DNA from: an uncultured Bacilli bacterium
Lineage (GTDB): Bacteria; Bacillota_I; Bacilli_A; RF39; UBA660
Assembly: GCA_947624955.1 (NCBI GenBank)
Contig: CANQMM010000001.1
Coordinates: forward strand, 962-64,961
Length of the DNA stretch: 64,000 nt
Direction of reading: 5' to 3'
In this document: positions 1 through 64,000 of the stretch, one piece after another
How the letters are laid out: each line of letters starts with the position of its first letter
Position numbering within the stretch: the first letter of the stretch is position 1
Translations under genes and position numbers: made by a program
Notes under the pieces: generated by a model
Told to the model about the DNA's origin: nothing
Seen by the model: the letters and a program-made list of their open reading frames with translations, nothing else
The model's database searches: none

Positions 1-16
1 AAAAGGGGTTAACAAG

Positions 17-1225
17 ATGAGTAATAATAAAAAGAACAATTTATTCTCACAAATCCTCCATATGATATCCAATATCATTTCCTGGGTTTTATTAATCTTG
101 CTAGTTATTATTGCTGGTTTTTTATTATACTATTTTATAACTACCAATATATGTAAATCTAAAGGGGATACTTGTACTCCTAAAGTAACTTTATATACCA
201 TCGTTAGCCAGTCAATGGTTCCAACTATCAAAGTATATGATGTTATAGTTAATGTAACTCCAGAAACTAGTGACGAAATAGAAGTGGGGGATATTATTAC
301 CTTCCATTCTACTAGTAAGTTATATACGGAAAGAATTGTAACGCACCGCGTTATTGAAAAAAGAACTAATGAAGATGGTATTGTGGAATTTCGAACCCAA
401 GGGGATAATAATATAAGTCCTGATGATACCTTTGTCCCATATAGTAATATAATAGGTCGCGTAATCTTTAAAATTCCGCAATTAGGACGAATTCAATTTC
501 TTTTGACTAGTACCGGTGGATGGGTACTTATCATTATCATACCTGCTTTGTTTTTAGTCTTATTTGATGTTTTAAAACTTAAAAAGTTATTAACTGCTAA
601 AAATAAAGTAGCTACAGCATTAGAAGTTAAAGAAGATCAAAATATCCAAAGTCCGGAAGTTATTCTTGAACGCAAAGAACAATTGAAAAAGAAATTACTT
701 GATAGTGAAAACTTAAAATATCAAAAGGGCTATGGTGAACCAAGAGATTTTTATGAGTATCATCCTGAACGTTTAAAAGTGTTATATGAAACTCCTGAAT
801 ATCAAGGAGAAATGATATATAGTAATTTATCTGATGAAGAGATAGAAGCTAAGTTACAAGCAGCAGATTCCATTGAACAGGGCAATAATCCAATCGTTGA
901 AGAAACCCCTTCGTCTGAAGAAATCAATTATATTGAAGAACAATCAACATCCAATGCCAACCCTAACCTCGATGCTATCTTAAGTCGAATTAATGCATTA
1001 GAAACCCCAGTAGAAGAAGTCGAGTTACCTAAATTAATCTCTATTAAAGAAGAAGTAATTCCTGACGATATCGAATTACCAACAACTAATACTAAACAAC
1101 AAGTTGTAAATATCGAAGTTGCCAAAAAGAAAGATGGCAATGGACCACATAAAGTAGTAGGTCAAATAAAAAATAATAAACGTTCAAAAAACCGTAAAAA
1201 AAATAATCGGCGTAGAAAGCATTAA
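17..1225 (+). CDS. sipW: Signal peptidase I, SipW / archaeal-eukaryotic (S26B) type, with an unusual ~200-aa acidic C-terminal extension ending in a polybasic tail
   Basis: TM helix at res ~16-40; catalytic Ser motif SQSMVPT; His motif VTHRV (His in place of Lys, as in SipW/Sec11); second TM GGWVLIIIIPALFLVLF; extension res ~190-402 is Glu/Ile-rich and ends KNNKRSKNRKKNNRRRKH; purine-rich RBS before ATG at 17. Confidence 0.7.
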   Translation: MSNNKKNNLFSQILHMISNIISWVLLILLVIIAGFLLYYFITTNICKSKGDTCTPKVTLYTIVSQSMVPTIKVYDVIVNVTPETSDEIEVGDIITFHSTSKLYTERIVTHRVIEKRTNEDGIVEFRTQGDNNISPDDTFVPYSNIIGRVIFKIPQLGRIQFLLTSTGGWVLIIIIPALFLVLFDVLKLKKLLTAKNKVATALEVKEDQNIQSPEVILERKEQLKKKLLDSENLKYQKGYGEPRDFYEYHPERLKVLYETPEYQGEMIYSNLSDEEIEAKLQAADSIEQGNNPIVEETPSSEEINYIEEQSTSNANPNLDAILSRINALETPVEEVELPKLISIKEEVIPDDIELPTTNTKQQVVNIEVAKKKDGNGPHKVVGQIKNNKRSKNRKKNNRRRKH

Positions 1226-1298
1226 TTCAAATAATGCTTTCTTTTAAGTTATAAATATGCTAAAATGTAGTTAATATGAATAATAAGGATGTGAAATT

Positions 1299-3332
1299 AT
1301 GAATAATGATTCTAATAATGAAGAAATTTCACTAGAACAAACAGATAAAGAAATCAAAAAAACTAATCGTTCCTTAAGTCGTAAACAAATAGTTATGTTA
1401 GCAATTATCATAATTGTTATAATTATTTTGTTAATTAGTTGTACAGCTAAGAACTACTTTAAAACAGGTAATTTAAATATCGATTTAAATAATGATAATG
1501 TTTGTGATATAAACTGTGATACTGATAATGATAAAAGACCTGATGTCAACATTGATTTAGATGGAGATAATATTCCGGATTTAAATATTGATTATGGTCA
1601 CGATAATAAGCCTCATTTTAATATTGATACGGATAATGATGATATCCCTGATAAAAATCTTACTAATCAAGATTTAGATGGTGATGATATCTGCGATTTA
1701 AATTGTGATATTGATAATGATGGCTGGCCAGATATCAATATCGATATGGATGACAATGGTAAATGCGATATTAATTGTGATGATGGTACTAATGGCGGTC
1801 ATGCTAATGATAAAATCTGTGACCGTAATTGTGATGATGGCTCATTTAATGGCCAAGCATTTGATGGCGTCTGTGACCGCAACTGTGACGATGGCTCTAA
1901 CGGTGGCATTAAAGATGATAATAAGTGTGACCGTAATTGTGATGATGGTAGCTTCGGAGGAACCGCTGGCGATTATCTTTGCGACCGTAACTGTGATGAA
2001 GATAATAACGGCACTTGTGATAAAAACTGTGATGATGGCTCTAACGGTGGGAAACCAAATGATGGCATCTGCGATAGTGATTGTCAAAACCAAGTTTGTA
2101 TCAACTGCGACGATGGTAGCTTTGGTGGCAAACCAAATGACGGTATTTGTGATAAAAACTGTGACGATGGCAGCTTCGGTGGTGTAAAAGGTGATGGCAT
2201 CTGCGACCGTAACTGCGACGATGGTCGCTTCGGGGGTGCTCCTGATGATGGCAAATGTGATTACAATTGTGACGATGGCTCACTAGATGGAACCGCCGGT
2301 GACGGTACTTGCGATCGTAACTGTGATCTTAATCGCGATAATATATGTGAATTAAATTGTGACGATGGCCGCAATAACGGTAATGCTAGTGATGGTATTT
2401 GTGATTTTAACTGTGATAATGGGGCTTTTGGCGGAACCAAGAACGACGGTGTCTGCGATACCAATTGTGATGACGGTAGTTTCGGGGGAAATGCCAATGA
2501 TGGTGTTTGTGACCGCAACTGTGATAACGGGGCGAATGGCGGAAGACCAAATGACGGCATTTGCGATTACAACTGCGATGACGGAACTTTAGATGGTCAA
2601 GCTAATGATAATATTTGTGATCGTAACTGTGATGATGGTACAAACGGTGGCGTAGCAAATGATAATGTTTGTGACCGTAATTGTGACGATGGTAGTTATA
2701 CCGGCAAACCAAATGACGGTGTTTGCGACCGTAATTGTGACTCCGATAATGATGGTGTCTGTGATTATAACTGTGATGATGATAAAGATGGCTTATGTGA
2801 CCGTAATTGCGACACCAATGGTGACAATGTTTGTGACTTAAACTGTGATGATGACGGTGATAAAGTTTGTGACCGCAACTGTGATGATAACAAAGACGGT
2901 ATATGTGACCGCGAATGCGACGCTGATGCCGATATTGGAAAATTAAATATTGTCGACATTACTTCTGTAAATGCTCACGGCGTTATTCCTGGTTGGAAAG
3001 CAACTCAACAATTCACTGTTACTAATAGTGGTACGAAAACCCTACCTTTCCAATTAAGATGGGTCAATATTACTAATAATTTTGAACGTCCACAAGATTT
3101 AATCTATACGGTAACATCTACTCGCGATAACTTAAATACAATTCATTTCGAACGTAAACCATTACCAAGTACGGAAACTATTATTGTATCTGAACAAGTT
3201 ATTAAACCAGGAGAAACTATTACTTTTACAGTTGATTATGAATATATCTATTACCGTAATATCAATCAAAATATAGATCAAGGTAAGACTTTTAGAGGTA
3301 CAATTCAATTATTCCTAGAAGGTCAAAGATAA
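1299..3332 (+). CDS. Asp/Cys-rich tandem-repeat (thrombospondin type-3-like / EF-hand-like Ca-binding) cell-surface protein; N-terminal signal-anchor with lipobox-like LISC; C-terminal Ig-like domain
   Basis: RBS aaggatgtg before ATG; N-term charged region then TM IVMLAIIIIVIIILLISC; ~24 copies of a ~20-aa repeat CDRNCDDGS(F/N)GGxxxDGxCD; C-terminal ~130 aa with PGW..FTVTNSGT..L pattern typical of beta-sandwich surface domains; immediately downstream of sipW. Confidence 0.6.
   Translation: MNNDSNNEEISLEQTDKEIKKTNRSLSRKQIVMLAIIIIVIIILLISCTAKNYFKTGNLNIDLNNDNVCDINCDTDNDKRPDVNIDLDGDNIPDLNIDYGHDNKPHFNIDTDNDDIPDKNLTNQDLDGDDICDLNCDIDNDGWPDINIDMDDNGKCDINCDDGTNGGHANDKICDRNCDDGSFNGQAFDGVCDRNCDDGSNGGIKDDNKCDRNCDDGSFGGTAGDYLCDRNCDEDNNGTCDKNCDDGSNGGKPNDGICDSDCQNQVCINCDDGSFGGKPNDGICDKNCDDGSFGGVKGDGICDRNCDDGRFGGAPDDGKCDYNCDDGSLDGTAGDGTCDRNCDLNRDNICELNCDDGRNNGNASDGICDFNCDNGAFGGTKNDGVCDTNCDDGSFGGNANDGVCDRNCDNGANGGRPNDGICDYNCDDGTLDGQANDNICDRNCDDGTNGGVANDNVCDRNCDDGSYTGKPNDGVCDRNCDSDNDGVCDYNCDDDKDGLCDRNCDTNGDNVCDLNCDDDGDKVCDRNCDDNKDGICDRECDADADIGKLNIVDITSVNAHGVIPGWKATQQFTVTNSGTKTLPFQLRWVNITNNFERPQDLIYTVTSTRDNLNTIHFERKPLPSTETIIVSEQVIKPGETITFTVDYEYIYYRNINQNIDQGKTFRGTIQLFLEGQR
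1500..2935. repeat. Coding tandem repeat, ~60-nt period, ~24 units (inside CDS 1299..3332)
   Basis: Repeated tgtgaccgtaactgtgatgatggc... units seen directly in sequence; generates multiple shadow ORFs on both strands in the ORF track. Confidence 0.8.
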
Positions 3333-3373
3333 TAATTAAGTTTATTATCTTTTTTAATTTACCCAATAAAAAA

Positions 3374-3400
3374 AGCTAAATCATTATTTAGCCGTATTCT
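3374..3400. terminator. Bidirectional hairpin terminator (GCTAAAT-catt-ATTTAGC) flanked by A-run and T-run
   Basis: Perfect 7-bp inverted repeat with 4-nt loop; aaaaaa upstream and cgtattcttcttttt downstream; lies between convergent repeat-protein gene and a small minus-strand ORF. Confidence 0.4.
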
Positions 3401-3506
3401 TCTTTTTCTTTTGCATATTCTTATTAACAAGTTTAACTTTAACGCCTTTATATAATGCAAACTGTTTTTTTACTCCATCTGGTAAATTCTTTTTTAAAAC
3501 CTTCAT
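3384..3506 (-). CDS. Small basic protein (40 aa, MKVLKKNLPDGVKKQFALYKGVKVKLVNKNMQKKKKNTAK), hypothetical
   Basis: Not in ORF track (below length cutoff); strong RBS GAGGAGGTG 8 nt upstream of ATG; read from minus strand by eye; coordinates approximate. Confidence 0.3.
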   Translation of the reverse strand: MKVLKKNLPDGVKKQFALYKGVKVKLVNKNMQKKKKNTAK

Positions 3507-3640
3507 CGTTGCACCTCCTCATATATCGATTGAATTATATCACGAAAAGCAAAAAAGTGCTATATATAATTAATATATGTATTAAAATTCGTTAATTTCA
3601 AATAATGTTTAACGAGATTTGATTTGTAACAAAGGTGACC

Positions 3641-3669
3641 TTGTAAAAAATTCATTTTTATGTTATATT
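3641..3669 (+). promoter_or_regulatory. Sigma-A-like promoter: TTGTAA, 17-nt spacer, TATATT
   Basis: Hexamers and exact 17-nt spacing seen in sequence; drives a short structured transcript ending at the 3753..3788 terminator. Confidence 0.35.
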
Positions 3670-3675
3670 GAATAT

Positions 3676-3788
3676 GTCAAGGAAACTTGCATAAAATAAA
3701 AATGGAGCATTCAATATTTCCAACTGTTGAGTGCTATCAAATTAATGGTGAAACACCCTAATTCAGATGTTGAATTGGGTGTTTTTTT
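3676..3788 (+). ncRNA. Candidate small RNA or cis-regulatory leader (~110 nt) with internal stems and an intrinsic terminator
   Basis: Downstream of the promoter above. Local hairpin CAAG-GAAA-CTTG; long-range pairing ATATTGAAT / ATTCAATAT; ends in a 12-bp stem (ACACCC(T)AATTCA / TGAATTGGGTGT) plus TTTTTTT; no ORF of plausible size on this strand. Confidence 0.3.
3753..3788 (+). terminator. Strong intrinsic terminator (12-bp stem, 1-nt bulge, 5-nt loop, U7 tail)
   Basis: acaccctaattcagatgttgaattgggtgttttttt seen directly. Confidence 0.6.
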
Positions 3789-4051
3789 AGTTTAGTGTTA
3801 CGAAGAGTAACACAATAAGTAGAAAGATGATTATGAGCAAAGTTAAGACTTAAAAATCTTTCTTATTCATATCGCATCACCTCCAAATCTGTTTCAAGAT
3901 AAAGAGGTAACACCCAACATTATATTGAACATTCCATTAATTTTATATCTTATTTATGCAGCAATAACAAATTTTCTTTAATATTTGTGAATCTGTGTTA
4001 AATATAAAGAATTTTATTAAAAAATTTGATACAATAACATTGGTGGTATTA

Positions 4052-5248
4052 ATGCAAGTATTCGTTATTGGCGCTGGCCCTGCCGGGCTTTCTGCTGCAA
4101 TTAGTGCAGCTCGTAATCATCATACAGTAACTATAATTGAAAAGAATAATAAAATAGGTAAAAAACTATTACTTACCGGTAATGGCCATTGTAATTTTTA
4201 TAATGCTTATCAAGATATAACTTGTTATCATTCCCATAATCTTGAGATATTTTCTTCAATCTTAGATAAGCATAACTTAGTATTACCCTTTATTGAATCC
4301 TTAGGAATCGTCTATAAACAAATAAATGGCTATTACTATCCTTATTCTAACCAATCGACGAGTATTGTTAATGCTTTATACCAAACTGCCTTAAATCTAG
4401 GTATTATATTTAAATTAGAAGAAGAGGTCCTTACGATTACTAAACCCAATACTTTTATAATTACTACAACCCAAAATACTTATCAAGCGGATAAAGTTAT
4501 TCTAGCTTGTGGCTCGAAAGCTTATCCAAAGACGGGCTCTACAGGTCAAGGATATGAACTAGCCCAATCATTTGGTCATTCTCTAATAACGCCATTACCG
4601 GCCTTAGTCCAACTGCAAGGTCAAGATAATTTTTATAAAGACTGGGAAGGTATTCGTACCGATGCCATTCTTACTTTATTCGAAAATCAGCAAATGATTA
4701 AAAAAGAACAAGGGGAAATCCAATTGACTAATTATGGTATAAGTGGTATATGTACGATGAATTTAAGTGGCGATATTTCTAGAGGTCTTGCTGCTAACAA
4801 ACAAGAGATAATTAATATCAACTTTGTCCCTTGGTTAGCCACTTCTCAAGAATTGATTACTTATCTCGATTACAAAGAAAAAACCTTAAATTATAATTTA
4901 AGTGAATTATTAGAATGCTTTCTCAATTATAAATTAGTTAATCTTATTCTTAAATTGTGTCATCTTTCTAGAGATATTCGTTGGTCTTCGGCTCCTAAAG
5001 AAAAAATAACTAATTTATTGATGTCTTTCCCTTTTAAAGTAACAAATACTAATTCTTTTGACCAAGCCCAAGTTTGTAGTGGGGGTATCCCTTTAACAGA
5101 GATCAATATCGATACGATGGAATCCCAAATGGTAAGGGGATTATATTTAGTAGGGGAATTATTAGATGTCGATGGTATTTGCGGTGGTTATAATCTAACA
5201 TTTGCTTGGTTAAGTGGGTTAATCGCCGGAGGTAGTATCCATGATTAG
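4052..5248 (+). CDS. NAD(P)/FAD-dependent oxidoreductase, HI0933/BaiN (aminoacetone oxidase-like) family
   Basis: N-terminal dinucleotide fold VFVIGAGPAGLSAAISAA; TGNGHCNF motif characteristic of HI0933-like flavoproteins; start moved from track 3995 to ATG 4052 (GGTGG RBS, typical family N-terminus). Confidence 0.75.
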   Translation: MQVFVIGAGPAGLSAAISAARNHHTVTIIEKNNKIGKKLLLTGNGHCNFYNAYQDITCYHSHNLEIFSSILDKHNLVLPFIESLGIVYKQINGYYYPYSNQSTSIVNALYQTALNLGIIFKLEEEVLTITKPNTFIITTTQNTYQADKVILACGSKAYPKTGSTGQGYELAQSFGHSLITPLPALVQLQGQDNFYKDWEGIRTDAILTLFENQQMIKKEQGEIQLTNYGISGICTMNLSGDISRGLAANKQEIININFVPWLATSQELITYLDYKEKTLNYNLSELLECFLNYKLVNLILKLCHLSRDIRWSSAPKEKITNLLMSFPFKVTNTNSFDQAQVCSGGIPLTEINIDTMESQMVRGLYLVGELLDVDGICGGYNLTFAWLSGLIAGGSIHD

Positions 5249-6824
5249 AATAAGAGAAATTAAAATACCTGTTAGTAAACCCCAAGATATCCACCTAAAA
5301 AAAGTTATTATCCAAAAATTAAATATTTCTAATCAAGAATTAATTCACTATGTCATAAAACGGCAATCTATCGATGCCCGTCATAAACCGGATGTTTACT
5401 ACGTCTATGAAGTGGATGTCACTCTTAACAATGAAGAAAAAGTCTTATCTCGTATTAAAAGTCCCAATATCTTTCAAGCTCCTAATGAAGAATATATTCC
5501 TCCCCAAAAAGGAGAGACTCCAATGACACACTGCCCAATTATCGTTGGGAGTGGTCCGGCGGGATTATTTGCGGCTTATTTATTAAGCGAGATGGGTTAT
5601 CGTCCTTTAATTATCGAAAGAGGTAAACCAATTGCTGAAAGAATTAAGGATGTTGAAGACTTTTGGCAAAACAATAAACTTAATCCCGAAAGTAATGTCT
5701 CTTTCGGTGAAGGAGGTGCCGGTACTTTTTCCGATGGTAAATTGAACACTCTCGTTAAAGACTCTCGTTTTATCGGTAAAAAAGTCTTTGAAATCTTTGT
5801 TAAATATGGAGCTCCTGAAGAAATAATGTATTCTTCTCATCCCCATATTGGTACTGATGTTTTAAGAACTGTCATAGCGAATATTCGGGAAGCAATCATC
5901 CAAATGGGTGGTCAAATCCTTTACAATACCCAACTAACCAATATAATTTTAAATTATAATAAGTTAGAAGCTATAGAGGTAAATCATCAGGAGAAAATCC
6001 CTTGTGAAGCCTTAATATTAGCCACCGGTCATAGTGCTAGAGATACTTATGAAATGTTGAGTCAATATTTAAAATTAGAAAGCAAGCCCTTTGCGATTGG
6101 TTTACGGGTAATCCATTTACAACAAATGATTAATGAAAGTCAGTATGGTAGTGCTAGTAAATATCTCCCTAATGCTAGTTATAAACTAACTTATCAAACA
6201 TCCCAGGGTCGTGGCATCTATTCCTTTTGTATGTGTCCCGGCGGTTATGTAGTCAATGCCTCAAGTGAACCCAATCATTTAGTCGTTAATGGCATGAGTA
6301 ATTACTTGCGAGATACCAAAACTGCTAATAGTGCTATCATCGTTACTATCACTCCTAATGACTATGGTAATGAACCCTTATCCGGTATCGCTTACCAAAG
6401 AGAATTAGAATCTTTAACCTATAAACTCGGTAAAGGTAATATTCCTATCCAATTATGGCAAGATTTTCTTTTAAATAGAAAATCTACTTCTTTAGGAACT
6501 GTCCCACCAATCGTTAAAGGTAATTACACCCTAGCTAATATCCGGGAAATTCTTCCTAGTTTTATCACTGAAGCCCTACTTGAAGCTATGCCGGTCTTTA
6601 ATAAAAAAATTCACGGTTTTGCTAATCCCGACACCATTCTATGTGCTATTGAATCTCGGACCTCTTCACCTGTTAGAATACCTCGTAATGAAAACTACGA
6701 ATCGCAAATTCAAGGCATCTATCCCTGTGGCGAAGGCGCCGGCTACGCTGGTGGGATAACTACATCGGCCATTGATGGCATTAAAGTAGCCGAAAGTATC
6801 ATTAAGAAATATCGCCCATTTTAA
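5241..6824 (+). CDS. FAD-dependent protein, COG2509-type uncharacterized NAD(FAD) dehydrogenase
   Basis: MIRIxEIKIP N-terminus typical of family; second Rossmann motif IVGSGPAGLFAAYLL; GEGGAGTFSDGKL motif; ATGA overlap with upstream flavoprotein gene. Confidence 0.7.
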   Translation: MIRIREIKIPVSKPQDIHLKKVIIQKLNISNQELIHYVIKRQSIDARHKPDVYYVYEVDVTLNNEEKVLSRIKSPNIFQAPNEEYIPPQKGETPMTHCPIIVGSGPAGLFAAYLLSEMGYRPLIIERGKPIAERIKDVEDFWQNNKLNPESNVSFGEGGAGTFSDGKLNTLVKDSRFIGKKVFEIFVKYGAPEEIMYSSHPHIGTDVLRTVIANIREAIIQMGGQILYNTQLTNIILNYNKLEAIEVNHQEKIPCEALILATGHSARDTYEMLSQYLKLESKPFAIGLRVIHLQQMINESQYGSASKYLPNASYKLTYQTSQGRGIYSFCMCPGGYVVNASSEPNHLVVNGMSNYLRDTKTANSAIIVTITPNDYGNEPLSGIAYQRELESLTYKLGKGNIPIQLWQDFLLNRKSTSLGTVPPIVKGNYTLANIREILPSFITEALLEAMPVFNKKIHGFANPDTILCAIESRTSSPVRIPRNENYESQIQGIYPCGEGAGYAGGITTSAIDGIKVAESIIKKYRPF

Positions 6825-6827
6825 AAC

Positions 6828-7520
6828 TTAAATATGGTGATTATCCAGTACTAAGCTACATTTTCTTTTAGCCAGCTCCCTATCTCTTAAACTATAACGT
6901 ACTGCTTCCTTATCTTTAACTTTCTCAAAAGGGATAATTACTCGATCTAAAAATATCATTCCTGAAGAACTTCGGATAATTTCATAATTATCCGATTTAC
7001 AAATATTCATTTTGCTAAATTTTTTAGCACTCTTTTCATTTCTAAATAATAAAAATTTTCTTTTATCATCAAAATCGATGTTTTGATAAAGACTAATAAC
7101 ATCTCTACTAGTATCATATAAACTATCATCGGGGATATCAAAACCATATTTCTTTAACATATATAGTAAGAAAGGCTTTCTTTGTTTCTTATTAGTTCCT
7201 AAGAAATCTAACCCATTATCAAAGCAAAAATTAATCCACATGGCTACTAATAAATTCCCTATATTTAAATTGCGAAATTCATCTTCAATTCCTAAGCCAA
7301 TAAAGTGACTAGTCCTTTTTACGGTATCGACATAAAAATAAATAAACCCTTGTCTTACTAATTTTCCCTTCATCATCGTCAGGGCACTAATATAGAATTT
7401 AGGTAAACCTGAACCATCATCTAAAGCTTTTTTTAAATATAATACATGCCTAGAATTACCTGATTGATAATCTGTTGAATAAACTATATTTTGATCTTCT
7501 TTCAGCTTATCTAAAAACAT
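6828..7520 (-). CDS. Hypothetical protein, possibly GNAT-like acyltransferase fold
   Basis: Long ORF convergent with 5241..6824; weak RNLNIGNLLVAMWINF segment resembling GNAT motif A; no confident family assignment. Confidence 0.45.
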   Translation of the reverse strand: MFLDKLKEDQNIVYSTDYQSGNSRHVLYLKKALDDGSGLPKFYISALTMMKGKLVRQGFIYFYVDTVKRTSHFIGLGIEDEFRNLNIGNLLVAMWINFCFDNGLDFLGTNKKQRKPFLLYMLKKYGFDIPDDSLYDTSRDVISLYQNIDFDDKRKFLLFRNEKSAKKFSKMNICKSDNYEIIRSSSGMIFLDRVIIPFEKVKDKEAVRYSLRDRELAKRKCSLVLDNHHI

Positions 7521-7634
7521 CTAAATCCCTCCATTAAATTAAAAGCCAACTAAGAATAAATATTACTATAAAAAATAATAAAATTCAAGTAAATAAAATT
7601 ATGCTATAATTAAGTAAATTCAAGGAGTAATTAT

Positions 7635-8471
7635 ATGGAAAAATATCAAGAAATTGAAAGAAGTATCATTAAGAAATTTCGTAAAGATATCTGGCATAAC
7701 TTCGTTAAAGCGATTAATGATTATGAATTAATCCAAGATAATGATAAAATTATGGTCTGTATAAGTGGTGGCAAAGATTCTTTTCTACTCGCTAAATGTA
7801 TTCAGGAATTAATCCGTCACGGTAAAGTAAATTTTACCGCCCACTATGTTGTCATGAATCCCGGATATAATGAAACAAATAGAAAGCTTATTGAAGAGAA
7901 TGCTCGGATTTTAAATATTCCTATTACGATATTCGAATCCAATATTTTTGCATCAGTTGCCAATATCGATACCAATATGGCTTGCTATTTATGTGCCCGA
8001 ATGCGTAGGGGATATCTCTATAATAAAGCCCAAGAATTAGGATGTAATAAAATTGCTTTAGGTCATCACTTTAATGATGTCATTGAAACTACCCTGTTAT
8101 CAATGTTTTATGGCTCGGAGATTAAAACGATGATGCCAAAATTACATAGTGATAATTATCCCGGCTTAGAACTAATAAGGCCATTATACTTAGTCAAAGA
8201 AGATGCCATCATCGCTTGGCAAAAGCACAATGAATTAACTTTCCTAAACTGTGCTTGTCGCTTTACCGAAAATAATCAAACCTTACATATTAGTAAGAGA
8301 AGTGAAATTAAACAACTAATTAAAGATTTAAAAAAAGTTAATCCGGATATTGAATACAATATCTTTAAAGCTCTCGATAATATCAACCTCAATTGTGTAT
8401 TAGGTACCAAAAAAGACGGTAATTATCAAAGCTTTTTACAAGATTATTCTCAAGGAGGTCAAAATGAATAA
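7635..8471 (+). CDS. ttcA: PP-loop ATPase, tRNA 2-thiocytidine synthetase TtcA-like
   Basis: SGGKDS PP-loop motif; CYLCARMRRG and CAC cysteine motifs; ~280 aa; RBS aaggagt. Confidence 0.7.
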   Translation: MEKYQEIERSIIKKFRKDIWHNFVKAINDYELIQDNDKIMVCISGGKDSFLLAKCIQELIRHGKVNFTAHYVVMNPGYNETNRKLIEENARILNIPITIFESNIFASVANIDTNMACYLCARMRRGYLYNKAQELGCNKIALGHHFNDVIETTLLSMFYGSEIKTMMPKLHSDNYPGLELIRPLYLVKEDAIIAWQKHNELTFLNCACRFTENNQTLHISKRSEIKQLIKDLKKVNPDIEYNIFKALDNINLNCVLGTKKDGNYQSFLQDYSQGGQNE

Positions 8472-9096
8472 TAAAATATTAAGAGATTTAAATTATGGTG
8501 TTTATGTTATTGGTAGTAAAGATAATGAAAGGTTAGTTGGTTGTATAGCTAATAGTGTCATGCAGATAACTTCAGATCCTGCTACTATTGCTATCAGTAT
8601 TAATCACGATAACTACACTAATGAATGTATTAAAAAAACTAATAAGTTTTCGATATCGATATTAAATGAAGAGAGTAATCCGGAAATTATCGGTACTTTT
8701 GGATTTCACAGCAGTCGCGATACCGATAAGTTTGCTAATATTGCTCATACTGAGGTTGATGATCTTCCCGTTGTAACTGATACTAATGGCTATATTACTT
8801 GTGAATTAATCAGTACTCTAGAAACGAGCACTCATACTATCTTTTTGGGTAAAATAATTTCTTGTGCTAAAACCGATACAAAAAATCCAATGAGCTATCA
8901 ATACTATCATCAAGTCCTAAAAGGTCAAAGCCCTAAGAATGCCCCAACTTATCAACCCAATCTTGCCGAAGAGATCAAAGGCAGTAGATGGCAATGCCAA
9001 ATTTGTGGTTATATTTATGAAGGAGAAGATTTACCTCTAGATTTCACTTGTCCTATCTGTGGTCAACCTAAAGAAGTTTTTAAAAAAATATCTTAA
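8464..9096 (+). CDS. Flavin reductase-like domain fused to C-terminal rubredoxin (high-molecular-weight rubredoxin type)
   Basis: C-terminal CQICGYIYEGE...CPICGQPKEVF canonical rubredoxin CxxCG...CPxCG; N-terminal FMN-binding split-barrel-like region; RBS aaggagg; 8-nt overlap with ttcA-like gene. Confidence 0.7.
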   Translation: MNNKILRDLNYGVYVIGSKDNERLVGCIANSVMQITSDPATIAISINHDNYTNECIKKTNKFSISILNEESNPEIIGTFGFHSSRDTDKFANIAHTEVDDLPVVTDTNGYITCELISTLETSTHTIFLGKIISCAKTDTKNPMSYQYYHQVLKGQSPKNAPTYQPNLAEEIKGSRWQCQICGYIYEGEDLPLDFTCPICGQPKEVFKKIS

Positions 9097-9142
9097 TTAT
9101 TTATCATATATATGCTAAAATGATTATGAGAGGAGTAAAGTA

Positions 9143-9862
9143 ATGAATAAAAAAGTAATAATCGGTATCATAGCTGCCGTTATAGTAATATTAGCCGGAG
9201 TAGGTGTATATTTCTTCGCCTTCCATAATCCTGATGCTAAAAAGTTTAAAGAAGAATATGAATCCTTAAATAATACTATCAGAGAATCTGATGGCGAAAA
9301 ATATAATAATGTCGATATACCTAGAAACAATCCTATTAGATATGTAACTGTATCCGAAGCTCTAGATTTATTTAGTGAGAAAAAAGCGATTATCTATGTT
9401 GGTGCTAATTGGTGCCCTTGGTGTCGTAACATGCTTGCACCGATGTTCGATGTAGCTAAAGAACTAGATATCGATAAAATATATTATTTAGAGCTTGATG
9501 ATGATAAATCTAATTTTGAAATCCAAGATGGTGAATTAAAAAAGACTAGCAATGGTTCTGAAGATTACTATAAATTATTAGATGTTTTAAAAGATTATCT
9601 TGAAGATTATTCTTTAACTGATGAAGATGATAACAGTTATCCAACTGGTGAAAAAAGAATTAAGATGCCATTTTTCATAACCATCCGTAATGGTGGAATT
9701 GTCGAGGCTAAAGGCATAACTCGAACTCTAGAAGAAGGTCAAAGTAAATATTCCGAAATGACTGATGAACAATATGATGATTTATATGAAAAATTTTATG
9801 ATACTTTTAGTAAGATTTATCCATCAGAAGGTAGTTGCCCTGTAGATGAAGAATGTAATTAG
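9143..9862 (+). CDS. Membrane-anchored thioredoxin-fold protein (WCPWC active site)
   Basis: N-terminal TM VIIGIIAAVIVILAGVGVYFF; GANWCPWC CxxC motif; RBS gagaggag. Confidence 0.65.
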   Translation: MNKKVIIGIIAAVIVILAGVGVYFFAFHNPDAKKFKEEYESLNNTIRESDGEKYNNVDIPRNNPIRYVTVSEALDLFSEKKAIIYVGANWCPWCRNMLAPMFDVAKELDIDKIYYLELDDDKSNFEIQDGELKKTSNGSEDYYKLLDVLKDYLEDYSLTDEDDNSYPTGEKRIKMPFFITIRNGGIVEAKGITRTLEEGQSKYSEMTDEQYDDLYEKFYDTFSKIYPSEGSCPVDEECN

Positions 9863-9886
9863 TTGTATTTATGATACAACTTTTTA
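9863..9886 (+). terminator. Intrinsic terminator (GTTGTA-tttatga-TACAAC + TTTTT)
   Basis: 6-bp inverted repeat immediately after stop codon followed by T-run. Confidence 0.4.
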
Positions 9887-9997
9887 AATGTCTAATATTC
9901 TTAAGAGACATTTATTAACGCTGCTCCAACCATTGAATTGTTTCCTGTTAAAAAAGTCTTTTATCTTATAAAATGTCAGTAAGAAAGGAGAAATAAT

Positions 9998-10708
9998 ATG
10001 GATCAAGAGAAAATTGGTAAATTCATTGCCGAATGCCGTAAAAAGCAAAAAATAACTCAACAAGAATTAGCTGAAAGATTAGGAGTATCCGACCGCACTG
10101 TCGGTAATTGGGAAAATGGTCGTAATATGCCGGACTTATCATTATTTAAACCCTTATGTAATGAACTAGATATTACCTTAAATGACTTAATGAGTGGTGA
10201 AAAAGTAAACCGCGAAGAATATCAACAAAAATTTGAAGAAAATATTGTCAATACCATTAATTACTCTACTAATAGAATAACTAAATATCATCAATTAATA
10301 TCTTTAATTTTAATTATCTTTGGTTTATTTGTATCTATTTCTGCTATTATGATTTTCCCTAGTGAAAGCAGTTGGAGTTCTATATATTCTGTATTAGGTA
10401 TAATGATTTTTATGATTGGAATTGCCAAAATAACTAAACATATGAAATGGTCTATTCGTTTATTAATCATAATAACAATATTTGCTTTCTCGATGATTGT
10501 CTTATTATTTACTGACTATTTAAACGTCAAATTTAATAATGAAGCCCCAATGTTTAGAATTACCACTACCTCTGCCGGTGATGTTGTATATTACAATACC
10601 CCATTTTATGATGTCTATCGTTGTCACATTGCTAAAGATAATGAATATTGGACTATTGAAAAAAATAGTAAGAAAACAATCAATGAGTTGATAAATTATT
10701 GTCATTAG
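9998..10708 (+). CDS. XRE-family HTH transcriptional regulator with C-terminal transmembrane domain (paralog 1 of 3)
   Basis: HTH QQELAERLGVSDRTVGNWENG; two TM helices after res ~100; RBS aaaggag; paralogous to 13311.. and 16050.. genes. Confidence 0.75.
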   Translation: MDQEKIGKFIAECRKKQKITQQELAERLGVSDRTVGNWENGRNMPDLSLFKPLCNELDITLNDLMSGEKVNREEYQQKFEENIVNTINYSTNRITKYHQLISLILIIFGLFVSISAIMIFPSESSWSSIYSVLGIMIFMIGIAKITKHMKWSIRLLIIITIFAFSMIVLLFTDYLNVKFNNEAPMFRITTTSAGDVVYYNTPFYDVYRCHIAKDNEYWTIEKNSKKTINELINYCH

Positions 10709-10770
10709 GAAATTTACTAATTAATATGTTATATGGTATAATATAAATACAATGTATAAGAGGTGAAGTA

Positions 10771-11016
10771 ATGAAAAGAAAAGTTGGTATTAGACCCTCA
10801 AAATTTTCTTCAGCCATTGGCTTTATAATGGGAATAGCCTTTTGTTTTTTTGGCATCTATTTAATGTTTCAAAGTTTTAACTTTTTCCTAATAATATGGA
10901 CTCTAATGGCTTTATTAATAACTATCTACTATGGTATCAATCTCTTTTCTTCCAAAGGTCTTAGCTTATATAATATGACAATCGAAGAAGATAAAGATCA
11001 AACTGATAAGCAATAA
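10771..11016 (+). CDS. Small membrane protein (81 aa), hypothetical
   Basis: Two hydrophobic helices; RBS agaggtga; extended -10 TGGTATAAT upstream. Confidence 0.5.
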   Translation: MKRKVGIRPSKFSSAIGFIMGIAFCFFGIYLMFQSFNFFLIIWTLMALLITIYYGINLFSSKGLSLYNMTIEEDKDQTDKQ

Positions 11017-11031
11017 AATAAATATCGTTAT

Positions 11032-11568
11032 TTAATTAGCGATATTATTTTTATTTGCATATTCACTTTTTAATATAGTTTCTATTTCTTCCGGTGCTTC
11101 CTTACATCCATTATCAAGCCATTTTTTAATAATGGCATTAAGTCCGGCCTTAAAGAATTCCATATGATAATCTATATATTTATCATCATATAACCTTTTT
11201 GATAAGTTATAATCATATTCTCTTATAATAAAGTTTTGGTCCATATTTAATTTAAAATAAGTCTTATAAAATAGTTGATTATCTTTTATATGCTTAAAAA
11301 GTTTTAAAAAATCATTAGAATTATTTTGGGTATCTTTTTCTTCTTGATATAAAAATGATACATCCTGCTCTAACTCTTGCCCAATCTTATCTGCTAAATC
11401 ATAAATATCTAAATAATTAACATAAAAAGTCGAACGATTAATTTTCGCTAGTTTACAAATATCTGTAACCGAAATTTCACTTATTTCTTTTGTTTGTAAT
11501 AAAGAGATAAATACTTTACTAATTTTATCTCTTGTTTCTTTTCTTCTTTTATTATTCGGCGTGTTCAT
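11032..11568 (-). CDS. TetR/AcrR-family transcriptional regulator
   Basis: N-terminal HTH ISVTDICKLAKINRSTFYVNY typical of TetR; RBS aagggagga. Confidence 0.7.
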   Translation of the reverse strand: MNTPNNKRRKETRDKISKVFISLLQTKEISEISVTDICKLAKINRSTFYVNYLDIYDLADKIGQELEQDVSFLYQEEKDTQNNSNDFLKLFKHIKDNQLFYKTYFKLNMDQNFIIREYDYNLSKRLYDDKYIDYHMEFFKAGLNAIIKKWLDNGCKEAPEEIETILKSEYANKNNIAN

Positions 11569-11681
11569 ATATTCCTCCCTTTAATTGGACATATGTCTAT
11601 AAATTGTTGGTTGTATTTGGTTTTCAAAAAGATTATATTAAAATTGTAATAAAAAGACAAGTGTCTAGTTATTAGAAAGGT

Positions 11682-11897
11682 GTGATGTCTATGTCTAAAA
11701 TCGTCGATGCTAATAAAAAAATAGAAAAAGCGGTAGTTAGTGGCTACAAAAAAATTGAGGACACCGTTGTTGGCGGCTACAAAAAAGTAGAAGATAAATT
11801 TGTTGATACTTTCTTAAAAAAAGATGATGAAACTATCGAAGAAGCCAAAGAAAGATTACAAAAAGAACAAGAACAAAGAGAAAATGAAAATAAATAA
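11682..11897 (+). CDS. Small hydrophilic protein with internal VVxGYKKIEDxVV repeat (GTG start), hypothetical
   Basis: ORF track; GTG start after aaaggtg RBS; divergent from TetR gene. Confidence 0.4.
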   Translation: MMSMSKIVDANKKIEKAVVSGYKKIEDTVVGGYKKVEDKFVDTFLKKDDETIEEAKERLQKEQEQRENENK

Positions 11898-11919
11898 TAT
11901 AAAAATCTCGGAGGACCAA

Positions 11920-12315
11920 ATGAAAAAAGAAACGTTATTAGAAATTATTTTAGGAACTATTGGCGGTTTAGTATTTGCTATGGGTTTGACGATGTGTTTA
12001 ATACCTGAATGGGATTTATTTAAAGTCGGGGTAGTAGTAGCCATTTTAGGGTTTATTATTCTCCTTTGTATTATTCCTGTATATCGAACTAATCATCCTA
12101 AAAAAGAACACGCCCCTATAAATTGGAGTATTGTATTTACTTGGTTTGTAGGAATAGTTGGGGCTTTAGTAATGGGCTTTGGGATGAGTAAAGTTATGGT
12201 CGACGAGCCCTCTAAAGCTGATTTATTAATTGGTATCGCCACCGGTATTGTCGGCTTACTTATCTGCGTATTTAACTACCCGATTTATTCTTATTTAAAA
12301 AGTAACAAAGATTAG
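11920..12315 (+). CDS. Membrane protein (4 TM), hypothetical
   Basis: Start re-picked at ATG preceded by GGAGG (track ORF begins upstream at 11824 with no RBS); hydrophobic helices throughout. Confidence 0.55.
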   Translation: MKKETLLEIILGTIGGLVFAMGLTMCLIPEWDLFKVGVVVAILGFIILLCIIPVYRTNHPKKEHAPINWSIVFTWFVGIVGALVMGFGMSKVMVDEPSKADLLIGIATGIVGLLICVFNYPIYSYLKSNKD

Positions 12316-12384
12316 TTATTTACTTGGAAGATATTCTTCCTTTTTTCTTTTAATGATATAATTATCTATAGTTAGAGGTGTAGG

Positions 12385-13239
12385 ATGAAAAAAATACTAA
12401 ATAAATTGTTTATTCCTAATAAAATAATCGGCTTCATTTTATTCAATTTAGCTTTTGGCTTGCTTATTTATGTCTTTAGTTGTCATTTAGAAGATACCCC
12501 TCTTGCTTATGTAAGTTATCTTTTATCGACTTATGCTTTAATTATCTTTTGTATTTGGTTTTATAAAGTTTGTGAGTTTAGCAATAATGCTCTTAAAAAA
12601 TCTAAACCTTATGAGTTCTATAAAAACCACGAACTTTTAATAACCAAGATTAGCCTTTCTTTTGCTACTTTTCTGCATTTTATTTATGGTATTTTTAAAT
12701 TAGGAACCGGTATCTATTATACATCTTGGTGGTTTATTACTTTTGCCATTTATTATTTAATTCTTTGCCTAATGAAATTATCAATTGTCAAAGATATTAA
12801 AAATGAAGTTGGGGTTAATTTAAAACTTGAATATCGCAAGTTAAGACAAACCGGAATAATCTTATTATTTCTAAACTTAATACTAACAGGTATGATTGTC
12901 CTAATTATTAAACAAAATCACGAAATAACTTATGCGGGATTTATTATTTATATAGTTGCGATGTATGATTTTTATTTAATCATCAGTGCTATTATAAATG
13001 TTATTAAATATCGTAAAGATCATAGCCCTCTTTTAGCGGCCAGTAAATGTCTTAACTTAACCGTGGCGATGATTTCGATGATCTCTTTAGAAGTCGCTAT
13101 GGTATCCCAATTTGGAGCAAATGATAGTGAATTTAAAATATTAATGACTAGCATTATGGGATTTGTCGTATGTTTAATAAATACCACAATGTCCCTATAT
13201 ATGATAGTTAGATCCAATAAAAAATTAAAGAATTGTTAA
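12385..13239 (+). CDS. Polytopic membrane protein (~7 TM), hypothetical
   Basis: RBS agaggtgtagg; multiple hydrophobic helices. Confidence 0.6.
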   Translation: MKKILNKLFIPNKIIGFILFNLAFGLLIYVFSCHLEDTPLAYVSYLLSTYALIIFCIWFYKVCEFSNNALKKSKPYEFYKNHELLITKISLSFATFLHFIYGIFKLGTGIYYTSWWFITFAIYYLILCLMKLSIVKDIKNEVGVNLKLEYRKLRQTGIILLFLNLILTGMIVLIIKQNHEITYAGFIIYIVAMYDFYLIISAIINVIKYRKDHSPLLAASKCLNLTVAMISMISLEVAMVSQFGANDSEFKILMTSIMGFVVCLINTTMSLYMIVRSNKKLKNC

Positions 13240-13310
13240 TCTTAGTTGACAAATTTCCACCTCAAACAGGTAGATAGCAACTAAAATAAAATGTATAATT
13301 TTGCTGTGAG

Positions 13311-13967
13311 GTGAGAAAAGTGCAAAACTTAGGTGAAAGATTATATGTGTTAAGAAAAAATAAAAATTTATCCCAAGAAGAAGTAGCTGAAAAACTAAAT
13401 GTAACAAGACAGACTATATCTAAGTGGGAAACCAATCAAAGTGTACCGGATTTTGATAAAGTTATGCCTTTATGTGAATTATATGGTATAACTCCCAATG
13501 AACTATTTATTGAAATAAAGGAAAATAACTCCGAGAAAAATACTAGCTCAGATATAAATTTAGAAGAAGAAAAAATTAAGACCAGTAAGAAAGCTAAAGG
13601 CATAGCTTTAAGCGTCGTCTTATATTTTTTAGGAATAGTTTGGATAATGATAGCTATACCCGTGATGAATATGAACCCCGTAGTAGCATCGGCAATATTC
13701 TTACTTATCTGTGGCTTAGCTACCGGATTAATTATTTACGTATGTATTAGATATCACAAGACTAAAACCTTAGAAGAAACTGCTGATGATAAATTAAGAC
13801 ACCAAATATCTGATGTTGTTGCCATAATCGTTACGATTATCTATCTTATTATTAGTTTCCAAACAATGGCTTGGCATTTAACTTGGATTATTTGGATTAT
13901 ATATGGCTTGTTTACGGAAATCCTAAAATTAATATTTATGCTAAGGAGATTCCCCAATGAAAAATAA
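13311..13967 (+). CDS. XRE-family HTH regulator with transmembrane domain (paralog 2 of 3)
   Basis: HTH SQEEVAEKLNVTRQTISKWETNQ; 3-4 TM helices; GTG start; 11-nt overlap with downstream DUF4097 gene. Confidence 0.7.
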   Translation: MRKVQNLGERLYVLRKNKNLSQEEVAEKLNVTRQTISKWETNQSVPDFDKVMPLCELYGITPNELFIEIKENNSEKNTSSDINLEEEKIKTSKKAKGIALSVVLYFLGIVWIMIAIPVMNMNPVVASAIFLLICGLATGLIIYVCIRYHKTKTLEETADDKLRHQISDVVAIIVTIIYLIISFQTMAWHLTWIIWIIYGLFTEILKLIFMLRRFPNEK

Positions 13968-14835
13968 AAAGTTAATTATAATCGCCATTATTTTCCTATC
14001 GCTTATTATGGTTGGTCTTTCCGTATTCTTTGCTAGTATTTTAAAAAGTGACTTTAAATTTAAAATTGGTCTACAAGTTAGTAATGAACTAATATTAGAT
14101 GAAACTTATGAAGAGAAATTTAATAAAATAATTATCGATTCAACTACTAGTGAGATTTATTTTAAAAAATCTCTTAACGATAATATTAAAACTGTAATTT
14201 ATGGAGATAGAGATTATACTACTGTTACCACTAACCAAGACACTTTATCTATAGAAATAGCCTCTGAAAATTGTATAGGTTTTTGTTTTAAGCAAAAAGC
14301 TAGCAAAGTAGAGATATATTTACCTGAAGATTTTGATGGCGCTATAGATATCCAAAATGATTATGGCGATATTTTTATTGATGAATTTTTAAATGCTAAT
14401 ATTGATATCAAAGAAGATTGCGGTGATATCGAAATTCTCGGTGGCAATATTATTACCATTGATAATAATTATGGCGATACTAAAATTGAAGAAGCTAATG
14501 TCGCAACTATCAATGCCGACTGTGGCGATGTTACAATTACTAATACCAATGATGCTATAATAAATAGTAATTATGGTGATATCAAGATAAAAGCCGTTAA
14601 TAATTATCTTAATATAGAAAATGATTGTGGCGATATAAAAATAGATAATATTGCTTTAAAGCAGAATTCCCATATTAAAGATGATTATGGTGATATTGAA
14701 ATAGGTAATACCAATGAAATATTTATCGATGCTAATACCGAATTAGGCAAAGTCAAAATCCATAATAATTATAATAAGTCAGATATTACTTTAAAAATTG
14801 AAAACGATTGTGGTGACATTAAAGTAAATAATTAA
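13957..14835 (+). CDS. DUF4097-family (YvlB-like) beta-helix repeat protein with N-terminal TM anchor
   Basis: About 10 repeats of ~20 aa with (D/N)(C/Y)GDIxI motifs; N-terminal TM. Confidence 0.7.
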   Translation: MKNKKLIIIAIIFLSLIMVGLSVFFASILKSDFKFKIGLQVSNELILDETYEEKFNKIIIDSTTSEIYFKKSLNDNIKTVIYGDRDYTTVTTNQDTLSIEIASENCIGFCFKQKASKVEIYLPEDFDGAIDIQNDYGDIFIDEFLNANIDIKEDCGDIEILGGNIITIDNNYGDTKIEEANVATINADCGDVTITNTNDAIINSNYGDIKIKAVNNYLNIENDCGDIKIDNIALKQNSHIKDDYGDIEIGNTNEIFIDANTELGKVKIHNNYNKSDITLKIENDCGDIKVNN

Positions 14836-14897
14836 AAGCGAACGAATATATAAAGTTTGCTTTTTATGTTATAATAAATTTTAGAAATGGAGAATAT

Positions 14898-15473
14898 ATG
14901 AAAAAAGGTTTAAAAATTACTTTAATTGTTTTAGTTATTTTGTTAGGAATAATTTTACTTGATACTTTCCAAGCCAAAGTCTTTGATAATAGTCCCTTAT
15001 TAAAGATAAGAGAAACATATAATGGTGGTGAAACTTATTATATTGATAAAGGCTTATTAGTAAATCACTATCGCTGTAATAATTTTGAAGAAGCAACCGT
15101 ATGGAAAAATACCAAATTTGCTTGCTCTCTACCGGAGAATTTTAAAGAAAGTGTTAATTTATCGTGCTTAACTAGCCAACTAGGTGGATATATTGCTTCC
15201 GAAAAAGTAGAGGCACAAGAGGAACAACTTGCTAACTTGATTGAATATGATGCAGATACAGTTGAATATTCATCTATAATGAAAAGTAAGACAGGCATTT
15301 ATGTCATCCTAAAAACTGATAATGCTAGTGTAATTCAAAAACTTGATAATTATTTTAATGAAAAATATGTTGGATATCAAACCATTATAAAAGATGATTA
15401 CAAAATATATGTTTATAATACAGTGGGCGATTTTGATTTAGCCAAAGATTTAGCCAAGTGTTTAAACAATTAA
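14898..15473 (+). CDS. Signal-anchored secreted protein, hypothetical
   Basis: N-terminal TM LKITLIVLVILLGIILL; no recognisable motifs. Confidence 0.55.
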   Translation: MKKGLKITLIVLVILLGIILLDTFQAKVFDNSPLLKIRETYNGGETYYIDKGLLVNHYRCNNFEEATVWKNTKFACSLPENFKESVNLSCLTSQLGGYIASEKVEAQEEQLANLIEYDADTVEYSSIMKSKTGIYVILKTDNASVIQKLDNYFNEKYVGYQTIIKDDYKIYVYNTVGDFDLAKDLAKCLNN

Positions 15474-15486
15474 TGAGGTAACTACT

Positions 15487-15656
15487 ATGAAAAAGAAAAA
15501 ATTTTTAGAATATTATCATTTGTATTTTTTATTCTTACTCTAGCCGGAGCATTCTATGTATTCTTAAATAAAGGCGAAGCAAATCCCGGTTATGCTGTAA
15601 TACCATCTTTATTTTGTGTAATATTTTCTCAGTTAAGTATTACCAATAAAAAATAA
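15487..15656 (+). pseudogene. Possible frameshifted small hydrophobic protein gene (two consecutive short ORFs, different frames)
   Basis: MKKKKFLEYYHLYFLFLL-stop, then overlapping by 1 nt an open frame AGAFYVFLNKGEANPGYAVIPSLFCVIFSQLSITNKK-stop; lies in a 550-bp AT-rich gap. Confidence 0.25.
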
Positions 15657-16049
15657 TGATATAAAATCTTTAAAAATAGAAGCTAAAGCTTAGCAATTGT
15701 TTCAAGAAGAATGGGTATAGAATCAAAGTTCTTATACTGAAAATACTTAATTTATCAGTTTCTGACATTTTAACGATGATACGGATAAATGACAAAATGT
15801 CCGTATGAATTAACTATATTTGAAATAATTGTTCCTTAAATTATTATTTCAATTCATCCTTTATTTATTAATTACAAATTTTTAAAGTATTGGTTTAGTA
15901 TATATATTTAATATGTACAATTCATTAAAAAATAGCTTAGTCATTTTCTAAATTAGTAATGTAGATTACATTTTTGTTTAATTCTCTCTTTATGTCCTGT
16001 TTATTATTTGATGTATGCTATATAATTCTTCTTGAAAGGAGCCGAAAGG

Positions 16050-16568
16050 ATGGATCAAGAAAAAATAGGAAAGTTTATAGCCAATTTAAGAAAAGAACAA
16101 AAATTAACCCAAGAGCAACTTGCCGAAAAGTTAGGCGTATCTGATAAGTCAGTAAGTCGTTGGGAAAATGGAAAATGCCTACCTGATGTATCTTTATATA
16201 AAGATTTATGTAATATTTTAGGTATTACTCTAAATGAATTTTTTAGTGGTGAAAAAATTAAAGAAGAAAAATTCAAAGAACAAGCTGATAACAATTTATT
16301 TAATGCCTTAGAAAATAGTTCTTTTACTTTAAAAGATAAGATAAAATATTATAGTGATAAGTGGGATAAGGAACACTTTTTTGAGTTAACTATTGCAATG
16401 ATTGCTATTGTCGGATTTATAATTTACGGTTTTATAAAAGATAATGGCATCCAATATATATTTATGATAATAGGTTTTACTTATGGTATTTGGGAAAATA
16501 ATCGAAAGAAAGCATATATAGAAAGAAACGCATATAGACAAATAAGTAGTAAAAATAAAGAAAGATAA
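16050..16568 (+). CDS. XRE-family HTH regulator with transmembrane domain (paralog 3 of 3)
   Basis: N-terminus MDQEKIGKFIA... nearly identical to 9998 paralog; start re-picked at ATG after aaaggag...gaaagg (track begins at upstream TTG). Confidence 0.7.
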   Translation: MDQEKIGKFIANLRKEQKLTQEQLAEKLGVSDKSVSRWENGKCLPDVSLYKDLCNILGITLNEFFSGEKIKEEKFKEQADNNLFNALENSSFTLKDKIKYYSDKWDKEHFFELTIAMIAIVGFIIYGFIKDNGIQYIFMIIGFTYGIWENNRKKAYIERNAYRQISSKNKER

Positions 16569-16675
16569 CTCGTTGACTTTTGGACAAATTAAAAATAACC
16601 AATTTTAGCAAGCCGTTTATATGGTTTGTTTTTTAAATGTTATGACAGTTCCTATTTAAAATGATGCACAAACTA

Positions 16676-16704
16676 TTGCCAAACGTACGTTTGCGTGGTA
16701 TAAT
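16676..16704 (+). promoter_or_regulatory. Sigma-A promoter (TTGCCA-17-TGgTATAAT) with perfect 14-bp palindrome CAAACGTACGTTTG in spacer (candidate LexA/SOS-like operator)
   Basis: Hexamers, 17-nt spacing and extended -10 TG seen in sequence; palindrome 16680..16693 resembles Cheo box GAAC-N4-GTTC half-sites (AAAC-N4-GTTT). Confidence 0.5.
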
Positions 16705-16726
16705 CAATTTATCAGGAGGTAATAAA

Positions 16727-17581
16727 ATGAATCAAGATAAAATGCATTTAGTAAACAAAATATTTAATAACGAAACTATAAGAACAATATGGGATAAAGA
16801 ACAAGAAAAATACTTTATCAGTGTTGTCGATATAGTAGGGGTTGTATCCGAAAGTAAAGATGGAAGAAAGTATTGGAATAAATTAAAGCAACGCCTTAAA
16901 GAAGAAGGAAATGAGTCGGTGACAAATTGTCACCAACTGAAATTAAAATCTTCTGATGGTAAATATTACAATACTGATGTTGTCGATATCGAAGGTATGT
17001 TTCGCATAATTGAATCAATTCCGAGTAAAAACGCGGAACCTATAAAACAATGGTTAGCCAAACTAGGTAGTGAAAGAATTGATGAAACATTTGATCCTTC
17101 AATTGCTGCTCAAAGAGCGATAGATTTATATAGATTTAAAGGTTACGATGAAGAATGGATAGCCAAAAGAATTAAAGGTATTCAGGATAGAAAAAAACTT
17201 ACGGATGTATGGCAAGATGGTGGAATAAGCGAGACCAAAGAATATGCTATTCTAACGAATGAAATATACAAAGAATGGTCCGGGATGAAAGCCAATGAAT
17301 ATAAAGCATTTAAAGGTCTTAGAAAAGAATCCTTAAGAGATAATATGAGTGATATTGAGGTAGCCCTAGCTGATTTAGGCGAACTTGCTACAAGAGAAAT
17401 TGCTAAAGAATATAAGCCCTATGGTCTAGAACAAAATAAAATGATTGCTAAAATGGGTGGTAATGTTTCTAGAACTGCAAGAGATAATTTAGAGCAAAAA
17501 CTTGGCAAATCAGTAATCAGCAATCAAAATAATCTTAGTTATCAATATTTAGATGGAAAACAATTAGAAAATAAACGATAG
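16727..17581 (+). CDS. BRO-N/RhuM-N-like N-terminal domain protein with DinD-like (DNA-damage-inducible protein D family) C-terminal region
   Basis: Start re-picked at ATG after aggaggtaataaa; N-terminus ETIRTIWDKEQEKYFISVVDIVGVV aligns with N-termini of the two RhuM-like genes at 26454 and 28588; overall resembles DinD-family proteins. Confidence 0.6.
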   Translation: MNQDKMHLVNKIFNNETIRTIWDKEQEKYFISVVDIVGVVSESKDGRKYWNKLKQRLKEEGNESVTNCHQLKLKSSDGKYYNTDVVDIEGMFRIIESIPSKNAEPIKQWLAKLGSERIDETFDPSIAAQRAIDLYRFKGYDEEWIAKRIKGIQDRKKLTDVWQDGGISETKEYAILTNEIYKEWSGMKANEYKAFKGLRKESLRDNMSDIEVALADLGELATREIAKEYKPYGLEQNKMIAKMGGNVSRTARDNLEQKLGKSVISNQNNLSYQYLDGKQLENKR

Positions 17582-17752
17582 ATATAAAATATAAGACAAC
17601 ATCTTCAGTTAGTAGTATTGAAGAATATTTTGTAAATAATAATGAGTCGTCTTGTGGATTAGGTAGATTATCAAGTTAATTTGATAATCTTTTTATGCAT
17701 TGACAACTGTATATAATCTGTATATAATTTATATATACAAAAGAGGTGAACT

Positions 17753-18130
17753 ATGGAAATTATAATAAGTAATTCAAATGGTATTCCTATCTATGAACAA
17801 ATTAAAGAACAAATAAAAGTTAAAATAGTTTCTAGTGAATTAAAGGAAAATGAACTATTACCCTCTATAAGAACTTTAGCTAAAGACCTTCGCTGTAGTG
17901 TTATAACAACCAAAAATGCTTATGAAGAATTAGTTAAAGAAGGCTATGTAAAAAATGTTCCATCTAAAGGATTCTATGTTGCTCAAATAAATAAAGACGT
18001 TGCTTTAGAAGAGCAATTAAATAAGATAGAAGAATTGATGGATAAGGCAGTTTCTATTGCCAAAATGAATAACATAAAGAAAAAGACCCTAAATGAAATA
18101 TTAAATATATTATATGAGGAGGATAAATAA
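17753..18130 (+). CDS. GntR-family (YtrA-subfamily-like) transcriptional regulator
   Basis: IYEQIKEQIK...LPSIRTLAKDLRCSVITTKNAYEEL HTH; 125 aa; heads ABC operon; RBS aagaggtga. Confidence 0.75.
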   Translation: MEIIISNSNGIPIYEQIKEQIKVKIVSSELKENELLPSIRTLAKDLRCSVITTKNAYEELVKEGYVKNVPSKGFYVAQINKDVALEEQLNKIEELMDKAVSIAKMNNIKKKTLNEILNILYEEDK

Positions 18131-18987
18131 TGGAAAATATTTTAGAAATTAAAAACCTTTGTAAAAAATATGATAACTTTGAGCTTAAAAATATAACTTT
18201 TAATTTGCCTAAAGGGATGATTATGGGTTTTATAGGTGAAAATGGTGCCGGAAAGACTACAACCATAAAAGCAATATTAGATATTATTAAATCTTATGAT
18301 GGAGAAATTAAAATTTTGGGATTAGATAATCGTAAAGATGAGAGAAAAATAAAAGAAAATATTGGCGTTGTATTAGATGATATGTTCTTTCCTGAAATTC
18401 TTACACCTAATGATATAAATAATGCTATGAGAAGTATTTATAAAAATTGGGATACTAAAATGTTTAATGATTACTTAAAAGAATTTTCATTATTACCCAA
18501 TCAACAAATTAAAAAATTTTCTAAGGGTATGAGAAAAAAACTAGAAATAGCAACCGCATTATCTCATCATCCTAAACTTTTAATATTAGATGAACCTACT
18601 TCAGGGCTTGATCCAGTTGCTCGAGCAGAAGTAATTCAAATATTTCAAAGTTTTATTGAAAAAGATGATTGCTCCATTTTACTATCTAGTCATATTACCA
18701 CCGATTTAGAACACATCGCTGATTATATAACTTTTATCAATAATGGAGAAATCGTTTTATCGAAAACAACTAATGAATTATTAGAACAATATGCCATTGT
18801 TAAATGTACTGAAAAAGAATTTAAAAAAATTAATAAAAAAGACTATATCAAATACCTTAAAGCAAAATATGAATATGAAGTTTTAATCGCCAATAAAAAA
18901 GATTTTAAATCAAAATATGATATTACAGTAATAGATAAAATAACTTTAGACGACCTTATGGTTTTAATGATTAAGGGGGAAGAATAA
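18130..18987 (+). CDS. ABC transporter ATP-binding protein (ABC-2 type)
   Basis: Walker A GENGAGKTT, signature and Walker B LILDEPTSGLD; 1-nt overlap with gntR-like gene. Confidence 0.85.
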   Translation: MENILEIKNLCKKYDNFELKNITFNLPKGMIMGFIGENGAGKTTTIKAILDIIKSYDGEIKILGLDNRKDERKIKENIGVVLDDMFFPEILTPNDINNAMRSIYKNWDTKMFNDYLKEFSLLPNQQIKKFSKGMRKKLEIATALSHHPKLLILDEPTSGLDPVARAEVIQIFQSFIEKDDCSILLSSHITTDLEHIADYITFINNGEIVLSKTTNELLEQYAIVKCTEKEFKKINKKDYIKYLKAKYEYEVLIANKKDFKSKYDITVIDKITLDDLMVLMIKGEE

Positions 18988-19619
18988 TGATAGGATTTAT
19001 GAAAAAAGATTTAGCAATGATTAAAAGCAATTTTAAATTAATTGGGATTTTACTTGTTGTATATGCAGTAATGGGATTGCTTGGAGAAATAGACATATCT
19101 TTTATCTTACCATTTATAAGTGTAATGATAATGATTTCATCTTTTAGTTATGATAATTATAATAAATGGGATGCTTATTCTATTTCATTACCTAATGGGA
19201 GGAAAAATAGCGTAAAGTCAAAATATTTAACAACGATTTTAATGGTTTTTATTACAGCAATAGTTACTACTATTTTATCTTTTATTATTTCTTATGTTAA
19301 TACTAAACCTATTGATTATGAACAAATATTAGTATCAATGTTTGGCATAGTATTTGGAACATTATTAGTTTTTACATTTATGTATCCAATTGTTTATAAA
19401 TTTGGAGTTGAAAAAGCAAGAATTGGTATCTTCTTAATTGTCTTTGGTTTAGTAATTATCGGTGGATTTCTTGCTCAATATATAAATTTATCTTTTCTTG
19501 CCAACACTTTATCATTTTTAGAAGATTATATAATAATTATTTTAGTTATAATAATGATTGCTATGGTTTATATATCATACAAAGTATCCGCAAAAATATT
19601 TAGTAAAAAAGAATATTAG
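18987..19619 (+). CDS. ABC-2-type transporter permease, hypothetical
   Basis: 5-6 TM helices; start overlaps ATPase stop (ATGA). Confidence 0.6.
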   Translation: MIGFMKKDLAMIKSNFKLIGILLVVYAVMGLLGEIDISFILPFISVMIMISSFSYDNYNKWDAYSISLPNGRKNSVKSKYLTTILMVFITAIVTTILSFIISYVNTKPIDYEQILVSMFGIVFGTLLVFTFMYPIVYKFGVEKARIGIFLIVFGLVIIGGFLAQYINLSFLANTLSFLEDYIIIILVIIMIAMVYISYKVSAKIFSKKEY

Positions 19620-19859
19620 GAAGAAAAAGCAAATGATATAAAAATTATATGAAAAGTTTTGGTAATATATCATTAAATAATTAACTTTAAAAGAAATTCT
19701 TAGTAAAGAATTAAAAGAAGATGCAGTTTCTTATATACTGCTGAAGATGGAAAAAAACCTAGATAAATAATTGCATCATTATAAAAGCTTTAAAAAGGAT
19801 ATTTTTAATAAAAATATAAATTTCTTTTTATACATCAAATATATAAAATAATATTAATT

Positions 19860-20411
19860 TTAACTATCTATTAACTCACATTTATAATTATCTTTTGAAC
19901 ATTTTATGGACTGTTGAGGACCATCAAACCCTTTTTTCGCACCAAAATATATATAATCCTTATCTATATTATGTATTGAATATAGCATTAAATTAGTATC
20001 GAATTTTGATATTAAATCCGTTTTTTTGGTTTCAACACCAGACAAAGTATATTCTGATACAGTGCCACCATAACATCTAATAATGTACAATTTATCTAGA
20101 TAAAAATAGTTAGAGCTATCCTTCTTATATTCTGTTGGATAACATGAATCTATTTTATCAAGTAATATATAATCATCATCTGAAATTTTATAAAATAATC
20201 CATTGAATGCAGCCTCAGAATTTTCAGGAGTAATATCAGTAACAATATATTCTTGAGCAATTCTACTTTCACCGGCAAAAATATATCTTACTGTAGTATC
20301 ATATTTTGTTAAATCATAATGTTCAAAGTTTGCATATGGGTCCTTTTTTTCACAGCCACATATACAAAATATTAATGATAAAATTATTAGCATTTTCTTC
20401 AACTTAATCAC
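19860..20411 (-). CDS. Putative lipoprotein, hypothetical
   Basis: Signal peptide MIKLKKMLIILSLIFCICGC with Cys in lipobox-like context. Confidence 0.5.
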   Translation of the reverse strand: MIKLKKMLIILSLIFCICGCEKKDPYANFEHYDLTKYDTTVRYIFAGESRIAQEYIVTDITPENSEAAFNGLFYKISDDDYILLDKIDSCYPTEYKKDSSNYFYLDKLYIIRCYGGTVSEYTLSGVETKKTDLISKFDTNLMLYSIHNIDKDYIYFGAKKGFDGPQQSIKCSKDNYKCELIDS

Positions 20412-20525
20412 CTAAAATGATTATATCATAAATCAAGAAATGATAGGTAAATAATCAAATTTTTAATGTTTCTTTAACATTTGTATATTATCCTTTGAAT
20501 GACAAAAAAGAAAGGAAGAAAAATT

Positions 20526-22118
20526 ATGACAAGAAAGACTAAAAATATTATATCTATTGTAATTATTTTATTAATATGTATAAGTATTGTTTCAACAGGT
20601 TATTTAAAAACAAAGACATCTAATACCAATAATAATTTACCAAATCTGAGTCAAAATGGTAGTCAAACACTAGAAATGCCAAATGGCAATAATCAAGGAG
20701 AGCCACCTGAGAAACCTGAAGGCGAAGTGAATGGCGAACTAGGAAATGGTAATTTAAATATTGGTGAGCCTCCGGAAAAACCTGATGGTGATAACAATAT
20801 GGGCAATCCCCCAGAGATGCCCAATAATAATGGTGGTATGGAACAAATTGGTAAACCTTTAGAGAATAATACCGACAGTAATTATATTTACCTAGTCCTA
20901 TTTGGTATAGAAAGCTTATCTTTATCTCTTATTACAATTTATCTAATAATGTCCGGATTTAATAAAAAGTCTTTAAAAGAAACTTTTGCTAATACTGATA
21001 AAATCCTAATTTATGTTCTAGGAGTAATTCTTTTAACAAGTGGGCTTACTTTTACTGAGAATTCAATTGCTAGTCAAAAAAGTTTAAATAATAAAACTGA
21101 TATAAATATGGAAGAAGTTGATAAAGAAGATGTTGTACTAGATGAAAGTAATACCTTAACTTCAAGCCATATTGATTTATCTAGCCAAAAAACAGATGTT
21201 ACCATTACTACAGCCGGAACATACACTTTTAGTGGTAGTTTTTCTAATTCTATTATTGTTGATGCCCAAGATGAAGATGTCGAAATAGTTTTAGATGGTG
21301 TAAATATTACCAATGAGAAAACAGCAACTATTATCGGTTTAAACGCTAATAAAATAACAATAACCTTAAATGAAGGAACAACTAATACTTTAACAGATGG
21401 TGGTAATTCCAACTACGATGGTTGTATTTATAGTGAAGCGGAATTAGTGTTTGAAGGAAAAGGAAAATTAATTGTCAATGGCAAACAAAACGAAGGTGAA
21501 GGTATTGCTACCGAAGCTAAGAATATGACCTTTAATGGTGGAACATATATTGTAACTTCTAATGATGATGGTCTTAATGCCGGAGGTGACGGCGCAACTA
21601 TAACAATTAATGATGGAACATTTTACATAAATGCATCCGGGGATGGCATTGACTCTAACAAAGATGCTATAATAAATGGAGGAACCATATTTGTAATTGG
21701 CAGTGATATTGGTGGAAATGCCGGAATTGATACCGATAAAGGTTATACAATTAATGGCGGTACCATAGTTGCTCTAGGCAGTGATATGCTAGAAACTCCT
21801 AAAGCATCCTCTAATCAAAAAGTTATTGCTTTTACCCTAGACAATATAGTTACCACAAATACCCCTGTTACATTAATGAAAGATGATGAAGAAATAATTA
21901 GCTTTGCCGCACCCAAGAATTTTAAAACAATTATCATAAGTACTCCGAATTTAACCGATGGTGAATATACCCTATACAAAGGAGGAAGCAATTCCGGAAC
22001 ACTTGAAAACGGTATCTATCAAAATAGTAATTATTCTCAAGGCGAAAAAGTATTAATAAATAATGAAGATGTTTTTAAAATAAATGAAATAATTAGTTCA
22101 TTTGGCAATCAAAGATAA
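20526..22118 (+). CDS. Membrane-anchored protein with Cthe_2159-like carbohydrate-binding beta-helix domain
   Basis: Start re-picked at ATG after aaaggaag; TM; Pro/Glu-rich GEPPEKP repeats; C-terminal repeats GGTYIVTSNDDGLNAGGDG / GTFYINASGDGIDS / GGTIFVIGSD. Confidence 0.6.
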   Translation: MTRKTKNIISIVIILLICISIVSTGYLKTKTSNTNNNLPNLSQNGSQTLEMPNGNNQGEPPEKPEGEVNGELGNGNLNIGEPPEKPDGDNNMGNPPEMPNNNGGMEQIGKPLENNTDSNYIYLVLFGIESLSLSLITIYLIMSGFNKKSLKETFANTDKILIYVLGVILLTSGLTFTENSIASQKSLNNKTDINMEEVDKEDVVLDESNTLTSSHIDLSSQKTDVTITTAGTYTFSGSFSNSIIVDAQDEDVEIVLDGVNITNEKTATIIGLNANKITITLNEGTTNTLTDGGNSNYDGCIYSEAELVFEGKGKLIVNGKQNEGEGIATEAKNMTFNGGTYIVTSNDDGLNAGGDGATITINDGTFYINASGDGIDSNKDAIINGGTIFVIGSDIGGNAGIDTDKGYTINGGTIVALGSDMLETPKASSNQKVIAFTLDNIVTTNTPVTLMKDDEEIISFAAPKNFKTIIISTPNLTDGEYTLYKGGSNSGTLENGIYQNSNYSQGEKVLINNEDVFKINEIISSFGNQR

Positions 22119-22146
22119 AAGTAAATATTAAAATGGAGGTAGTAAA

Positions 22147-22818
22147 ATGCGCATTTTAGTTATAGAAGATGAAGAAACAATCGCTGACGTTATTGCCACA
22201 AAGCTTCGGGCTGAAAAATATGAAGTTGATACGAGTTTTGATGGTGAAGATGGTTTATATAATGCTTTAACTAATATCTATGACTTAATTATTCTTGATA
22301 TAATGCTACCTAAAATGAATGGTTTAGAAATTCTAAAAAAATTAAAAGAAAATGATATAAATGCTAAAGTTATTATGCTTACGGCCAAATCGGAATTAGA
22401 AGATAAGTTAAAAGGTTTTAATACTGGTGCCGATGATTATGTAACTAAACCTTTCCATATCGAAGAATTAGTCGCTCGAGTAAATGTCCAATTAAGAAGT
22501 GTAGGTAATCATAAAGATATATTAGAATATAGTGATTTATCATTAAATATTCGTACATCAACTCTAACTTGTACAAGTACAAATGAGTCAATAAATATTC
22601 CTTATCGCGAATTTTTATTACTCGAATACTTTATGCATAACAAAGAACAAATTGTCTCCAAAGAACAAATCTATGATAAAGTATGGGGTATTGATACAGA
22701 TTATGAATCTAATAACTTAGAAGCTTATTTATCTTTTTTAAGAAAGAAAATAAAAATTATCGGCTCCAAAGTAAGTATTAAAGCCGTTCGTAATTTAGGT
22801 TATAAAATGGAGGAATAA
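22147..22818 (+). CDS. Two-component response regulator, OmpR/winged-helix family
   Basis: Receiver MRILVIEDEE...D53 region LIILDIMLP, K105; C-terminal winged helix; RBS ggaggt. Confidence 0.9.
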   Translation: MRILVIEDEETIADVIATKLRAEKYEVDTSFDGEDGLYNALTNIYDLIILDIMLPKMNGLEILKKLKENDINAKVIMLTAKSELEDKLKGFNTGADDYVTKPFHIEELVARVNVQLRSVGNHKDILEYSDLSLNIRTSTLTCTSTNESINIPYREFLLLEYFMHNKEQIVSKEQIYDKVWGIDTDYESNNLEAYLSFLRKKIKIIGSKVSIKAVRNLGYKMEE

Positions 22819-22822
22819 AGAT

Positions 22823-24049
22823 ATGGAAAATTTAAAGAAGAAAACATTTTTTACCATCTTTATTATAATTTCTTTATTTGCTCTTATCTTTGCTATTTTC
22901 TTTAATGTCCAAACTTATCGTCGAGAGTATGAGGGAATATTAAATAATTTAACAAGAATGAAAAACTTAACTAATCAAAGACCTGAACCATTCGATAAAG
23001 AAATTAAACCATTAAATGAAGATCTGCGTAATAGAAAAGTTATGGATTATGAAGTTTATACATTTATCTTAAATACGGATAATGAGATTGTTGATAAAAT
23101 AAGTCATAGTGATAAGGCAATTAATGATGAAATTATCACTAAAGTCCAAAATATTATTGCTAACAATAAAAGTAGAGTCAAAATTGGTTGCTTATATTTC
23201 CAAAGTTATGCCTACAATTATGAAGAAGGTAACTCTTTAACTATTGTCCACATTTCTAATACGCGAAATATGTTACTTACTAACTTACTCATCTCCTTAT
23301 TATTAGTCGGTATTGGAGAAGTTATTATTTATATTCTTTCTAAAAAAATAACCGAATGGATTACCCAACCGGTTCTTGAAAGTTTTAATCGAGAAAAAGA
23401 ATTTGTTGCTAATGCTTCACACGAACTTAAAACCCCACTTGCTGTTATGATGGCCAGTATTGATTGCTTAGATGTCAGTAAGAAAAATGAAAAATGGATT
23501 AATAATTTAAAAAGTGAAGCCGATCGAATGAGTAATTTAATAACTAGATTACTTGATTTATCTAAAACTGAATACTTGCCAAAAGAAAATTTTAGTAAAA
23601 ATGATATTTCTATGATTATTGAGAAAAGAGCATTAACCTTTGAAAGTTTAGCCTACGAAAAAAATATAACTATCGAAACAAATATTACGGAAAAAATAAA
23701 CTTTCTTTGCCATAAAGAAAGCATCGATGAATTAGTATCTATTTTAATTGATAATGCTATAAATCATAGTAAAGAAAATAGTCAAATTAAGGTTAATTTA
23801 ACTAGTGATAAGTCGGAAATAAAATTGGAAATAATAAATGAGGGCGATCCAATACCACCTGATGAAAGTGAAAAAATCTTTGAAAGATTTTATCGCAATG
23901 ATCAAAGTCATAATCGGAAAAGTGGCAGATATGGTTTAGGCTTAGCCATTGCTAAAAACATCGTAGCAGCCCATAATGGTAATATTAAAGCTTATTCCCA
24001 AAATGGCTATACTACTTTGGAAGTTAGATTTAAAAGCGATGAACATTAA
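22823..24049 (+). CDS. Sensor histidine kinase
   Basis: Two TM; HisKA H-box SHELKTPLAVM; HATPase N, G1, G2 boxes (NAINHS, GLGLAI). Confidence 0.85.
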   Translation: MENLKKKTFFTIFIIISLFALIFAIFFNVQTYRREYEGILNNLTRMKNLTNQRPEPFDKEIKPLNEDLRNRKVMDYEVYTFILNTDNEIVDKISHSDKAINDEIITKVQNIIANNKSRVKIGCLYFQSYAYNYEEGNSLTIVHISNTRNMLLTNLLISLLLVGIGEVIIYILSKKITEWITQPVLESFNREKEFVANASHELKTPLAVMMASIDCLDVSKKNEKWINNLKSEADRMSNLITRLLDLSKTEYLPKENFSKNDISMIIEKRALTFESLAYEKNITIETNITEKINFLCHKESIDELVSILIDNAINHSKENSQIKVNLTSDKSEIKLEIINEGDPIPPDESEKIFERFYRNDQSHNRKSGRYGLGLAIAKNIVAAHNGNIKAYSQNGYTTLEVRFKSDEH

Positions 24050-24125
24050 CCCAAAAAGTTAATGTTTTTTAATGTTTCTTTAATATTTACTTAATAAAAT
24101 GATATTGTATTGAAGGAGGAAGATT

Positions 24126-25592
24126 ATGTTTATATTAAAAAACGCCTGGATTTCCATTAAAAGAAATAAAGGAAGGAATATTTTAATAGGAATAATTATT
24201 TTAATTATTGCCTGTGCTTGTACCATAACTTTGGCAATCAAAAATACGGCTAGTCATTTGATAGATTCCTATCAAAGTGCTTATGACAAAGAAGTAACGA
24301 TAAGTTTTGACCGCACTAATATGATGAAAGACTTTGATCCATCCCAAGCAGAAGGTAGAGAAAATGCTCGAGAAAAATTTGATAATATTGAGAGTTTCAC
24401 CATTAGTGATGTCGAGTCTTTTGCAGATAGTGATTTTATTGAAAGTTATTATTATACTTATAGCGTCGGTTTAAATGGAAGCAATATTGAAAAAGCTGAA
24501 ATTGAATCAAATAATGCTATGTCAAATCCCTTTGGTCACGGCAAAGATAACAATATGTCATCCACTGATTTTACTTTAACTGGTTATAGTTCTCTAGATG
24601 CTATGAGTGAATTTATCAATGGTACTTATACGATGAATGAAATAACGGATAATGCTTGGGATATTGCCTTTAATGGTAACTATGTATTTATAAATCAAGA
24701 ACTTGCTGATTACAATGATCTAAACTTAAATGACAAAATCGAACTAATAAGTGAAGATGGTAATACTTATGAATTTACCATAATTGGTATTTTTAAAGAA
24801 AATGAAGAAGGAACAGAAGAGTCAATGTCGATGTTTTCCAATTCTGCCAACACTATTTTAACCAATGCTAGCGCTGTTAGTAGCATTACAACAAGTGAAG
24901 AAGATATAAAAGCTACAATTAATCCAACTTTTATTATCGATTCATATGATAATGTCGAAAAACTTCAAGAAGAATTTTACGAAAAAGGTTTAGATGAAAA
25001 TTTTGTTCTTCAAACTAATGAAGAAATAGCTTTAAGCGGCGTATCAAGTATCCAAAATATTAATTCTTTTGCCACAACCTTCTTGAGTTTAACCCTTTTA
25101 ATCGGTGGCATAGTCTTATTTGTAATTAATATGATAAATATTCGCGAAAGAAAATACGAAATAGGAGTTTTAAGAACCATCGGTATTAGCAAATTTAAAC
25201 TAACTATGCAATTTGTATTAGAACTTGCTATTGTTTCCGTTGTTGCTCTGATACTAGGTGCCGGAATAGGGGCTTTAAGTTCGAAAGGAGTAAGTAATTC
25301 TTTACTAGAAAACGAAATAAATAGCAGTAATGAAAGAACCGAAGAAATAGGCAAAAACTTTGGTGGAGAAAATATGAATGGCGGAATGCCTAATCGTGGA
25401 GATCGGGGTGAGATGTCAGGTAAAGGTATGCCAGTTGTTCAAGCATATGATTCTATTGACGCCGTAGTAGATATTCAAGTTTTATTAGAATTGCTTGGCA
25501 TAGGACTTTCCTTAGTATTAATAAGTTCGATTGCTTCAATGGTTAGCATTCAGAGATTTTCACCACTTACCATATTGAAAGAGAGGTCTTAA
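24126..25592 (+). CDS. ABC transporter permease, FtsX/MacB-like with large extracytoplasmic domain
   Basis: N-terminal TM, ~250-aa extracellular region, then three C-terminal TM (FtsX topology). Confidence 0.75.
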   Translation: MFILKNAWISIKRNKGRNILIGIIILIIACACTITLAIKNTASHLIDSYQSAYDKEVTISFDRTNMMKDFDPSQAEGRENAREKFDNIESFTISDVESFADSDFIESYYYTYSVGLNGSNIEKAEIESNNAMSNPFGHGKDNNMSSTDFTLTGYSSLDAMSEFINGTYTMNEITDNAWDIAFNGNYVFINQELADYNDLNLNDKIELISEDGNTYEFTIIGIFKENEEGTEESMSMFSNSANTILTNASAVSSITTSEEDIKATINPTFIIDSYDNVEKLQEEFYEKGLDENFVLQTNEEIALSGVSSIQNINSFATTFLSLTLLIGGIVLFVINMINIRERKYEIGVLRTIGISKFKLTMQFVLELAIVSVVALILGAGIGALSSKGVSNSLLENEINSSNERTEEIGKNFGGENMNGGMPNRGDRGEMSGKGMPVVQAYDSIDAVVDIQVLLELLGIGLSLVLISSIASMVSIQRFSPLTILKERS

Positions 25593-25594
25593 TA

Positions 25595-26275
25595 ATGGCA
25601 GCTAAAAAAGATATTATTTTAAGTATTAAAAATGCTAGTTACAGGTATAGCGATGCTGAAGAAGATGACTATGCTTTAAGAAATGTTAGTTTTGACTTTG
25701 AAAGTGGGAAATTATATGCCATAAGAGGACGAAGCGGAACCGGTAAAACAACTTTATTATCTTTAATCAGTGGTCTTGAAAGATGTACTGAAGGTGAAAT
25801 TATATTTGATGGTAAAAGTCTAAAAGATATGAATTTAGATAAATATCGTAATAGTGATATTGGCATTGTTTTTCAAAGTTATAATCTCTTACCATTTATG
25901 ACTGCTAGTGAAAACATCATTCTTTCTATGGATGCCAACGGTCTAAAAATTAAGAATAAAAGAGAAAAAGCTATAGAACTTATGGAAAAAGTTGGTTTAA
26001 AAGAAACTTATGCTGATCGTAAAGTTTTAAAATTATCCGGTGGTGAGCAACAAAGAGTTGCCATTGCTAGAAGTTTATCTTATAATCCAAAAATGATCCT
26101 CGCTGATGAACCAACCGGAAATCTTGATAAGCAGACCGAAACGGAAATATTAGAAATATTTAAAAAACTAGCTCACGAAGAAGATAAATGTGTTATTATT
26201 GTAACCCATTCCCAAAATGTTTGTGATACTGTCGATGTAATATATGACTTGAAGAAAGTTAAAGAAAATAAATAA
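25595..26275 (+). CDS. ABC transporter ATP-binding protein (MacB/LolD-like)
   Basis: Walker A GRSGTGKTT; signature LSGGEQQRVAIARSL; Walker B ILADEPTGNLD. Confidence 0.9.
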   Translation: MAAKKDIILSIKNASYRYSDAEEDDYALRNVSFDFESGKLYAIRGRSGTGKTTLLSLISGLERCTEGEIIFDGKSLKDMNLDKYRNSDIGIVFQSYNLLPFMTASENIILSMDANGLKIKNKREKAIELMEKVGLKETYADRKVLKLSGGEQQRVAIARSLSYNPKMILADEPTGNLDKQTETEILEIFKKLAHEEDKCVIIVTHSQNVCDTVDVIYDLKKVKENK

Positions 26276-26283
26276 AACTAATT

Positions 26284-26314
26284 AGCAAATCCGATAAGTG
26301 ATTTGCTTTTTCTT
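26284..26314 (+). terminator. Intrinsic terminator (AGCAAATC-loop-GATTTGCT + TTTTTCTTT)
   Basis: 8-bp inverted repeat and T-run just after ABC ATPase stop. Confidence 0.55.
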
Positions 26315-26453
26315 TGCCAAAGCAAAAACCCAAATAGTAAAAACTAAATTGCCCAAAGCTTGTTAAAACTTTGTTTGTGCGATATAATAAAGTTAGCAAA
26401 AAGTAAACAGTAAAAGTTCTATAGCTAACACAAACAGAAGGGGAAATATAAAT

Positions 26454-27416
26454 ATGAAAAATGAAATTATATTATTTGAAAATCAAAATGTTAAATTAGA
26501 GGTCAATATGCAAGATGAAACAGTATGGCTTTCATTAGAACAAATGGCTAAACTGTTTGACCGAGATAGAACAGTTATAGCAAGGCATATAAATAATGTT
26601 TTTAAAGATAATGAATTGGATAGGAATGAGGTATGTGCAAAGTTTGCACATACCACAAAACATGGAGCATTATCCGGTAAAACTCAAGTCAAAGAATTAA
26701 ATTACTATAATCTTGATATGATTATAAGTGTAGGTTACCGGGTAAAATCTAAAAATGGTATTATTTTTAGAAAATGGGCAACTAATGTCTTAAAAGATTA
26801 TATGGTTAAAGGTTATGCTGTTAATCAAAAACGATTAGAATATCTAGAGAAAACAATTAAATTAATCGATATTGCCGGTCGAATAGATGACGAATTACAA
26901 GGAACCGAAATCAAAGAAATAATAAAAGTCATAAATAATTATTCCCATGCTCTAAACTTATTAGATGATTATGATCATAAAAAAATAATAAAGCCCAAAG
27001 GAATTAAAAATAATAAAAAAATCACTTATGAAGATTGTAAGAATATAATTAGTAACCTTAAATTTAGTAATGATAGTGAATTGTTTGCACTTGAAAGAAA
27101 TGAAGGTTTAAAAGAAATTATTGGTTCAATATATCAAACTTTTGATGGTAAAGATTTATATCCTACTATTGAAGAAAAAGCCGCTAATTTCTTATATTTA
27201 ATAACTAAAAACCATACATTTATTGATGGCAATAAAAGAATAGCTGCCACATTATTTATCTATTTCTTAGAGTTTTATAATATTCTATATAACGAGAAAG
27301 GACAAGTAATTGATAACAATACTTTAGTCGCCATTACAATACTAATAGCTCAATCTAATCCCAAAGAAAAAAATATACTCATAGACTTAGTAATGAACTT
27401 TTTAGTTTCAAAATAA
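26454..27416 (+). CDS. RhuM-N-terminal domain fused to Doc/Fic domain (death-on-curing-type toxin motif HTFIDGNKR)
   Basis: N-terminal ~130 aa homologous to RhuM gene at 28588 (WLSLEQMAKLF...ISVGYRV...WATNVLK vs FWLTQKTMAELF...IAVGYRV...WATNTLK); C-terminal HxFxDGNKR Doc-type Fic motif; promoter TTGTTA-17-TATAAT at 26360..26388. Confidence 0.65.
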   Translation: MKNEIILFENQNVKLEVNMQDETVWLSLEQMAKLFDRDRTVIARHINNVFKDNELDRNEVCAKFAHTTKHGALSGKTQVKELNYYNLDMIISVGYRVKSKNGIIFRKWATNVLKDYMVKGYAVNQKRLEYLEKTIKLIDIAGRIDDELQGTEIKEIIKVINNYSHALNLLDDYDHKKIIKPKGIKNNKKITYEDCKNIISNLKFSNDSELFALERNEGLKEIIGSIYQTFDGKDLYPTIEEKAANFLYLITKNHTFIDGNKRIAATLFIYFLEFYNILYNEKGQVIDNNTLVAITILIAQSNPKEKNILIDLVMNFLVSK

Positions 27417-27528
27417 ATTTGATAAATAAATGGATTTGAAACCGGTGGAAATATTAATAAATTTTGGTTGCATACCAAATGATAATTACTTATAATATTT
27501 GTTATATATTTTGGAGGGAATGATTTTT

Positions 27529-28437
27529 ATGAAGGCAGAATTAGCTCATAACGTAGTAGCTTTAGCGCATATCTTTGGTTTAAAAATTACTAATTGGGTA
27601 GAGATTAATAATAGTATTAATTTTTATCACAACGATGTATTTGTAGGGAGTATCTCTTTAGAAAAGAGCGAATATACCGATGAATTTAATTTTACTATAG
27701 GCCATGCGTTCACTCTTTACCCATCAATCGGCCAAATAAAAGGAGTATATGAACCAGTTCGTGATGCCTTTTTCTATTCTTTTGCCAGAGTTAATTACAA
27801 CCAAACCGATTATAATAATACACATGGATTTGCTAGTAATTTATTGGCAAATGACAAAAAGATAGGCATATATAGAGATAATTCGCATAGTAGAATATCT
27901 TCAGAAGTTAAAATGACTAATACTAGTATCGAAATAAGAAGAAGAACTACCGAAGGTATATGGGATATTTTCGAATGTGCTTTGAATAATCTTCAAGAGA
28001 TGGAGACAGCAAGTCGTATTAAGCCTATAACCATAGAATTCAATTACATTAAAAGCGGTAAAGGTAAAGTTTTTAGTGAAGCTAAAATGTATATAGAAGA
28101 AGAAATAGAAAGTAAATCTTTTACGATTACTTTTAAATTCTTAAAAGAAAAATATACTACAAAAGTAAATTATAATGGAATTACTAGCATAGGAAAGTTA
28201 CAAAGTTTATATTTTGCTACGTTAATTGAAGAAATAAAAAGCAAGTGCCCAGATTTTGCCGCCTTAATTGATAAAGTAAAAGAAGAATTAAGCTTTCCTT
28301 ACTTTGGCGATAAAAGCATAAGCCTTTATGATAACATCGCTAATATGTGTTTAGATGATCCCGCATTCGCACTTTCTTTAGCTAGTCCTGCTGCTCCAAC
28401 CCCGGGAAATACAGCTAGGTTTGTTTTGAAATTTTAA
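27529..28437 (+). CDS. Hypothetical protein (302 aa), no recognisable motifs
   Basis: Start re-picked at ATG after GGAGGG (track starts 27499); soluble; lies between Doc-fusion and RhuM genes. Confidence 0.5.
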   Translation: MKAELAHNVVALAHIFGLKITNWVEINNSINFYHNDVFVGSISLEKSEYTDEFNFTIGHAFTLYPSIGQIKGVYEPVRDAFFYSFARVNYNQTDYNNTHGFASNLLANDKKIGIYRDNSHSRISSEVKMTNTSIEIRRRTTEGIWDIFECALNNLQEMETASRIKPITIEFNYIKSGKGKVFSEAKMYIEEEIESKSFTITFKFLKEKYTTKVNYNGITSIGKLQSLYFATLIEEIKSKCPDFAALIDKVKEELSFPYFGDKSISLYDNIANMCLDDPAFALSLASPAAPTPGNTARFVLKF

Positions 28438-28507
28438 AAATATATTAATAATGGACAAATTCTTTTATTTAAAAGATTTGTTTTTTATTGTAAATTAAAA
28501 TAGTATA

Positions 28508-28536
28508 TTGCCAAACAAATGTTCTTGATATATAAT
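28508..28536 (+). promoter_or_regulatory. Sigma-A promoter (TTGCCA-17-TATAAT) with AAAC-AAAT-GTTC inverted repeat in spacer
   Basis: Same TTGCCAAAC...TATAAT architecture as the DinD-like promoter at 16676; inverted repeat 28514..28525 matches GAAC-N4-GTTC on one half-site. Confidence 0.45.
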
Positions 28537-28587
28537 ATTTTTATCAAAGGATTTACTATGCCAAAAAAGAAAGAGAGGATTTTTATA

Positions 28588-29598
28588 ATGAATTTAAATA
28601 CTTTAAAAGATTTAATTTTATATCAAAGTCAGAATACAAATCAAACAATTGAAGTTTTATATGAGAATGAAGATTTTTGGCTAACTCAAAAAACAATGGC
28701 AGAGTTATTTAAGGTTAAAGTTAATACAATTAATTATCATTTAAAAGAAATATTTTCCAATAATGAATTAAATGAAAATTCAGTTATTCGAAAAATTCGA
28801 ATAACTGCCACTGATGGTAAAGATTACAATACAAACTCTTATAGTTTAGATGCCATTATTGCAGTTGGCTATCGTGTTAATTCAAAGGAAGCAACTGAGT
28901 TTAGAATATGGGCAACTAATACCTTAAAGGAATATATCAAAAAAGGATTTGTGTTAAATACCGAATTATTAAAAAATGGTCCAAAATTTGGTAAAGATTA
29001 CTTTGATGAATTGCTAGTTAAAATCAAAGAAATTAGAGCAAGCGAAAGAAGATTTTATCAAAAAATCACCGACATTTATAAAGAATGTAGTTATGATTAT
29101 GATAAAAATAGTGAAATTACAAAAGAGTTTTACAAAAATGTGCAAAATAAACTCCACTTTGCTATCACAGGAATGACTGCACCAGAAATCATATACAATA
29201 GAGTCGATTCCAAAAAAGATTATATGGGACTTCAAACTTGGAAAAATGCTCCTGATGGGAAAGTACTTGAAACGGATGTTGTAGTTGCTAAAAATTATTT
29301 GCAAGAAGAAGAAATAAAAGAATTAAATAATTTAGTTTCTATGTATTTAGATTTTGCTGAACGCCAAGTAAAATTAGGTCATATTATTTCTATGAAAGAA
29401 TGGAAAGATAAATTAGAATTATTTTTAAAGTTAAATGAATATAACATTTTACAAGATAATGATAAAATAACAAGAGAAATAGCTGATAAATTAGCACTTG
29501 ATGAATATGAAAAATATAGAGTTGTACAGGATCAAAAATATATATCTGATTTTGATGAACTTTTAATTGAAACCCAAAACATCGAATCATCAGAATAA
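28588..29598 (+). CDS. RhuM-family protein (virulence protein RhuM-like), full length
   Basis: Start re-picked at ATG after agagagga (track 28519); ~336 aa; conserved N-terminal domain shared with 26454 and 16727 genes. Confidence 0.7.
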   Translation: MNLNTLKDLILYQSQNTNQTIEVLYENEDFWLTQKTMAELFKVKVNTINYHLKEIFSNNELNENSVIRKIRITATDGKDYNTNSYSLDAIIAVGYRVNSKEATEFRIWATNTLKEYIKKGFVLNTELLKNGPKFGKDYFDELLVKIKEIRASERRFYQKITDIYKECSYDYDKNSEITKEFYKNVQNKLHFAITGMTAPEIIYNRVDSKKDYMGLQTWKNAPDGKVLETDVVVAKNYLQEEEIKELNNLVSMYLDFAERQVKLGHIISMKEWKDKLELFLKLNEYNILQDNDKITREIADKLALDEYEKYRVVQDQKYISDFDELLIETQNIESSE

Positions 29599-29624
29599 TC
29601 CACAATAAAAGCAATAGATTAACT

Positions 29625-30419
29625 CTACTGCTTTTTAATAACTTTACTTTCTATATAAACGATTAATTTATATAAGATAAACGAAATAATAACTAATAAT
29701 AAAACTCCACTTATTACTAAATCCAAATTAAATATTTGTGTTCCGTAAATAATTAAATATCCAATACCTTTCCGGCTTACAAGAAATTCCCCCATCACAA
29801 CACCGATTAGGGACATTGATATGTTCAATTTAACTGCACTCATAATTGTTGGTAGACTACCAGGTAGTATTAAATACTTAAGTATTTGTATTTTATTTGC
29901 TTTAAAACTCTTCAAAAGTTTTAATTTAACTTTATCAATATTATAAAAACCATTTAGAATAGTTACAATGCTTACTATTAAATTAATTAGTAAAGCCATT
30001 ACGATAATTGTCCTTATATTAGCTCCAAACCAGATAATTAACATTGGACCTAACGCTACTTTAGGTAAAGAATTTAACATCGTTAAGAAAGGTTCTAATA
30101 CTTTATTGAGTAGTGGAAAAGAATACAATATTAGAGCAATAACTAAACCTAAAACTAAACCTAAACCAAAAGAAATAAATAACTCTATTAAAGTAGTATT
30201 TATATGGGATAATAAATCACCATTTTTTATTAATAATTTTAAAGTCTTAATACACGAACTAGGACTAGAAAAAATAAATGAATTAATAATCTGCTTTCTA
30301 CTTAATAATTCCCAAACTCCTAAAAATAAACCAATAATCAATAATTGAATCAGAAAAATAATAATTTTTTGCCTTTTTAATTTTTTAATAAAATTTCTTT
30401 GTTCATTAGATAAAGACAT
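29625..30419 (-). CDS. ABC transporter permease (NitT/TauT/SsuC-like binding-protein-dependent family)
   Basis: 6 TM; permease signature loop region; overlaps upstream ATPase gene (operon SBP-ATPase-permease on minus strand). Confidence 0.8.
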   Translation of the reverse strand: MSLSNEQRNFIKKLKRQKIIIFLIQLLIIGLFLGVWELLSRKQIINSFIFSSPSSCIKTLKLLIKNGDLLSHINTTLIELFISFGLGLVLGLVIALILYSFPLLNKVLEPFLTMLNSLPKVALGPMLIIWFGANIRTIIVMALLINLIVSIVTILNGFYNIDKVKLKLLKSFKANKIQILKYLILPGSLPTIMSAVKLNISMSLIGVVMGEFLVSRKGIGYLIIYGTQIFNLDLVISGVLLLVIISFILYKLIVYIESKVIKKQ

Positions 30420-31158
30420 CTAAATCCTGCCATATCTTATCATAATATATTGCAAATTCTTTACTTTTCCGATTATTAATAGGAGTTGACTTGTTACTAA
30501 GTTTAATTTCATATTCATTCTTTACTACGGCTGGTCTTTTAGAAAATACAATTATTCTATCCGCTAAACTGACGGCTTCCGCTAAATCATGGGTAACCAT
30601 AATCGCCGTTTTACCTTCTTTTTTGATGATTTTATAAACATCATCACTAACTGCTAAACGTGTTTGATAATCTAAAGCGGAAAAAGCTTCATCAAGTAAG
30701 ATAATATCCGGTTCAAGTACCAAAGTTCTAATTAAAGCACATCTCTGACGCATTCCTCCTGATAGACAAGATGGATACTTATCCTTAAACTCTAATAAAT
30801 CATAATTGCTTAATAATTCTAAAGCATAATCCTCTTTCTCTTTATTAAGTAACCCTTTAATCTTTAAACCTAATAGAACATTATCCCAAACCGTTAACCA
30901 AGGTAGTAAGGCATCCTCTTGCAGCATATAACCAATAGTTTTACCTTCTTTAATTTCAATCGACCCTTTGGTTTCCTTCTCCAATCCCGCTAAGATATTT
31001 AAAAGTGTACTTTTACCACATCCACTACTACCAACTATAGCGATGAATTCTCCTTCATTAACTTTTAATGAAACATCTTTAATAGCCACTACTTCTCCTA
31101 ATTTCGTATGATAATTCTTTCCTAAATTTTTAATTGTTAATATCTCATTCATAATCAA
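30406..31158 (-). CDS. ABC transporter ATP-binding protein (SsuB/TauB-like)
   Basis: Walker A GSSGCGKST; signature LSGGMRQRCALIRTL; Walker B ILLDEAFSALD. Confidence 0.9.
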   Translation of the reverse strand: MIMNEILTIKNLGKNYHTKLGEVVAIKDVSLKVNEGEFIAIVGSSGCGKSTLLNILAGLEKETKGSIEIKEGKTIGYMLQEDALLPWLTVWDNVLLGLKIKGLLNKEKEDYALELLSNYDLLEFKDKYPSCLSGGMRQRCALIRTLVLEPDIILLDEAFSALDYQTRLAVSDDVYKIIKKEGKTAIMVTHDLAEAVSLADRIIVFSKRPAVVKNEYEIKLSNKSTPINNRKSKEFAIYYDKIWQDLDVFI

Positions 31159-32131
31159 TATTTAAAACTAATTCATTATAAGGAACATATTCATTTATTA
31201 AATCTGCTTTTAACATAATGTCTTGAAGATTATTGAATGCTGTTTCCGTAATAGTAGTATCCGTAAACCAACTATCAGCATCCTTATATCTTTTGATAAT
31301 CGTTGCTATTTCATTGACACTAGAATCAGGGAATTGTGGTGCAATTACTTTAGCTACATCTTCTTCACTATTATTCATTGTAAATTCAATTCCTTTATTT
31401 AAAGCTTTTACAAATCTTTTAATTAAATCTTCATTATTTTCTAGATAACTTTTTCTAGCATTAAATGCGGTATAAGGTACTTCTCCGGATAATTTACCAA
31501 TACTTGCTACGACATAACCGAGTCCTTGACTTTCCAACTTCGTTGCATTTGGTTCAAATAGATTGACAAAGTCGCCCATACCGGCAATAAAACTACCGGA
31601 TAATGAAGCAAACTCTACACTTGTATTGATATCTATTTTCTTTTCGTCAATATCATTATTTTTTAAAGCATTTTGAAAATTTAAGATTGGCATTCCACCA
31701 ACTCTACCAGCTAGTACTTCTTTACCATATAGATCTTCTAGTTTAAAATCATCGATTTTTTCTCTAGAAACGATAAATTGCCCATCTCTTTTAGTTAAAC
31801 CGGCAAATGATACAATATAATCTTTTTCTCCACCATTATATACGTAGATGGAACTTTCCGGTCCGGCAAAGCCAATTTGGGCATCTCCTGATAATACAGC
31901 GGCACTTACTTTATCAGCTCCACTAGTTAATACTAAATCGATTTCTATTCCTTCATCTTCAAAATAACCGTTTTCGATTGCGGCATACCATGGCGCATAA
32001 AAAATGCTATGCGTAACTTCCGCTACCGTAACCTTTTCTAAATTTTGCGCTTCATCCTTCTTTAAGATGACAAAACAAATACCCACAATAATTAATAAAA
32101 ATACCATAATTAATAAACTTGTTTTTTTCAT
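31145..32131 (-). CDS. ABC transporter substrate-binding protein (NMT1/SsuA-like), signal-anchored
   Basis: N-terminal TM; periplasmic-binding-protein-like fold features; first gene of the minus-strand operon. Confidence 0.7.
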   Translation of the reverse strand: MKKTSLLIMVFLLIIVGICFVILKKDEAQNLEKVTVAEVTHSIFYAPWYAAIENGYFEDEGIEIDLVLTSGADKVSAAVLSGDAQIGFAGPESSIYVYNGGEKDYIVSFAGLTKRDGQFIVSREKIDDFKLEDLYGKEVLAGRVGGMPILNFQNALKNNDIDEKKIDINTSVEFASLSGSFIAGMGDFVNLFEPNATKLESQGLGYVVASIGKLSGEVPYTAFNARKSYLENNEDLIKRFVKALNKGIEFTMNNSEEDVAKVIAPQFPDSSVNEIATIIKRYKDADSWFTDTTITETAFNNLQDIMLKADLINEYVPYNELVLNIDYE

Positions 32132-32241
32132 AAAATCCTCCTTCTTATCTCTTTATTATATGAGTAAAAAAATTAAAAAGTTACCATTTACAATACCGCA
32201 ATTATTTGTTATAATTTTGAATATAATAGAGGAGTGGTAAG

Positions 32242-34281
32242 ATGGCAAATACATCTACATTAAGAAATGATCAAAGAAAACTTCTAGAACGTTTATATAA
32301 TCTTAAAAGTGACGATAGTGATGTTATAAGTAATATCCGGCAAAGCATTAGTGCCAATGAAGAAACAGGTCAAAGAATTCAAACCGAAAAAGAAGACTGT
32401 GAAAATCAAAAATCATCTAAAACCGATAGAAAAGTTCAAATTGAAAATCAATATCAAAAGTTTTTAGATGATTTAAAAGGCATCTCTAAAGATAGTTACA
32501 CTGTTCTTTTAGAAGAAGCTGAAGAAAGTTTTGACCCTGAGGCAATGCTTGAAAGAATCAAAGAAAGAATTCCTAAACGTTTAGAAGAAATAGAAACCTT
32601 AATCACTAGTTTAGAAGAGAAAATTGCTGCTAGTGAAAATGCTTTAAGTGAAAATAGCTTAACAGCTCAAGAATTAGAAGAAAAACTTGCTGATGCTGAA
32701 CGCGTACGCGCTGACTTAGCAAAACTAATTGACGAATCATTACACGGTAATGGTAGTATAACTCGTGATTCTGTCGAAGAAATTCTTGCTAAATTAGGAT
32801 TTAAAGAAGAAGAAATTATTGAGTTAGGTAAAATGATTCTTTTCCCACAAGGAACATTAGAATCTTTTGATGCCGAATATCAAGAAAGAAAAACTGAAGG
32901 TCACACAGTTCCCGAAATTTTAGGAGCTAGACCAGAAGAACCTACGGCTGAACCAACACCTGAATCTGAACCAATTAAAGTAGTTGGTAGTGAACCAACC
33001 GGAGCTGCAGAACCCAATACCACTCCCAGTGAAGATGCTTCTGTAGAGAAAGTTACTGAAACTCCAGAAACTGCGCCTGAAGCAGCCGACTATTCTGAAT
33101 TTTATGAACAAACTGGTATTCAACCCGGCTTCTTATCTGAACAAGCCGTAGCTGAATTATCAGCCGTTAATAAACCACAACTAATTAAAGAAAATTATGC
33201 TACGTTAACTAGTTTAGAAATCTCTGATACGAATATTAAAACCTACTATAGTGCATTAATCGATCCGGATTTAAATGGCAAAATTAAATTATTCCAAGAA
33301 CTAGGTAAAACTTCAATCGATATGAATTTAAATTTCCCAACTTTACTAGTATATAGTTTAGCTGACTTAGAAGAATTAAAAACTTTATGTGAAGAATCTG
33401 ATTTAAGTCTAGGTAATATTCCTTTAAATGTTTTAGGTAATGGCTTAACAGATTTCTTTGAAAACCTTGCTACACTATCTGGCAGTCATACAGAATTAGA
33501 TGGTAGTGAAGTAACTAAAAGAGCAGCTCTTTTAGCGACTGCTAGTTCACAATTTAAAAATAACTTAAATATGCTTAATAAATATGCTTATAGCTTGACT
33601 AAGAAAAATGGTAAAACAGCATTACAACCACTCGCTCAAGATAGTACAGAACTAGCCACCGGCTTAGATGCCGTTATCGAAACCGGAGAAGATCGGATAT
33701 TTGATAATGAACCGGATAAATTAGCAATTAACTTAATGGATTTAGCAAACCGTATTGCTTATTGTCATAAAAATGCTATTCCACTTTATAATGAAAGTGG
33801 TGCTCCTCATCACTTTATCTTCGATGAAGCAGAATTCGCTAAAGTCTTTGAACCATTAGATCCTGAGACGATTAAAGAAATTCCAACTGCTGAAGAAGCC
33901 CGAGGAAGTCTTCAAGAAACAACTAATAATTCTTCTCTAATAGACCTATTAGATAAAATGGATTTAACAACTTTATATGAAACGGGTCGCAATATTACTG
34001 ATGAAGAAGTATATTTTGGTCTTCAATCATATTTAGGACAACTTGCTGAGTATGAAAATGAAACTCACCGCGCTTACATTATCGATGGTGTTACCTTATC
34101 TAAAGAAAGAACGGAAAGAAACCTCGTTCAATTAATCAAGAATCCTACTGATGGTAAAGCTGAAGAAATTTTAGTGGTTGCTCTATTGTATGGTGCTTTA
34201 AAGTCTAAAGAAGATATGGTCAAGGTGGCAAACGCTATGGGTTTTAGTGAACCAAGTGTTGAAGGGAGTGTTAGATTATGA
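32242..34281 (+). CDS. Large cytoplasmic acidic protein (679 aa): N-terminal coiled coil, Pro/Glu/Thr-rich linker, ~400-aa C-terminal domain; hypothetical
   Basis: RBS gaggagtgg; promoter TTTACA-17-TATAAT upstream; no TM or signal peptide; no recognisable motifs. Confidence 0.55.
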   Translation: MANTSTLRNDQRKLLERLYNLKSDDSDVISNIRQSISANEETGQRIQTEKEDCENQKSSKTDRKVQIENQYQKFLDDLKGISKDSYTVLLEEAEESFDPEAMLERIKERIPKRLEEIETLITSLEEKIAASENALSENSLTAQELEEKLADAERVRADLAKLIDESLHGNGSITRDSVEEILAKLGFKEEEIIELGKMILFPQGTLESFDAEYQERKTEGHTVPEILGARPEEPTAEPTPESEPIKVVGSEPTGAAEPNTTPSEDASVEKVTETPETAPEAADYSEFYEQTGIQPGFLSEQAVAELSAVNKPQLIKENYATLTSLEISDTNIKTYYSALIDPDLNGKIKLFQELGKTSIDMNLNFPTLLVYSLADLEELKTLCEESDLSLGNIPLNVLGNGLTDFFENLATLSGSHTELDGSEVTKRAALLATASSQFKNNLNMLNKYAYSLTKKNGKTALQPLAQDSTELATGLDAVIETGEDRIFDNEPDKLAINLMDLANRIAYCHKNAIPLYNESGAPHHFIFDEAEFAKVFEPLDPETIKEIPTAEEARGSLQETTNNSSLIDLLDKMDLTTLYETGRNITDEEVYFGLQSYLGQLAEYENETHRAYIIDGVTLSKERTERNLVQLIKNPTDGKAEEILVVALLYGALKSKEDMVKVANAMGFSEPSVEGSVRL

Positions 34282-34565
34282 TGTTCTTATCTGAATTAGG
34301 ATTTGATAATTTACAAATTAAAGCGATTGAAAAAAATATTCCCAAACTAATAAAAGAGCAAATAAAAAATTCTCAAGAATTAGTTAAGATGAATATTTCC
34401 TTCCTTAAAGACTTGGGTGTTAAAAATTATCGGGAAGCTTTTAAATCTTATTATGATATGTTTTTAATGGATAATAGTTCATTTACTGCTATCTTTGCGA
34501 AATATGATCGTGATGATTTAATTGAAAAACTTGAAAAGAATATTGCTATAATTGAACATCTATAA
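34278..34565 (+). CDS. Small protein (95 aa) translationally coupled to 32242..34281, hypothetical
   Basis: ATGA start/stop overlap; GGGAGTG RBS inside upstream gene end. Confidence 0.45.
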   Translation: MMFLSELGFDNLQIKAIEKNIPKLIKEQIKNSQELVKMNISFLKDLGVKNYREAFKSYYDMFLMDNSSFTAIFAKYDRDDLIEKLEKNIAIIEHL

Positions 34566-34704
34566 AAAGGAGTAATTAATTTTATTCCTTTTTTAAGACT
34601 TTCAATTCAAACAAACGTATGCTATAATAAAAATGTAATAAACAATAAAAATAATATTCAAATAAAGTTTTATTTGGTATAATTTTTATGACAAGGTGGT
34701 AAAA

Positions 34705-36792
34705 ATGAACTATTTAGATGGATTAAATGAACAACAATTAAAAGCTGTAAATCATATTGATGGGCCGTGTCTAGTCCTTGCCGGAGCCGGTAGTGGTAAA
34801 ACGCGTGTTCTGACTACTCGTATCGCTAATCTTATTGACAATGGGATTTACGGTAGTCATATCTTAGCCATAACTTTTACTAATAAAGCCGCTAAAGAAA
34901 TGAAAGAACGTTTAAACAAACTTATCCCCGATAACAATGTTTTTGTGGGAACTTTTCACGCTCTAGGTGTTCGTATTATAAGAGAAAATTATAATTTATT
35001 AGAATTAGATAAGAACTTTACCATTCTCGATAGTGAAGATGTTTTAAGTGTAATTAAAAAAATTCTCAAAGAATTAGGTTATGATCCCAAACTAAATTCC
35101 CCAAGTTATATTCGTAATCGCATCAGTTTTATCAAAAATGAAATGCTTAGCGCCGGGGAAATTGCCAAATTTTTTAACACTCCTGCTGAAAAAGTTGCGG
35201 AGAAAGTTTATTATGAATATCAATCCGTCTTAGCTCGGAATAATTCTGTCGACTTTGATGATTTACTCGTTTTACCAGTTGAGTTATTTGCAAGTCATCC
35301 CGAAATCTTAGAAAAATATCAAGAACGTTATCGCTACATCCTTATCGATGAATACCAAGATACTAACGAGGTTCAATATAAATTTAGTAAATTACTCGCT
35401 AAAAAGTATCGTAATATTTTCGTCGTTGGTGACCCTGATCAATCTATCTATATGTTTCGGGGGGCGAACTTCCGGAATATCCTAAACTTTGAAAGTGATT
35501 ATCCCAGTTCCGAGATTATTCCCTTAGAAGAAAATTATCGTAGTACTAACTACATTTTAAAAGCTGCTAACTCCGTCATCAAAAATAATAAAGAACGGAA
35601 AGAGAAGAATTTGTTCTCCGCCAAAGGCGACGGCGTCAAAACCAAATATATCCGCGCTTACGATGGGAAACACGAAATAACTCTCGTTATTGAAGAAATT
35701 AAAAAATTACTTAATGAAGGTTTTAGCAAAAAAGATATTGGAGTTTTGTACCGGACCAATGCTCAATCCCGCTTACTCGAAGAAATGTTTATTAAAGCCA
35801 ATCTCCCTTATAAAGTAGTGGGTAGTTATTATTTCTATAATCGTAAAGAGGTCAAAGATTTACTAGCTTATTTACGCCTTATCCAAAATCATCACGACGA
35901 TATTAGTTTAAGAAGAGTCATAAATGTCCCTAAAAGAGGTATTGGCGCTTCAACTTTAACCAAACTAGAAACTATTGCTAAAGAGAATAATACCTCGATG
36001 TATGATGCGATTAGCGGCGGTAAAGAGCAAACTTTTAAAGACTTAATCGCCGAGATTACCCAAGAAAGTGAAAACATCTCTTTAACGGAGTTAATCGATT
36101 TAATTCTAGATAAGACCGGGATGCAAGCCGAGTTAGAAAACGAAAAGAGTTTAGAAAACGATCTACGTTTAGAATATTTGCAAGAATTTAAAAGCATCAC
36201 GGCTTCCTTTGAAGAACGTACCGGTAGTGTTAATTTAGCCGATTTTTTAGAAGAGGTCAGTTTAATTGCGGATATCTCTGACCATCAAGAAAGTGAAGAT
36301 GTCATAACTTTGATGACTCTCCATAGTGCCAAAGGCCTTGAGTTTGAAGCTGTATTCATCGTCGGTATGGAAGATGGCATCTTCCCCCACGCCAATGCCT
36401 TTTTAGAAGAAGGGGGCTTAGAAGAAGAGAGACGCTTGTGTTATGTTGGTATTACTAGAGCTAAACAAAGATTGTATATTAGTAATGCGAAAAGAAGAAT
36501 TCTCTATGGTAAAGAAACGATGAATCCTCCAAGTCGCTTTATCGATGAAATCGACTCTAACTTACTCGATGTCCAAAATGAATTAATGCAAGAACAACCC
36601 AAAGTCGATAAAGAAGCCATCTATACCAATACTGATGCTGAATACCAAAATGGTGATGTTGTAATGCACACTATCTATGGCCGCGGCGTTGTCATTGATA
36701 TGCAAAATGATTTAGTAACTATTGCTTTTGCCAAAAATTTTGGTATTCGCAAAGTAATGAAAAGTTATAAAGGTCTAAGAAAAATTTCATAA
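34705..36792 (+). CDS. pcrA: ATP-dependent DNA helicase PcrA (UvrD/Rep family)
   Basis: Walker A AGAGSGKTRVLT; UvrD helicase motifs through length; start at ATG after AAGGTGG; adjacent ligA as in many Firmicutes. Confidence 0.9.
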   Translation: MNYLDGLNEQQLKAVNHIDGPCLVLAGAGSGKTRVLTTRIANLIDNGIYGSHILAITFTNKAAKEMKERLNKLIPDNNVFVGTFHALGVRIIRENYNLLELDKNFTILDSEDVLSVIKKILKELGYDPKLNSPSYIRNRISFIKNEMLSAGEIAKFFNTPAEKVAEKVYYEYQSVLARNNSVDFDDLLVLPVELFASHPEILEKYQERYRYILIDEYQDTNEVQYKFSKLLAKKYRNIFVVGDPDQSIYMFRGANFRNILNFESDYPSSEIIPLEENYRSTNYILKAANSVIKNNKERKEKNLFSAKGDGVKTKYIRAYDGKHEITLVIEEIKKLLNEGFSKKDIGVLYRTNAQSRLLEEMFIKANLPYKVVGSYYFYNRKEVKDLLAYLRLIQNHHDDISLRRVINVPKRGIGASTLTKLETIAKENNTSMYDAISGGKEQTFKDLIAEITQESENISLTELIDLILDKTGMQAELENEKSLENDLRLEYLQEFKSITASFEERTGSVNLADFLEEVSLIADISDHQESEDVITLMTLHSAKGLEFEAVFIVGMEDGIFPHANAFLEEGGLEEERRLCYVGITRAKQRLYISNAKRRILYGKETMNPPSRFIDEIDSNLLDVQNELMQEQPKVDKEAIYTNTDAEYQNGDVVMHTIYGRGVVIDMQNDLVTIAFAKNFGIRKVMKSYKGLRKIS

Positions 36793-36797
36793 TATAA

Positions 36798-38793
<1,996 letters not shown>

Positions 38794-38795
<2 letters not shown>

Positions 38796-38813
38796 CACCG
38801 AAAGGTGTTTTTA
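38794..38813. terminator. Short bidirectional hairpin (AACACC-GAAA-GGTGTT + TTTT) between convergent ligA and 38811..39959
   Basis: 6-bp stem with GAAA tetraloop and T-run; overlaps stop codon of the minus-strand gene. Confidence 0.4.
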
Positions 38814-39959
38814 CTTTAACTTAAGACTCGCAATATCTTCTTGATTAAATAGTTTAAAATATTGTTTTAAAAATAATACTTTATCAGTTTCTTCATCCCC
38901 AATACCTAAATTATAAAAGATATCGGCAAAACGCATCGCTAATCTATAGTCGCTACTGACATATCTTTTTAAAAAAGCATTGTATAAATTAAAATCTTTT
39001 AAAGCATCCTCAATTTTTATTTTCCCGTCATTAATCTCTTGATAGAACGAATATCGGCGGCGTCGATAATGTTTAAATAATCTATCGATATAATTCATAT
39101 CTACCAAATCATTAGCAACCGCATAGAAAATTCTTGCAATCATCCCATAATTATTTTGCCAAATACGTATATCAAGAGATCCTTTAAAACATCTTACCTC
39201 CACATTATTCCCGGGAGTAGTAATTAAAGGTAATTCTCTTGGAGCACCATCATAACAAGCATTGTTTAGAGTTCGCTGATCTGTAAATTTATCAATATTA
39301 AAACTGCGAAAATTAAAGTCCGGACGGTAATAACAATCATAATGAATAAATGCTAAATAAGCTTTACAAAAATCGCTAGCGGATGCTTGTCCCTTAGCTA
39401 AAACACTTATAAATGAATCGACATCTTGGGGGTTCATCACCCGAGTGAGACTTTTCTTTCCTCGCCCATAGCAATAGTTAAACTGCGCTAAAACCGCATC
39501 ACTACCTAGACCGAAGCGATAGATAATCGGTTCAAAAACACATAATATTTTTATTAGATTGCTTAATTTCTCTAACGTATCAATCATCGCCGAATTATAA
39601 TGGATATGGCCGGCAGCTCTTTTATTAGTTACTGCGCCGTTACTTTTTAAAGTCTTTAAAAGTACATCGAGTTTATCCCAATCTTCCTTACAATCGGATA
39701 GAATTCTCGTTACTATTTCGCCATCGACCGTGTTATCATCTTGCATAACCCCAAACTTTTCATCCCAAATATCCCAATTAAGGGCTTCCACTAAACTTTC
39801 GGCTTTATATCTATCAATTTTATTGTATTCTACTTCGCAACCAAATAGATAATTTTTAGGCAAATTAAGAGAATCCCTTTTAATAAAAGGAAAAGATTTA
39901 ATATATGTCATATAATCTTGTAAGCTTTTCCTACTTAAAGTACCTATCCAATTCATCAA
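38811..39959 (-). CDS. Putative glutamine-synthetase-like amidoligase / carboxylate-amine ligase fold protein
   Basis: Spaced motifs FGCEVEY (GxExE strand), DGEIVT, AAGHIHYN (GxHxH), matching the order seen in GS-like amidoligase and YbdK-type enzymes; soluble, 382 aa. Confidence 0.4.
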   Translation of the reverse strand: MMNWIGTLSRKSLQDYMTYIKSFPFIKRDSLNLPKNYLFGCEVEYNKIDRYKAESLVEALNWDIWDEKFGVMQDDNTVDGEIVTRILSDCKEDWDKLDVLLKTLKSNGAVTNKRAAGHIHYNSAMIDTLEKLSNLIKILCVFEPIIYRFGLGSDAVLAQFNYCYGRGKKSLTRVMNPQDVDSFISVLAKGQASASDFCKAYLAFIHYDCYYRPDFNFRSFNIDKFTDQRTLNNACYDGAPRELPLITTPGNNVEVRCFKGSLDIRIWQNNYGMIARIFYAVANDLVDMNYIDRLFKHYRRRRYSFYQEINDGKIKIEDALKDFNLYNAFLKRYVSSDYRLAMRFADIFYNLGIGDEETDKVLFLKQYFKLFNQEDIASLKLK

Positions 39960-40098
39960 TTTCCCTCTTTTTCTTGACTCGTATTATATAATTATATTAT
40001 CTTCTTTGTCAAACATCATAAAATGTGCAAAAGTTTGTCTTGTTGCGAATAGATAATAAATGTAGTATAATTAACTTACTCAAGAAAGAGGGGAAAGA

Positions 40099-40605
40099 AT
40101 GGAAAAACTCAAAAAAATCTATCGGGAAAACCGGGTACTAGTTATCCTTTTAAGTGTTGTTATCATTTGCTTTGTTATTATTTTAATTGCTTTATTTAAA
40201 TATTTTTACATTGGTGATAACAATATGCGGGGCGACCGTTTAGATGATGCTGCCAACGTTCCTATTAAAGAAGAACGTTTAACTGATTTAACTATGGAAC
40301 TAAAAGAAAACGTCGAGGTTATATCGAGTGCCGAAATTTCACCTTCCGGAAATACTTTTTACTTTACTCTCTATTTTCAACCCGAAGTTACTTTAGAAGA
40401 AGCCAAAACCCTAGCTTCCAAAACTTTAGATGAATTCAGTACCGAAGAAAAAGCCGTTTATGATTTCCAATTCGCCCTTCGTCAAGAAGCTACAGAAAAT
40501 AGTGATGGCTTTAAAATCGATGGTGCTCGAAATGCCGAAGGCGCCGGAACGATAGTGTGGGGAAACCCTATCGCCGTTAAAAAAGACGCTAATGAAAGTG
40601 AATAG
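40099..40605 (+). CDS. Signal-anchored protein (168 aa), hypothetical
   Basis: N-terminal TM VLVILLSVVIICFVIILIALF; RBS aagagggg. Confidence 0.5.
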   Translation: MEKLKKIYRENRVLVILLSVVIICFVIILIALFKYFYIGDNNMRGDRLDDAANVPIKEERLTDLTMELKENVEVISSAEISPSGNTFYFTLYFQPEVTLEEAKTLASKTLDEFSTEEKAVYDFQFALRQEATENSDGFKIDGARNAEGAGTIVWGNPIAVKKDANESE

Positions 40606-40613
40606 GAATTTAT

Positions 40614-42632
40614 ATGAAAAATAAAAAAAGAAATAGCATTCTCGCAATTTGTACATTAATCGTGATTGCCGTTATTGGCACCGTTATATATACCATTGTC
40701 AATAACGAATCACGTTTGACGACAAGCGAAAAAAAGTGGATAACCAACAACACTAGTACTGTTCAAAGTTTGAGTGTTCCCAATGATTTAGCTGTCTTTG
40801 GTAACAATGGTCAAGGGGTTTTCTACGATTTTATCAATGATATCAAAAAAGAATATAATCTAACAATCAATCCGGTAACTTACTCTTTAGGTAATGAACC
40901 AAGTACGAAAGGTTTTAAAATCAAAACTGATAAAGACGAAAAAGATTTAGTTTTCTATGAAGACCACTATGTATTACTTGCTAAAAGTTTTACCAATATT
41001 CCTAATATTCAAGATTTAGAAAATCAATCTATCGGTATTCTAACCAATGAAGCAACCCGTCTTAAAGATTATTTCCCCTTCAATATTAACTTTACTAATT
41101 ACGAAACCATCGATGAGTTATTTACAGAGTTTAATAATAATGCGGAAATAACCTACCTCATCTTACCTTATCAACAATATCTCGTAAATATCTTAGATTC
41201 TAACTACGAGATAGTTTATCACTTTAGCGATTTAAAAGATTACTTTGTCTATGAACCGGCTGCTAATGATGAATTTAGCAATATCGTTAGTAAATACTTT
41301 TTAGATTGGGAAGACAAATTAAAAAAATCTCTAGCTACTAATACTTTGAATGCTTTTGTTACTAGTTTGCATATTTCTCAACAAGAATTATCTGAAATGC
41401 AATCGCAAGTTTATGAATATGGTTTTATCAACACTAGCCCCTATGAAATAATTATGGGTGGTAACTACGGTGGTATTATCAGTGAATACCTTCGAGAATT
41501 TAGTGATATGAGTAATATTGAATTTAATTTCCATAAATATAATTCCGTAGAAGACTTTAATAAAGCCATTCAAAAAGGGGATATAAATATCTATTTCGAT
41601 TATTATAATTTTAGTAATGATTATCAAAGTGTCAAAACCACTATGAATATAAATCTCAATATCGTTGCCCCTTATACTACTGATTTAAATGTTAAATCTT
41701 TAAAATCCTTAAAAGATACCACGATTTATGTTCTCGATGGTTCTAAGATTAAATCCTATTTAGAAACTATCCCGGATATTAATTTAAAAGTATATAATAG
41801 TGAAAAAGAATTAAAGAAATTAGCTAGAAAAGGGGAAACCCTCGCCCTTGATGCTGAAAGCTATGCTTACTACCATACCGAATTTTTAAATGATTATACC
41901 GTTCGTTATCAAGAAGAAACTAATATTAATTACGATTTTAAATTAAATACTAATGATGTTTTAGTTAAATTATTTCAAAAATATATTAGTACTTTAGACG
42001 CCGAGCAAATCGTTATTACGGGTTTACATAATCACGCTACTACAATGGATAAAGGTTCAACTCTCGGTACCATAGCTAAATATACTTTATTAACTTTTGC
42101 GGCTCTTGCCATCTTAGTTATCATTATGTATCGTTCAAGTAAAAAAATAAAGATAGCTACCCGTATCAAAAAAGAAGACAAGATGAAATATATCGATCAA
42201 TTAACTTCTTTAAAAAATCGTAACTACTTAACGGAAAATATCAGTCATTGGAATAAAAATACCATCTATCCGCAAGCTGCAATCATCGTCGATTTAAATA
42301 ACTTACAAGAAATTAATGATACTCTAGGTTATGAACACGGTGATGCTCAAATTAAAGCAGCTGCTAATATCTTGATTAAAACCCAACTAGATAATTCCGA
42401 TATTATTCGAACTGATGGTAATGAATTCCTTATCTATCTAGTCGGCTATTCAACTAAACAAATCATCAGTTATATCAAGAAACTAAGTAAAGAATTTAAA
42501 AACTTACCTTATGAACATAGCGCAGCCATTGGTTATAGTATGATTACGGATAATATTAAAACTTTAGAAGATGCGATGAATGAAGCCGTTGAAGATATGC
42601 GTACTAAAAAAGAAGAAGTAATCGAGGAATAA
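40614..42632 (+). CDS. Membrane protein with large extracytoplasmic domain and C-terminal degenerate GGDEF domain (RTDGNEF in place of RxGGDEF)
   Basis: N-terminal TM; second TM ~res 495-515; C-terminal domain IDQLTSLKNRNYL...RTDGNEFLIYL... aligns to GGDEF fold with non-canonical active-site motif. Confidence 0.6.
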   Translation: MKNKKRNSILAICTLIVIAVIGTVIYTIVNNESRLTTSEKKWITNNTSTVQSLSVPNDLAVFGNNGQGVFYDFINDIKKEYNLTINPVTYSLGNEPSTKGFKIKTDKDEKDLVFYEDHYVLLAKSFTNIPNIQDLENQSIGILTNEATRLKDYFPFNINFTNYETIDELFTEFNNNAEITYLILPYQQYLVNILDSNYEIVYHFSDLKDYFVYEPAANDEFSNIVSKYFLDWEDKLKKSLATNTLNAFVTSLHISQQELSEMQSQVYEYGFINTSPYEIIMGGNYGGIISEYLREFSDMSNIEFNFHKYNSVEDFNKAIQKGDINIYFDYYNFSNDYQSVKTTMNINLNIVAPYTTDLNVKSLKSLKDTTIYVLDGSKIKSYLETIPDINLKVYNSEKELKKLARKGETLALDAESYAYYHTEFLNDYTVRYQEETNINYDFKLNTNDVLVKLFQKYISTLDAEQIVITGLHNHATTMDKGSTLGTIAKYTLLTFAALAILVIIMYRSSKKIKIATRIKKEDKMKYIDQLTSLKNRNYLTENISHWNKNTIYPQAAIIVDLNNLQEINDTLGYEHGDAQIKAAANILIKTQLDNSDIIRTDGNEFLIYLVGYSTKQIISYIKKLSKEFKNLPYEHSAAIGYSMITDNIKTLEDAMNEAVEDMRTKKEEVIEE

Positions 42633-42633
42633 T

Positions 42634-43476
42634 ATGAAAATATTAAAAGATTATTGGAAAAATTTTTGGAACGTCTTTCGCGAACCGGATATGAAAGTCC
42701 TTCCCGGACAGTTAGCTTACTTTTTCTTCTTATCAGTTGTCCCAATTATTACTTTAATTAGTTATGGTGCGGCTTATCTTCACTTATCGATTGATTTTAT
42801 CTCCAATTTCTTAATTAAAGCTTTCGGTAGCGATATTGCTAACTTAATTGTGCCAATGGTTAGCAATACTCGATTTGCTTCCGGTTATATAATTACGATT
42901 ATCATTGGTTATATCATCGCGAGCAATGGTGCTGCTTCGATTATTCAAGTATCGAATCGTATCTACGGTATCCAAGATAGAGGATTCTTGCATCGCCGGA
43001 TCAAAGCGCTCATTATGACTTTGTTTATCGTTATCTTATTTATCTTTATGTTAGCAATTCCCTTATTTGGTAATCGCATTATCGATTTGATTGAATATGT
43101 TAATTTAAATGCCAAAATCACCGGCCAACTGACAATGATTATCCGGGTATTACGTGGACCGGTATCTTGGTTTATCATCTTCTTATTTATTAAGATTATT
43201 TACACGATGGCCCCTGATCGACGTTTACCAAGTTCTAATGTTAATTATGGCGCTTTATTTACATCTATTACTTGGATAATCTTTACCGCTGTTTACTCAT
43301 ATTATATTAATAACTATGCCAATTACAGTATGTTTTATGGTAGTTTAGCCAATATCGTTATCTTAATGTTATGGGTATATCTCCTTGCTTACATCTTCGT
43401 TATCGGTATGGGTCTTAACTATCATAAAGAAGAAGTTATATTGGAAAAAACTGGTGCTATAACTAAAGTGAAATAG
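42634..43476 (+). CDS. YihY/BrkB-family membrane protein
   Basis: N-terminus MKILKDYWKNFW...LAYFFFLSVVP typical of YihY family; 6 TM. Confidence 0.75.
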   Translation: MKILKDYWKNFWNVFREPDMKVLPGQLAYFFFLSVVPIITLISYGAAYLHLSIDFISNFLIKAFGSDIANLIVPMVSNTRFASGYIITIIIGYIIASNGAASIIQVSNRIYGIQDRGFLHRRIKALIMTLFIVILFIFMLAIPLFGNRIIDLIEYVNLNAKITGQLTMIIRVLRGPVSWFIIFLFIKIIYTMAPDRRLPSSNVNYGALFTSITWIIFTAVYSYYINNYANYSMFYGSLANIVILMLWVYLLAYIFVIGMGLNYHKEEVILEKTGAITKVK

Positions 43477-43550
43477 CCAATACTAAATATAGATACGCAA
43501 GTATCTATTTGATATCAGAATAGTATTTTATGTACTAGTGATATTAAACG

Positions 43551-43585
43551 GACTTAGTGATTAAATACTAAGTCTTTTTAATTTT
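43551..43585 (+). terminator. Intrinsic terminator (GACTTAGT-loop-ACTAAGTC + TTTTTAATTTT)
   Basis: 8-bp inverted repeat and T-run; preceded at 43489..43508 by a GCAA-tetraloop hairpin (ATAGATAC-GCAA-GTATCTAT). Confidence 0.5.
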
Positions 43586-43619
43586 CAAATGCTTGGGAAT
43601 TTGCTATAATTTATAAGAG

Positions 43620-44462
43620 GTGACTATTTTGATATTAGATGGGAAAAAAGTTGCACAAACCAAACTAGAATTATTAAAACAAGAAATTGCTAATCTAAAA
43701 GACCAACTAGGTTTGGCCGTCATTGAAGTCGGTGATAATCCTGCTAGTCATATCTATATTCGGCAAAAATATCAGGTAGCCACAGAATTAGGTTATAATT
43801 TTTGGCATTATTCTTATCCACAAGATATTAAAGAAGAAGATATTATTGTGAAAATCAAAGAGTTAAATAATGATGATCACGTTCACGGCATTATAGTGGA
43901 AACACCTTTACCTAGTCATCTTAATTTTTCACATATTCAAAATGCTATCAGTCCTTCTAAAGATGTCGATGGTCTAAGTACTATCAATAGCGGTTTATTA
44001 ATGCATCAAGAGCGTTGCTTAGTACCTTGTACCGCCCAAGGGATTATCGATTTACTAGATGCTTATGCCATAAATTTAAGTGGAGTAGACATTACTATTA
44101 TTGGTCGTAGTCATCTAGTAGGCCGTCCCCTATCCAACTTGCTTATCAACCGCAATGCCACCGTTACCTTATGTCACTCTCACACTAAAGACATCTCTAA
44201 ATTTACGAAAAATGCCGATATTGTTATTGTGGCTGTCGGTCATAAACATTTCTTAACGGCTGATATGGTTAAAGATGATGCGATAGTTATCGATGTTGGT
44301 ATCAACCGGGAAAATCATCAAATATATGGCGATGCCGATTACCAAAACTTAATTAATAAATGTCGCTATATCACTCCGGTTCCCGGAGGTGTCGGCCCAA
44401 TGACTGTTTATGAGTTAATGCACAATGTTTATCTAGCTTATCAATTTAAAAATCAAAATTAG
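43620..44462 (+). CDS. folD: Bifunctional methylenetetrahydrofolate dehydrogenase/cyclohydrolase FolD
   Basis: LILDGKKVA N-terminus; NAD(P)-binding GRSHLVGRPL; PVPGGVGPMT motif; true start may be TTG at 43629 (AGGTGA RBS) rather than GTG 43620. Confidence 0.9.
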   Translation: MTILILDGKKVAQTKLELLKQEIANLKDQLGLAVIEVGDNPASHIYIRQKYQVATELGYNFWHYSYPQDIKEEDIIVKIKELNNDDHVHGIIVETPLPSHLNFSHIQNAISPSKDVDGLSTINSGLLMHQERCLVPCTAQGIIDLLDAYAINLSGVDITIIGRSHLVGRPLSNLLINRNATVTLCHSHTKDISKFTKNADIVIVAVGHKHFLTADMVKDDAIVIDVGINRENHQIYGDADYQNLINKCRYITPVPGGVGPMTVYELMHNVYLAYQFKNQN

Positions 44463-44476
44463 AAAGAGAAATCAAT

Positions 44477-46609
44477 ATGGATATAGTAATAAATGAATTA
44501 GTTAAAACTTTAAATCTTCGCGAAAAACAAATTCAAGAAGTCTTAAAATTATTAGAAGAAGGCGCTACCATTCCCTTTATCGCTCGGTATCGTAAAGAAC
44601 GTACCGGTAACTTAAATGAAGAACAAATAAGAGCTATCGAAGAAGCTTATCGCTATCAGACGAACTTATTTAATCGCAAAGAAGATGTCATTCGCTTGAT
44701 CACCGAAAAAGGTTTACTAACGGATGAATTAAAAGAAGAAATTCTAGCGTGTACTAAAATAACGGAAGTCGAAGATTTATATCGTCCATTCAAAGAAAAG
44801 AAAAAGACTAAAGCTAGCGAAGCTATCAAAAATGGCTTAGAACCGCTAGCTAAGATGATTATGGCATTTCCTACTACCGGGAGTTTAGAAGAACTAGCCA
44901 AAAAATTTATTAACGAAAATGTTAAAGATACTACTGCTGCCATAACAGGAGCCGGCTATATTATTGCCGAATGGATAAGTGATAATGCTTACTACCGTAA
45001 ATGGATTAGAAACAAGATATATAATACCGGTAGTATAGTAAGTAAAATTAAGAAGGGCGCTATAGACGAAAATAAAGTATACGAAATGTATTATGATTTT
45101 CAAGAACCCATAAAATATGCTAAACACTATCGGGTATTAGCTTTAAATCGTGGAGAAAAAGAAGGCATTTTAAATGTTAAACTCACTTATGAGGATGCGC
45201 AAATCGAAAATTTCTTATTTACTAAAGTTATCAAAAATCCGCAATCCAATGTGACAGAGTTAGTTCAAGAAGCTGTTAGCGATGCTCTAAAACGACTTAT
45301 ATTACCAAGTATTGAAAGAGAAATTCGTTCGGAATTAACTGAAAATTCCGGTACTAAAGCTATCAAAACTTTTGGTATCAACCTAGAACATTTACTCCTA
45401 ACGCGGCCCATCAAAAAAAGTCGGATACTTGGTTTCGACCCTGCTTTCCGTACCGGTTGTAAGTTGGCGGTTCTAGATGAACTTGGTAACGTTTTAGATA
45501 TCAGTGTTATCTATCCCCACGAACCTAAAAATGACAAAGTCGGCGCTACTAAAACTTTAAGAGAATTAATTACTAAATATAATATTGACTTAATTGCCAT
45601 TGGTAACGGGACGGCATCTCGGGAAAGTGAAGCATTTGTTGCTGAAGCCATTAAAGGTTTAAATATCAAATATACGATTGTCAGTGAAGCAGGAGCTAGT
45701 GTGTACTCTGCAAGTGATTTGGCAATCAGCGAATTCCCTAACTTATCCGTTGAACAACGTAGTGCCATTAGTATTGGTAGAAGAATACAAGACCCATTAT
45801 CCGAACTAGTAAAGATTGACCCTAAATCGATTGGTGTTGGCGAATATCAACACGACGTTAACCAAAATGAATTACAAGATAATCTCGATTTCACTGTTTC
45901 CAAAGTCGTTAATGAAGTCGGCGTCAATATTAATACCGCTTCTAAAAGTATCTTAAAGTATATTTCCGGTTTAAATAAAAAAGCCATTGAAGCCATTAGT
46001 TCTTATAAAGAAAAAAAAGCTTTCCAAAATCGGGAAGAAATTAAAAATTTAAAAGGCCTAAGTGCCAAAATGTATGAACAAGCCATCGGCTTTCTTAGAG
46101 TTCCTACTAGTAATAATATCCTAGATAGAACCGGTATCCATCCGGAGTCATATCCTATCGCTTTAAAACTCTTAGAATTAGCGAACTTATCATTAAATGA
46201 AATCGATACTGCAGAATTTAAATCTACTTTAAGCGCAATTGACAAAAGTGATATGAGTACGAAACTAAATAGTGATATTTATACCGTCACGGACATTATT
46301 GAAGAACTACTAAATCCCGGACTTGACCCGCGCGATAGCTTACCGGCTCCTATCCTTAAAAGTGACATCCTACATATTGAAGATTTAAAACCCGGTATGC
46401 AATTGCAAGGTACCGTGCGTAATGTCGCTACTTTCGGGGCTTTCATCGATATTGGTTTAAAAAATGATGGCTTAGTCCATATATCTAAATTAAGTAAAGA
46501 CTACGTTAAAAATCCTTTAGACGTCATCAATGTCGGTGATATCGTTACCTGCTATGTCGATAATGTCGATTTAAGTAAACATAAAGTATCGTTATCTTTA
46601 ATTAAGTAA
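44477..46609 (+). CDS. tex: Transcription accessory protein Tex (YqgF/RuvC-like, HhH and S1 domains)
   Basis: 710 aa; Tex N-terminal HTH, YqgF region, HhH motifs, C-terminal S1 domain GMQLQGTVRNVATFGAFIDIG. Confidence 0.9.
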   Translation: MDIVINELVKTLNLREKQIQEVLKLLEEGATIPFIARYRKERTGNLNEEQIRAIEEAYRYQTNLFNRKEDVIRLITEKGLLTDELKEEILACTKITEVEDLYRPFKEKKKTKASEAIKNGLEPLAKMIMAFPTTGSLEELAKKFINENVKDTTAAITGAGYIIAEWISDNAYYRKWIRNKIYNTGSIVSKIKKGAIDENKVYEMYYDFQEPIKYAKHYRVLALNRGEKEGILNVKLTYEDAQIENFLFTKVIKNPQSNVTELVQEAVSDALKRLILPSIEREIRSELTENSGTKAIKTFGINLEHLLLTRPIKKSRILGFDPAFRTGCKLAVLDELGNVLDISVIYPHEPKNDKVGATKTLRELITKYNIDLIAIGNGTASRESEAFVAEAIKGLNIKYTIVSEAGASVYSASDLAISEFPNLSVEQRSAISIGRRIQDPLSELVKIDPKSIGVGEYQHDVNQNELQDNLDFTVSKVVNEVGVNINTASKSILKYISGLNKKAIEAISSYKEKKAFQNREEIKNLKGLSAKMYEQAIGFLRVPTSNNILDRTGIHPESYPIALKLLELANLSLNEIDTAEFKSTLSAIDKSDMSTKLNSDIYTVTDIIEELLNPGLDPRDSLPAPILKSDILHIEDLKPGMQLQGTVRNVATFGAFIDIGLKNDGLVHISKLSKDYVKNPLDVINVGDIVTCYVDNVDLSKHKVSLSLIK

Positions 46610-46641
46610 AAAAGTGTTATAATAAATAAGAGAGTGGTTTT

Positions 46642-48585
46642 ATGAAAAAAAATAAAATATATAGTGGTTTCTTATATTATGGAATTCTAATCTATCTAGA
46701 ATTAGTTTTTCGTTTCTTTTGTACGGAAAAGTTTTTACCTATTACTTTTATCCATACCTTATTATATTTCTTGCCAATTAGTTTTTTACTAACTTTAATT
46801 ACCAACTTGTTTAAAGAAAAGGTTAATCGCATCTTATACTTTGTTTGTCTTTTTGCTTTCGGGTTTTGGTACTCTGTTCTCTTAGTTTATAAGAGAACTT
46901 TCAAAGTATTCTTTACGATTAATGCTGTCGGTTTAGGTGATCAGCTGTTATCGTTTATGTCCGATGTCTTTAAAGCCATCTTAACTAATTTACCAATTAT
47001 CATTCTTCTTTTCTTACCGTTTATTCTATCGATAATTTTTTCGCGGCATCTTGCTCATCCTAGATCCCATAAGAAAAGAAATCTAGCTTTATTAATTCTT
47101 ACCCTTATCAGTTACGTACTCTTCCTAGGTAGTATCTTTATTGGCAAAAAAGATGCTTACTCTGTATATAATCTTTACTTTAAAGTTGATAATCATTCAT
47201 TAACCGTCGAAAAACTAGGAGGCCTTCCAGCGACATTTATTGAATTAAGAAAGTCTATCTTCGCTACTGAAGCAGATATCAATGAAGAGGTCTTTATCGA
47301 CCCCGAAGCTGAACAAATACCCGAAGAAAAAATCAAGGAATATGGTGTTTTGGAAATCGATTTTGATAACTTGCCGGAAGCGAATGAAACTATTAAAATA
47401 ATGAATGAATATTTTTCTAAAGAAGATCAAGGTACCAAGAAAAATAAATATACCGGCCAATATCGAGGTAAAAATTTAATTCTCTTTATGGCTGAAAGTT
47501 TTAACTCTATCGCTGTTAGTAAAGAATTAACCCCAACTCTTTATGAATTAACCCATTCATCCTTTGTTTTTGAGAATTTCTATTCCCCTGTTATTTTAAG
47601 TACGATTGGTGGGGAATTCCAAGAACTAACTGGCTTATATCCTAATTTAAATTTATTATCTAATGTATGGCGTAAAGGTACAAACTACTATCCTTATGGC
47701 TTTGGTAACATCTTTAAAAGTATGGGCTATAACACCTATGCTTACCATAATAATCAATATGATTTCCAAAACCGCAACGTTTACTTAAAATCTTTAGGAT
47801 TTGATAACTATACCGGTTGTTGGAATGGTCTCGAAGATAAAATTAATTGTAATGCTTGGCCACAAAGTGATATTGCGATGATTGAAGCGACAGTCGATGA
47901 CTATATTAATAGTGATAAACCATTTATGACTTATTATGCGACCGTTAGTGGTCATATGCCTTATCAAATGAATGGTCAAATGGCTAATAAATATAAAGAT
48001 ATTGTTAAAGACTTACCATATTCTGATGAAATTAAAGCTTATATTGCTTCGCAAATAGAACTCGACCGCGCTTTAGAAACTCTAATTAATAAACTAGATG
48101 AAGCAGGCATCCTAGAAGATACTGTCATCGCTTTAGTCGGTGATCATTATCCTTATGCTTTATCAGTTGAAGCCATTAACGAAGTATCCACTTATGTAAG
48201 AGATGCTAAAATCGAAATTAACCATAGTAACTTTATACTTTGGAATAGTGAAACTCCGACAACTAAAATATCTAAAGTAGGCAGCCAAATAGATGTCTTA
48301 CCAACTTTACTCAATATTTTCGGTGCTCCTTATGACTCCCGTATAATCATTGGTAAAGATATTTTATCTGACACTGAAGGTTTAGCCATCTTTGATAATA
48401 ATAGTTGGGTTAGTGATTATGGTACTTACTTTAGTAGTCGAGGTAGTTTTGTCCCTCGCGATGGGGTAACGGTACCGGATGATTACGTATCTAAAATGAA
48501 TCGCATCGTTCAAAGTAAAGTAGCTATGAGTAAGTATATTCTTCAAGAAGATTACTATCGCTATATCTATAATTCTATTCAATAG
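46642..48585 (+). CDS. ltaS: LTA synthase family protein (LtaS-like phosphoglycerol transferase; 5 TM + sulfatase domain)
   Basis: Five N-terminal TM helices, extracellular alkaline-phosphatase-superfamily domain (FMAESFNS, GDHYPY motifs). Confidence 0.8.
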   Translation: MKKNKIYSGFLYYGILIYLELVFRFFCTEKFLPITFIHTLLYFLPISFLLTLITNLFKEKVNRILYFVCLFAFGFWYSVLLVYKRTFKVFFTINAVGLGDQLLSFMSDVFKAILTNLPIIILLFLPFILSIIFSRHLAHPRSHKKRNLALLILTLISYVLFLGSIFIGKKDAYSVYNLYFKVDNHSLTVEKLGGLPATFIELRKSIFATEADINEEVFIDPEAEQIPEEKIKEYGVLEIDFDNLPEANETIKIMNEYFSKEDQGTKKNKYTGQYRGKNLILFMAESFNSIAVSKELTPTLYELTHSSFVFENFYSPVILSTIGGEFQELTGLYPNLNLLSNVWRKGTNYYPYGFGNIFKSMGYNTYAYHNNQYDFQNRNVYLKSLGFDNYTGCWNGLEDKINCNAWPQSDIAMIEATVDDYINSDKPFMTYYATVSGHMPYQMNGQMANKYKDIVKDLPYSDEIKAYIASQIELDRALETLINKLDEAGILEDTVIALVGDHYPYALSVEAINEVSTYVRDAKIEINHSNFILWNSETPTTKISKVGSQIDVLPTLLNIFGAPYDSRIIIGKDILSDTEGLAIFDNNSWVSDYGTYFSSRGSFVPRDGVTVPDDYVSKMNRIVQSKVAMSKYILQEDYYRYIYNSIQ

Positions 48586-48598
48586 AAAGGATGATTTT

Positions 48599-50416
48599 AT
48601 GTGTGGGATTGCGGGATTTATTAGCCCAATAAGTGAGAAAAAACCCATTATTCAAAAAATGACTGAACGGATTGCTCACCGTGGACCGGATGGAGAAGGT
48701 TTTTACATTGACCAAAACATTGCTTTAGGTCATCGTCGTCTTGCCATCATCGATTTATCCACCGGTGACCAACCAATGTATAATGAAGATCAATCTTTGG
48801 TAATTGTCTTTAATGGGGAAATCTATAATTATCTTGAACTACGTACCGAACTACTCCAAAAAAATCATCAGTTTACCACTAATTCTGATACCGAGGTTTT
48901 ACTGCACGGTTATGAAGAGTGGGGGAGTGACCTCTTAAATAAATTGCGGGGGATGTTTGCCTTCGCTATTTGGGATAAAAAGAAAGAAGAACTCTTCATC
49001 GCTCGGGATAATTGGGGAATAAAGCCGTTATATTATTACCAAAATGGCGATACTTTTATGTTTGCTTCGGAAATCAAAGCCTTCCTTGATCATCCCGCTT
49101 TCCATAAAGAATTTAATGAGCAAATTTTATCGGCTTATCTCTGCTTTAACTCGACACCTACAACCGAAACCTTTTTTAAAGGTGTATACCGTCTAGAACC
49201 CGGCCACTATTTAATCTATAAGAATCAAGAAATTACGATTAAACAGTATTTTAAATTGGAATTTACTGAACAAGAACAAGATTTCCATCAGATTGTCAAT
49301 GATATTAGCACATCGATGGAAGACTCGGTAAATCACCATCAAATCGCTGATGTTGAAGTTGGTTCCTTCCTATCAAGTGGTATCGATTCCTCTTATTTAG
49401 TTTCTGTTGCCCGACCTGATAAAACTTACACCGTTGGTTACGATGACCCAAAATACGATGAAATATCTTATGCTGAAGATTTAGCTAGTAAATTAAATAT
49501 TTCCAATAAATCTAAAAAAATAACTAAAGAAGAATATTTGGCAAAGTTTCCCCAAATTATGTATCATATGGACGAGCCGTTAGCGGACCCCTCCGTCATC
49601 GCTTTATACTTTGTCGCGGAGTTAGCTAGCCAAGACGTTAAAGTTGTCTTATCCGGCGAAGGTGCTGATGAACTATTCGGTGGTTATAACTCTTATCTTG
49701 AAGAGATTAATCAAGCTTGGTATATGAAAATTCCTTATTTTCTTCGTCATGCTGCATCGCAAGTAGCAGCACTTTTACCTGATGTTTGGGGCTTAAACTT
49801 TATTTACCGCCGGGGGCAAAAATTGGAAGATTACCATATCGGGTTAGGTCGGGTCTTTCGTGATAAAGAAGCATTCAAATTAGTTAAATGCCCTAATCAA
49901 ATATCTACTAAAGAAATAGTTGCTCCTTATTACCGCGAATATCAAAATAATAGTCAATTAGTAAAACGTCAAGTAATCGATTACTATTTTTGGTTAGTTC
50001 ACGACTTTCTTCACGCTGTCGATCGAAACACGATGATGTGTGGCTTAGAAGCTAGAACGCCATTTCTCGATCTAGCCGTTTATCAAGTTGCGCGTAAATT
50101 ACCGGTTCAAGCTAAAATAAATTCTCAAACGACCAAGCCGGCTTTGCGAGCCGCCGCTAAAAAAGTAATTCCTAATGAAGCTTATAATAAGAAAAAATTA
50201 GGTTTTCCGGTTCCTCTTCGCGAATGGATTAAAGAAGATGCTTACTATCAAGCGATTAAAGCGGAGTTTTCTACAGCCACGGCGAGCAAGTATTTCAATC
50301 AAACTAAAATCCTCAAATTATTAGAAGACCATAAAAATAACAAAAAAGATAATTATAAAAAAGTTTGGACGTTATATACTTTTCTCGTTTGGTATAAAGA
50401 ATTTTTTGCCGATTAA
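48599..50416 (+). CDS. asnB: Asparagine synthase (glutamine-hydrolysing) AsnB
   Basis: N-terminal MCGIAGF Ntn glutaminase; PP-loop SGGIDSS. Confidence 0.9.
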   Translation: MCGIAGFISPISEKKPIIQKMTERIAHRGPDGEGFYIDQNIALGHRRLAIIDLSTGDQPMYNEDQSLVIVFNGEIYNYLELRTELLQKNHQFTTNSDTEVLLHGYEEWGSDLLNKLRGMFAFAIWDKKKEELFIARDNWGIKPLYYYQNGDTFMFASEIKAFLDHPAFHKEFNEQILSAYLCFNSTPTTETFFKGVYRLEPGHYLIYKNQEITIKQYFKLEFTEQEQDFHQIVNDISTSMEDSVNHHQIADVEVGSFLSSGIDSSYLVSVARPDKTYTVGYDDPKYDEISYAEDLASKLNISNKSKKITKEEYLAKFPQIMYHMDEPLADPSVIALYFVAELASQDVKVVLSGEGADELFGGYNSYLEEINQAWYMKIPYFLRHAASQVAALLPDVWGLNFIYRRGQKLEDYHIGLGRVFRDKEAFKLVKCPNQISTKEIVAPYYREYQNNSQLVKRQVIDYYFWLVHDFLHAVDRNTMMCGLEARTPFLDLAVYQVARKLPVQAKINSQTTKPALRAAAKKVIPNEAYNKKKLGFPVPLREWIKEDAYYQAIKAEFSTATASKYFNQTKILKLLEDHKNNKKDNYKKVWTLYTFLVWYKEFFAD

Positions 50417-50494
50417 CAATTGACGTCAAATGCTCTATATTTTTAACTTTCCTTATCGATTTCATAATATAATAGATATATAAGGATGTGGATT

Positions 50495-51850
50495 ATGTTA
50501 AATATTAAAATAGATTCTCGTAAGGTCTTACCGGGTGATACTTTTGTAGCTATTAAAGGAAAAACGGTCGATGGTCACGATTATATCGACCAAGCTATCG
50601 CTAATGGTGCTACTAAAATTATCGCTTCGCACGGGGAATATCCGGTGGAAACGATTATTACCGAAGATCCCGAAAAATATATTGATGATTATATTGTGCA
50701 AAACTATTCGCCACTTTTAGAAGATATGACGATTATTGGGGTTACCGGTACCAATGGTAAAACAACGACCTGTTATCTTACTTATCAAATGTTAAATGCT
50801 TTAGGTCGTAAAACTGCTTATATTGGGACGATTGGTTTTTACTTAGATAAATTTACTAGTGAATTACCAAATACCACCCCTAATTTAGTCGATTTATATG
50901 ACTTAATTTTAACAGCTCAAGACCAAGGTTATAACACCATCGTGATGGAAGTAAGTTCCCACGCGTTAGATTTAAAACGTGTTGCCGGTTTAACTTTTAA
51001 GGTAGCGGCCTTTACTAATTTAACCCAAGACCATCTTGATTATCACGGAACGATGGCTAACTACTTACAAGCTAAAAAGTTAATTTTAAACCAACTAAAA
51101 GGTCCAATGCTTGCTAATGCTGATGATGAATATGCCAAAGAATTTGTCACAAGTGATTATGCCACTTTTGGTTTTCAACCTTCGGACTATCACATCATCT
51201 CTTATGAAAATATCTCCACCGGGACTTTAATTCATCTCCAATATCAAGGTCGAGATTATGAAATTTCGACAAAGTTACGTGGGCGCTTTAATGTTCATAA
51301 CTTTATTACAATGCTAGCAATTACTAATAAGCTAGGTTATGATATCGAAGATATTATCGCTTTATCCACCAAAGTAATGCCTCCTAAAGGAAGATGTCAA
51401 ATTATTCCGGTAAAAGAAGGCGAAGCCGTTATCGATTATGCCCATACCCCGGATGCCGTCTTAAAAATTATCAATACTTTTAATGAACATAAACTAGGTC
51501 GCTTAATCACTCTTATCGGTTGTGGTGGTGACCGTGACCCTAAAAAACGTCCTATAATGGGCAATATTGCTAGTGAAAATAGTGATTACTGTATTTTTAC
51601 GAGTGATAATCCTCGTACCGAAGACCCCGCTAAAATAATGGATGATATTATTGCCGGCGTTAAAAAAGATAACTACGAAATCGAACTCGATCGTCGCCGC
51701 GCCATTGTTAAAGGTCTCGATATGTTAAAACCTAATGATGTTTTATTAATATTAGGTAAAGGCCACGAAGATTACCAAATTCTCGGTCACGAAAAAGTTC
51801 ATCTTGATGACTCTGAAGAAGTCGAAAAATATATTAGAAGTAGGTGTTAA
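50495..51850 (+). CDS. murE: UDP-N-acetylmuramoyl-L-alanyl-D-glutamate--2,6-diaminopimelate ligase MurE
   Basis: IDSRKVLPGDTFVAIKGKTVDGHDYI N-terminus; GTNGKTT P-loop; DNPR motif (meso-DAP specificity); start re-picked at ATG after aaggatgtgg. Confidence 0.85.
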   Translation: MLNIKIDSRKVLPGDTFVAIKGKTVDGHDYIDQAIANGATKIIASHGEYPVETIITEDPEKYIDDYIVQNYSPLLEDMTIIGVTGTNGKTTTCYLTYQMLNALGRKTAYIGTIGFYLDKFTSELPNTTPNLVDLYDLILTAQDQGYNTIVMEVSSHALDLKRVAGLTFKVAAFTNLTQDHLDYHGTMANYLQAKKLILNQLKGPMLANADDEYAKEFVTSDYATFGFQPSDYHIISYENISTGTLIHLQYQGRDYEISTKLRGRFNVHNFITMLAITNKLGYDIEDIIALSTKVMPPKGRCQIIPVKEGEAVIDYAHTPDAVLKIINTFNEHKLGRLITLIGCGGDRDPKKRPIMGNIASENSDYCIFTSDNPRTEDPAKIMDDIIAGVKKDNYEIELDRRRAIVKGLDMLKPNDVLLILGKGHEDYQILGHEKVHLDDSEEVEKYIRSRC

Positions 51851-51851
51851 A

Positions 51852-52448
51852 ATGAAAAAAATAAAAGAAAAGAAAATAAAAAATGCTTTCCTTATCAGTT
51901 TAGCTGTCTTTGTTCTAATCGTTATCCTAGCAATCATTACGATTTTTATCGTTCAAGATGGTGGCTCTGTTAAATTAGTAGCTGATGAAGAATACCAAAA
52001 CTTACAATCTATTACCATCGATGCTCACAAAACGGACATTACCGTCCAACGTAGTGCTAGTGACAAAGTTTATCTAGAGATTAAATCTCGCCAAAAAGAT
52101 AACTATCAAATAACTAACGATAATGACAATTTAAAAGTAACTTTCTCTTCTTCCTTATGTTTACTCGGTTGTCATCTTGACGAAGAAGTAATCCTTTATC
52201 TACCAGATAATTATCAGAATAACTTATATTTATCTACAACTAGTGGTGATATTGAAACTATTTACTTAAATACTAATGCTTCATTAATTACTACTAGTGG
52301 TGATGTCGATGTCCATTTGGCCATTAAAGATTTTGAAATTAAAACTAATACTAAACGTGGTGAAATCGATTTAAGTCGCAAAAGCATTAAAGGTGCTAAC
52401 AACATTGTGGACATCACAACGACTAGTGGAGATATCGACGTCGAATAA
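51852..52448 (+). CDS. DUF4097-like beta-helix repeat protein with TM anchor (second copy in window)
   Basis: Start at ATG after AGGTG, 1 nt after murE stop; repeats TTSGDIETIYL / TTSGDVDVHLAI / TTTSGDIDVE. Confidence 0.5.
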   Translation: MKKIKEKKIKNAFLISLAVFVLIVILAIITIFIVQDGGSVKLVADEEYQNLQSITIDAHKTDITVQRSASDKVYLEIKSRQKDNYQITNDNDNLKVTFSSSLCLLGCHLDEEVILYLPDNYQNNLYLSTTSGDIETIYLNTNASLITTSGDVDVHLAIKDFEIKTNTKRGEIDLSRKSIKGANNIVDITTTSGDIDVE

Positions 52449-52464
52449 TTAAGGAGTTAAGCGC

Positions 52465-53340
52465 ATGAAAACGGAAAAAAATATTTTTATTGCCTTTTTA
52501 TTAAATGTCTTTTTCTCTCTCTTTGAAATTATCGGCGGTCTCTTCACTCATAGTATCTCGATTATTTCTGATGCTATTCACGATTTAGGTGATGCCTTAA
52601 GCATCGGCATTTCTTATTTTTTAGAACGTAAGTCCCGAAAGAAACCGGACCAAATATATACTTATGGCTATATTCGTTACTCCGTCTTAGGAGCATTCAT
52701 CACTAGTACGATATTAGTGGTTGGTTCTATCTTAGTTATCATTGGTTCGATATCCCGATTTATTAATCCGGTAACCGTTAATTATAATGGGATGATTATT
52801 TTAGCTTTAATCGGCGTTGTCGTTAATACTTTAGCCGCTTACTTTACTAAAGAAGGGGATTCTCTAAATCAAAAGTCTGTAAATCTCCATATGTTAGAAG
52901 ATGTCCTAAATTGGGTTATCGTCCTAATTGGATCTATCCTAATGCGTTTTACCGATATCTCTTTAATCGATAGTATTATGAGTTTAGGTGTCGCTATCTT
53001 TATCCTAGTAAATGCCTTTAAAGCAATGCAGAAAGTTCTTGATTTATTCTTAGAAAAATCTAGTATTGCTACTGATACCATAGTTGCCCAATTAAAACCG
53101 CTATCCGGTATTACCGATATCCATCATATTCATATTTGGAGTATCGATGGTGTTAATAACTACGCAACTATGCACATCGTTAGTGACAGTAAAAATATTA
53201 CCAAGTTAAAACAAGCTGTCAGAAAAGAATTAGAAAAATTTCACATTGTTCACGTAACCATTGAAATAGAATCGAGTAAAGATTCTTGCCAAGAAACGGC
53301 TTGCCATATCGAGCCGGTTACTGAACACCATCATCATTAA
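52465..53340 (+). CDS. czcD: Cation diffusion facilitator family transporter (CzcD-like) with His-rich C-terminus
   Basis: 6 TM; CDF signature HxxxD in TM2/TM5 (SDAIHDLGDA, HMLEDVLN); C-terminal TEHHHH. Confidence 0.8.
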   Translation: MKTEKNIFIAFLLNVFFSLFEIIGGLFTHSISIISDAIHDLGDALSIGISYFLERKSRKKPDQIYTYGYIRYSVLGAFITSTILVVGSILVIIGSISRFINPVTVNYNGMIILALIGVVVNTLAAYFTKEGDSLNQKSVNLHMLEDVLNWVIVLIGSILMRFTDISLIDSIMSLGVAIFILVNAFKAMQKVLDLFLEKSSIATDTIVAQLKPLSGITDIHHIHIWSIDGVNNYATMHIVSDSKNITKLKQAVRKELEKFHIVHVTIEIESSKDSCQETACHIEPVTEHHHH

Positions 53341-53357
53341 TCCTAGGAGGTGATAAT

Positions 53358-53576
53358 ATGCTAATAACTTTAAATATTGAAGGAATGCACTGTACGGGTT
53401 GCCAAAATCGTATTCAAAATGCCCTTAGTAATCAACCAACTATTAAAAATTTACAAGTATCTTTAGAAAATCATCAAGCTACATTCGAACTTACTGATGA
53501 GGGTTCTCTAGATAGTATAGTTGAATTATTAACGGACTTAGGATTTACGGTTACGGACATTCAAAAAGGTAGTTAA
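53358..53576 (+). CDS. copZ: Heavy-metal-associated (HMA) domain metallochaperone, CopZ-like
   Basis: GMHCTGCQNRI metal-binding CxxC in HMA fold; 72 aa; RBS aggaggtga. Confidence 0.75.
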   Translation: MLITLNIEGMHCTGCQNRIQNALSNQPTIKNLQVSLENHQATFELTDEGSLDSIVELLTDLGFTVTDIQKGS

Positions 53577-54235
53577 CTAACTACCTTTTCACATTTTTGC
53601 GTTTGATCATTAAAAGAAGCTCCATCTTGACAAATATTATTAACCATACTCTCTACATACTTAACGCAAATGCCATTTTTTAAAGTATATCCTTCTTCGC
53701 AAACTTCTTTTTTATATACGTTGCCAACTTTTTGGCATCCTCCATCTATTTGGCGATAACCATTAGGGCAAGCCTTAATGTTTTTTAAACTGTCTTGCCA
53801 ATTGATGACCTCGACACAATTGGCATCTTTACATACCGTATAATCACACATTCCGGTATTACTATTATATTTTATTTTAACTTGAGCTTCAGCGCTTGTT
53901 TGCACTTGCGTTCTTACATCTTCTTCGGTTAAGCAAGCTTTAACTACTTGTAATTTGCCTAAGATATTACTATAACATTTATTGCCTTCTTTAGTATAAC
54001 CCTCACTACAAGTAAGCACGGTCTCACTATCTTTTTGGATGGCTTTAACGCATTTTCTTTGTGAAGGACTTAAAGTATATCCTTCTTCACAAACTTTTTC
54101 GGCGTTCGAAGCGATTATCTGCTCACAAACCCCATCGACAATTTTACCATATTCGCAACTTAATGCTTTGGTACTAGTAAAAGAACTAACCACTATTGCT
54201 AACAGCGCAATATATGGAATCTTCTTCAATTTCAT
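53573..54235 (-). CDS. Secreted Cys-rich repeat protein (four C(E/P)(E/N)GY(T/R)...C modules), hypothetical
   Basis: Signal peptide MKLKKIPYIALLAIVVSSFTSTKA; 24 Cys; repeated CEEGYTL / CSEGYTK / CPNGYRQ; 4-nt overlap with copZ-like stop on opposite strand. Confidence 0.5.
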   Translation of the reverse strand: MKLKKIPYIALLAIVVSSFTSTKALSCEYGKIVDGVCEQIIASNAEKVCEEGYTLSPSQRKCVKAIQKDSETVLTCSEGYTKEGNKCYSNILGKLQVVKACLTEEDVRTQVQTSAEAQVKIKYNSNTGMCDYTVCKDANCVEVINWQDSLKNIKACPNGYRQIDGGCQKVGNVYKKEVCEEGYTLKNGICVKYVESMVNNICQDGASFNDQTQKCEKVVS

Positions 54236-54408
54236 ATATACAACCCCCTGAAATTGCCTTCTATCCTACCACAAAATCGTCTAAAAGTCAACTAATACCA
54301 TCTAGCGGGGCATTTTAAGCTCCATTTAATGTCTACTAATGTCTATTAGAATGCGAAAATATCGCCATTTTTCCTTATCTATCATATAATTTTCTTAAGG
54401 AGATTGTT

Positions 54409-55254
54409 ATGATAAAATTTACCAAAATGCAAGGTTTAGGCAATGACTATGTCTATATTGATGCTACTAAAGAAATGCCCGCAAATCCTAGTAAGTTAGC
54501 CCAAAACGTCAGTAATCGCCATTTCGGTATCGGGTCGGATGGCTTAATCTTGATATGTCCTAGCAACGTAGCGGATTTTCAAATGAAAATGTATAATCCC
54601 GATGGTAGTGAAGCCGAGATGTGCGGTAACGGCATCCGGTGTGTTGGCAAATTTGTCTATGATAAACATCTGACTAATAAAACTACCTTAACTATTGAAA
54701 CCCTCGCCGGAATTAAGGAGTTAGAATTGTTTTTAAAAGATAATCAAGTAGATAGAGTGCAAGTTGATATGGGATTACCCATTTTCGAAGCAACTCAAAT
54801 CCCGGTTGTATCTAAAGAATCGCCGGTACTTAATTTAAATTTAATGGTCGAAGATCGCGACTTTACCTTTACTTGTGTTTCTATGGGCAATCCCCACGCT
54901 ATCACCGTTGTTCAAGATGTCGAGAGTTTTCCTGTTGAAAAGTATGGCCCAATAATTGAAACGCATCATTTCTTCCCCAATAAAGTCAATGTCGAATTTA
55001 TTGAAATTCTCGATCGCCACAATATTAAAATGCGCGTTTGGGAACGGGGTACGGGTGAAACGATGGCTTGTGGTACGGGCGCTTGTGCTGTAGCTGTTGC
55101 TGCTATTTTAAATAATTTAACGGAACGCCAAGTCAGCGTTCATCTTCCGGGTGGCATCTTGCAGATAGAATGGAATGCCAAAGATAACCACGTTTATCTA
55201 ACCGGTCAAGCTACTACGGTCTTTGAAGGCCAATTAATAGAAAGTAAAGAGTAG
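54409..55254 (+). CDS. dapF: Diaminopimelate epimerase DapF
   Basis: [19 protein letters not shown]-terminus; catalytic Cys motifs [13 protein letters not shown] and [14 protein letters not shown]. Confidence 0.9.
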
Positions 55255-55262
55255 GTGATTTA

Positions 55263-55925
55263 ATGCAAAATATCGATTTATTTCCTAGTCAAAGAACTAT
55301 AGCTAAGGAGTTATTAACTTTTTATACTTATCCTTATGAAGTTATTCTAAATATTAATCGGTTTATTATGGAAAAAGGTCCGCAATTGGGACCCCAATAC
55401 CAAGAAATTGAAAAAGATATTTGGGTACACGAAAGTGCTTATATCGCCGATAGTGCCTACTTGCTTCCTCCTTGTATCATTGATGAAGGCGCATCTATCT
55501 TACATAATGCTTTTATCAAAGGCAATGTCATAGTTGGCAAAAATTGTGTGATTGGCAACGCTAGTGAAATAAAGAATTCCCTTCTTTGTGATAGTGCTGT
55601 CGTTCCTCATTTTAATTATGTTGGCGATTCGATTTTAGGTTATAAAGCGCATATGGGTGCGGGCAGTATTACTTCAAATTTAAAAAGTGACCGTTCTTCC
55701 GTCACTATTCATACTAATCCGCCAATTCATACTAATTTGCAAAAAGTCGGGGCTTTTCTCGGTGATAATGTCGAGGTAGGTTGCAATGCCGTCTTAGCTC
55801 CCGGTAGTTGTATAGGACCTAACACTACTATCTATCCTTTAATCTTTGTAAGAGGCATCATCCCGGCTAATTCCCTTATGAAAAGTCCTGATAAAATAGT
55901 TAGTAAGCAGTTGCCTTCTATTTAA
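55263..55925 (+). CDS. Left-handed beta-helix (hexapeptide-repeat) acyltransferase-like protein
   Basis: Hexapeptide repeats IIDEGASILHNAFIKGNVIVGKNCVIGNASEI; immediately downstream of dapF. Confidence 0.5.
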   Translation: MQNIDLFPSQRTIAKELLTFYTYPYEVILNINRFIMEKGPQLGPQYQEIEKDIWVHESAYIADSAYLLPPCIIDEGASILHNAFIKGNVIVGKNCVIGNASEIKNSLLCDSAVVPHFNYVGDSILGYKAHMGAGSITSNLKSDRSSVTIHTNPPIHTNLQKVGAFLGDNVEVGCNAVLAPGSCIGPNTTIYPLIFVRGIIPANSLMKSPDKIVSKQLPSI

Positions 55926-56429
55926 TTATTTATCTGTAATCTCTTTTAACTGACTAAATTCCTTTACTAACTCTAACATAATCCCTTTTTTACAATTCGC
56001 CGGTGAAGTACTAGGTAGATAAATCGCTTCTATTCCAATCTTGGGATAAATATATTTATCATATAAACTCTTCGCTTTTCTTCCCAAAGTATAAATCTTT
56101 TCTATCTGACTATTTTTTAAGATGGGTTTTAAATTATTGGGAACTATATTTTTAATTGAACTATCACTTGAACCACATATTTCACAACTTTTTATGACAT
56201 CATATAAGGCAATATGATGTTTTTTTAAAAATGCCATTTTCCCCGGAATATCTTCCGGTATATCTTCTTGATAGACGATACTTAAAACTTGCCAAAAGTT
56301 ATTCATTTTATGGCCATAGTAAAATCCTACCTCTCGGGACTTGATCGAAGGCATACTTCCTAATAATAGCACTTTCGATTCGTCATCATATATTGGTGGT
56401 AATGTATGTTTAACTATTTTAGATTTCAT
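55926..56429 (-). CDS. UDG-superfamily DNA glycosylase, hypoxanthine/deoxyinosine-DNA glycosylase-like (family 6-like)
   Basis: LLLGSMPSIKSREVGFYYGHKMNNFW motif region typical of this family; start re-picked at internal ATG (track ORF extends to 56495 into neighbouring gene). Confidence 0.55.
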   Translation of the reverse strand: MKSKIVKHTLPPIYDDESKVLLLGSMPSIKSREVGFYYGHKMNNFWQVLSIVYQEDIPEDIPGKMAFLKKHHIALYDVIKSCEICGSSDSSIKNIVPNNLKPILKNSQIEKIYTLGRKAKSLYDKYIYPKIGIEAIYLPSTSPANCKKGIMLELVKEFSQLKEITDK

Positions 56430-57318
56430 GATTTTTAATCTTCTCAACAATGCCGTAAACCATCGAAATTCGCGTTGGAATAATATATTTAACATTTAAA
56501 ATATCTACTAATGACTTAACACATAAACGCATTCCTCTAGCACCACGCCACCAACCTTCGTTATGAGTTCTTTCACAAACCTCATCTAAATTAATTTCAT
56601 AAAAGAACTTTTTATCTAAGAAATCCATCGTCTCTACATCTAAACAATAAGGTTGTAAACTACTTTCATAAAACTTATTACTTTCTACCGGATACTCTAA
56701 CTCTTCATAAAAATAGATATAATCACCACCGGCTAGGATTAGTAAATCAGCTTTATTTTGTGGCGCACTTATCAACTCCTTCGTTTTAGCAAGCATTTCA
56801 TCGTAAGGAGTTTTGGCATAAGTTCCCCGAATATCCGGAAACATATCCGACGTATCCATCGCGCCAAAAGGATAATTTTTCTTTTCGATGATTTTTTTAT
56901 TTTCGACAATCGCTAGTTCCGTTGAACCACCGCCACCAATCATTACCGCCATCTTCCCCGGATAATCTGTCTCAGCTATTGCGCCATAAACTGTCAGTTC
57001 ATTTTCTTCATCACTCGATACAATTCGAAAATCTAAATTAGTAGCTTCTTTAAATTCTTTTAACCATTGTTCTTTCTGTTCTATAGTTAAATTTCTAAAT
57101 ATACTCGTTCCAAAAACATAGATATCTTCACAATCAATACCTTTAATAAAATCATATAATTCTTGCTTATCTTCCTCGCTAATCTCTCCTTGAACCTTAT
57201 AATGATTTTTAAATTCAATTGTTCTAAAGCCTAAATCCAAAACCTCATTATTTTCATATAAATATCCTTTAGTATTAGTACTCCCAATTTCCACTATGGC
57301 AAATCTTAGCTTTTCCAT
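56419..57318 (-). CDS. Ppx/GppA-family phosphatase (ASKHA fold), N-terminal catalytic domains only
   Basis: FAIVEIGSTNTKG, VFGTSIFRN, FRIVSSDEENELTVYGAI, MAVMIGGGGSTELAIVEN align with the Ppx/GppA phosphate-1/2 and adenosine motifs. Confidence 0.65.
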   Translation of the reverse strand: MEKLRFAIVEIGSTNTKGYLYENNEVLDLGFRTIEFKNHYKVQGEISEEDKQELYDFIKGIDCEDIYVFGTSIFRNLTIEQKEQWLKEFKEATNLDFRIVSSDEENELTVYGAIAETDYPGKMAVMIGGGGSTELAIVENKKIIEKKNYPFGAMDTSDMFPDIRGTYAKTPYDEMLAKTKELISAPQNKADLLILAGGDYIYFYEELEYPVESNKFYESSLQPYCLDVETMDFLDKKFFYEINLDEVCERTHNEGWWRGARGMRLCVKSLVDILNVKYIIPTRISMVYGIVEKIKNHEI

Positions 57319-57359
57319 ATTATCACCTCTAACATAACTATAACATAAAAATCTCTTAC

Positions 57360-57388
57360 TTGCTAAATAATTAACTTTTATCTATAAT
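57360..57388 (+). promoter_or_regulatory. Sigma-A promoter TTGCTA-17-TATAAT for the WYL operon; direct repeats AACATAA at 57331..57337 and 57342..57348 just upstream
   Basis: Hexamers and 17-nt spacing seen in sequence; repeats spaced 11 bp (one helical turn). Confidence 0.4.
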
Positions 57389-57408
57389 ATCTTTCAGGAT
57401 GTGATAGT

Positions 57409-57882
57409 ATGTCGAAAATTAGTAACGTTCTAACGATGCTCCAATATTTAAGTACCGGTCGAAAGTACAGTATCCAAGAATTATCTAATCTCTTAGAGGT
57501 ATCTCCAAGAATGATTAGAGTTTATAAAGACGAGTTAGAAAAAGCCGGAATTTATCTCGAAACTATCAAAGGTCCATATGGCGGGTATGTCTTAAACCAA
57601 AATATTAATCTTCCCGCAAGATTTATCACCCATAATCCCCTTAAATTACCCAATAAAGAAATCTATAATAAAATAAATTATGCTATCAAAAACCATCAAA
57701 AACTCTTTATTGAATATTATTCTCAAGATTTAAAATCAACTACGCAAAGAACTATCGTCCCCTATGAACTAATTTTACTAGGTCAAGATTGGGGCGTAGC
57801 TGCTTATTGTGAATTAAGAGAAGAAGTCCGCAATTTTTATCTCCAACGCATTAAAAATATAAAAATTGTTTCCAAAAAATAA
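57409..57882 (+). CDS. Short WYL-domain transcriptional regulator (HTH_11 + WYL, YafY/BrxR/CapW-type without WCX extension)
   Basis: N-terminal HTH VLTMLQYLSTGRKYSIQELSNLLEVSPRMIRVYKDELEKAGIYLETIKGPYGGYVL; C-terminal WYL pattern LFIEYYS...QRTIVPYELILLGQDWGVAAYCELREEVRNFYLQRIKNIKIV. Confidence 0.7.
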   Translation: MSKISNVLTMLQYLSTGRKYSIQELSNLLEVSPRMIRVYKDELEKAGIYLETIKGPYGGYVLNQNINLPARFITHNPLKLPNKEIYNKINYAIKNHQKLFIEYYSQDLKSTTQRTIVPYELILLGQDWGVAAYCELREEVRNFYLQRIKNIKIVSKK

Positions 57883-57942
57883 TAATGTGACATATATATT
57901 TCCTCATCTTATGTTATCTTAAACCTAGAAAGGAAGTATAAT

Positions 57943-58950
57943 ATGCAACATCATACAAGCGAATCGAGTACCATCAATTTTAATAATTTATTAGATCGTC
58001 TATTATCGATAAATGACCCTCAAAACGCCAATTTAAAATCATTGATTAATAAACTGTGGCCGAAGATTATGCAAGAAAATAAACCTACTATCATTATGGC
58101 TACCGGCGGTTCTAAAGTGCCGGCAACCTTTTTAAAACAAATTTTAGAAAGTAGGGGAGTAATTGCTGAGGTGATCGAGCCTCGTGATTATTTTTATAAA
58201 TCTAACATTTCTGCCTTCCAAAGATTAATGGTTATCTCTAGTAGTGGAAAAACCAATGGTATAGAATTTTCTCTATCAACTTTTCCCGGCGAAAAAATCC
58301 TTATAACGAGTAATCGCGAAGGTACTTATAAATGGGCTAGCGCCGAATACTTAAAAAATCTGGAAAAAAGTTTTGTCGCTCTTACTCCTTCCTTAGCTCC
58401 CATTCTTGCCTTCATTGCTATTGCCCTATATAATCCTGAACAAGATTTAGATGAATTATTATTAACTCTTAAAGAAAAAGTAAAATATCTTTTAAATAAA
58501 GCCCAAAATATCATTGAAGCAATTATATTGCCTGATTTTTCCAATATCGAAATAATATCTGGTTATGATACAGCAACAGCCCATACGATTTTAGAATCTA
58601 ATCTTGTAGAAAGTGGTACGTGTTCCGTTGTTATCCACGATAAGGGTTCCTTCTGTCACGGACGCAGCAACCTTGTATATCAAAACCATAACTTTTTAAT
58701 CCATCTTGCCCACAACTATAATTACTTTGATAATTTATTACTTGCTACCTTACAAGCCAACTATCCGCAAATCCTTTCCTTCCACACGCAATCAGTTTCT
58801 GAAAATTCCCTCCTTAAAGATCTATACTTGTCTTTTCAAATGTATTATTTATCCCAAAAATTAGCTGCTGCCAAAGGCATTGATCTTACTTGCCCGGATT
58901 ATAATCCCGATGTCGTAGTAAAATTATATACTTATAAAGGAGAAATGTAA
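57943..58950 (+). CDS. Double-SIS-domain sugar-phosphate isomerase/deaminase-like protein (GlmS C-terminal / AgaS / FrlB type)
   Basis: SIS signature TIIMATGGSKVPATFLKQI...MVISSSGKTNG; second half with FCHGRSN (HGP-like) and C-terminal LSQKLAAAKGIDLTCPDYNPDVVVKL resembling GlmS-type SIS C-terminus. Confidence 0.55.
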   Translation: MQHHTSESSTINFNNLLDRLLSINDPQNANLKSLINKLWPKIMQENKPTIIMATGGSKVPATFLKQILESRGVIAEVIEPRDYFYKSNISAFQRLMVISSSGKTNGIEFSLSTFPGEKILITSNREGTYKWASAEYLKNLEKSFVALTPSLAPILAFIAIALYNPEQDLDELLLTLKEKVKYLLNKAQNIIEAIILPDFSNIEIISGYDTATAHTILESNLVESGTCSVVIHDKGSFCHGRSNLVYQNHNFLIHLAHNYNYFDNLLLATLQANYPQILSFHTQSVSENSLLKDLYLSFQMYYLSQKLAAAKGIDLTCPDYNPDVVVKLYTYKGEM

Positions 58951-58951
58951 T

Positions 58952-59572
58952 ATGGAATTATATTTTGTTAGTGGTAACCCTAGTAAGGTTCAATCAACTA
59001 TTAGAAAATTTGCTAAATTAAATATTGAAGTCAAGCCCTTTGTTTATGATGCTAAAGAGTTAGATGTTAATGATATCGAAGCGATTTCGAAAGATAAAGT
59101 ATTGCAAGCTTATGCTCAATTACAAGCCCCTTGCTTTGTTTCCGATTCCGGTTTTTATATCCATCATTATCCGCATCATCCCAATTATCCCGGAGCATTT
59201 GCTAAACGTAGTGGTATCAGTAACGATATCGGTTCATTACTTAAAACTATGGAAGGAGTAAGCGACCGTAGTTGTGAATTTAAAGACTGTTTAACTTTTT
59301 ACGATGGTGTTAATTTTTATCACTTTTATGGCATAAGTAAAGGAACTTTAGCTACCTCTATTAGAGAGCAGAATACCCCAATTATTGCCTCCAATTTATG
59401 GCGGATTTTCATTCCCGATAATTGTGAGAAAACCCTTTCGGAAATGACTGATGAAGAAAGAGATCATCGTCCCGATAATCGTACTTCCGCAACTGCCCTT
59501 TTTGCCGATTGGTATTTAAATACTTATCTTCAAGAAAAAGCCCCAAGCTTGCAGTATCCCCCTTACAAATAA
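58952..59572 (+). CDS. Ham1/ITPase-family non-canonical NTP pyrophosphatase-like protein
   Basis: N-terminal LYFVSGNPSK (cf. RdgB ATGNxGK); SDSGFYI; PNYPGAFAKRSG (cf. GxPGxYSARxAG); C-terminal EERDHRPDNRTSATAL (cf. EKNxxSHRGKAL); 206 aa. Confidence 0.6.
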   Translation: MELYFVSGNPSKVQSTIRKFAKLNIEVKPFVYDAKELDVNDIEAISKDKVLQAYAQLQAPCFVSDSGFYIHHYPHHPNYPGAFAKRSGISNDIGSLLKTMEGVSDRSCEFKDCLTFYDGVNFYHFYGISKGTLATSIREQNTPIIASNLWRIFIPDNCEKTLSEMTDEERDHRPDNRTSATALFADWYLNTYLQEKAPSLQYPPYK

Positions 59573-59638
59573 TAATTTTTATGTTATTATTAATATAGGT
59601 AATATTAAAAGATCGACCTAATATAGGAGGCAACCATT

Positions 59639-60574
59639 ATGAATAACTATCAAAAACAAATACTTAGTAGTTGTCAATTTGTTTGTGATAACGCCACGCA
59701 CGTGAAGATTGATGAACAAGCTATCAAGGATTTTATTACTAACCATCCACATCTTTCTTCTTCCCATTGGCTTAGTTCTAATCCTTATGGTTTAACCGAT
59801 TTAAATAATCGTGATTTATATAACTTTTTACTTTTAAATGGTTCAATATGTTGCTTATTTTGGGGCGACCCTAAATGGACTTTAACTACTGCAAGTGGCT
59901 CTATCGATGGTGCTTTTGCCCAAATATATGGCCTTATGGAGATCTATAAAGCCAAAGGACATCTCGATTTTACTCAAATAACCTTTTCTGAATATCAAAA
60001 GTTTATGCGAGGAAATGTGGATATTCCGATGTTAGAAGAGCGCTATCAAATTCTTCATAATGTCAGTGCCACTTTAAATACTAAAATGCAGGGTAACTTT
60101 TATGATTTTATCAAAGATGTTACTACTGATACTGAATTAATGGAAATCATCATTAGTAATTTCCCTAGTTTTCAAGATACTCGCGAATATCAAGGTCATA
60201 CCATTCACTTTTATAAACTTGCGGAATTATTGACTAGTGACATCTTACATATCCGAGCTCTTAAAGAAAATATTGCTACCGATTGTACACACTTGACCGC
60301 TTGTGCCGATTATAAAATTCCCCAAGTTTTACGTGGGTTAGGTATTATCACTTATGATGAAGAATTAGCTCATTTAGTAGATAATCGAATGCTAATCCCC
60401 GAAAATAGTCCTTACGAAGTAGAAATAAGAGCTAGTGAAATTATTGCTATTCAGAAGATTAGTGAAATATTAAATCTTCCCGCCATCACGGTTAATGATG
60501 CCGTTTGGCTTTTAGGTCAAGATAAATCCATAAAATTAAAACCATATCATTTAACTAAGACAATGTCTTATTAG
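59639..60574 (+). CDS. Qng1/DUF2419-family protein (queuosine-5'-phosphate N-glycosylase/hydrolase family; C9orf64 homolog)
   Basis: Matches recalled C9orf64/Qng1 features: SCQFVCDNATHVKIDEQAIKDF (cf. SAQFIAE..DVFID), MLEERYQILHN, FPSFQDTREYQGHTIHFYKLAELL (cf. FPSYRD...KRVSFYKRAQIL), CADYKIPQVLRGLG (cf. FADYRLPQVLAHLG), EVEIR. Confidence 0.65.
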   Translation: MNNYQKQILSSCQFVCDNATHVKIDEQAIKDFITNHPHLSSSHWLSSNPYGLTDLNNRDLYNFLLLNGSICCLFWGDPKWTLTTASGSIDGAFAQIYGLMEIYKAKGHLDFTQITFSEYQKFMRGNVDIPMLEERYQILHNVSATLNTKMQGNFYDFIKDVTTDTELMEIIISNFPSFQDTREYQGHTIHFYKLAELLTSDILHIRALKENIATDCTHLTACADYKIPQVLRGLGIITYDEELAHLVDNRMLIPENSPYEVEIRASEIIAIQKISEILNLPAITVNDAVWLLGQDKSIKLKPYHLTKTMSY

Positions 60575-60586
60575 AAAGGAATACTT

Positions 60587-61474
60587 ATGCAACTATTAAT
60601 TATGGCTGCCGGTATGGGTAGCCGTTTTGGGGGCTTAAAACAAATTGAACCCTTTGGTCCAAATGGCGAGTTTATTATCGATTATTCTATATATGATGCC
60701 ATCCAAGCCGGATTTTCTAAAGTAGTCTTTATAATTAAAGAAGAAAATTATCAACTATTTAAAGAAACTATCGGATCACGCGTTGAACCGCATATTCCTG
60801 TTGAATATGTTTTCCAAAAGATGACCAATATTCCCGATTTTGTAAAAATTCCCGAAGGAAGAACTAAACCTTGGGGAACAGCTCACGCTATCTACTGTGC
60901 TAAAGATGCTCTTACTGAACCATTTTTAGTTATTAATGCCGATGACTTTTACGGTCGCGATGCCTTTATCACCGCTAAAAAATTTTTAGATACCCAAAAA
61001 AATAAGGAGTATGCGATTATTGCTTATGAAGTAGCCAATACTATGACGCAAAATGGTTCAGTAAAAAGGGGAGTACTTACTACCAATAATGATCAGCTAA
61101 CTTCCATTACTGAAAGTGCTATCTCTTATGATAATGAAAAAATCATTGCTAAACCACTCAATAAAGAGGAAACTTATAAAATCCCTGCTAATACTTTAGT
61201 ATCGATGAACATGCTCGCTTTTGATCTATCCATCTTTGATTATCTTGCTCTAAAAATGCGCGAATACTTTCAAAATGCTGATTTAATCAATAGTGAATTT
61301 TTAATTCCTGATGTTTTAGATGCTGCCAACCAAACCGGCTTTGCGCACGTATTAGTTTTAAAAACTAATTCCACTTGGTATGGCGTAACTTACCAAGAAG
61401 ATAAGGACTATGTCAAAACGGCAATCCAAAAATTAATTGCTGAAGGTGTCTATCCTAATAATTTATGGCAATAG
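60587..61474 (+). CDS. Sugar-1-phosphate nucleotidyltransferase (NTP_transferase fold; GlmU-N/RmlA/LicC-like)
   Basis: N-terminal LIMAAGMGSRFGGLKQ nucleotide-binding loop; GTAHAI; INADDFY motifs. Confidence 0.75.
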   Translation: MQLLIMAAGMGSRFGGLKQIEPFGPNGEFIIDYSIYDAIQAGFSKVVFIIKEENYQLFKETIGSRVEPHIPVEYVFQKMTNIPDFVKIPEGRTKPWGTAHAIYCAKDALTEPFLVINADDFYGRDAFITAKKFLDTQKNKEYAIIAYEVANTMTQNGSVKRGVLTTNNDQLTSITESAISYDNEKIIAKPLNKEETYKIPANTLVSMNMLAFDLSIFDYLALKMREYFQNADLINSEFLIPDVLDAANQTGFAHVLVLKTNSTWYGVTYQEDKDYVKTAIQKLIAEGVYPNNLWQ

Positions 61475-61476
61475 AA

Positions 61477-61499
61477 AAGTAAGCAAGCGCTTACTTTTT
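61477..61499. terminator. Bidirectional terminator hairpin (AAGTAAGC-aagc-GCTTACTT + TTTT) between convergent genes
   Basis: 8-bp inverted repeat; T-run on plus strand, A-run on minus; overlaps stop of 61491..62315. Confidence 0.5.
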
Positions 61500-62315
61500 A
61501 AATCTATTAAATAGGCTCCCTAATCTAAAAGTAGGTCCTTCTTTGCCTTCATTTAATGGCTTTTCTTCTACTTCCTCTTTAGGAACTATATGATAAGTAA
61601 TGACAAAATATCGATGATCTTCACTAAAATCAATTTCCGGAGTAGCATTGTCAACAAACTCATTTACCTCTAACAAAGTTGTGATTAATAGATCTTCAGC
61701 TGCGGCTTTAAAATCTTCCGGTATTATTTCATTTTCCCCTAATGATTTACCATCTTTTTTAAATATTAAAACTTGTAAAGGATTAAGTCCTTGATGCGCC
61801 ATATAAGGAGCGTGTTTTTCACAATATATTTCAAAGCCATCACTATCAGGTACTAAAGGGAAAGGCATCGTGATAAATCCTTGCTTTAATGATAAGAGAT
61901 TGGGAAATTGATTTAGTTTATCTTTTAATAGTTCTATTCTACTCAACTTTCCGTCTAGTTCTAATTTTCTTTTAGCATCATCTGGAGCTATAGCTTTTAA
62001 TTCACTATTATATTCTTGAATTAAATGATTAGTTTTCTCTCTTAATTTATTGTATTCCTCTTTTAATTCATCTGCCCGCATATCTTTATAATATTTAAAA
62101 TCGATAATCCAATCGGCCTGGTCGACAAATCTTACTGTCTCTTCATCGTCAAAGCGGACAAATTTATCTCCATTGTGTTTAGATATCATTCCCGCTAGGG
62201 TAGCCATTTCTATAAAACTAGCCGGCACACTAGGAGCAAATGTATTCGCTAAAGCGATATCGTATAATTGCACATAGACTACTTTCGTTCCGTTTTCTTT
62301 ATTAAATATTTTCAT
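61491..62315 (-). CDS. Hypothetical protein (274 aa)
   Basis: Long ORF, soluble, no motifs recognised; RBS aaggag upstream of ATG. Confidence 0.5.
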   Translation of the reverse strand: MKIFNKENGTKVVYVQLYDIALANTFAPSVPASFIEMATLAGMISKHNGDKFVRFDDEETVRFVDQADWIIDFKYYKDMRADELKEEYNKLREKTNHLIQEYNSELKAIAPDDAKRKLELDGKLSRIELLKDKLNQFPNLLSLKQGFITMPFPLVPDSDGFEIYCEKHAPYMAHQGLNPLQVLIFKKDGKSLGENEIIPEDFKAAAEDLLITTLLEVNEFVDNATPEIDFSEDHRYFVITYHIVPKEEVEEKPLNEGKEGPTFRLGSLFNRFKK

Positions 62316-62520
62316 TATTTTCCTCTTTTCGTCTGCTCCTTATTATATTATTTACACCGTTAATTGTCAAATTTAATAGACTTGACAATCATTATTCCGC
62401 ATATTTGCCAATTTCTTTTATAAAGTACAAACATTTAAATTTTTTATGATATAATGACAATGTAATCATCGATGAATAAACTAGTTTGGATCTCAAGTTT
62501 GAGTAGTATAGGAGTTAGAA

Positions 62521-63666
62521 GTGAAAAAACAAGTAGAAAAAGATAATCTAAGATTAATGGTTTTTACTAGTGCTAGAGAATTAGGGGATAAAATTGATAG
62601 ACATTTATTAAAAAGATATGGTCTTGATCCAGAAGAAAATACCTTTATTGTACCAATGAATGAAATATTCTTTGACGATGGCCACATAAAAGTGGAAATT
62701 AAAGAAACCGTTCGTGGTAAAGATATTTTTACCTTAACGGATATCGGTAATTATTCATTAGAATATAAAATGCGGGGTTTAATTAATCATACTAGTCCTA
62801 ATGACTTAATGATTCAGTTAAAAGATGGTATTGGGGCTTGCAATAACCACGCCAGCCGTATTAACATAATTATGCCATTATTATATGATGCGCGTCAGCA
62901 TCGCCGTAATACGCGTGAAAATTTAATGTGTGGAATGACTCTTCACGAATTAGATAGTTTAAATAGTGTTAAGAGTTTAATTACTTATGATGCCCACGAC
63001 CAAGGTGTTGAACACGCCATCCATAATATGGAATTTAATAACTTTTTTGCTACTAATAATATTTTAGAAGCTTTCATTAAAGACTTAGATAAAAATGATT
63101 TAAAGAAATTAGTCTTTGTTGCTCCCGATAATGGTGCTACTGGTCGGCGCAATGTTTATTTAAATAGTTTTAATTATGACCATATTCATCGCGAAGCCGG
63201 CAGTTTTGTTAAACAACGCGATTATAATAATTTAGTCGATGGCAAATATCCCGTAATCGACCATCAATACTGTGGTAATCCTAAATTAGATGGTTTTACA
63301 GCGATTGTCAGTGACGATATGATCTCTAGTGGTGGCAGTATGTTTGATGTCATCGATGAACTCCAAAAGCGTAATGTAAAATCTGTTTATATCTTTGTAA
63401 CTTTTGCTTTATTTACTAAAGGAATAGATAAGTTTAATGAATATTATCAAGCTGGTAAATTTTCCGGGATTTACACCACTAATTTAAGTTATATTCCAGA
63501 AGAATATCATCATTGTGAATGGTTACACATCTGTGACTGTTCCGAAGAAATCGCCAATATTATTTATAATATCCATAACGATCTATCTATTTCCGGTATT
63601 ATGCACGATAAATCTACTCCTTTAAAATTATTAGAAGAAAAATTCAATGAAAAAAGTTCTGAATAA
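62521..63666 (+). CDS. Divergent ribose-phosphate pyrophosphokinase (PRPP synthetase)-like protein, 381 aa, GTG start
   Basis: N-terminal Prs-like VFTSARELGDKI...FDDGHIKVEIKETVRGKDIF; PRPP-binding loop IVSDDMISSGGS; ~60 aa longer and more divergent than canonical Prs; RBS GGAG before GTG. Confidence 0.6.
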   Translation: MKKQVEKDNLRLMVFTSARELGDKIDRHLLKRYGLDPEENTFIVPMNEIFFDDGHIKVEIKETVRGKDIFTLTDIGNYSLEYKMRGLINHTSPNDLMIQLKDGIGACNNHASRINIIMPLLYDARQHRRNTRENLMCGMTLHELDSLNSVKSLITYDAHDQGVEHAIHNMEFNNFFATNNILEAFIKDLDKNDLKKLVFVAPDNGATGRRNVYLNSFNYDHIHREAGSFVKQRDYNNLVDGKYPVIDHQYCGNPKLDGFTAIVSDDMISSGGSMFDVIDELQKRNVKSVYIFVTFALFTKGIDKFNEYYQAGKFSGIYTTNLSYIPEEYHHCEWLHICDCSEEIANIIYNIHNDLSISGIMHDKSTPLKLLEEKFNEKSSE

Positions 63667-63672
63667 GAACTT

Positions 63673-63927
63673 TTAATTTTGTGTGCTTTCGCTACTTGGT
63701 GGGTTTAATGTCATTTCCGGTACTTTTTGTTCCGGATTATGCGGATAACTAATCGCCTCATCACTTAATTGTTTAATATTTTCCCGATATAAAAGTAAAG
63801 CTTTCCTTGTGGCATCGTTAACCTCTTCTACTGTCATCCCTAAAAAATTAGCAATGGCCGTAGTAGGGAAGCATTTCCCGTCAATAAACCCTAATCTTAA
63901 AGCAATAATTACTACCTCTTTAGACAT
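63673..63927 (-). CDS. Small sigma-70 region-4-type HTH protein (84 aa)
   Basis: IALRLGFIDGKCFPTTAIANFLGMTVEEVNDATRKAL resembles sigma region 4.2 HTH. Confidence 0.45.
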   Translation of the reverse strand: MSKEVVIIALRLGFIDGKCFPTTAIANFLGMTVEEVNDATRKALLLYRENIKQLSDEAISYPHNPEQKVPEMTLNPPSSESTQN

Positions 63928-64000
63928 TAATATATCTGTAGTTTGCTTAAAGGTTGGTACATTTAATAATTCTAATACTTTTCTATAGTCTTCTTCCGTT

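Follow-up and report, generated by a model that had tools for sequence, protein, structure and literature searches.

A sipW-adjacent protein of uncultured gut Bacilli with an aspartate- and cysteine-rich stalk and a predicted TasA-like end domain, a candidate tethered subunit of TasA-type fibres

Introduction

TasA polymerises by donor-strand exchange (PMC9674648), and the nucleator TapA of B. subtilis gives a strand and does not accept one (PMC10151520). According to the model proposed for BsaA, the signal peptide retains the subunits up to strand exchange, and the cut by SipW comes later (PMC11580942). Anchors of the SLH or LPXTG kind are encoded in the AbpX loci of bacteria, and their joining to the fibre by strand complementation has been predicted (bioRxiv 10.64898/2026.01.04.697558). 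The attachment of TasA-type biofilm fibres to the producing cell is still unclear even in Bacillus, and the anchors of other lineages have so far been proposed from gene neighbourhoods alone. In the literature searched, no description of TasA-type surface structures was found for uncultured gut Bacilli.

Here we compare with these systems a locus at the start of the window, by which we mean the whole stretch of 64,000 nucleotides that was analysed, from an uncultured, low-GC gut bacterium of the Bacilli (MAG labels Tenericutes/Bacilli). The MAGs labelled in this way presumably belong to the RF39 group. The locus carries a sipW-type gene followed by the gene of a large repeat protein, hereafter the large subunit.

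Results

Gene structure of the locus

The features of the locus, all on the forward (+) strand, are the following:

17..1225, +, gene for a sipW-type (archaeal/ER-type) signal peptidase I of 402 aa (TIGR02228, NF046067)
1214..1242, +, hairpin over the stop codon of sipW, with a U-run after it (terminator-like scan and RNA fold)
1285..1289, +, ribosome-binding site AAGGA, 9 nt ahead of the ATG at 1299 (read from the sequence)
1299..3332, +, gene for the 677-aa large subunit of the putative TasA-like system, stop codon included (ORF list)
1299..1388, +, charged N-terminal region, aa 1-30, predicted to be cytoplasmic (sequence)
1389..1448, +, single hydrophobic helix IVMLAIIIIVIIILLIS, aa 31-50, ending S-C-T-A (hydropathy and motif alignment)
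1470..1763, +, irregular acidic repeats of the family type, N-I-D-x-D-G-D-x-I-P-D, aa 58-155, with two CDxNCD motifs (sequence parse)
1764..2939, +, array of 24 CDxNC units, aa 156-547, identical across its length in assembly L029
2940..3329, +, predicted C-terminal TasA-like jelly-roll domain, aa 548-677, with a PGW...F-x-V-x-N motif and an NQNIDQGKTF motif near its end
3325..3355, +, A/U-rich hairpin of 11 pairs followed by U6, beginning 5 nt before the stop codon of the large gene and spanning it

The 677-aa reading frame reported by the initial annotation is real and starts with ATG. Short ORFs lying over the repeats, such as 1705-2187, were set aside as by-products of the repeat composition. 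The hairpin over the sipW stop codon folds with a dG of -11.8 kcal/mol (z -4.2; 0 of 200 shuffles folded as well) and may attenuate or partly terminate transcription from sipW into the large-subunit gene, and the hairpin at the end of the large gene (dG -8.8 kcal/mol, z -3.0) is likely the terminator of the operon. Rfam returned nothing significant for the window or for the 660-bp spacer 3' of the large gene. L029, an independent metagenome assembly, shows 0 mismatches to nt 1-2992 of the window, a span that takes in all repeats. Two other assemblies break inside the repeat array; L029, which agrees with the window, is a short-read assembly.

The sipW neighbour and the operon

The product of the 17..1225 gene scored 94.1 bits against TIGR02228, above the cut-off of 51.85, and 80.6 bits against the Bacillus-specific SipW equivalog NF046067, below the cut-off of 190. 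Its catalytic core spans aa ~15-203 and is flanked by what we take to be two transmembrane (TM) helices, and it carries a C-terminal extension of ~200 aa, acidic and then basic, which had no match in Pfam and is presumably cytoplasmic. The protein P0121 from public assemblies is 100% identical to this peptidase. As L029 carries upstream of sipW, just outside the window, a gene for a 219-aa secreted TasA-like small subunit, the operon consists of small subunit, sipW and large subunit, and the same gene order was observed in the closest relative, L032, whose SipW is 64% identical.

A genome scan with an alignment of eight end-domain sequences delineated 24 loci of the family. In 22 of them, and likewise in L002-L004, 10-110 bp separate the large gene from a SipW-type gene. 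Small subunits were encoded in the same cluster at eight loci (L004-L009, L015 and L032). Used as the query of a word-index search, the 219-aa protein found no match but itself, and its relatives were recovered from the loci. As sipW adjoins the family gene at these 22 loci and L032 keeps the same order, the suggestion of the initial annotation that the gene sits in a SipW-linked fibre or matrix operon is upheld. The arrangement is that of a TasA-superfamily system, with a dedicated SipW-type peptidase directly adjacent and other TasA-like subunits in the same cluster.

A constant build in an unnamed family

For the large subunit 387 homologues were found, and 117 of the best 120 share its build of an N-terminal TM helix, acidic D-x-N-I-D-x-D-G repeats and a domain at the extreme C-terminus, which the protein of the window matches at 7e-37 (domain HMM). 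The family has neither an annotation nor a name in the libraries searched. The helix of the window protein (hydropathy 3.42 over 19 aa) has its equivalent in the homologues, each of the 117 carrying one hydrophobic helix. The length of the region before it is bimodal, 20-60 aa or 80-140 aa, and about half of the family has the longer form, which in the members read looks like a shared cytoplasmic domain. Neither RsgI_N nor any other Pfam domain was detected in the N-terminal regions of the family, and a reading as an RsgI-like anti-sigma factor, with a cytoplasmic N-domain, a TM helix and a CBM3-like sensor, was dropped on that account. Altogether, the N-terminal membrane segment, the very acidic repeat stalk and the C-terminal beta-sandwich described in the initial annotation are all supported.

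Anatomy of the repeat stalk

The large subunit is rich in aspartate (19.8%), asparagine (13.6%), glycine (11.4%) and cysteine (8.1%), with a pI of 4.05. We counted 26 copies of the motif C[DE]x[NDE]C, whereas 2000 composition-preserving shuffles gave 0.34 on average and 3 at most, and the cysteines are spaced by 4 (26 times), 14 (16 times) and 8 residues (7 times). Parsing of the array gave 15 regular units of 18 aa (C-D-x-N-C-D-[DN]-G-x-x-G-G-x-x-x-D-G-x), seven of 12 aa (C-D-x-N-C-D-x-D-x-D-G-x) and two irregular ones, of which one is 26 aa long and the other, the last, runs into the C-terminal domain. Roughly two dozen near-identical repeats of 20 aa had been described before. With irregular ones counted, the CDxNC units number 26-27 in total; the true units are of 18 or 12 aa, the 20-mer having taken in the CD of the next unit. 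They are not near-identical: pairs of units agree on average at 63%, in protein as in DNA, and no exact DNA repeat is longer than 23 bp.

The irregular repeats of aa 58-155 are of the type that predominates in the homologues and in L032. The number of CDxNC motifs per homologue ranges from 0 to 14 and the 18-aa unit was seen in none of them, so that this form of the unit appears, on sequence comparison, specific to the window lineage. As L032 has ~60 Cys-poor repeats of the form D-x-N-I-D-x-D-G-D-G-K-P-D against 27 Cys-rich units here, the stalk evolves fast. The cysteine count of the ectodomain is even in 114 of 117 homologues, which speaks in favour of Cys pairing.

The repeats had also been likened to TSP3 or EF-hand loops, a proposal that the HMM searches did not bear out: no TSP_3, EF-hand, dockerin or Calx-beta model matched the whole protein at E <= 1 or aa 156-476 at E <= 10 in Pfam. 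Among NCBIfam models, the repeats gave compositional matches to SD-repeat adhesins alone, far under the cut-offs, and in sequence searches of the PDB neither the whole protein nor a 202-aa piece of the stalk had a relative. Loops of the form D-x-[DN]-x-[DN]-G number 3 by the strict and 10 by the relaxed definition in the whole protein, mainly in the 12-aa units and the N-terminal family-type repeats, and the 18-aa unit has the shifted form D-x-N-C-D-D-G instead of the canonical DxDxDG. An AF2 model of four consecutive 18-aa units, built on an alignment of the protein's own repeat blocks, was too poor for fold search or geometry (pLDDT 53, pTM 0.29). We infer that the stalk may bind calcium and that its cysteines may be paired.

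The end domain resembles TasA in predicted fold and the small subunits in sequence profile

The ~130-aa C-terminal beta-sandwich described before is reproduced by an AF2 model of aa 541-677, with eight strands, pLDDT 85.2 and pTM 0.80. By structure comparison, the TasA fibre was the best PDB match of this model, and the next matches were donor-strand fibre subunits, namely CanX (7.9), the PapG/FimH pilin domains (7.7-6.7), the bundling pilin 7ueg (6.5) and DUF1102 (6.4). Foldseek ranked CBM3a first and TasA second (E 6e-4, top TMq 0.60). The modelled end domain is thus TasA-like, its fold being of the TasA-superfamily type, with the reserve that the match is moderate and beta-sandwiches are common.

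At the level of sequence profiles, the end domain is homologous to the small subunits. Its profile matched the 196-aa neighbour of the large gene in L004 with a probability of 96.1% (hhalign, E 3e-9), and a profile of eight small subunits, including the 219-aa protein of the window lineage, matched the end-domain profile at 92.6% (E 4.6e-7), with positions 59-218 aligned onto 12-130. As this alignment starts only at position 59, the donor-strand region, ~30 N-terminal residues of the mature small subunits, has no counterpart in the end domain; for the L029 protein, residues 28-219 are taken as the mature form. By TIGR04088 search and profile alignment, the large subunit does not combine a SipW-type signal peptide and a donor strand on one polypeptide. 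Profile search also recovered stand-alone proteins of 150-230 aa made of the same domain type.

Sequence-level membership of the end domain in the TasA family was not significant: Pfam PF12389 (Peptidase_M73) did not match aa 541-677 at E <= 10, and hhalign against the verified B. subtilis TasA gave 12% for the end-domain profile and 1.5% for the small-subunit profile. In view of these low probabilities, TasA-family membership rests on fold and context. Among the eight small subunits, two matched Peptidase_M73 (camelysin/TasA) under threshold, with a best E of 5e-4, four matched TIGR04088 weakly and one matched the BsaA model.

Discussion

A tethered terminal subunit as the best explanation

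The explanation that we favour, at about even chances, is that the large subunit is the cell-tethered terminal subunit of a SipW-dependent, TasA-like extracellular fibre, which it joins to small subunits by donor-strand complementation. The protein would be inserted with its N-terminus inside and its C-terminus outside via the single helix and would stay tethered as an uncleaved signal anchor or, less likely, through lipidation at Cys48. The stalk of ~500 aa would bind Ca2+, would pair its 54 Cys by disulfides or shared metal ions and would serve as a rigid, strongly charged spacer, holding the end domain at a distance from the membrane. As the ~30 residues that it lacks are the presumed counterpart of the TasA donor strand, the end domain could only accept a strand. 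Cleavage of the small subunits by SipW would expose an aromatic N-terminal strand (A↓FYSF..., the arrow marking the cut), and insertion of this strand into the end domain would place the large subunit at the cell-proximal end of the fibre as its anchor or nucleator. This anchor role is putative, and the behaviour of TapA, a nucleator that gives a strand, counts against such an acceptor model.

Is the large subunit itself cleaved by SipW?

A possible though clearly less probable reading, close to that of the initial annotation, is that the large protein is itself a substrate of SipW, cut after S-C-T at about aa 49/50 to release an acidic protein with an N-terminal donor and a C-terminal acceptor, which would build, alone or together with small subunits, a polymeric matrix of long links. 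The cut would create a new aromatic N-terminus, AKNYFK... in the window protein and TIYxY or AVNY in relatives. The TM helix closes with [AGSV][ST][YFW][SAT] in 36 members of a non-redundant family set of 83, where shuffles gave 2.4 (maximum 8), and this form matches GATFA↓YF and GASYA↓FY of small subunits and GGTWA↓AF of TasA; as so many members carry a motif of the small-subunit type, SipW may cleave many large proteins instead of leaving them anchored. Moreover, the pairing with sipW holds even at the 16 of 24 loci where no small subunit lies within 10 kb of the large gene, one of them from GCA_017434825.1, which fits the large protein being the substrate, and in the BsaA model, too, SipW cuts late, after strand exchange (PMC11580942).

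Against this, the motif is degenerate in the window protein (S-C-T-A) and in L032 (G-I-K-T), TIGR04088, the model of SipW-type signal peptides, did not match the window protein and was not among the families matching most of the 50 family TM segments tested, and the N-regions, at 30-140 aa, are unusual for signal peptides that are cleaved. The presence of the motif did not cleanly separate loci with small subunits from those without. The operon of the window lineage does have a small subunit, encoded just upstream of the window, and the small subunits are the clear SipW substrates; cleavage of the large subunit, as first proposed, is hence unproven, since the signal-peptide model fails on it and its motif is degenerate.

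A further step along this line, which we consider improbable, would make the protein a self-linking matrix unit, in which an aromatic donor strand exposed by SipW is followed by ~500 metal-loaded, Cys-paired residues and then by the protein's own C-terminal acceptor. Such units would form head-to-tail chains or cross-link fibres of small subunits into a calcium- or redox-responsive mesh, and the 18-aa C-D-x-N-C-D-D-G unit could then be a new Cys2/Asp metal-binding repeat and not a disulfide-stapled calcium loop.

Adhesin or lipoprotein

It is equally improbable that the protein is a stand-alone surface adhesin, with a CBM3-like or Ig-like module for a ligand or carbohydrate on an acidic stalk, outside any fibre and with sipW there for the export of other proteins. 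Weak, sub-threshold Pfam matches to Ig-like families, such as HYDIN/VesB-like (E 2e-4), are in line with it, but the end domain is, by profile, homologous to small secreted proteins with SipW-type signal peptides from the same operons, and its occurrence in stand-alone subunits of 150-230 aa is a build of fibre subunits.

Least probable of all is a lipid tether, in which the LISC noted earlier as lipobox-like, and indeed present at aa 45-48, would be processed by Lgt/Lsp to give a lipoprotein starting at Cys48: L-I-S-C fits [LVI][ASTVI][GAS]C, L-I-G-C stands at the equivalent place in the large proteins of L005-L009 and ordinary lipoproteins occur in related genomes (e.g. L002 5256-5945 with LLCGC), but no more than 3 of 117 homologues show such a motif, L-I-G-I stands in its place in the nearest relative L032, Cys48 follows a charged n-region of 30 aa, which is long for a lipoprotein signal peptide, and the S-C-T-A end of the helix occupies the position of the relatives' cleavage-type motif [GA][ST][YF][SAT], Cys48 aligning with the Tyr of their S-Y-S.

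Significance

If the large subunit is the tethered end of a fibre, the family offers a simple, testable case, as a membrane helix and a TasA-like domain of putative acceptor type are united on one polypeptide beside a dedicated peptidase (22/24 loci). The family occurs in abundant but uncultured gut Bacilli, its quickly changing stalk is a natural experiment on what a spacer requires, and its description would help genome annotation.

Comparison with known systems

Among the closest known systems is tapA-sipW-tasA of B. subtilis, which also has three genes, the middle one for a SipW-type peptidase and the outer two for a small and a larger partner; the small subunits here likewise carry SipW-type signal peptides, and for the jelly-roll end domain donor-strand exchange would be expected (PMC9674648). 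Unlike in that operon, the end domain has no significant sequence match to TasA or PF12389. The accessory proteins differ as well: TapA, secreted and of Ig fold, gives away its N-terminal strand (PMC10151520), whereas its counterpart here consists of a TM helix, an acidic, Cys-rich stalk of 500 aa and, at the C-terminus, a TasA-like domain; the ~250-aa secreted build of TapA is absent, and no TapA model of Pfam or NCBIfam matched.

In the AbpX loci, too, accessory minor subunits combine a fibre-type domain with a cell-surface anchor, but those anchors are wall-binding SLH or sortase LPXTG modules in place of the N-terminal TM helix, the AbpX-associated peptidase has ten TM helices and is not of the SipW type found here, and the calcium sites lie in the AbpX fibre subunit and not in a repeat stalk. 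TafF1 and TafF2, the proposed membrane anchors of haloarchaeal Tafi bundling pili, are archaeal and Tat-exported, their anchor role is itself a proposal, and a repeat stalk between helix and domain is not mentioned for them. The two-domain chaperone-usher subunits FimH and PapG sit at the distal tip with a lectin domain and require a chaperone and an usher in a Gram-negative envelope for assembly, whereas the membrane tether of the large subunit would be N-terminal.

With thrombospondin type-3 repeats the large subunit shares short Asp/Asn/Gly-rich loops with paired Cys, and its 12-aa units contain what we take to be the canonical D-x-D-x-D-G of thrombospondin type-3 or DxDxDG calcium-binding loops. 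It differs from them in the 18-aa unit, in which D-x-N-C-D-D-G has the Gly moved by one position and is followed by a Gly-rich insertion of six residues, and in the internal C-x3-C spacing of its units. TasA-superfamily loci with anchors are a kind already known, on which the large subunit is a variant, and its build of a TM helix, a long Asp/Cys-rich stalk and a TasA-like end domain is one not yet described for bacteria.

SipW-linked large gene and its repeat array

The window opens with a gene for a SipW-type signal peptidase that is directly followed by a large gene, and the two are laid out as follows:

17-1225, + strand: archaeal/SipW-type signal peptidase I, 402 aa (TIGR02228, 94 bits against a cut-off of 51.85)
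1299-3332, + strand: large gene, an ORF encoding 677 aa (the large protein)
9 nt upstream of the large-gene start, + strand: ribosome-binding site AAGGA, read in the sequence

The ORF and its repeats hold with small corrections to the initial annotation, as the large protein carries 26 C-[DE]-x-[NDE]-C motifs (27 if one C-I-N-C is included) against a mean of 0.34 in composition-preserving shuffles. The supposed 20-aa unit is an 18-mer plus the CD of the following unit, and the units described as near-identical share a mean identity of 63%, the same for DNA and protein. Spacing of 18 residues between motifs occurs 15 times (consensus C-D-x-N-C-D-[DN]-G-x-x-G-G-x-x-x-D-G-x, with seven positions invariant) and spacing of 12 residues seven times (consensus C-D-x-N-C-D-x-D-x-D-G-x). 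With units this divergent and no exact DNA repeat longer than 23 bp, the array is old and should be within reach of short-read assembly. An independent metagenome contig of the same lineage (L029) matched window nt 1-2992 with zero mismatches, and two further contigs of the organism break off or diverge within the array. Both belong to public short-read assemblies; L030 diverges from window nt 2276, which yields a false 343-aa product, and L031 has a single base change at nt 2119 (Ser to Asn) and stops at nt 2140. The identical 677-aa sequence was not found among a collection of 15 billion proteins. Several ORFs of 56-160 aa in other frames overlap the array (1705-2187 on the + strand, 1842-2960 on the - strand) and its GC content is 44-45% against 25-32% in the flanks, both owing to the many Asp, Gly and Cys codons in the repeats.

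Family of the large protein

A search of 5.8 billion proteins returned 387 matches to the large protein, the best being 35% identical, all unnamed or "hypothetical" and originating from gut and rumen Bacilli/Firmicutes MAGs. A common build was shared by 117 of the 120 top matches: the N-terminal region is charged and measures 20-60 or 80-140 aa, a single strongly hydrophobic helix follows, acidic repeats form the stalk, and a ~130-aa domain stands at the extreme C-terminus. The pre-TM region of 80-140 aa, found in about half of the family, had no Pfam match, and among the members read, residues 1-100 of P0001, P0003, P0076 and P0093 (e.g. ...LKEFILLD...IYLPKSLKV...) have the appearance of a shared cytoplasmic domain. 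Most members carry Cys-poor D-x-N-I-D-x-D-G-x-P-D repeats with a few isolated C-D-x-N-C-D motifs, the 18-aa Cys-rich unit was seen in none of the homologues read, and the large protein of the closest relative, L032, has 914 aa with ~60 D-G-K-P-D repeats and 10 CDxNC motifs. These differences show that the stalk changes quickly while both protein ends are retained. The even ectodomain Cys count in 114 of the 117 members points to pairing of Cys residues, through disulfides or shared metal ions. Our literature search found no description of this family, nor of any TasA-like system from these gut Bacilli; that TasA-superfamily loci can encode anchors is, as a general idea, already in print.

C-terminal domain

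The AF2 model based on an alignment of 28 C-terminal domains (A1) is an eight-strand sandwich (pLDDT 85.2, pTM 0.80). Foldseek placed CBM3a first and TasA second by E-value, the latter with the top query TM-score of 0.60, so the domain once described as unlike TasA is instead TasA-like in its predicted fold. The sequence-level link to TasA was not significant, with a probability of only 12% against the B. subtilis protein in hhalign (its sequence checked as identical to 8aur); PF12389 did not match the domain and its profile had no match in the PDB. Among 1.84 billion cluster representatives, the profile matched 2655 proteins at E <= 1e-3, of which 1317 reached E <= 1e-10, in three builds. Small proteins of 150-230 aa carry the domain behind a signal peptide; a second build has it at the N-terminus, with extensions that bring the total length to as much as 5625 aa; and in the large-protein build it is C-terminal. 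Proteins of the second build include P0366 (5625 aa), P0359 (4388 aa) and P0287 (1679 aa), and in the relatives' loci L013 (274-2232) and L016 (627-2240 and 5100-6692) the domain likewise lies right after the N-terminus and precedes a very long extension. All of these may serve as tip or adhesin subunits in fibres of this type.

Operon and gene neighbourhood

When each GTDB species was represented by one genome, a pattern scan gave 24 loci, all from MAGs that carry the labels uncultured Bacilli, Tenericutes or "Mycoplasma sp. CAG:472", which we take to be the RF39 group. In 22 of them the large gene is followed after 10-110 bp by a gene for a SipW-type peptidase, and contigs reached via individual homologues have the same adjacency. 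The original interpretation was half right: a component of a fibre or matrix that is linked to SipW and bears an acidic stalk is borne out, the dissimilarity to TasA and the named calcium-repeat families are not, and the lipobox is improbable.

A protein 100% identical to the window SipW was found on contigs reaching further upstream than the window, where sipW is preceded by a gene whose 219-aa product begins MEKRYTIYLVLIAVATILSGIVGASYA/FYSF... and has PGWKG and DQS..MGHTF motifs. The same order of 216 aa, sipW and 914 aa occurs in L032 (GCA_949282875.1; SipW 64% identical). The profile of eight such small proteins (A4) matched that of the C-terminal domain with a probability of 92.6% (E 4.6e-7), aligned from small-protein position 59 on, and another small neighbour matched it with 96.1%. 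Taken singly, the small proteins gave hits below threshold to Peptidase_M73 (two of eight, E 5e-4), TIGR04088, the SipW-type signal-peptide model (four of eight), and the BsaA model (one of eight). The homology between small protein and domain, together with the sipW-linked gene order, indicates that the operon is a TasA-like system. The large gene and sipW occur without a small subunit within 10 kb in 16 of the 24 loci (L002, L010-L012, L014, L017-L026 and L028).

Residues 205-402 of the window SipW (629-1222) form an extension that is acidic, then very basic, and ends ...KNRKKNNRRRKH; known domains were looked for in these last ~200 residues and none, including Pfam families, was found. Similar extensions occur in L005-L009, L012 and L027 (350-406 aa), most relatives having SipWs of 211-226 aa. 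In L002, ftsE/ftsX and a gene for a PcsB-like M23 peptidase lie immediately upstream of the large gene and sipW, and the L032 fibre operon directly adjoins an ABC-transporter/NMT1 cluster as well as a gene for a UvrD helicase. A run of ORFs at 29625-36792, ~26 kb from the window operon, matches L032 4773-11795 in order and size (size only, not sequence); should the two runs correspond, the position of the operon on the chromosome differs.

Expression signals and downstream stretch

Two hairpins accompany the genes:

1214-1242: hairpin over the sipW stop codon, followed by U residues (dG -11.8 kcal/mol, z -4.2)
3325-3355: A/U-rich hairpin with U6, starting 5 nt before the large-gene stop codon and spanning it (dG -8.8 kcal/mol, z -3.0)

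As consensus-level signals only, they are consistent with a single transcription unit, within which the first hairpin may attenuate read-through into the large gene. The following 660 bp (3333-3994) contain no ORF of at least 50 aa and had no match in Rfam or Pfam; they hold a hairpin (3757-3779) and, on the minus strand, a 40-aa Lys-rich ORF (3384-3506, strong Shine-Dalgarno GGAGGTG) and a 6-codon ORF (3850-3870, strong Shine-Dalgarno).

Proposed mechanism and known systems

During TasA polymerisation, each subunit completes the sandwich of the following one with its own N-terminal strand (PMC9674648). Mature small subunits start with aromatic residues like TasA (A/AFND), and ~30 residues precede the part aligned with the large protein's domain. 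As repeats occupy this position in the large protein, its end domain appears to accept a strand but to have none to donate, which should place the large protein at a fibre end; with its N-terminus in or on the membrane, this would be the cell-proximal end. The stalk (142 acidic vs 51 basic residues) would most simply be a calcium-stiffened, Cys-stapled spacer, a reading by analogy only, since the canonical D-x-D-x-D-G of the 12-aa units is absent from the 18-aa units, no calcium-binding family model, including those named initially, matches the large protein, and the predicted structure of four units has a pLDDT of 53.

A serious alternative for the large proteins of loci without a small subunit is cleavage by SipW, perhaps with head-to-tail self-assembly. 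Besides the frequency of such loci, it is favoured by the motif [AGSV][ST][YFW][SAT] at the helix end in 36 of 83 non-redundant family sequences against 2.4 in shuffles (e.g. ILGASYS/AVNY, VVSYS/TVYHY), which has the form of the cleavage region in small subunits and TasA. However, the motif is degraded in the window protein (S-C-T-A) and in L032 (G-I-K-T), and TIGR04088 does not match the window protein; tethering is thus ranked first for the window gene, with roughly an even chance of being correct. Elsewhere in the family (e.g. P0093 residues ~125-135, P0027 residues ~56-66), the residues after the motif often make up an aromatic stretch that resembles a strand, such as TVYHYREY. Lipidation would be a minor variant of tethering: the lipobox-like LISC overlaps the eroded motif, only 3 of 117 homologues carry such a motif, and L032 has L-I-G-I without any, L005-L009 having LIGC. 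A canonical lipobox L-I-G-C-C stands at the LISC position in the large proteins of L005-L007 and L009 (898-903 aa; e.g. L005 7646-10357).

A tethered large protein would have counterparts in the SLH or LPXTG proteins of bacterial AbpX loci, which are comparable proposed anchors (bioRxiv 10.64898/2026.01.04.697558). The layout resembles tapA-sipW-tasA, here as small subunit, sipW and large subunit, and the end domain, accepting a strand with none of its own to donate, would follow the same logic as the FimH and PapG pilin domains.

Follow-up and report, generated by a model that had tools for sequence, protein, structure and literature searches.

We ask how a Bro-N gene of an uncultured Bacilli bacterium is regulated, and in particular whether a palindrome located in its promoter acts as a LexA-type operator. 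The analysis is centred on one stretch of DNA of 64,000 nucleotides, referred to here as the window. The palindrome, CAAACGTACGTTTG, is found at 16680-16693 and has a single exact copy in the 64-kb window. The original prediction described it as a perfect 14-bp palindrome in the spacer between a TTGCCA -35 and an extended -10 TGgTATAAT. Both statements are borne out: the sequence equals its own reverse complement and the hexamers are as described, with the addition that the palindrome starts on the final two bases of the -35. The -35 hexamer is located at 16676-16681 and the extended -10 at 16696-16704, both on the forward strand; the TTG of the former is invariant across the syntenic relatives and the TAT-AT of the latter is kept in relatives. 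Taken together (16676-16704, 17-bp spacer), these elements match 11 of the 12 consensus bases and carry the TG extension, which is the second-best result for the region in a consensus scan. The palindrome takes up 12 of the 17 bp of the spacer and 2 bp of the -35, and it therefore lies over the core promoter, as expected of an operator that blocks RNA polymerase. Its half-sites are inverted 4-bp sequences exactly 4 bp apart (AAAC-GTAC-GTTT), extending to CAAAC...GTTTG; we annotate it, with no strand assigned, as a predicted LexA-type operator (Cheo or SOS box) with AAAC/GTTT half-sites.

The gene predicted to be regulated is located at 16727-17581 on the forward strand and encodes a product of 284 amino acids. 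Its ATG at 16727 is preceded at a distance of 7 nt by the ribosome-binding site AGGAGG (16714-16719, forward strand), which is conserved upstream of the homologues. The start at 16661 given by a mechanical listing of open reading frames is an artefact; the homologues begin at the methionine of MNQDK. Terminator-like hairpins followed by T runs are present on both sides, again on the forward strand. The upstream one (16607-16638) consists of a stem at 16607-16630 and then TTTTAAATGT, and is kept in the relatives L061 and L062; it ends an XRE-family membrane-protein gene (16032-16568) and sets the Bro-N promoter apart. The downstream one, 3' of the Bro-N gene (17665-17695, stem 17665-17690), is formed by AGATTATCAA and TTGATAATCT with a T run and has a fold z-score of -2.7. 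Because of these two hairpins, the Bro-N gene is considered a single-gene transcription unit. An Rfam search of 15500-18200 found no known RNA element.

Concerning the surroundings, the window is chromosomal and includes housekeeping genes such as pcrA, ligA, a murein ligase, asparagine synthase and PRPP synthetase. The region 17700-17728 contains the consensus promoter TTGACA-17-TATAAT that serves a GntR-family gene with its ABC-transporter operon. Within it, at 17707-17728, an 11-bp unit is directly repeated in tandem (CTGTATATAAT CTGTATATAAT); the repeat includes the -10 and may be a GntR autoregulatory site. The genes at 13311-13967 and 16032-16568 look like paralogues, each with an XRE-type helix-turn-helix and a membrane-spanning C-terminal region; they sit among small predicted membrane or secreted proteins and are unrelated to the operator.

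Homologues of the Bro-N protein with approximately 75-85% identity are very numerous in metagenome-assembled genomes labelled as uncultured low-GC gut 'Bacilli bacterium', Mycoplasmatota and Tenericutes, from rabbit, ruminant and human hosts; those with approximately 80% identity are found in hundreds of genomes. At least 577 stretches encoding a relative are present in a collection of species-representative genomes. In a phage collection a homologue is found in only four unannotated virome fragments, and IMG/VR contigs (L168-L247) contain 168 relatives on predicted viral contigs, mostly with 45-58% identity and of higher GC. The phage-borne relatives are at most 58% identical, save one at 70%. 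They are usually located inside operons, and a LexA-like box is present in only 2 of 58 distinct viral upstream regions, so that the operator is specific to the low-GC chromosomal subfamily. A phage origin was rejected on the basis of the four virome fragments and of IMG/VR relatives that are mostly 45-58% identical and lack the box. One homologue is named 'phage antirepressor' in its database record.

The conservation of the motif was assessed in the upstream regions of 83 homologue copies from 80 genomes. The sequence [AG]AAC-N4-GT[AT][CT] is present between -97 and -17 in 30 of the 83; in 500 shuffles of the upstream regions the mean number of copies with the motif was 0.94 and the maximum 5, with a background of 0.015 per 80 bp. 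Based on a position matrix, a box is found at most 100 bp from the start in 34 of the 83 copies, plus a few slightly farther upstream. Many of the upstream regions contain a near-consensus promoter with a dyad at the same place, the commonest form being TTG....AGAACAAATGTTTGATAyAAT, in which the box is AGAACAAATGTTTG. About half of the homologue copies, often those inside operons, have no box.

Looking at the closest loci separately, the upstream terminator and promoter of the window are shared by the syntenic relatives L001, L061, L062 and L069. In the window and these relatives TTG, AAAC, GTTTG and TAT-AT are invariant, and the central 4 bp are GTAC, GTTT, ATAT, ATAT and GCTT; the spacing of the half-sites is fixed and the centre varies freely. 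Invariant halves around a free gap are the footprint to be expected if a dimeric repressor reads two half-sites of 4-5 bp. A LacI/PurR-type operator, in which CAAAC and GTTTG are adjacent with no spacer, was rejected because the relatives have a fixed 4-bp gap of free sequence. Boxes with a left AAAC half are also found in other lineages (L003, L018, L031, L038, L059, L060 and the IMG/VR contig L168), and operators with the double AAAC/GTTT arrangement appear to be maintained by selection. A different arrangement is seen in L076 (4643-6858), where TGCAAACGTATGTTTGTG, a sequence with a box very like the operator of the window, is followed after 92 bp by an IS605-family TnpB gene (4735-5841) and then directly by the Bro-N homologue; an element inserted there may have separated the operator-promoter from its gene.

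The Gram-positive LexA operator (Cheo or SOS box) is CGAAC-N4-GTTCG, with the core GAAC-N4-GTTC, as in B. subtilis. The palindrome shares with it the dyad of 4-bp halves, the four unconstrained bp between them and the overlap with the core promoter, and the orthologous promoters of the Bro-N gene bear the full AGAACAAATGTTTG. In contrast, the left half of the palindrome is CAAAC rather than [CA]GAAC and neither half has the preferred outer G/C: each matches GAAC/GTTC at three of four bases and deviates at the outer one. The likeness to the Cheo box put forward originally is partial for the palindrome itself; many orthologous promoters have a canonical low-GC Firmicute LexA box at this place, and its commonest form matches operators validated by SPR. 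AGAACAAATGTTTG is the same as the recA operator of C. difficile, GAGAACAAATGTTTGT, and is close to its lexA operator, AGGAACAAATGTTTGC; LexA binds the two stably, and in SPR they belong to the high-affinity group (PMC4234289). The right half of these two operators, GTTTG, is identical to that of the palindrome. A C. difficile fragment with two AAAC-N4-GTTC boxes also showed stable LexA binding in the high-affinity group (PMC4234289). In the operator table of the same study every operator has at least one GAAC or GTTC half, and GTTT is always paired with one of these (PMC4234289). For a comparison free of circularity, an independent matrix took its input solely from the 11 C. difficile operators that have been validated. 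Across 63,985 window positions, the first rank is taken by a site ahead of a RhuM-family gene (14.9 bits) and the third by the palindrome (11.3 bits), while a site ahead of pcrA ranks 17; the score of the palindrome is at the low end of the range of the validated operators (2.2-16.7).

The position matrix of the family also identifies these sites. Only three sites in the window reach a score of at least 13.8; all are intergenic, all lie in promoter spacers (those of Bro-N, RhuM and pcrA), and all share the CAAAC half-site rather than GAAC. Since CAAAC is common to the three predicted boxes, there is a possibility that the preference of LexA in this lineage has shifted from GAAC to CAAAC halves. 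The RhuM-family promoter, TTGCCAAACAAATGTTCTTGATATATAAT (28508-28536, forward strand), is of the same design, with the box AAACAAATGTTC at 28513-28524; the gene probably starts at 28559 or 28589 and ends at 29598. The Bro-N promoter of L049 has nearly the same sequence as this RhuM promoter, and promoter-box modules seem to be common to Bro-N and RhuM genes. The third site is a weaker box, CAAACAAACGTATG (34608-34621), which abuts the -10 of the distal promoter ahead of pcrA-ligA (TTTCAA-17-TATAAT, TTTCAATTCAAACAAACGTATGCTATAAT, 34600-34628, forward strand). A second promoter, with the extended -10 TGgTATAAT (approximately 34676-34684) and no box, lies nearer pcrA. The pcrA box is kept only in the closest relatives (L081, L082 and L124) and is absent from more distant ones; apparent boxes in L083 and L084 were rejected as terminator hairpins, and the pcrA-centred loci contain no other intergenic boxes. 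In B. subtilis pcrA is SOS-induced, and the small set of SOS genes common to B. subtilis and E. coli includes pcrA and polY2 (PMC12448304).

In L006, L021, L031 and L068 the motif precedes Y-family DNA polymerase genes (Pfam IMS) at a distance of 29-40 bp. In L031 the polymerase gene lies 5.4 kb from the Bro-N gene on the same contig; its box is CGAACAAGTGTTCT (CGAAC...GTTC). The box of the Bro-N gene, CAAACAAGTGTTTG, resembles the palindrome in having two CAAAC halves. As to the original suggestion of looking for the motif before SOS genes, it precedes the polymerase genes of four related genomes and, weakly, the pcrA of the window; the DNA searched contained no lexA, recA or uvr gene. The motif is also located upstream of RhuM-family genes (twice in L005) and of a KilA-N gene (L038).

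Genes encoding Bro-N, KilA-N and RhuM N-terminal domains cluster and share the operator. In L038 (4955-6873) the Bro-N homologue stands in tandem with a KilA-N gene, and both have the identical box TATAAACAAATGTTTGAT in front of them; in L005 the Bro-N gene follows two RhuM-family genes that have a box each. The window also contains a RhuM-Fic (death-on-curing-like) gene at 26454-27416, in whose promoter, TTGTTAAAACTTTGTTTGTGCGATATAAT (26360-26388), the halves are 3 bp apart (AAAC-TTT-GTTTG). The operator seems to have lost one base here; in L005 the box of the orthologue, GAACAAATGTTT, has the normal spacing.

A precedent exists in the human gut SOS meta-regulon, for which EMSA showed binding of B. 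subtilis LexA to a box ahead of a rhuM (death-on-curing) gene from a gut metagenome (Cornish et al. 2014, PMC3998124). That system, too, comes from uncultured gut Firmicutes, and its LexA box precedes a gene whose N-terminal domain is a DNA-binding one of the mobile-element type; the window has a RhuM gene as well, whose boxed promoter (28508-28536) is built like that of the palindrome. There are also differences: the site described in that study lies 96 bp upstream and is the complete consensus TCGAACAAATGTTCGA, whereas the sites of the window are AAAC variants within the promoter spacer, and the gene of the palindrome is Bro-N, not RhuM.

The promoter anatomy, the conservation of the motif at its position, its occurrence before SOS-type genes and its match to validated operators are shown by the analysis. 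Based on these, we consider it probable that the palindrome is a LexA-type SOS operator, in a variant with two CAAAC halves, which controls the Bro-N gene. The earlier reading of damage-inducible, LexA-type control is supported in silico. We infer that LexA is present in the organism, that it binds at the palindrome and that the gene is damage-inducible. A LexA dimer on the palindrome would cover the -35 end and most of the spacer, RNA polymerase would be shut out and the gene would be off. Upon DNA damage, RecA filaments would trigger the self-cleavage of LexA; the freed near-consensus promoter with its extended -10 would then fire, and the DNA-binding Bro-N/DinD-like protein would be made. 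The two weak AAAC/GTTT halves would probably hold LexA less tightly than the core SOS operators, and the gene would therefore be released early or at low damage.

The same weakness of the halves can be taken as a sign of decay. An ancestral AGAAC-N4-GTTTG could have lost its strong half by a G to A change, so that LexA would no longer bind to useful effect and a strong promoter would express the gene constitutively. Both halves of the palindrome are of the weak form, and several operators whose right half is weakened gave no stable complex with C. difficile LexA (PMC4234289). The RhuM-Fic promoter (26360-26388), damaged by its 3-bp spacing, indicates that decay does occur in this genome, and the half of the homologues without a box manage without it. 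Against this stands the behaviour of the half-sites: AAAC and GTTTG are invariant in at least five syntenic species while the centre and flanks change, which argues for selection on the half-sites rather than decay. The C and G on the outside of the halves, which lengthen the dyad, have been retained as well, and AAAC-type boxes recur in the other lineages named above. We regard a decayed box as unlikely.

The identity of the repressor is a separate point. A search for lexA and recA (phmmer, with B. subtilis queries) covered the window plus 80 loci each from genomes and metagenomes and found neither gene; its only match, in L062, was a prophage repressor of the CI-like XRE plus S24 type. Looking at lexA, recA and uvr together, none is found in the window or in approximately 1.7 Mb of related loci, and the presence of LexA in this lineage is for this reason an assumption of our reading. 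The site could instead be the operator of another repressor, such as the Bro-N, RhuM or KilA-N proteins themselves, an XRE plus S24 protein or a lineage-specific regulator. In line with this, Bro-N, RhuM or KilA-N proteins, all of which have DNA-binding N-terminal domains, are the products of most genes with a box, and the three sites of the window carry CAAAC rather than GAAC. Such a regulator would have to account for the motif before Y-family polymerase genes and pcrA, for a commonest box form that matches validated LexA operators, and for the fact that a matrix trained on LexA operators alone picks out the sites in 64 kb. Neighbouring regulators are not conserved beside the box either: the XRE and GntR genes were rejected as the source of the repressor, being adjacent in 1 of 34 and 0 of 34 boxed loci, respectively. 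Control by a repressor other than LexA is, on balance, improbable.

The palindrome per se is within chance for AT-rich DNA, and the signal is in its placement and conservation. Perfect 14-bp palindromes number 8 in the window (10.6 +/- 3.3 expected from first-order Markov simulations), those with at least six G/C number 1 (1.1 expected), and RAAC-N4-GTTY occurs 3 times (4.7 expected), with no over-representation. A chance palindrome with no regulatory role, which these rates would allow, is very unlikely, given its position exactly within the promoter spacer, the approximately 30-fold excess of the motif over background in orthologous promoters and the near-identical second promoter-box module at 28508-28536.

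Returning to the LexA-type reading, the nature of the regulated protein also bears on it. The Bro-N domain occupies residues 18-111 of 284 (Pfam PF02498, 32.1 bits vs a gathering cut-off of 25.6, E 1.8e-7). The assignment of the gene to the DinD/BRO-N family is correct for the domain, which exceeds the Pfam threshold, and for the two-domain layout of DinD; it does not extend to the NCBIfam DinD model (NF008573), against which the protein scores 20.2 bits vs an equivalog cut-off of 242. E. coli dinD is a LexA-repressed gene for a Bro-N protein, and its product modulates (inhibits) RecA filaments. E. coli DinD has Bro-N at 10-105, also at the N-terminus, followed by a collinear C-terminal domain. 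For the C-terminal domains, hhalign gives a probability of 79% and E 1.5e-5 (152-259 aligned to 143-248), and pairwise BLASTP gives 28% identity over 60 amino acids. The two genes also share a clade-appropriate LexA box in the promoter, which upstream of E. coli dinD is CTGTATATAAATACAG. The operator type differs (CTGT-N8-ACAG in E. coli vs GAAC-N4-GTTC here) and the sequence relationship is very distant. The term 'DinD-like' appears to be fair as a description of architecture and remote homology, not of orthology. Phage Bro-N/KilA-C (ANT) antirepressors (AriS-like, PMC9043618) also have an N-terminal Bro-N domain. The ANT/KilA-C domain of their C-terminal region was not found here (Pfam), and the C-terminal region resembles instead those of DinD and of Deinococcus DdrC. 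The Bro-N gene is moreover found in varied chromosomal contexts, unlike the antirepressors, and its phage-borne relatives lack the box.

The hhalign comparison with DinD and the relationship to DdrC are based on a diverse alignment, for which 1.84 billion cluster representatives were scanned (9,282 matches at E <= 1e-3); a diverse alignment also served to model the structure of the protein. The family profile matches Deinococcus DdrC with E 6.6e-5 (140-256 to 114-223); the sequence identity to DdrC is approximately 12-15%. The layout is DdrC-like, with a winged-helix (Dachshund-like) N-terminal domain and a helical C-terminal domain with the DdrC fold. E. coli DinD alone did not match DdrC in phmmer. 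DdrC of Deinococcus radiodurans belongs to the radiation/desiccation response (RDR) regulon and is said to have no identifiable sequence homologues outside Deinococcus (PMC11347143); the repressor of that regulon is DdrO (PMC5552922). A literature search found no mention of DdrC together with Bro-N. DdrC is damage-induced and binds DNA breaks, and the relationship, remote as it is, fits a damage-response role for the Bro-N gene; its control differs, being by DdrO and not LexA. We propose, tentatively, that E. coli DinD, the gut-Bacilli family and Deinococcus DdrC may form one very large and hitherto unconnected superfamily of DNA-break-sensing or RecA-modulating proteins, which would have been placed under damage control three times (through an E. 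coli-type LexA box, a Firmicute-type LexA box and the DdrO-controlled RDR).

Concerning the meaning of these results, the palindrome is most likely a further example of the known Firmicute LexA operator, and what is new would be the pairing of two AAAC/GTTT halves. Searches for LexA boxes in low-GC genomes that are anchored on GAAC would miss it. A literature search combining RF39 and the SOS response found no regulatory information for this group; with the present analysis, a strongly conserved and widespread gene joins the predicted SOS regulon of a large group of uncultured gut Bacilli with small genomes. DdrC, thought to be limited to Deinococcus, has relatives at the level of both sequence and fold in a family that reaches E. 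coli DinD and numbers over 9,000 protein clusters, and this link between DinD and DdrC may outweigh the operator in importance. If it is true, the sensing of DNA breaks by DdrC and the inhibition of RecA filaments by DinD would become testable as general traits of a pan-bacterial damage-inducible family.

Follow-up and report, generated by a model that had tools for sequence, protein, structure and literature searches.

The window, that is, the whole stretch of 64,000 nucleotides analysed here, contains a full-length rhuM gene, a gene for a RhuM-Doc fusion protein and a gene for a BRO-N/DinD-like protein. They lie in a chromosomal setting (ABC transporters, a two-component system, pcrA-ligA, tex, asnB and murE-like genes), and no prophage was found around the rhuM and BRO-N genes in the window. 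The main features are the following, with scores and ranks referring to the matrix introduced further below:

16607-16630: terminator ahead of the promoter of the BRO-N/DinD-like gene
16676-16704, plus strand: twin promoter of the BRO-N/DinD-like gene (TTGCCA, 17 nt, TATAAT, TG-extended -10)
16680-16693: predicted LexA operator, a perfect 14-bp palindrome, CAAACGTACGTTTG (AAAC-GTAC-GTTT; matrix rank 2, score 13.21)
16727-17581, plus strand: BRO-N/DinD-like gene, 284 aa, with a BRO-N domain and a weak DinD-like C-terminus (PADLOC PDC-S13)
26360-26388, plus strand: promoter-like site, TTGTTA-17-TATAAT with AAAC-TTT-GTTT (N3), ahead of the RhuM(N)-Fic/Doc gene
26454-27416: RhuM-Doc fusion gene, RhuM N-terminus and Fic/Doc (PADLOC PDC-S23)
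28446-28490, plus strand: AT-rich hairpin with T-run, likely the terminator of the upstream gene (-10.8 kcal/mol, z -2.4)
28508-28536, plus strand: sigma-A-type promoter of rhuM
28512-28525: predicted LexA (Cheo-type) operator of rhuM, 14 bp, CAAACAAATGTTCT, the best matrix match in the window
28588-29598, plus strand: rhuM, 336 aa (PF13310; PADLOC PDC-S05)
34600-34628: upstream pcrA promoter (TTTCAA 34600-34605, 17 nt, TATAAT 34623-34628)
34607-34622: third-ranked box, TCAAACAAACGTATGC, in the upstream pcrA promoter (matrix score 12.29)
34705-36792: pcrA

The rhuM product matches the profile PF13310 (E 2e-101) with 338.9 bits against a cut-off of 33.7, covers 250 of the 252 profile positions and passes the Pfam gathering score. 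Its most likely start is the ATG at 28588, which gives the length of 336 aa common to more than 100 homologues. All three proteins match PADLOC families of single-gene phage-defence candidates, namely PDC-S05 in the case of RhuM (E 2e-140), PDC-S23 in that of RhuM-Doc (E 1e-121) and PDC-S13 in that of the BRO-N/DinD-like protein (E 7e-112). Residues 142-257 of the latter are collinear with positions 136-250 of the DinD profile NF008573, with a weak score of 20.2 bits; as this lies below the equivalog cut-off of 242, the gene is not a DinD equivalog, and PDC-S13 is the family that it matches best. The profile matches bear out the identities that a sequence-only reading had assigned to the three genes (full-length RhuM, RhuM-Doc and BRO-N/DinD-like protein). 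Its description of them as a paralog set stands for RhuM and RhuM-Doc, which share an N-terminal domain (41% identity over the N-terminal 127 residues), and is stretched for the BRO-N/DinD-like protein, whose similarity to RhuM is weak (E 9e-5).

The gene between RhuM-Doc and rhuM (27529-28437, 302 aa) has no Pfam, NCBIfam, PHROGs or PADLOC match, and its only relatives among the fetched loci are identical copies carried by two short contigs from ENA (L184 and L185). Its product could be a partner of the Doc fusion or the matching immunity protein. The window also holds paralogous XRE-type HTH proteins (9998-10708, 13311-13967 and 16032-16568), at least the last of which has an apparently membrane-spanning C-terminal part; homologues of these proteins recur near rhuM in L018 and L042. 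A search of the whole window (1-64000) against Rfam gave no family at or above its gathering score. Judged by its PcrA homologues, the organism belongs with uncultured gut Bacilli near 'Ca. Coprovivens'.

The rhuM promoter has the hexamers TTGCCA (28508-28513) and TATAAT (28531-28536) at the distance expected of a sigma-A (sigma-70) promoter ahead of its gene (17 +/- 1 nt). Eleven of its 12 hexamer positions agree with the consensus, its 17-nt spacer reads AACAAATGTTCTTGATA, and 52 nt separate it from rhuM, with a ribosome-binding site ahead of ATG 28588. The layout described in the sequence-only reading, i.e. TTGCCA, a spacer beginning with AAAC, 17-nt spacing and TATAAT, was thus recovered in full. 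The same reading noted an inverted repeat, AAAC-N4-GTTC, made up of AAAC (28513-28516), AAAT (28517-28520) and GTTC (28521-28524). This repeat is present but imperfect, its arms being AAC/GTT or AACA..TGTT, and the accompanying remark that one half is a perfect Cheo half-site understated the box: its minus-strand sequence is AGAACATTTGTTTG, i.e. GAAC-ATTT-GTTT, a full member of the GAAC-N4-GTTT operator class. It conforms to the Cheo/DinR core GAAC-N4-GTTC/T with a matrix score of 16.41.

Besides the rhuM promoter, the exact string TTGCCAAAC has one further copy in the window. This lies at 16676, about 12 kb away, where it opens the promoter of the BRO-N/DinD-like gene, TTGCCAAACGTACGTTTGCGTGGTATAAT. 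In agreement with the claim that the rhuM promoter copies the architecture of the DinD-like one, both boxes begin at the final two bases of the -35 hexamer and occupy the spacer of a promoter with 11 of 12 consensus positions. Both also deviate from the consensus by an A in place of G; the BRO-N/DinD-like box does so in both halves and has a GC-rich centre in addition. Its agreement with the Cheo core is accordingly weaker (13.21), yet its orthologues have GAAC versions. A hairpin with a T-run upstream of the rhuM promoter suggests that rhuM would be its own transcription unit, and since a terminator-like hairpin precedes each of the three promoters, the three genes would form separate units.

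By frequency or score alone, the motif is not above chance in the window. AAAC-N4-GTTY occurs four times against 6.3 expected, promoter-like hexamer pairs number 116 against 114 expected, and among random 64-kb sequences of matching composition 7.5% contain a matrix score of at least 16.4 and 21% contain three sites of at least 12.3. These figures are what would be expected if the sites were ordinary constitutive promoters in AT-rich intergenic DNA, carrying short imperfect repeats without function. The placement of the sites, however, argues against such an explanation. With a matrix built only from promoters of BRO-N/DinD-like orthologues from other metagenomes, the three best of the 64,000 positions are 28511 (16.41), 16679 (13.21) and 34607 (12.29), followed by 9.2 at rank 4; experimentally bound LexA sites score between 16.2 and 21.0. 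All three matches are intergenic, in a window of which 8.6% is intergenic, and all lie in promoter spacers (rhuM, the BRO-N/DinD-like gene and pcrA). Near-consensus promoter spacers hold two of the three AAAC-N4-GTTY sites, and under a relaxed box pattern three of seven window sites are intergenic. The sequence-only reading had named background frequency with no enrichment at promoters as the outcome that would speak against it. This outcome was not obtained: the motif is at background over the window as a whole, yet concentrated at promoters. Placement thus exceeds chance, and the conservation among orthologues described next adds to it: boxes recur in unrelated promoter layouts, with half-sites conserved and centres variable, so that a coincidence without function appears quite unlikely.

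The rhuM orthologues were sampled from 75-80 other genomes (RhuM 79-93% identical; 575 kb of fetched DNA, in loci numbered with the prefix L). RAAC-N4-GTTY occurs 52 times in these 575 kb and 26 of the 52 lie within 150 nt upstream of rhuM, upstream regions scoring at least 12 with the independent matrix amount to 23 of 75 orthologues versus 1.0% of control chunks, and an unbiased dyad scan returned GAAC-N4-GTTT as the top enriched pair (P 2e-28); since common descent links many of the Clostridial rhuM promoters, these counts overstate the number of independent events. The box occurs in at least four different promoter layouts. In many Clostridia it directly follows the -10 (TATAAAAT-ACAAACAAAAGTTC), in L002, L005, L031 and L036 it is joined to the -35, like the window box, and in L018 and L051 it abuts the -10. 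Among rhuM orthologues of the 'Bacilli' type only about a quarter have a box. A comparison of L005 with L031 and L036, all 'Bacilli' relatives, nevertheless shows the half-sites kept while the centres drift, which suggests selection within this lineage.

In one Clostridial locus (L052, 3900-5030) the rhuM stop codon lies 12 nt before uvrB-uvrA, and the sole upstream promoter is TTGACA-17-TGTAAAAT, followed by the box ACAAACAAAAGTTC. This arrangement looks like an SOS operon of rhuM and uvrBA. Four further Clostridial loci (L045, L046, L059 and L065) have rhuM directly before pcrA. A GAAC-N4-GTTT match before pcrA in L046 was discounted, as it lies inside a terminator hairpin. The apparent transcriptional joining of rhuM to uvrBA and its position directly before pcrA hint that RhuM may have a role in the DNA-damage response itself, and would not act only as a toxin.

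For the BRO-N/DinD-like gene, 60 non-redundant upstream regions of orthologues with 58-82% identity were compared. At most two mismatches to CGAAC-N4-GTTCG were found in 12 of the 60, whereas the share among controls was 1.15% (P 4e-12). These boxes occupy the spacer between -35 and -10 (e.g. CGAATAAATGTTCG and AGAACAAATGTTTG) and include textbook forms (TTGACGTGCGAATAAATGTTCGTTATAAT, TTGTAATAAGAACAAATGTTTGATATAAT and TTGACGTAGAACATATGTTTGTGTATAAT). Within the same promoter spacer they are of the types CGAAT/AGAAC-N4-GTTCG/GTTTG, with AAAC variants at the same spot in L135, L139, L145 and L082; again the half-sites are conserved and the four central bases variable. A scan of viral contigs returned one orthologue with 70% identity and a box (L082), more distant homologues inside phage operons without boxes, and no close homologue of RhuM-Doc. 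A phylogenetic footprint is thus present for rhuM and for the BRO-N/DinD-like gene, and for RhuM-Doc in L186 and L187 only.

The site ahead of RhuM-Doc had been put forward as a third, weaker copy of the arrangement. Its sequence is as described, and the regulatory match is not supported: its best matrix score is 1.47 (rank 237 of the window positions), which is background and below what a LexA operator calls for, and most RhuM-Doc orthologues, including those of L190-L194 and L200-L206, have no box upstream. In view of the matrix score and the orthologues, AAAC-TTT-GTTT at 26360 was rejected as a LexA box, and the promoter is probably outside LexA-type control in the window genome. In L190-L194 a large serine recombinase precedes the orthologue at a distance of about 50 nt, a position suggestive of mobile-element cargo. 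L186 and L187, which stand for one related genome, are the exception. Here the RhuM-Doc orthologue is driven from a perfect Cheo box, TTGACGAACAAATGTTCTTGCAATAAAAT (TTGACGAACAAATGTTCTTG in L186), and in L186 the next gene, encoding a BRO-N protein, is driven from TTGATTTACGAACATTTGTATGCTATAAT (CGAACATTTGTATG). The RhuM-Doc protein of L186 is 89% identical to that of the window, and its box is the string of the window's rhuM box with G replacing A. The promoters themselves are near-identical strings, TTGCCAAACAAATGTTCTTG for rhuM in the window (28500-28540) and TTGACGAACAAATGTTCTTG for RhuM-Doc in L186 (120-200). From these sequences, it seems that a promoter-operator cassette is passed around among the members of the gene set.

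Taken together, CAAACAAATGTTCT at rhuM and CAAACGTACGTTTG at the BRO-N/DinD-like gene are likely to be Firmicutes LexA operators of the Cheo type (GAAC-N4-GTTC/T), a reading to which we give a probability of about 0.7. It accounts best for the data on the strength of the orthologue footprints and of the LexA binding published for a rhuM site from the gut. Of the co-regulated, SOS-type set proposed for the three genes, LexA-type control therefore finds support at the rhuM and BRO-N/DinD-like promoters and none at RhuM-Doc. A LexA dimer on the rhuM box would reach from the final two bases of the -35 to spacer position 12, covering about two thirds of the spacer, and would thereby exclude RNA polymerase from a near-consensus sigma-A promoter. 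Upon DNA damage, or with single-stranded DNA arising from phage, activated RecA would lead LexA to cleave itself, and with LexA gone rhuM and the BRO-N/DinD-like gene would be transcribed from their strong promoters. The non-consensus A of CAAAC (consensus CGAAC) is at the same time the last base of the -35 (TTGCCA) in the window, and L186 has TTGACG-AAC, a better operator and a worse -35. The choice of A or G where the two elements overlap may hence represent a compromise between a strong promoter and effective repression.

Palindromic operators are typical of XRE-type repressors as well, and a gene for such a protein (HTH_3; 16032-16568) lies directly upstream of the BRO-N/DinD-like gene. 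The boxes could in principle serve this regulator, or the repressor of a mobile element, instead of LexA, and the recurrence of its homologues near rhuM in two other loci would fit. These homologues are, however, absent from the loci of boxed BRO-N/DinD-like orthologues, and the local XRE regulator was rejected as the binding factor on account of this lack of linkage. The motif itself equals the LexA consensus and is common to the unlinked genes rhuM, BRO-N, pcrA and, via rhuM, uvrB in many genomes, as one would expect of a global regulator, and LexA of B. subtilis binds a rhuM site in vitro (Cornish et al. 2014). A repressor other than LexA is thus very improbable. By inspection, the motifs of cre, CodY, Fur/PerR, Rex, CIRCE, CtsR and NrdR did not fit the boxes.

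A further question is whether LexA operators would still be in use in the window genome, given the apparent mobility of the genes. RhuM is far more conserved across genomes than PcrA, with 79-94% identity where that of PcrA is only about 45% and, for one and the same pair of genomes, 79% against 45%. RhuM of the window 'Bacilli' genome is 79-85% identical to that of Clostridia (L045-L081) whose PcrA is only about 45% identical, and RhuM-Doc is 85-89% identical across hundreds of contigs; these identities point to recent horizontal spread or to unusually strong constraint. The block of RhuM-Doc, the 302-aa gene and rhuM (26454-29598) is missing from the syntenic ABC-transporter/pcrA region of L195-L198 and looks like a horizontally acquired accessory island, so that the operator could stem from the donor. 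It might then be a fossil that arrived with the genes and is now idle in a host that lacks LexA or whose LexA prefers another site. The change of the consensus G to A in both boxes and the patchy occurrence of boxes among the closest relatives would agree with this, as would the outcome of tblastn searches with B. subtilis queries, in which lexA, recA and dinB gave no match, either in the window or across the 1 Mb of fetched loci; uvrA and uvrB gave none in the window and were found, among the fetched loci, in L052 only. Two observations nonetheless speak for a site in use. The half-sites are kept by close 'Bacilli' relatives while the centres drift, as described above, and the core gene pcrA has a box in its promoter spacer, as does one relative. 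The score of the pcrA box (12.29) is within the range of chance and a box is found in one of four relatives: L198/L199 have AGAAACAAAAGTTCGT at -87, and L195-L197 have none. On balance, an idle operator is an unlikely prospect, and LexA operators in use remain our preferred reading.

pcrA seems to have a second, proximal promoter (34675-34683; TGGTATAAT, with the -10 at 34678-34683), which is boxless and conserved in relatives. Directly upstream of pcrA (32242-34565) lies a gene of 679 aa, overlapped by another of 95 aa, neither with a Pfam match, and a pair of a large gene and a 95-aa gene occupies the same place in L195-L198.

A broader interpretation would see LexA control as a conserved, horizontally travelling trait of stand-alone candidate anti-phage genes in gut Firmicutes, and the genes as an SOS-gated layer of defence or toxicity. 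The genes concerned are RhuM (PDC-S05), the BRO-N/DinD-like gene (PDC-S13) and, in some genomes, RhuM-Doc (PDC-S23). This interpretation is advanced tentatively, and it may well prove too broad. RhuM has been put forward by Anantharaman et al. (2013) as a toxin domain that is frequently joined to Doc and occurs in defence neighbourhoods, and according to a preprint a PDC-S05 (RhuM-domain) gene protects about 1,000-fold against T7 and T5. Given this protection and the matches of all three genes to PADLOC defence candidates, quinolones, other DNA-damaging drugs or phage infection could induce genes of this kind throughout gut communities. The wider pattern, SOS-gated candidate defence genes travelling between gut Firmicutes, is worth pursuing. 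At the level of the single promoter, the overlap of -35 and operator illustrates how one base may trade promoter strength for repressor affinity.

Several known systems allow a comparison. In E. coli, dinD is a classical LexA-repressed, damage-inducible gene that encodes a BRO-N protein, and the LexA motif of this organism is CTGT-N8-ACAG. The BRO-N/DinD-like gene of the window resembles dinD in its BRO-N N-terminus, its weak DinD-like C-terminus and its apparent control by LexA; it differs in the LexA motif, and its product falls far below the DinD cut-off. The LexA-controlled antirepressor and moron genes of prophages (Gifsy, 186 Tum and N15; Lemire et al. 2011, PMC3121763) are likewise accessory genes wired to the LexA of the host through an operator in their own promoter, as is predicted here. 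Those genes, however, encode small antirepressors that induce prophages, whereas the window has stand-alone RhuM and BRO-N proteins and no prophage.

In Clostridium difficile, LexA binds GAAC-N4-GTTT at lexA, recA and ruvC, as measured by SPR (Walter et al. 2014, PMC4234289). The recA operator of this organism, AGAACAAATGTTTGT, resembles the rhuM box of the window on the minus strand, AGAACATTTGTTTG, as well as several boxes of BRO-N/DinD-like orthologues. The organism and the genes are different, and the binding measured there compares with a box known from its sequence here.

The closest precedent comes from the human gut metagenome, which was mined for Gram-positive LexA sites by Cornish et al. 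(2014; Bioinformatics 30:1193, PMC3998124). In that study a gut rhuM (COG3943) had a site, TCGAACAAATGTTCGA, at -96 that was bound by B. subtilis LexA in EMSA, and COG0210 (uvrD/pcrA) was among the core SOS clusters of the gut meta-regulon. LexA regulation of rhuM was thus predicted and shown in vitro in 2014, and the concepts are unchanged by our analysis. What it adds is a well-documented comparative case for the idea that gut Firmicutes keep accessory genes of the RhuM and BRO-N types under an SOS switch. The published rhuM site and that of the window belong to the same gene family, come from gut Firmicutes and share an identical AAAT centre (TCGAACAAATGTTCGA versus CCAAACAAATGTTCTT in the window), and a phage-integrase site of the same study, TCGAACAAATGTTCTT, differs from the rhuM box of the window at two positions. 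Unlike the latter, the published rhuM site forms a perfect Cheo box, lies at -96 in GC-richer surroundings and was bound in EMSA, while the predicted operator of the window has one CAAAC half and is embedded in the -35 and the spacer of its promoter.

Follow-up and report, generated by a model that had tools for sequence, protein, structure and literature searches.

In the window, the 64-kb stretch of DNA analyzed here, five open reading frames lie on the + strand, separated in order by gaps of 60, 1, 66 and 12 nt. The co-directional five-gene layout of the initial annotation is thus present, except that the gap between the SIS and Ham1 genes is 1 nt and not 2. The genes and the features around them are the following.

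57331-57348, + strand: AACATAA as a direct repeat, its copies at 57331 and 57342 being 11 nt apart
57360-57388, + strand: promoter-like site P1, TTGCTA-17-TATAAT, 5' of the WYL gene; 10 of 12 consensus positions
57409-57882, + strand: WYL gene, 157 aa, an HTH_11 + WYL regulator
57887-57900, + strand: near-invariant box GTGACATATATATT at the start of the WYL-SIS spacer, candidate binding site of the WYL protein
57888-57945, + strand: conserved spacer hairpin, covering the SIS Shine-Dalgarno and start-codon region
57912-57920, + strand: TGnTAnnnT motif TGTTATCTT, extended -10-like, in the apical part of the spacer hairpin
57943-58950, + strand: double-SIS gene, 335 aa
58952-59572, + strand: Ham1 gene, 206 aa, starting 1 nt past the SIS stop codon
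59562-59590, + strand: promoter-like site with a TG extension, preceding Qng1
59639-60574, + strand: Qng1/DUF2419 gene, 311 aa, a queuosine-salvage homologue
60587-61474, + strand: nucleotidyltransferase (NTase) gene, 295 aa, of the sugar-phosphate nucleotidyltransferase fold
61476-61499, no strand assigned: terminator hairpin serving both convergent genes, the NTase gene and a 274-aa open reading frame

Four of the family assignments were borne out by Pfam profiles. The first gene product carries HTH_11 (8e-7) and WYL (3.8e-15) domains, the third matches Ham1p_like (4.8e-17), the fourth matches Q_salvage/DUF2419 (1.4e-37) as well as the solved bacterial Qng1 7uk3 (1.2e-34), and the fifth matches NTP_transferase (4.7e-13), its best PDB match being a conserved protein of unknown function (3pnn, 5e-67). 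The flanking genes are also as described before: a deoxyinosine-DNA-glycosylase-family gene (TIGR04274, 117 bits against a cutoff of 80), a Ppx/GppA gene and a PRPP synthetase gene (NF005299, 342 bits), with the convergent 274-aa open reading frame standing between the last of these and the cluster. The terminal hairpin is real: it folds at -12.8 kcal/mol (z = -3.9), a stability matched by 0 of 200 shuffles. As for the sigma-A promoter claimed upstream of the WYL gene, the promoter-like sequence is there, but this AT-rich DNA contains about as many comparable sites as chance predicts (40 against 39 expected); a TATAAT-like box lies 25-35 nt 5' of the WYL start codon in most homologous loci. 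Both AACATAA repeats likewise exist. A role as WYL operator finds no support, since the heptamer occurs at chance frequency (27 in the window, 24.7 expected) and is absent 5' of homologous WYL genes.

Comparison with related loci divides the five genes. WYL, SIS and Ham1 occur together at every locus with enough flanking sequence (22-23 complete triads at about 35 loci), with the same gaps throughout, ~55-60 nt for WYL-SIS and 1 nt for SIS-Ham1, and no other gene cluster is common to more than 10 loci. Qng1 or the NTase was found at 0 of the about 35 cassette loci. Around Qng1 homologues, WYL, SIS, Ham1 or NTase genes were adjacent at 0 of 20 loci, and these 20 loci have no conserved Qng1 neighbour of any kind. 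The idea of one five-gene module thus fails the synteny test that the initial annotation had set for it. What survives of the undescribed nucleotide or sugar-phosphate module put forward in the initial annotation is the co-conservation of WYL, double-SIS and Ham1, with Qng1 and the NTase outside it. The functional unit is WYL-SIS-Ham1 (window ~57360-59572), three genes rather than five.

This cassette is mobile: in uncultured low-GC gut Bacilli it moves, as a block of 2.3 kb, from one chromosomal site to another. The block shows 95-99% nucleotide identity over 2302-2354 nt, with sharp ends and unrelated flanks, and is adjoined by tRNA-Met, -Arg and -Leu genes and serine-recombinase remnants. 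Several flanks hold mobile-DNA elements (Bro-N, RhuM, serine recombinase, Mob_Pre relaxase, DUF5677), and most consist of housekeeping genes, not defence islands; in the window and at three other loci (L025, L026, L029) the cassette lies beside NUDIX and deoxyinosine-glycosylase-family genes. No copies were found in plasmid, phage or viral-contig collections. Since the cassette is a mobile block, insertion is the simplest account of its place beside Qng1. NTase orthologues (65-70% identity) sit between pcrA and ligA; in the window these two genes are adjacent at 34696-38795, with no NTase between them, and the NTase has been relocated from its usual housekeeping context in this genome. Qng1 and the NTase are independent genes whose place downstream of the cassette here is a coincidence, and Qng1 is possibly co-transcribed with it.

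The double-SIS assignment was upheld by structure prediction only, the sequence profiles being weak. The 335-aa protein has no Pfam SIS match, and it matches SIS proteins in the PDB (7e-5) and NCBIfam TIGR02128 (4e-4) weakly. Its AlphaFold model (pLDDT 90.6) was matched by Foldseek to double-SIS structures of the GlmS-isomerase, GlmD, AgaS and NagB-II types (E about 1e-12, TM about 0.7). In an hhalign alignment with E. coli GlmS, SSSGKTNG pairs with SQSGETAD, E223 with E488 and H239 with H504; the match has a low probability (20%), yet it runs colinearly through 271 columns and is consistent with the fold match. The phosphate loop and Glu223/His239, the equivalents of GlmS Glu488/His504, are kept across the wider SIS family, in which we recognize the signature motifs GTGGS, PRD, S-x-S-G-x-T, EKSF, LESxxxExG, H(D/E)K....HGR and YKGEM. 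With 376 clusters at E<=1e-3 among 1.84 billion representatives, the protein belongs to a small, taxonomically narrow and previously unannotated family. Its gene is always preceded by an HTH-WYL gene, whereas its partner varies among Ham1, a PfkB kinase and a DHH phosphoesterase. Both Ham1-SIS fusion proteins (P0406, P0433) and PfkB-SIS fusion proteins (P0439, P0450, P0470, P0500, P0518) occur, and at the two fusion loci looked up (P0439 and P0406) an HTH-WYL gene lies at the same distance upstream in both. Gene order varies as well, with WYL-SIS-DHH/DHHA1 at L046 and NUDIX-HisPhos-WYL-SIS-PfkB at L069.

The Ham1 protein of the cassette keeps GNxxK and the catalytic Asp (FVxDSGF). Across the cassette Ham1 family and the Ham1-SIS fusions, however, the base-pocket motifs GFGYDP and SHR are changed to KSNLW and TSAT, and the protein misses all NCBIfam equivalog cutoffs (94 bits against 203). 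The altered pocket occurs only alongside the cassette SIS family, and the cassette proteins form a dedicated Ham1/ITPase-fold subfamily with a remodelled base pocket. Because the hypoxanthine-recognising motifs are replaced, the substrate is probably not ITP/XTP.

The WYL protein is minimal, with 157 aa and no WCX domain, and is the most conserved of the three, at 63-75% identity to copies at other loci, compared with 38-46% for SIS and 45-56% for Ham1. Among PDB structures, its WYL domain has a weak resemblance to the WYL domains of PafBC, CapW and BrxR, and the PADLOC WYL model scores 1.7e-28 on it. The spacer behind its gene holds an element that is a far better regulatory candidate than the AACATAA repeats. 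The element opens with the box GTGACATATATATT, in which TGAC..AT..T..CC.C is invariant over 16 aligned loci; the window holds one exact copy, and distant members (L062, L065, L066, L069) have diverged versions. The TGnTAnnnT motif follows, with T33, G34, T36, A37 and T41 invariant (alignment A2), and may act as an internal promoter for SIS-Ham1. In the spacer hairpin, an anti-Shine-Dalgarno arm, TTTCCTC (57899-57905), pairs with the SIS Shine-Dalgarno AAAGGAAG (57929-57936) and CATATATA pairs with the SIS start-codon region. The window spacer folds at -15.5 kcal/mol (z = -3.8), and the same hairpin recurs in every locus at -12 to -22 kcal/mol, usually with a U-run after it. A covariance model (R1) found one match per cassette, on the + strand only and in held-out loci too; the hairpin has no Rfam match, and its apical stem shows compensatory changes, for which formal covariation statistics are weak. 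The window copy of the cassette is the most divergent that we saw, and regulation may differ in it because its spacer lacks the U-run.

We propose, with a probability of roughly 0.5, that the cassette has an inducible role in house-cleaning or catabolism, acting on a non-canonical nucleotide or on a ribosyl-5-phosphate compound related to it. Ham1, with its catalytic residues intact, would hydrolyse an unusual NTP to the 5'-monophosphate. The S-x-S-G-x-T loop of the SIS enzyme would bind the 5'-phosphate of this product, and the GlmS-type Glu/His pair would open the sugar moiety and isomerise it, or deglycate it, the Ham1 product being thereby destroyed or recycled; we infer this chemistry from homology and the gene fusions. 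In sister modules, Ham1 gives way to, or is joined by, a PfkB kinase, a DHH/DHHA1 phosphoesterase or a NUDIX hydrolase; any of these could also provide that SIS enzyme with a 5'-phosphorylated substrate. Expression would be controlled by the WYL protein, its likely target being the spacer box and TGnTAnnnT. Read-through transcripts from the WYL promoter would contain the hairpin, with the SIS ribosome-binding site buried in it; in most relatives the hairpin may also terminate transcription.

Mobility, tight insulation of translation and a WYL regulator are not obviously needed for sanitising and speak against house-cleaning; they typify defence or toxic cargo as well. The cassette could instead be an anti-phage or anti-mobile-element system, silenced by WYL until infection or DNA damage, in which the Ham1-like protein (or PfkB or DHH) and SIS use up, destroy or produce a nucleotide, for instance by hydrolysing phage-specific modified dNTPs or canonical NTPs, leading to replication stop or abortive infection. 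WYL proteins such as CapW and BrxR commonly control defence systems, and the PADLOC match of the WYL protein fits; so do the modular swapping of the third gene among loci, the location near tRNA genes and recombinase remnants with Bro-N or RhuM neighbours, and the tightly sequestered SIS ribosome-binding site, as expected of a toxic product. The Ham1 fold also has a precedent in immunity, KomB of Kongming (bioRxiv 10.1101/2024.12.20.629578), whose structure (PDB 8zsg) the cassette Ham1 matches at 1.4e-7. In the defensive HAM1 (KomB) clade, however, the catalytic Asp is invariably replaced by His and a SIR2 partner is always present (10.1101/2024.12.20.629578), whereas the cassette keeps the Asp and has no SIR2 gene. 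Moreover, SIS and Ham1 have no PADLOC or PHROG match, the kinase, NUDIX, phosphatase and phosphoesterase partners resemble consecutive metabolic steps rather than effectors, and the narrow family sits mostly among housekeeping genes and is absent from the plasmid and phage collections. We regard defence as possible but rather unlikely.

Ordinary sugar catabolism is more doubtful still. Here SIS would be an amino-sugar or fructosamine-6-phosphate deaminase or deglycase of the AgaS, GlmD or FrlB type, sharing an operon with a housekeeping RdgB. The best structural matches (GlmD, AgaS, NagB-II) agree with this, as do weak NCBIfam matches to fructokinase and fructoselysine kinase, and the PfkB-SIS fusions mirror the FrlD kinase and FrlB deglycase pair of the frl operon. 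Yet Ham1 is fused to SIS in some proteins and its altered-pocket subfamily is exclusive to the SIS family, NUDIX and DHH partners also occur, a sugar transporter or PTS gene is present in none of the cassettes, and the regulator is a WYL protein, not one of the sugar type (RpiR, GntR). Least credible, and very improbable in our estimate, is that all five genes form one salvage or sanitation pathway for a modified nucleotide such as a 7-deazapurine. In its favour, each of the five proteins has a link to nucleotides or sugar phosphates. Their genes run in one direction with short gaps, no significant terminator lies in the 66-nt Ham1-Qng1 gap, and a single hairpin closes the group; in a distant relative (L019), too, only a few kb separate UDG-family, Ppx and Qng1 genes. 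Synteny largely refutes this pathway: Qng1 lacks conserved neighbours, neither Qng1 nor the NTase ever accompanies the cassette, the NTase is displaced from its pcrA-ligA position, Qng1 has a promoter-like site of its own, and insertion of a mobile cassette is the simplest explanation of the arrangement.

The house-cleaning cassette that we favour has counterparts in several known systems, each resembling it in part. Like GlmS isomerase, AgaS, GlmD (NagB-II) and FrlB, the SIS protein has a two-SIS-domain fold and an S-x-S-G-x-T loop, and like GlmS it has a Glu/His pair at the same spacing. It is, however, only 13-17% identical to these enzymes, lacks Pfam or NCBIfam membership, carries its own motifs, H(D/E)K....HGR and a C-terminal YKGEM, and is partnered with nucleotide enzymes (Ham1, NUDIX, DHH), with no sugar transporter present. 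The closest pathway logic is that of FrlD, a PfkB kinase, with the deglycase FrlB; sister modules likewise pair a kinase with SIS. Like PafBC, DriD, CapW and BrxR, the regulator combines an N-terminal HTH with a WYL domain, and as with other WYL factors its gene lies directly 5' of, and co-directional with, its presumed targets; the conserved box beside a TAnnnT -10-like element recalls promoters of the PafBC and DriD types. The regulator lacks WCX and is about half as large as those factors, and it presumably acts on genes for nucleotide or sugar-phosphate enzymes, not on DNA-repair or known defence genes.

The cassette Ham1 shares with RdgB/Ham1/ITPA the fold, the Pfam family, GNxxK, the Asp-containing DSG motif and, presumably, the reaction NTP -> NMP + PPi. 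It differs from them in lacking GFGYDP and SHR, in scoring far below the equivalog cutoffs, and in belonging to a mobile WYL-regulated unit in which a double-SIS protein is its obligate partner and, in some cases, its fusion partner. Kongming (KomA deaminase, KomB HAM1-like sensor, KomC SIR2) is likewise a three-gene system that includes a specialised, non-housekeeping Ham1-fold protein. There, the KomB clade has His and keeps the ITP pocket, whereas the cassette Ham1 keeps Asp and has a changed pocket, and its partner is a SIS enzyme, the cassette having neither a deaminase nor a SIR2 gene.

All five co-directional genes that the initial annotation had grouped behind one promoter are present on the + strand as described:

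57409-57882, + strand: WYL gene, HTH_11 and WYL domains (Pfam)
57943-58950, + strand: double-SIS gene, 335 aa, no Pfam match (AlphaFold model)
58952-59572, + strand: Ham1 gene, Ham1p_like (Pfam)
59639-60574, + strand: Qng1 gene, Q_salvage/DUF2419 (Pfam)
60587-61474, + strand: nucleotidyltransferase (NTase) gene, NTP_transferase (Pfam)

Pfam searches of the ORFs support the WYL, Ham1, DUF2419 and NTP_transferase calls, and the double-SIS call is backed by the AlphaFold model (pLDDT 90.6) despite the missing Pfam match. NCBIfam likewise supports the flanking deoxyinosine-DNA-glycosylase-family (UDG-family), Ppx and PRPP-synthetase genes. The intergenic gaps of 60, 66 and 12 nt hold, but SIS and Ham1 are separated by 1 nt, not 2. 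The promoter-like site TTGCTA-17-TATAAT does lie at 57360-57388, but such matches occur at chance density in the window. The terminal hairpin is significant by folding. The observation is confirmed, and the interpretation placed on it is partly supported: the object of interest is smaller yet better defined, namely a mobile cassette of WYL, SIS and Ham1 in which SIS represents a new double-SIS family and the leader element is conserved.

The unit was delimited by synteny. Every SIS-homologue locus with enough flanking sequence carries the same triad, in the order HTH-WYL (157-161 aa), ~55-60 nt, SIS (320-360 aa), 1 nt, Ham1 (203-214 aa). When flanking ORFs were clustered, 34 loci had SIS, 29 had Ham1 and 26 had WYL, counts limited by contig ends, and the next commonest family reached only 10. 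The five-gene combination appears in 0 of ~35 cassette loci and 0 of 20 Qng1 loci (17 of them genome loci, the other 3 contigs, with homologs of 30-56% identity); in the latter, neither WYL, SIS, Ham1 or NTase nor any recurring family adjoins Qng1. These data show that the functional unit is three genes. In L054 (616-1191), the SIS gene between WYL and Ham1 looks degenerate: it has no intact ORF, and the alignment, 32% identical, covers residues 77-303 only; the cassette may be decaying there. SIS is followed by something other than Ham1 or DHH in two divergent WYL-SIS loci (L053, 9056-10099, 347 aa; L050, 1120-1611, at least 164 aa), where the product of this next gene has no Pfam, NCBIfam or PHROG match.

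Qng1 and the NTase are neighbors only. The window Qng1 is a good family member (PF10343, 130 bits with the cutoff at 25) that matches the solved structures 7uk3 and 7u07 at 1e-34 and keeps the ADYK(I/V)PQVL segment; bacterial Qng1 is already recognized as a signature gene of queuine salvage (PMC11130926). It has its own promoter-like site upstream. Folding found no significant terminator in the Ham1-Qng1 gap, so co-transcription of the two genes is possible in the window's organism. NTase homologs of 65-70% identity number in the thousands, and in three independent contigs the gene sits between pcrA and ligA. As pcrA (34696-36792) and ligA (36816-38795) directly adjoin in the window, the NTase has been displaced by ~22 kb in this genome. 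In the relatives L057-L061, the protein between pcrA and ligA has 297 aa and an NTP_transferase fold; the best PDB match of the NTase-fold protein is 3pnn. The pcrA-NTase-ligA order appears conserved.

Three loci (L018-L020; for example L019, 3254-10855) carry two tandem Q_salvage paralogs of 248 and 313 aa, grouped with UDG-family, NUDIX, HAD, GIY-YIG, Ppx/GppA and adenylosuccinate synthetase genes. The window likewise has UDG, Ppx and Qng1 within a short distance of each other; the grouping could reflect a loose nucleotide-care neighborhood in distant genomes, or chance. As listed, the UDG-family ORF (55926-56495, - strand) and the Ppx gene (56419-57318, - strand) of the window overlap by 77 nt. 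With the UDG family match starting at residue 32 and homologs of ~164 aa, translation probably begins at Met 23, in which case Ppx and UDG would form an operon divergent from WYL.

Loci with unrelated flanks are 95-99% identical in nucleotide sequence over one sharply bounded block of 2302-2354 nt, which starts ~30-50 nt before the WYL start codon, ends ~90 nt after the Ham1 stop codon and adjoins tRNA-Met, tRNA-Arg or tRNA-Leu genes. Fragments of large serine recombinases precede the block in ~10 loci. The recombinase is intact in two loci, where a small integrative mobilizable element lies directly upstream of WYL (L040, 2359-7421; L045, 2367-7421) and also encodes a Mob_Pre relaxase and a DUF5677/peptidase_C15 protein. 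The block, its tRNA neighbors and the recombinase remnants show that the cassette is mobile. Elsewhere the flanking genes are those of an ordinary chromosome (SecA, aminoacyl-tRNA synthetases, pyruvate kinase, RecG, RF-1), and the SIS protein found no match in viral-contig, phage or plasmid collections. Its 3' end is closed by a 60-nt element, TAGTGATTAGTTGTTTATCAACTATTCCTAAGGTTTCGGATATACTATTTGTCCGTACCA, which is also found in L031, L032, L033 and L044. Several loci have a second copy after an extra, inserted gene for a 182-aa lipoprotein-like protein (in L035, the copies lie at 9672-9731 and 10963-11022). This duplication around an inserted gene suggests that the element is a recombination site, as if it were an att site that captures genes by site-specific recombination. 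A tRNA-like nature of this end (...GTACCA) was considered and found no support from ARAGORN or Rfam.

Curated sequence models barely see the SIS protein: there is no Pfam match for the window protein, a few of its relatives reach PF01380, and NCBIfam yields a single match, TIGR02128, which scores 19 bits where the cutoff is 214. The AlphaFold model has two tandem SIS (flavodoxin-like) domains and matches 2aml, 2df8, 2cb0, 7kqa and 1moq over ~335-375 columns at a TM of 0.6-0.7; a profile of 34 homologs matches PDB SIS proteins weakly. Motifs conserved across the family are GTGGS, PRD, S-x-S-G-x-T, EKSF, LESxxxExG and H(D/E)K....HGR, and the phosphate loop and the Glu/His residues are invariant. 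In E. coli GlmS, Glu488 is the catalytic base and His504 the ring-opening histidine. An hhalign alignment to this enzyme, colinear and in agreement with the fold match, places SSSGKTNG on SQSGETAD, E223 on E488 and H239 on H504 (probability 20%).

Ham1 of the window matches PF01725 over its full length (4.8e-17), and SGNPSK (GNxxK) and FVSDSGF (the DSG with the catalytic Asp) are kept in 18 cassette homologs. The hypoxanthine/xanthine motifs, the GFGYDP loop and SHR, are gone, with KSNLW(Y/R)xF and (N/H)(R/H)TSAT in their place in all cassette members and in P0406, a Ham1-SIS fusion protein. Ham1 misses the NCBIfam equivalog cutoffs (at best NF011396, 94 bits against 203; TIGR00042, 64 against 145). 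As read from these motifs, the pocket is not that of an ITPase. Judged by their conserved residues, both SIS and Ham1 look catalytically competent.

The wider SIS family ties the two enzymes together. An exhaustive profile search of 1.84 billion representatives found only 376 SIS clusters at E<=1e-3, many of them fusions, including Ham1-SIS (P0406, P0433) and PfkB-kinase-SIS (five examples, 640-717 aa). The Ham1-SIS fusions show that SIS and Ham1 are functionally coupled. At the two fusion loci looked up, one per type (P0439 and P0406), an HTH-WYL gene lies 54-58 nt upstream. Other arrangements are WYL-SIS-DHH/DHHA1 (L046, L052), NUDIX-HisPhos-WYL-SIS-PfkB (L069) and NUDIX-WYL-SIS-Ham1, directly followed by a convergent UDG-family gene (L025, L026); L029 has the same upstream NUDIX and a partial UDG match downstream. 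Since the partner changes between Ham1, PfkB, DHH and NUDIX, WYL plus SIS is the invariant core. The variable partner, whether NTP pyrophosphatase, ribokinase-family kinase, phosphoesterase or NUDIX hydrolase, can always make a 5'-phosphorylated nucleoside or sugar.

The WYL protein matches PF08279 (HTH_11, residues 8-60, 8e-7), PF13280 (residues 85-153, 3.8e-15) and the PADLOC WYL model (1.7e-28), and PDB WYL domains of PafBC, CapW and BrxR at 1e-5 to 1e-2. At 157 aa it ends four residues past the WYL match (157-208 aa in cassette homologs) and misses the C-terminal WCX extension of HTH-WYL-WCX factors, which total ~290-330 aa. The AACATAA repeats proposed as its binding sites are both there, but the heptamer shows no enrichment in the window and no conservation upstream of WYL homologs, so we rejected it as a conserved operator. 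No common operator motif emerged upstream of the WYL gene across homologous loci, these regions being too AT-rich and variable; GATA...TATC palindromes overlie the -10 box in some. The spacer between WYL and SIS, on the other hand, is far more conserved than the cassette proteins, and has three components:

57887-57900, + strand: near-invariant box TGACATATATATT (the GTGACATATATATT box), conserved and unique in the window
57912-57920, + strand: TGnTAnnnT motif, invariant in the spacer alignment
spacer hairpin, + strand: its pyrimidine arm pairs with the SIS Shine-Dalgarno and the base of its stem pairs with the start codon

The hairpin folds in every locus (-12 to -22 kcal/mol; -15.5 kcal/mol, z = -3.8, in the window), followed in most by a U-run. 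Its apical stem has compensatory changes and G-U pairs; as a formal covariation test was marginal, we relied on per-sequence folds and strand-specific covariance-model matches. The model gives exactly one match per cassette, on the + strand only, also finds the element in loci outside its building set (L054, L066, L062, L069) and returns nothing significant in control loci. Rfam searches of the regulatory region and of a complete cassette gave no match. The box was rejected as the -35 of the TGnTAnnnT element, as a spacing of ~22 nt is too long for a standard sigma-70 promoter; we therefore treat it as a regulator site and a candidate WYL operator. Transcripts reading through from the WYL promoter would be terminated or translationally silent; a translatable SIS-Ham1 mRNA would come from a WYL-controlled start at the internal -10-like element.

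We favor, at roughly even odds, a reading of the cassette as an inducible house-cleaning or catabolic module. Ham1 or its substitute would supply a non-canonical nucleoside 5'-monophosphate, which the SIS enzyme would then dismantle. The main rival, an anti-phage or abortive role, draws on the mobility of the cassette, WYL control, insulated expression and the precedent of the Kongming defense system; we hold it clearly less likely than house-cleaning. In PADLOC-DB v2 the WYL protein alone matches; SIS, Ham1, Qng1 and the NTase do not. PHROGs searches with SIS and Ham1 were also negative, and the cassette matches no defense system catalogued in PADLOC-DB v2. We consider it quite unlikely that the cassette is a novel mobile system for immunity or sanitation at the nucleotide pool, in which WYL senses a signal, a Ham1 with a re-tuned pocket removes pyrophosphate from a (d)NTP that is foreign or damaged, and the double-SIS enzyme breaks the sugar-base linkage of the monophosphate. 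Candidate substrates would include a modified dNTP specific to phages or a purine nucleotide of the ring-opened/FAPy type, and cleavage would proceed by GlmS/FrlB-like ring-opening (Amadori-type) chemistry; to our knowledge, such enzymology has not yet been described for nucleotides.

That SIS might be a plain amino-sugar or fructosamine deglycase accords with its fold matches, but is made improbable by the existence of Ham1-SIS fusions. The five-gene pathway of the initial annotation fits the co-directional genes of the window but is contradicted by synteny, and we give it very little credence.

If the house-cleaning reading is true, two enzymes of gut Bacilli, encoded on a horizontally mobile and tightly regulated unit, remove and dismantle a non-canonical nucleotide. 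An unannotated double-SIS enzyme family would gain a function, Ham1 biology would extend beyond ITP/XTP cleaning and the Kongming sensor role, and the cassette would be a compact system in which to study a minimal WYL regulator together with a target element that is well defined and highly conserved. The case would also counsel caution with guilt by association, two of five "operon" genes being passengers. Were the defense rival true, the cassette would represent a new class of nucleotide-targeting immunity.

The known kinds involved are the WYL-regulated operon and nucleotide house-cleaning; literature searches found no paper in the searchable library that describes SIS+Ham1, WYL+SIS (anti-phage) or WYL+PfkB combinations. 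Like PafBC, DriD, CapW and BrxR, the cassette regulator has an N-terminal HTH and a WYL domain, but it lacks the WCX extension. The SIS protein resembles the GlmS isomerase domain, archaeal GlmD, AgaS-like proteins and NagB-II at a TM of about 0.7, with 13-17% identity. Cassette Ham1 has the fold, GNxxK and catalytic Asp in common with RdgB/Ham1/ITPA, but not the base-pocket motifs or the equivalog cutoff. No gene for a SIR2-like protein such as Kongming's KomC, or for a deaminase such as its KomA, was seen in or beside any cassette. In KomB, the HAM1-like sensor of Kongming, its discoverers report that the catalytic Asp is replaced by His, the nucleotide pocket is retained and the protein is always coupled to SIR2 (bioRxiv 10.1101/2024.12.20.629578); cassette Ham1 is the opposite, with an invariant Asp and a changed pocket.
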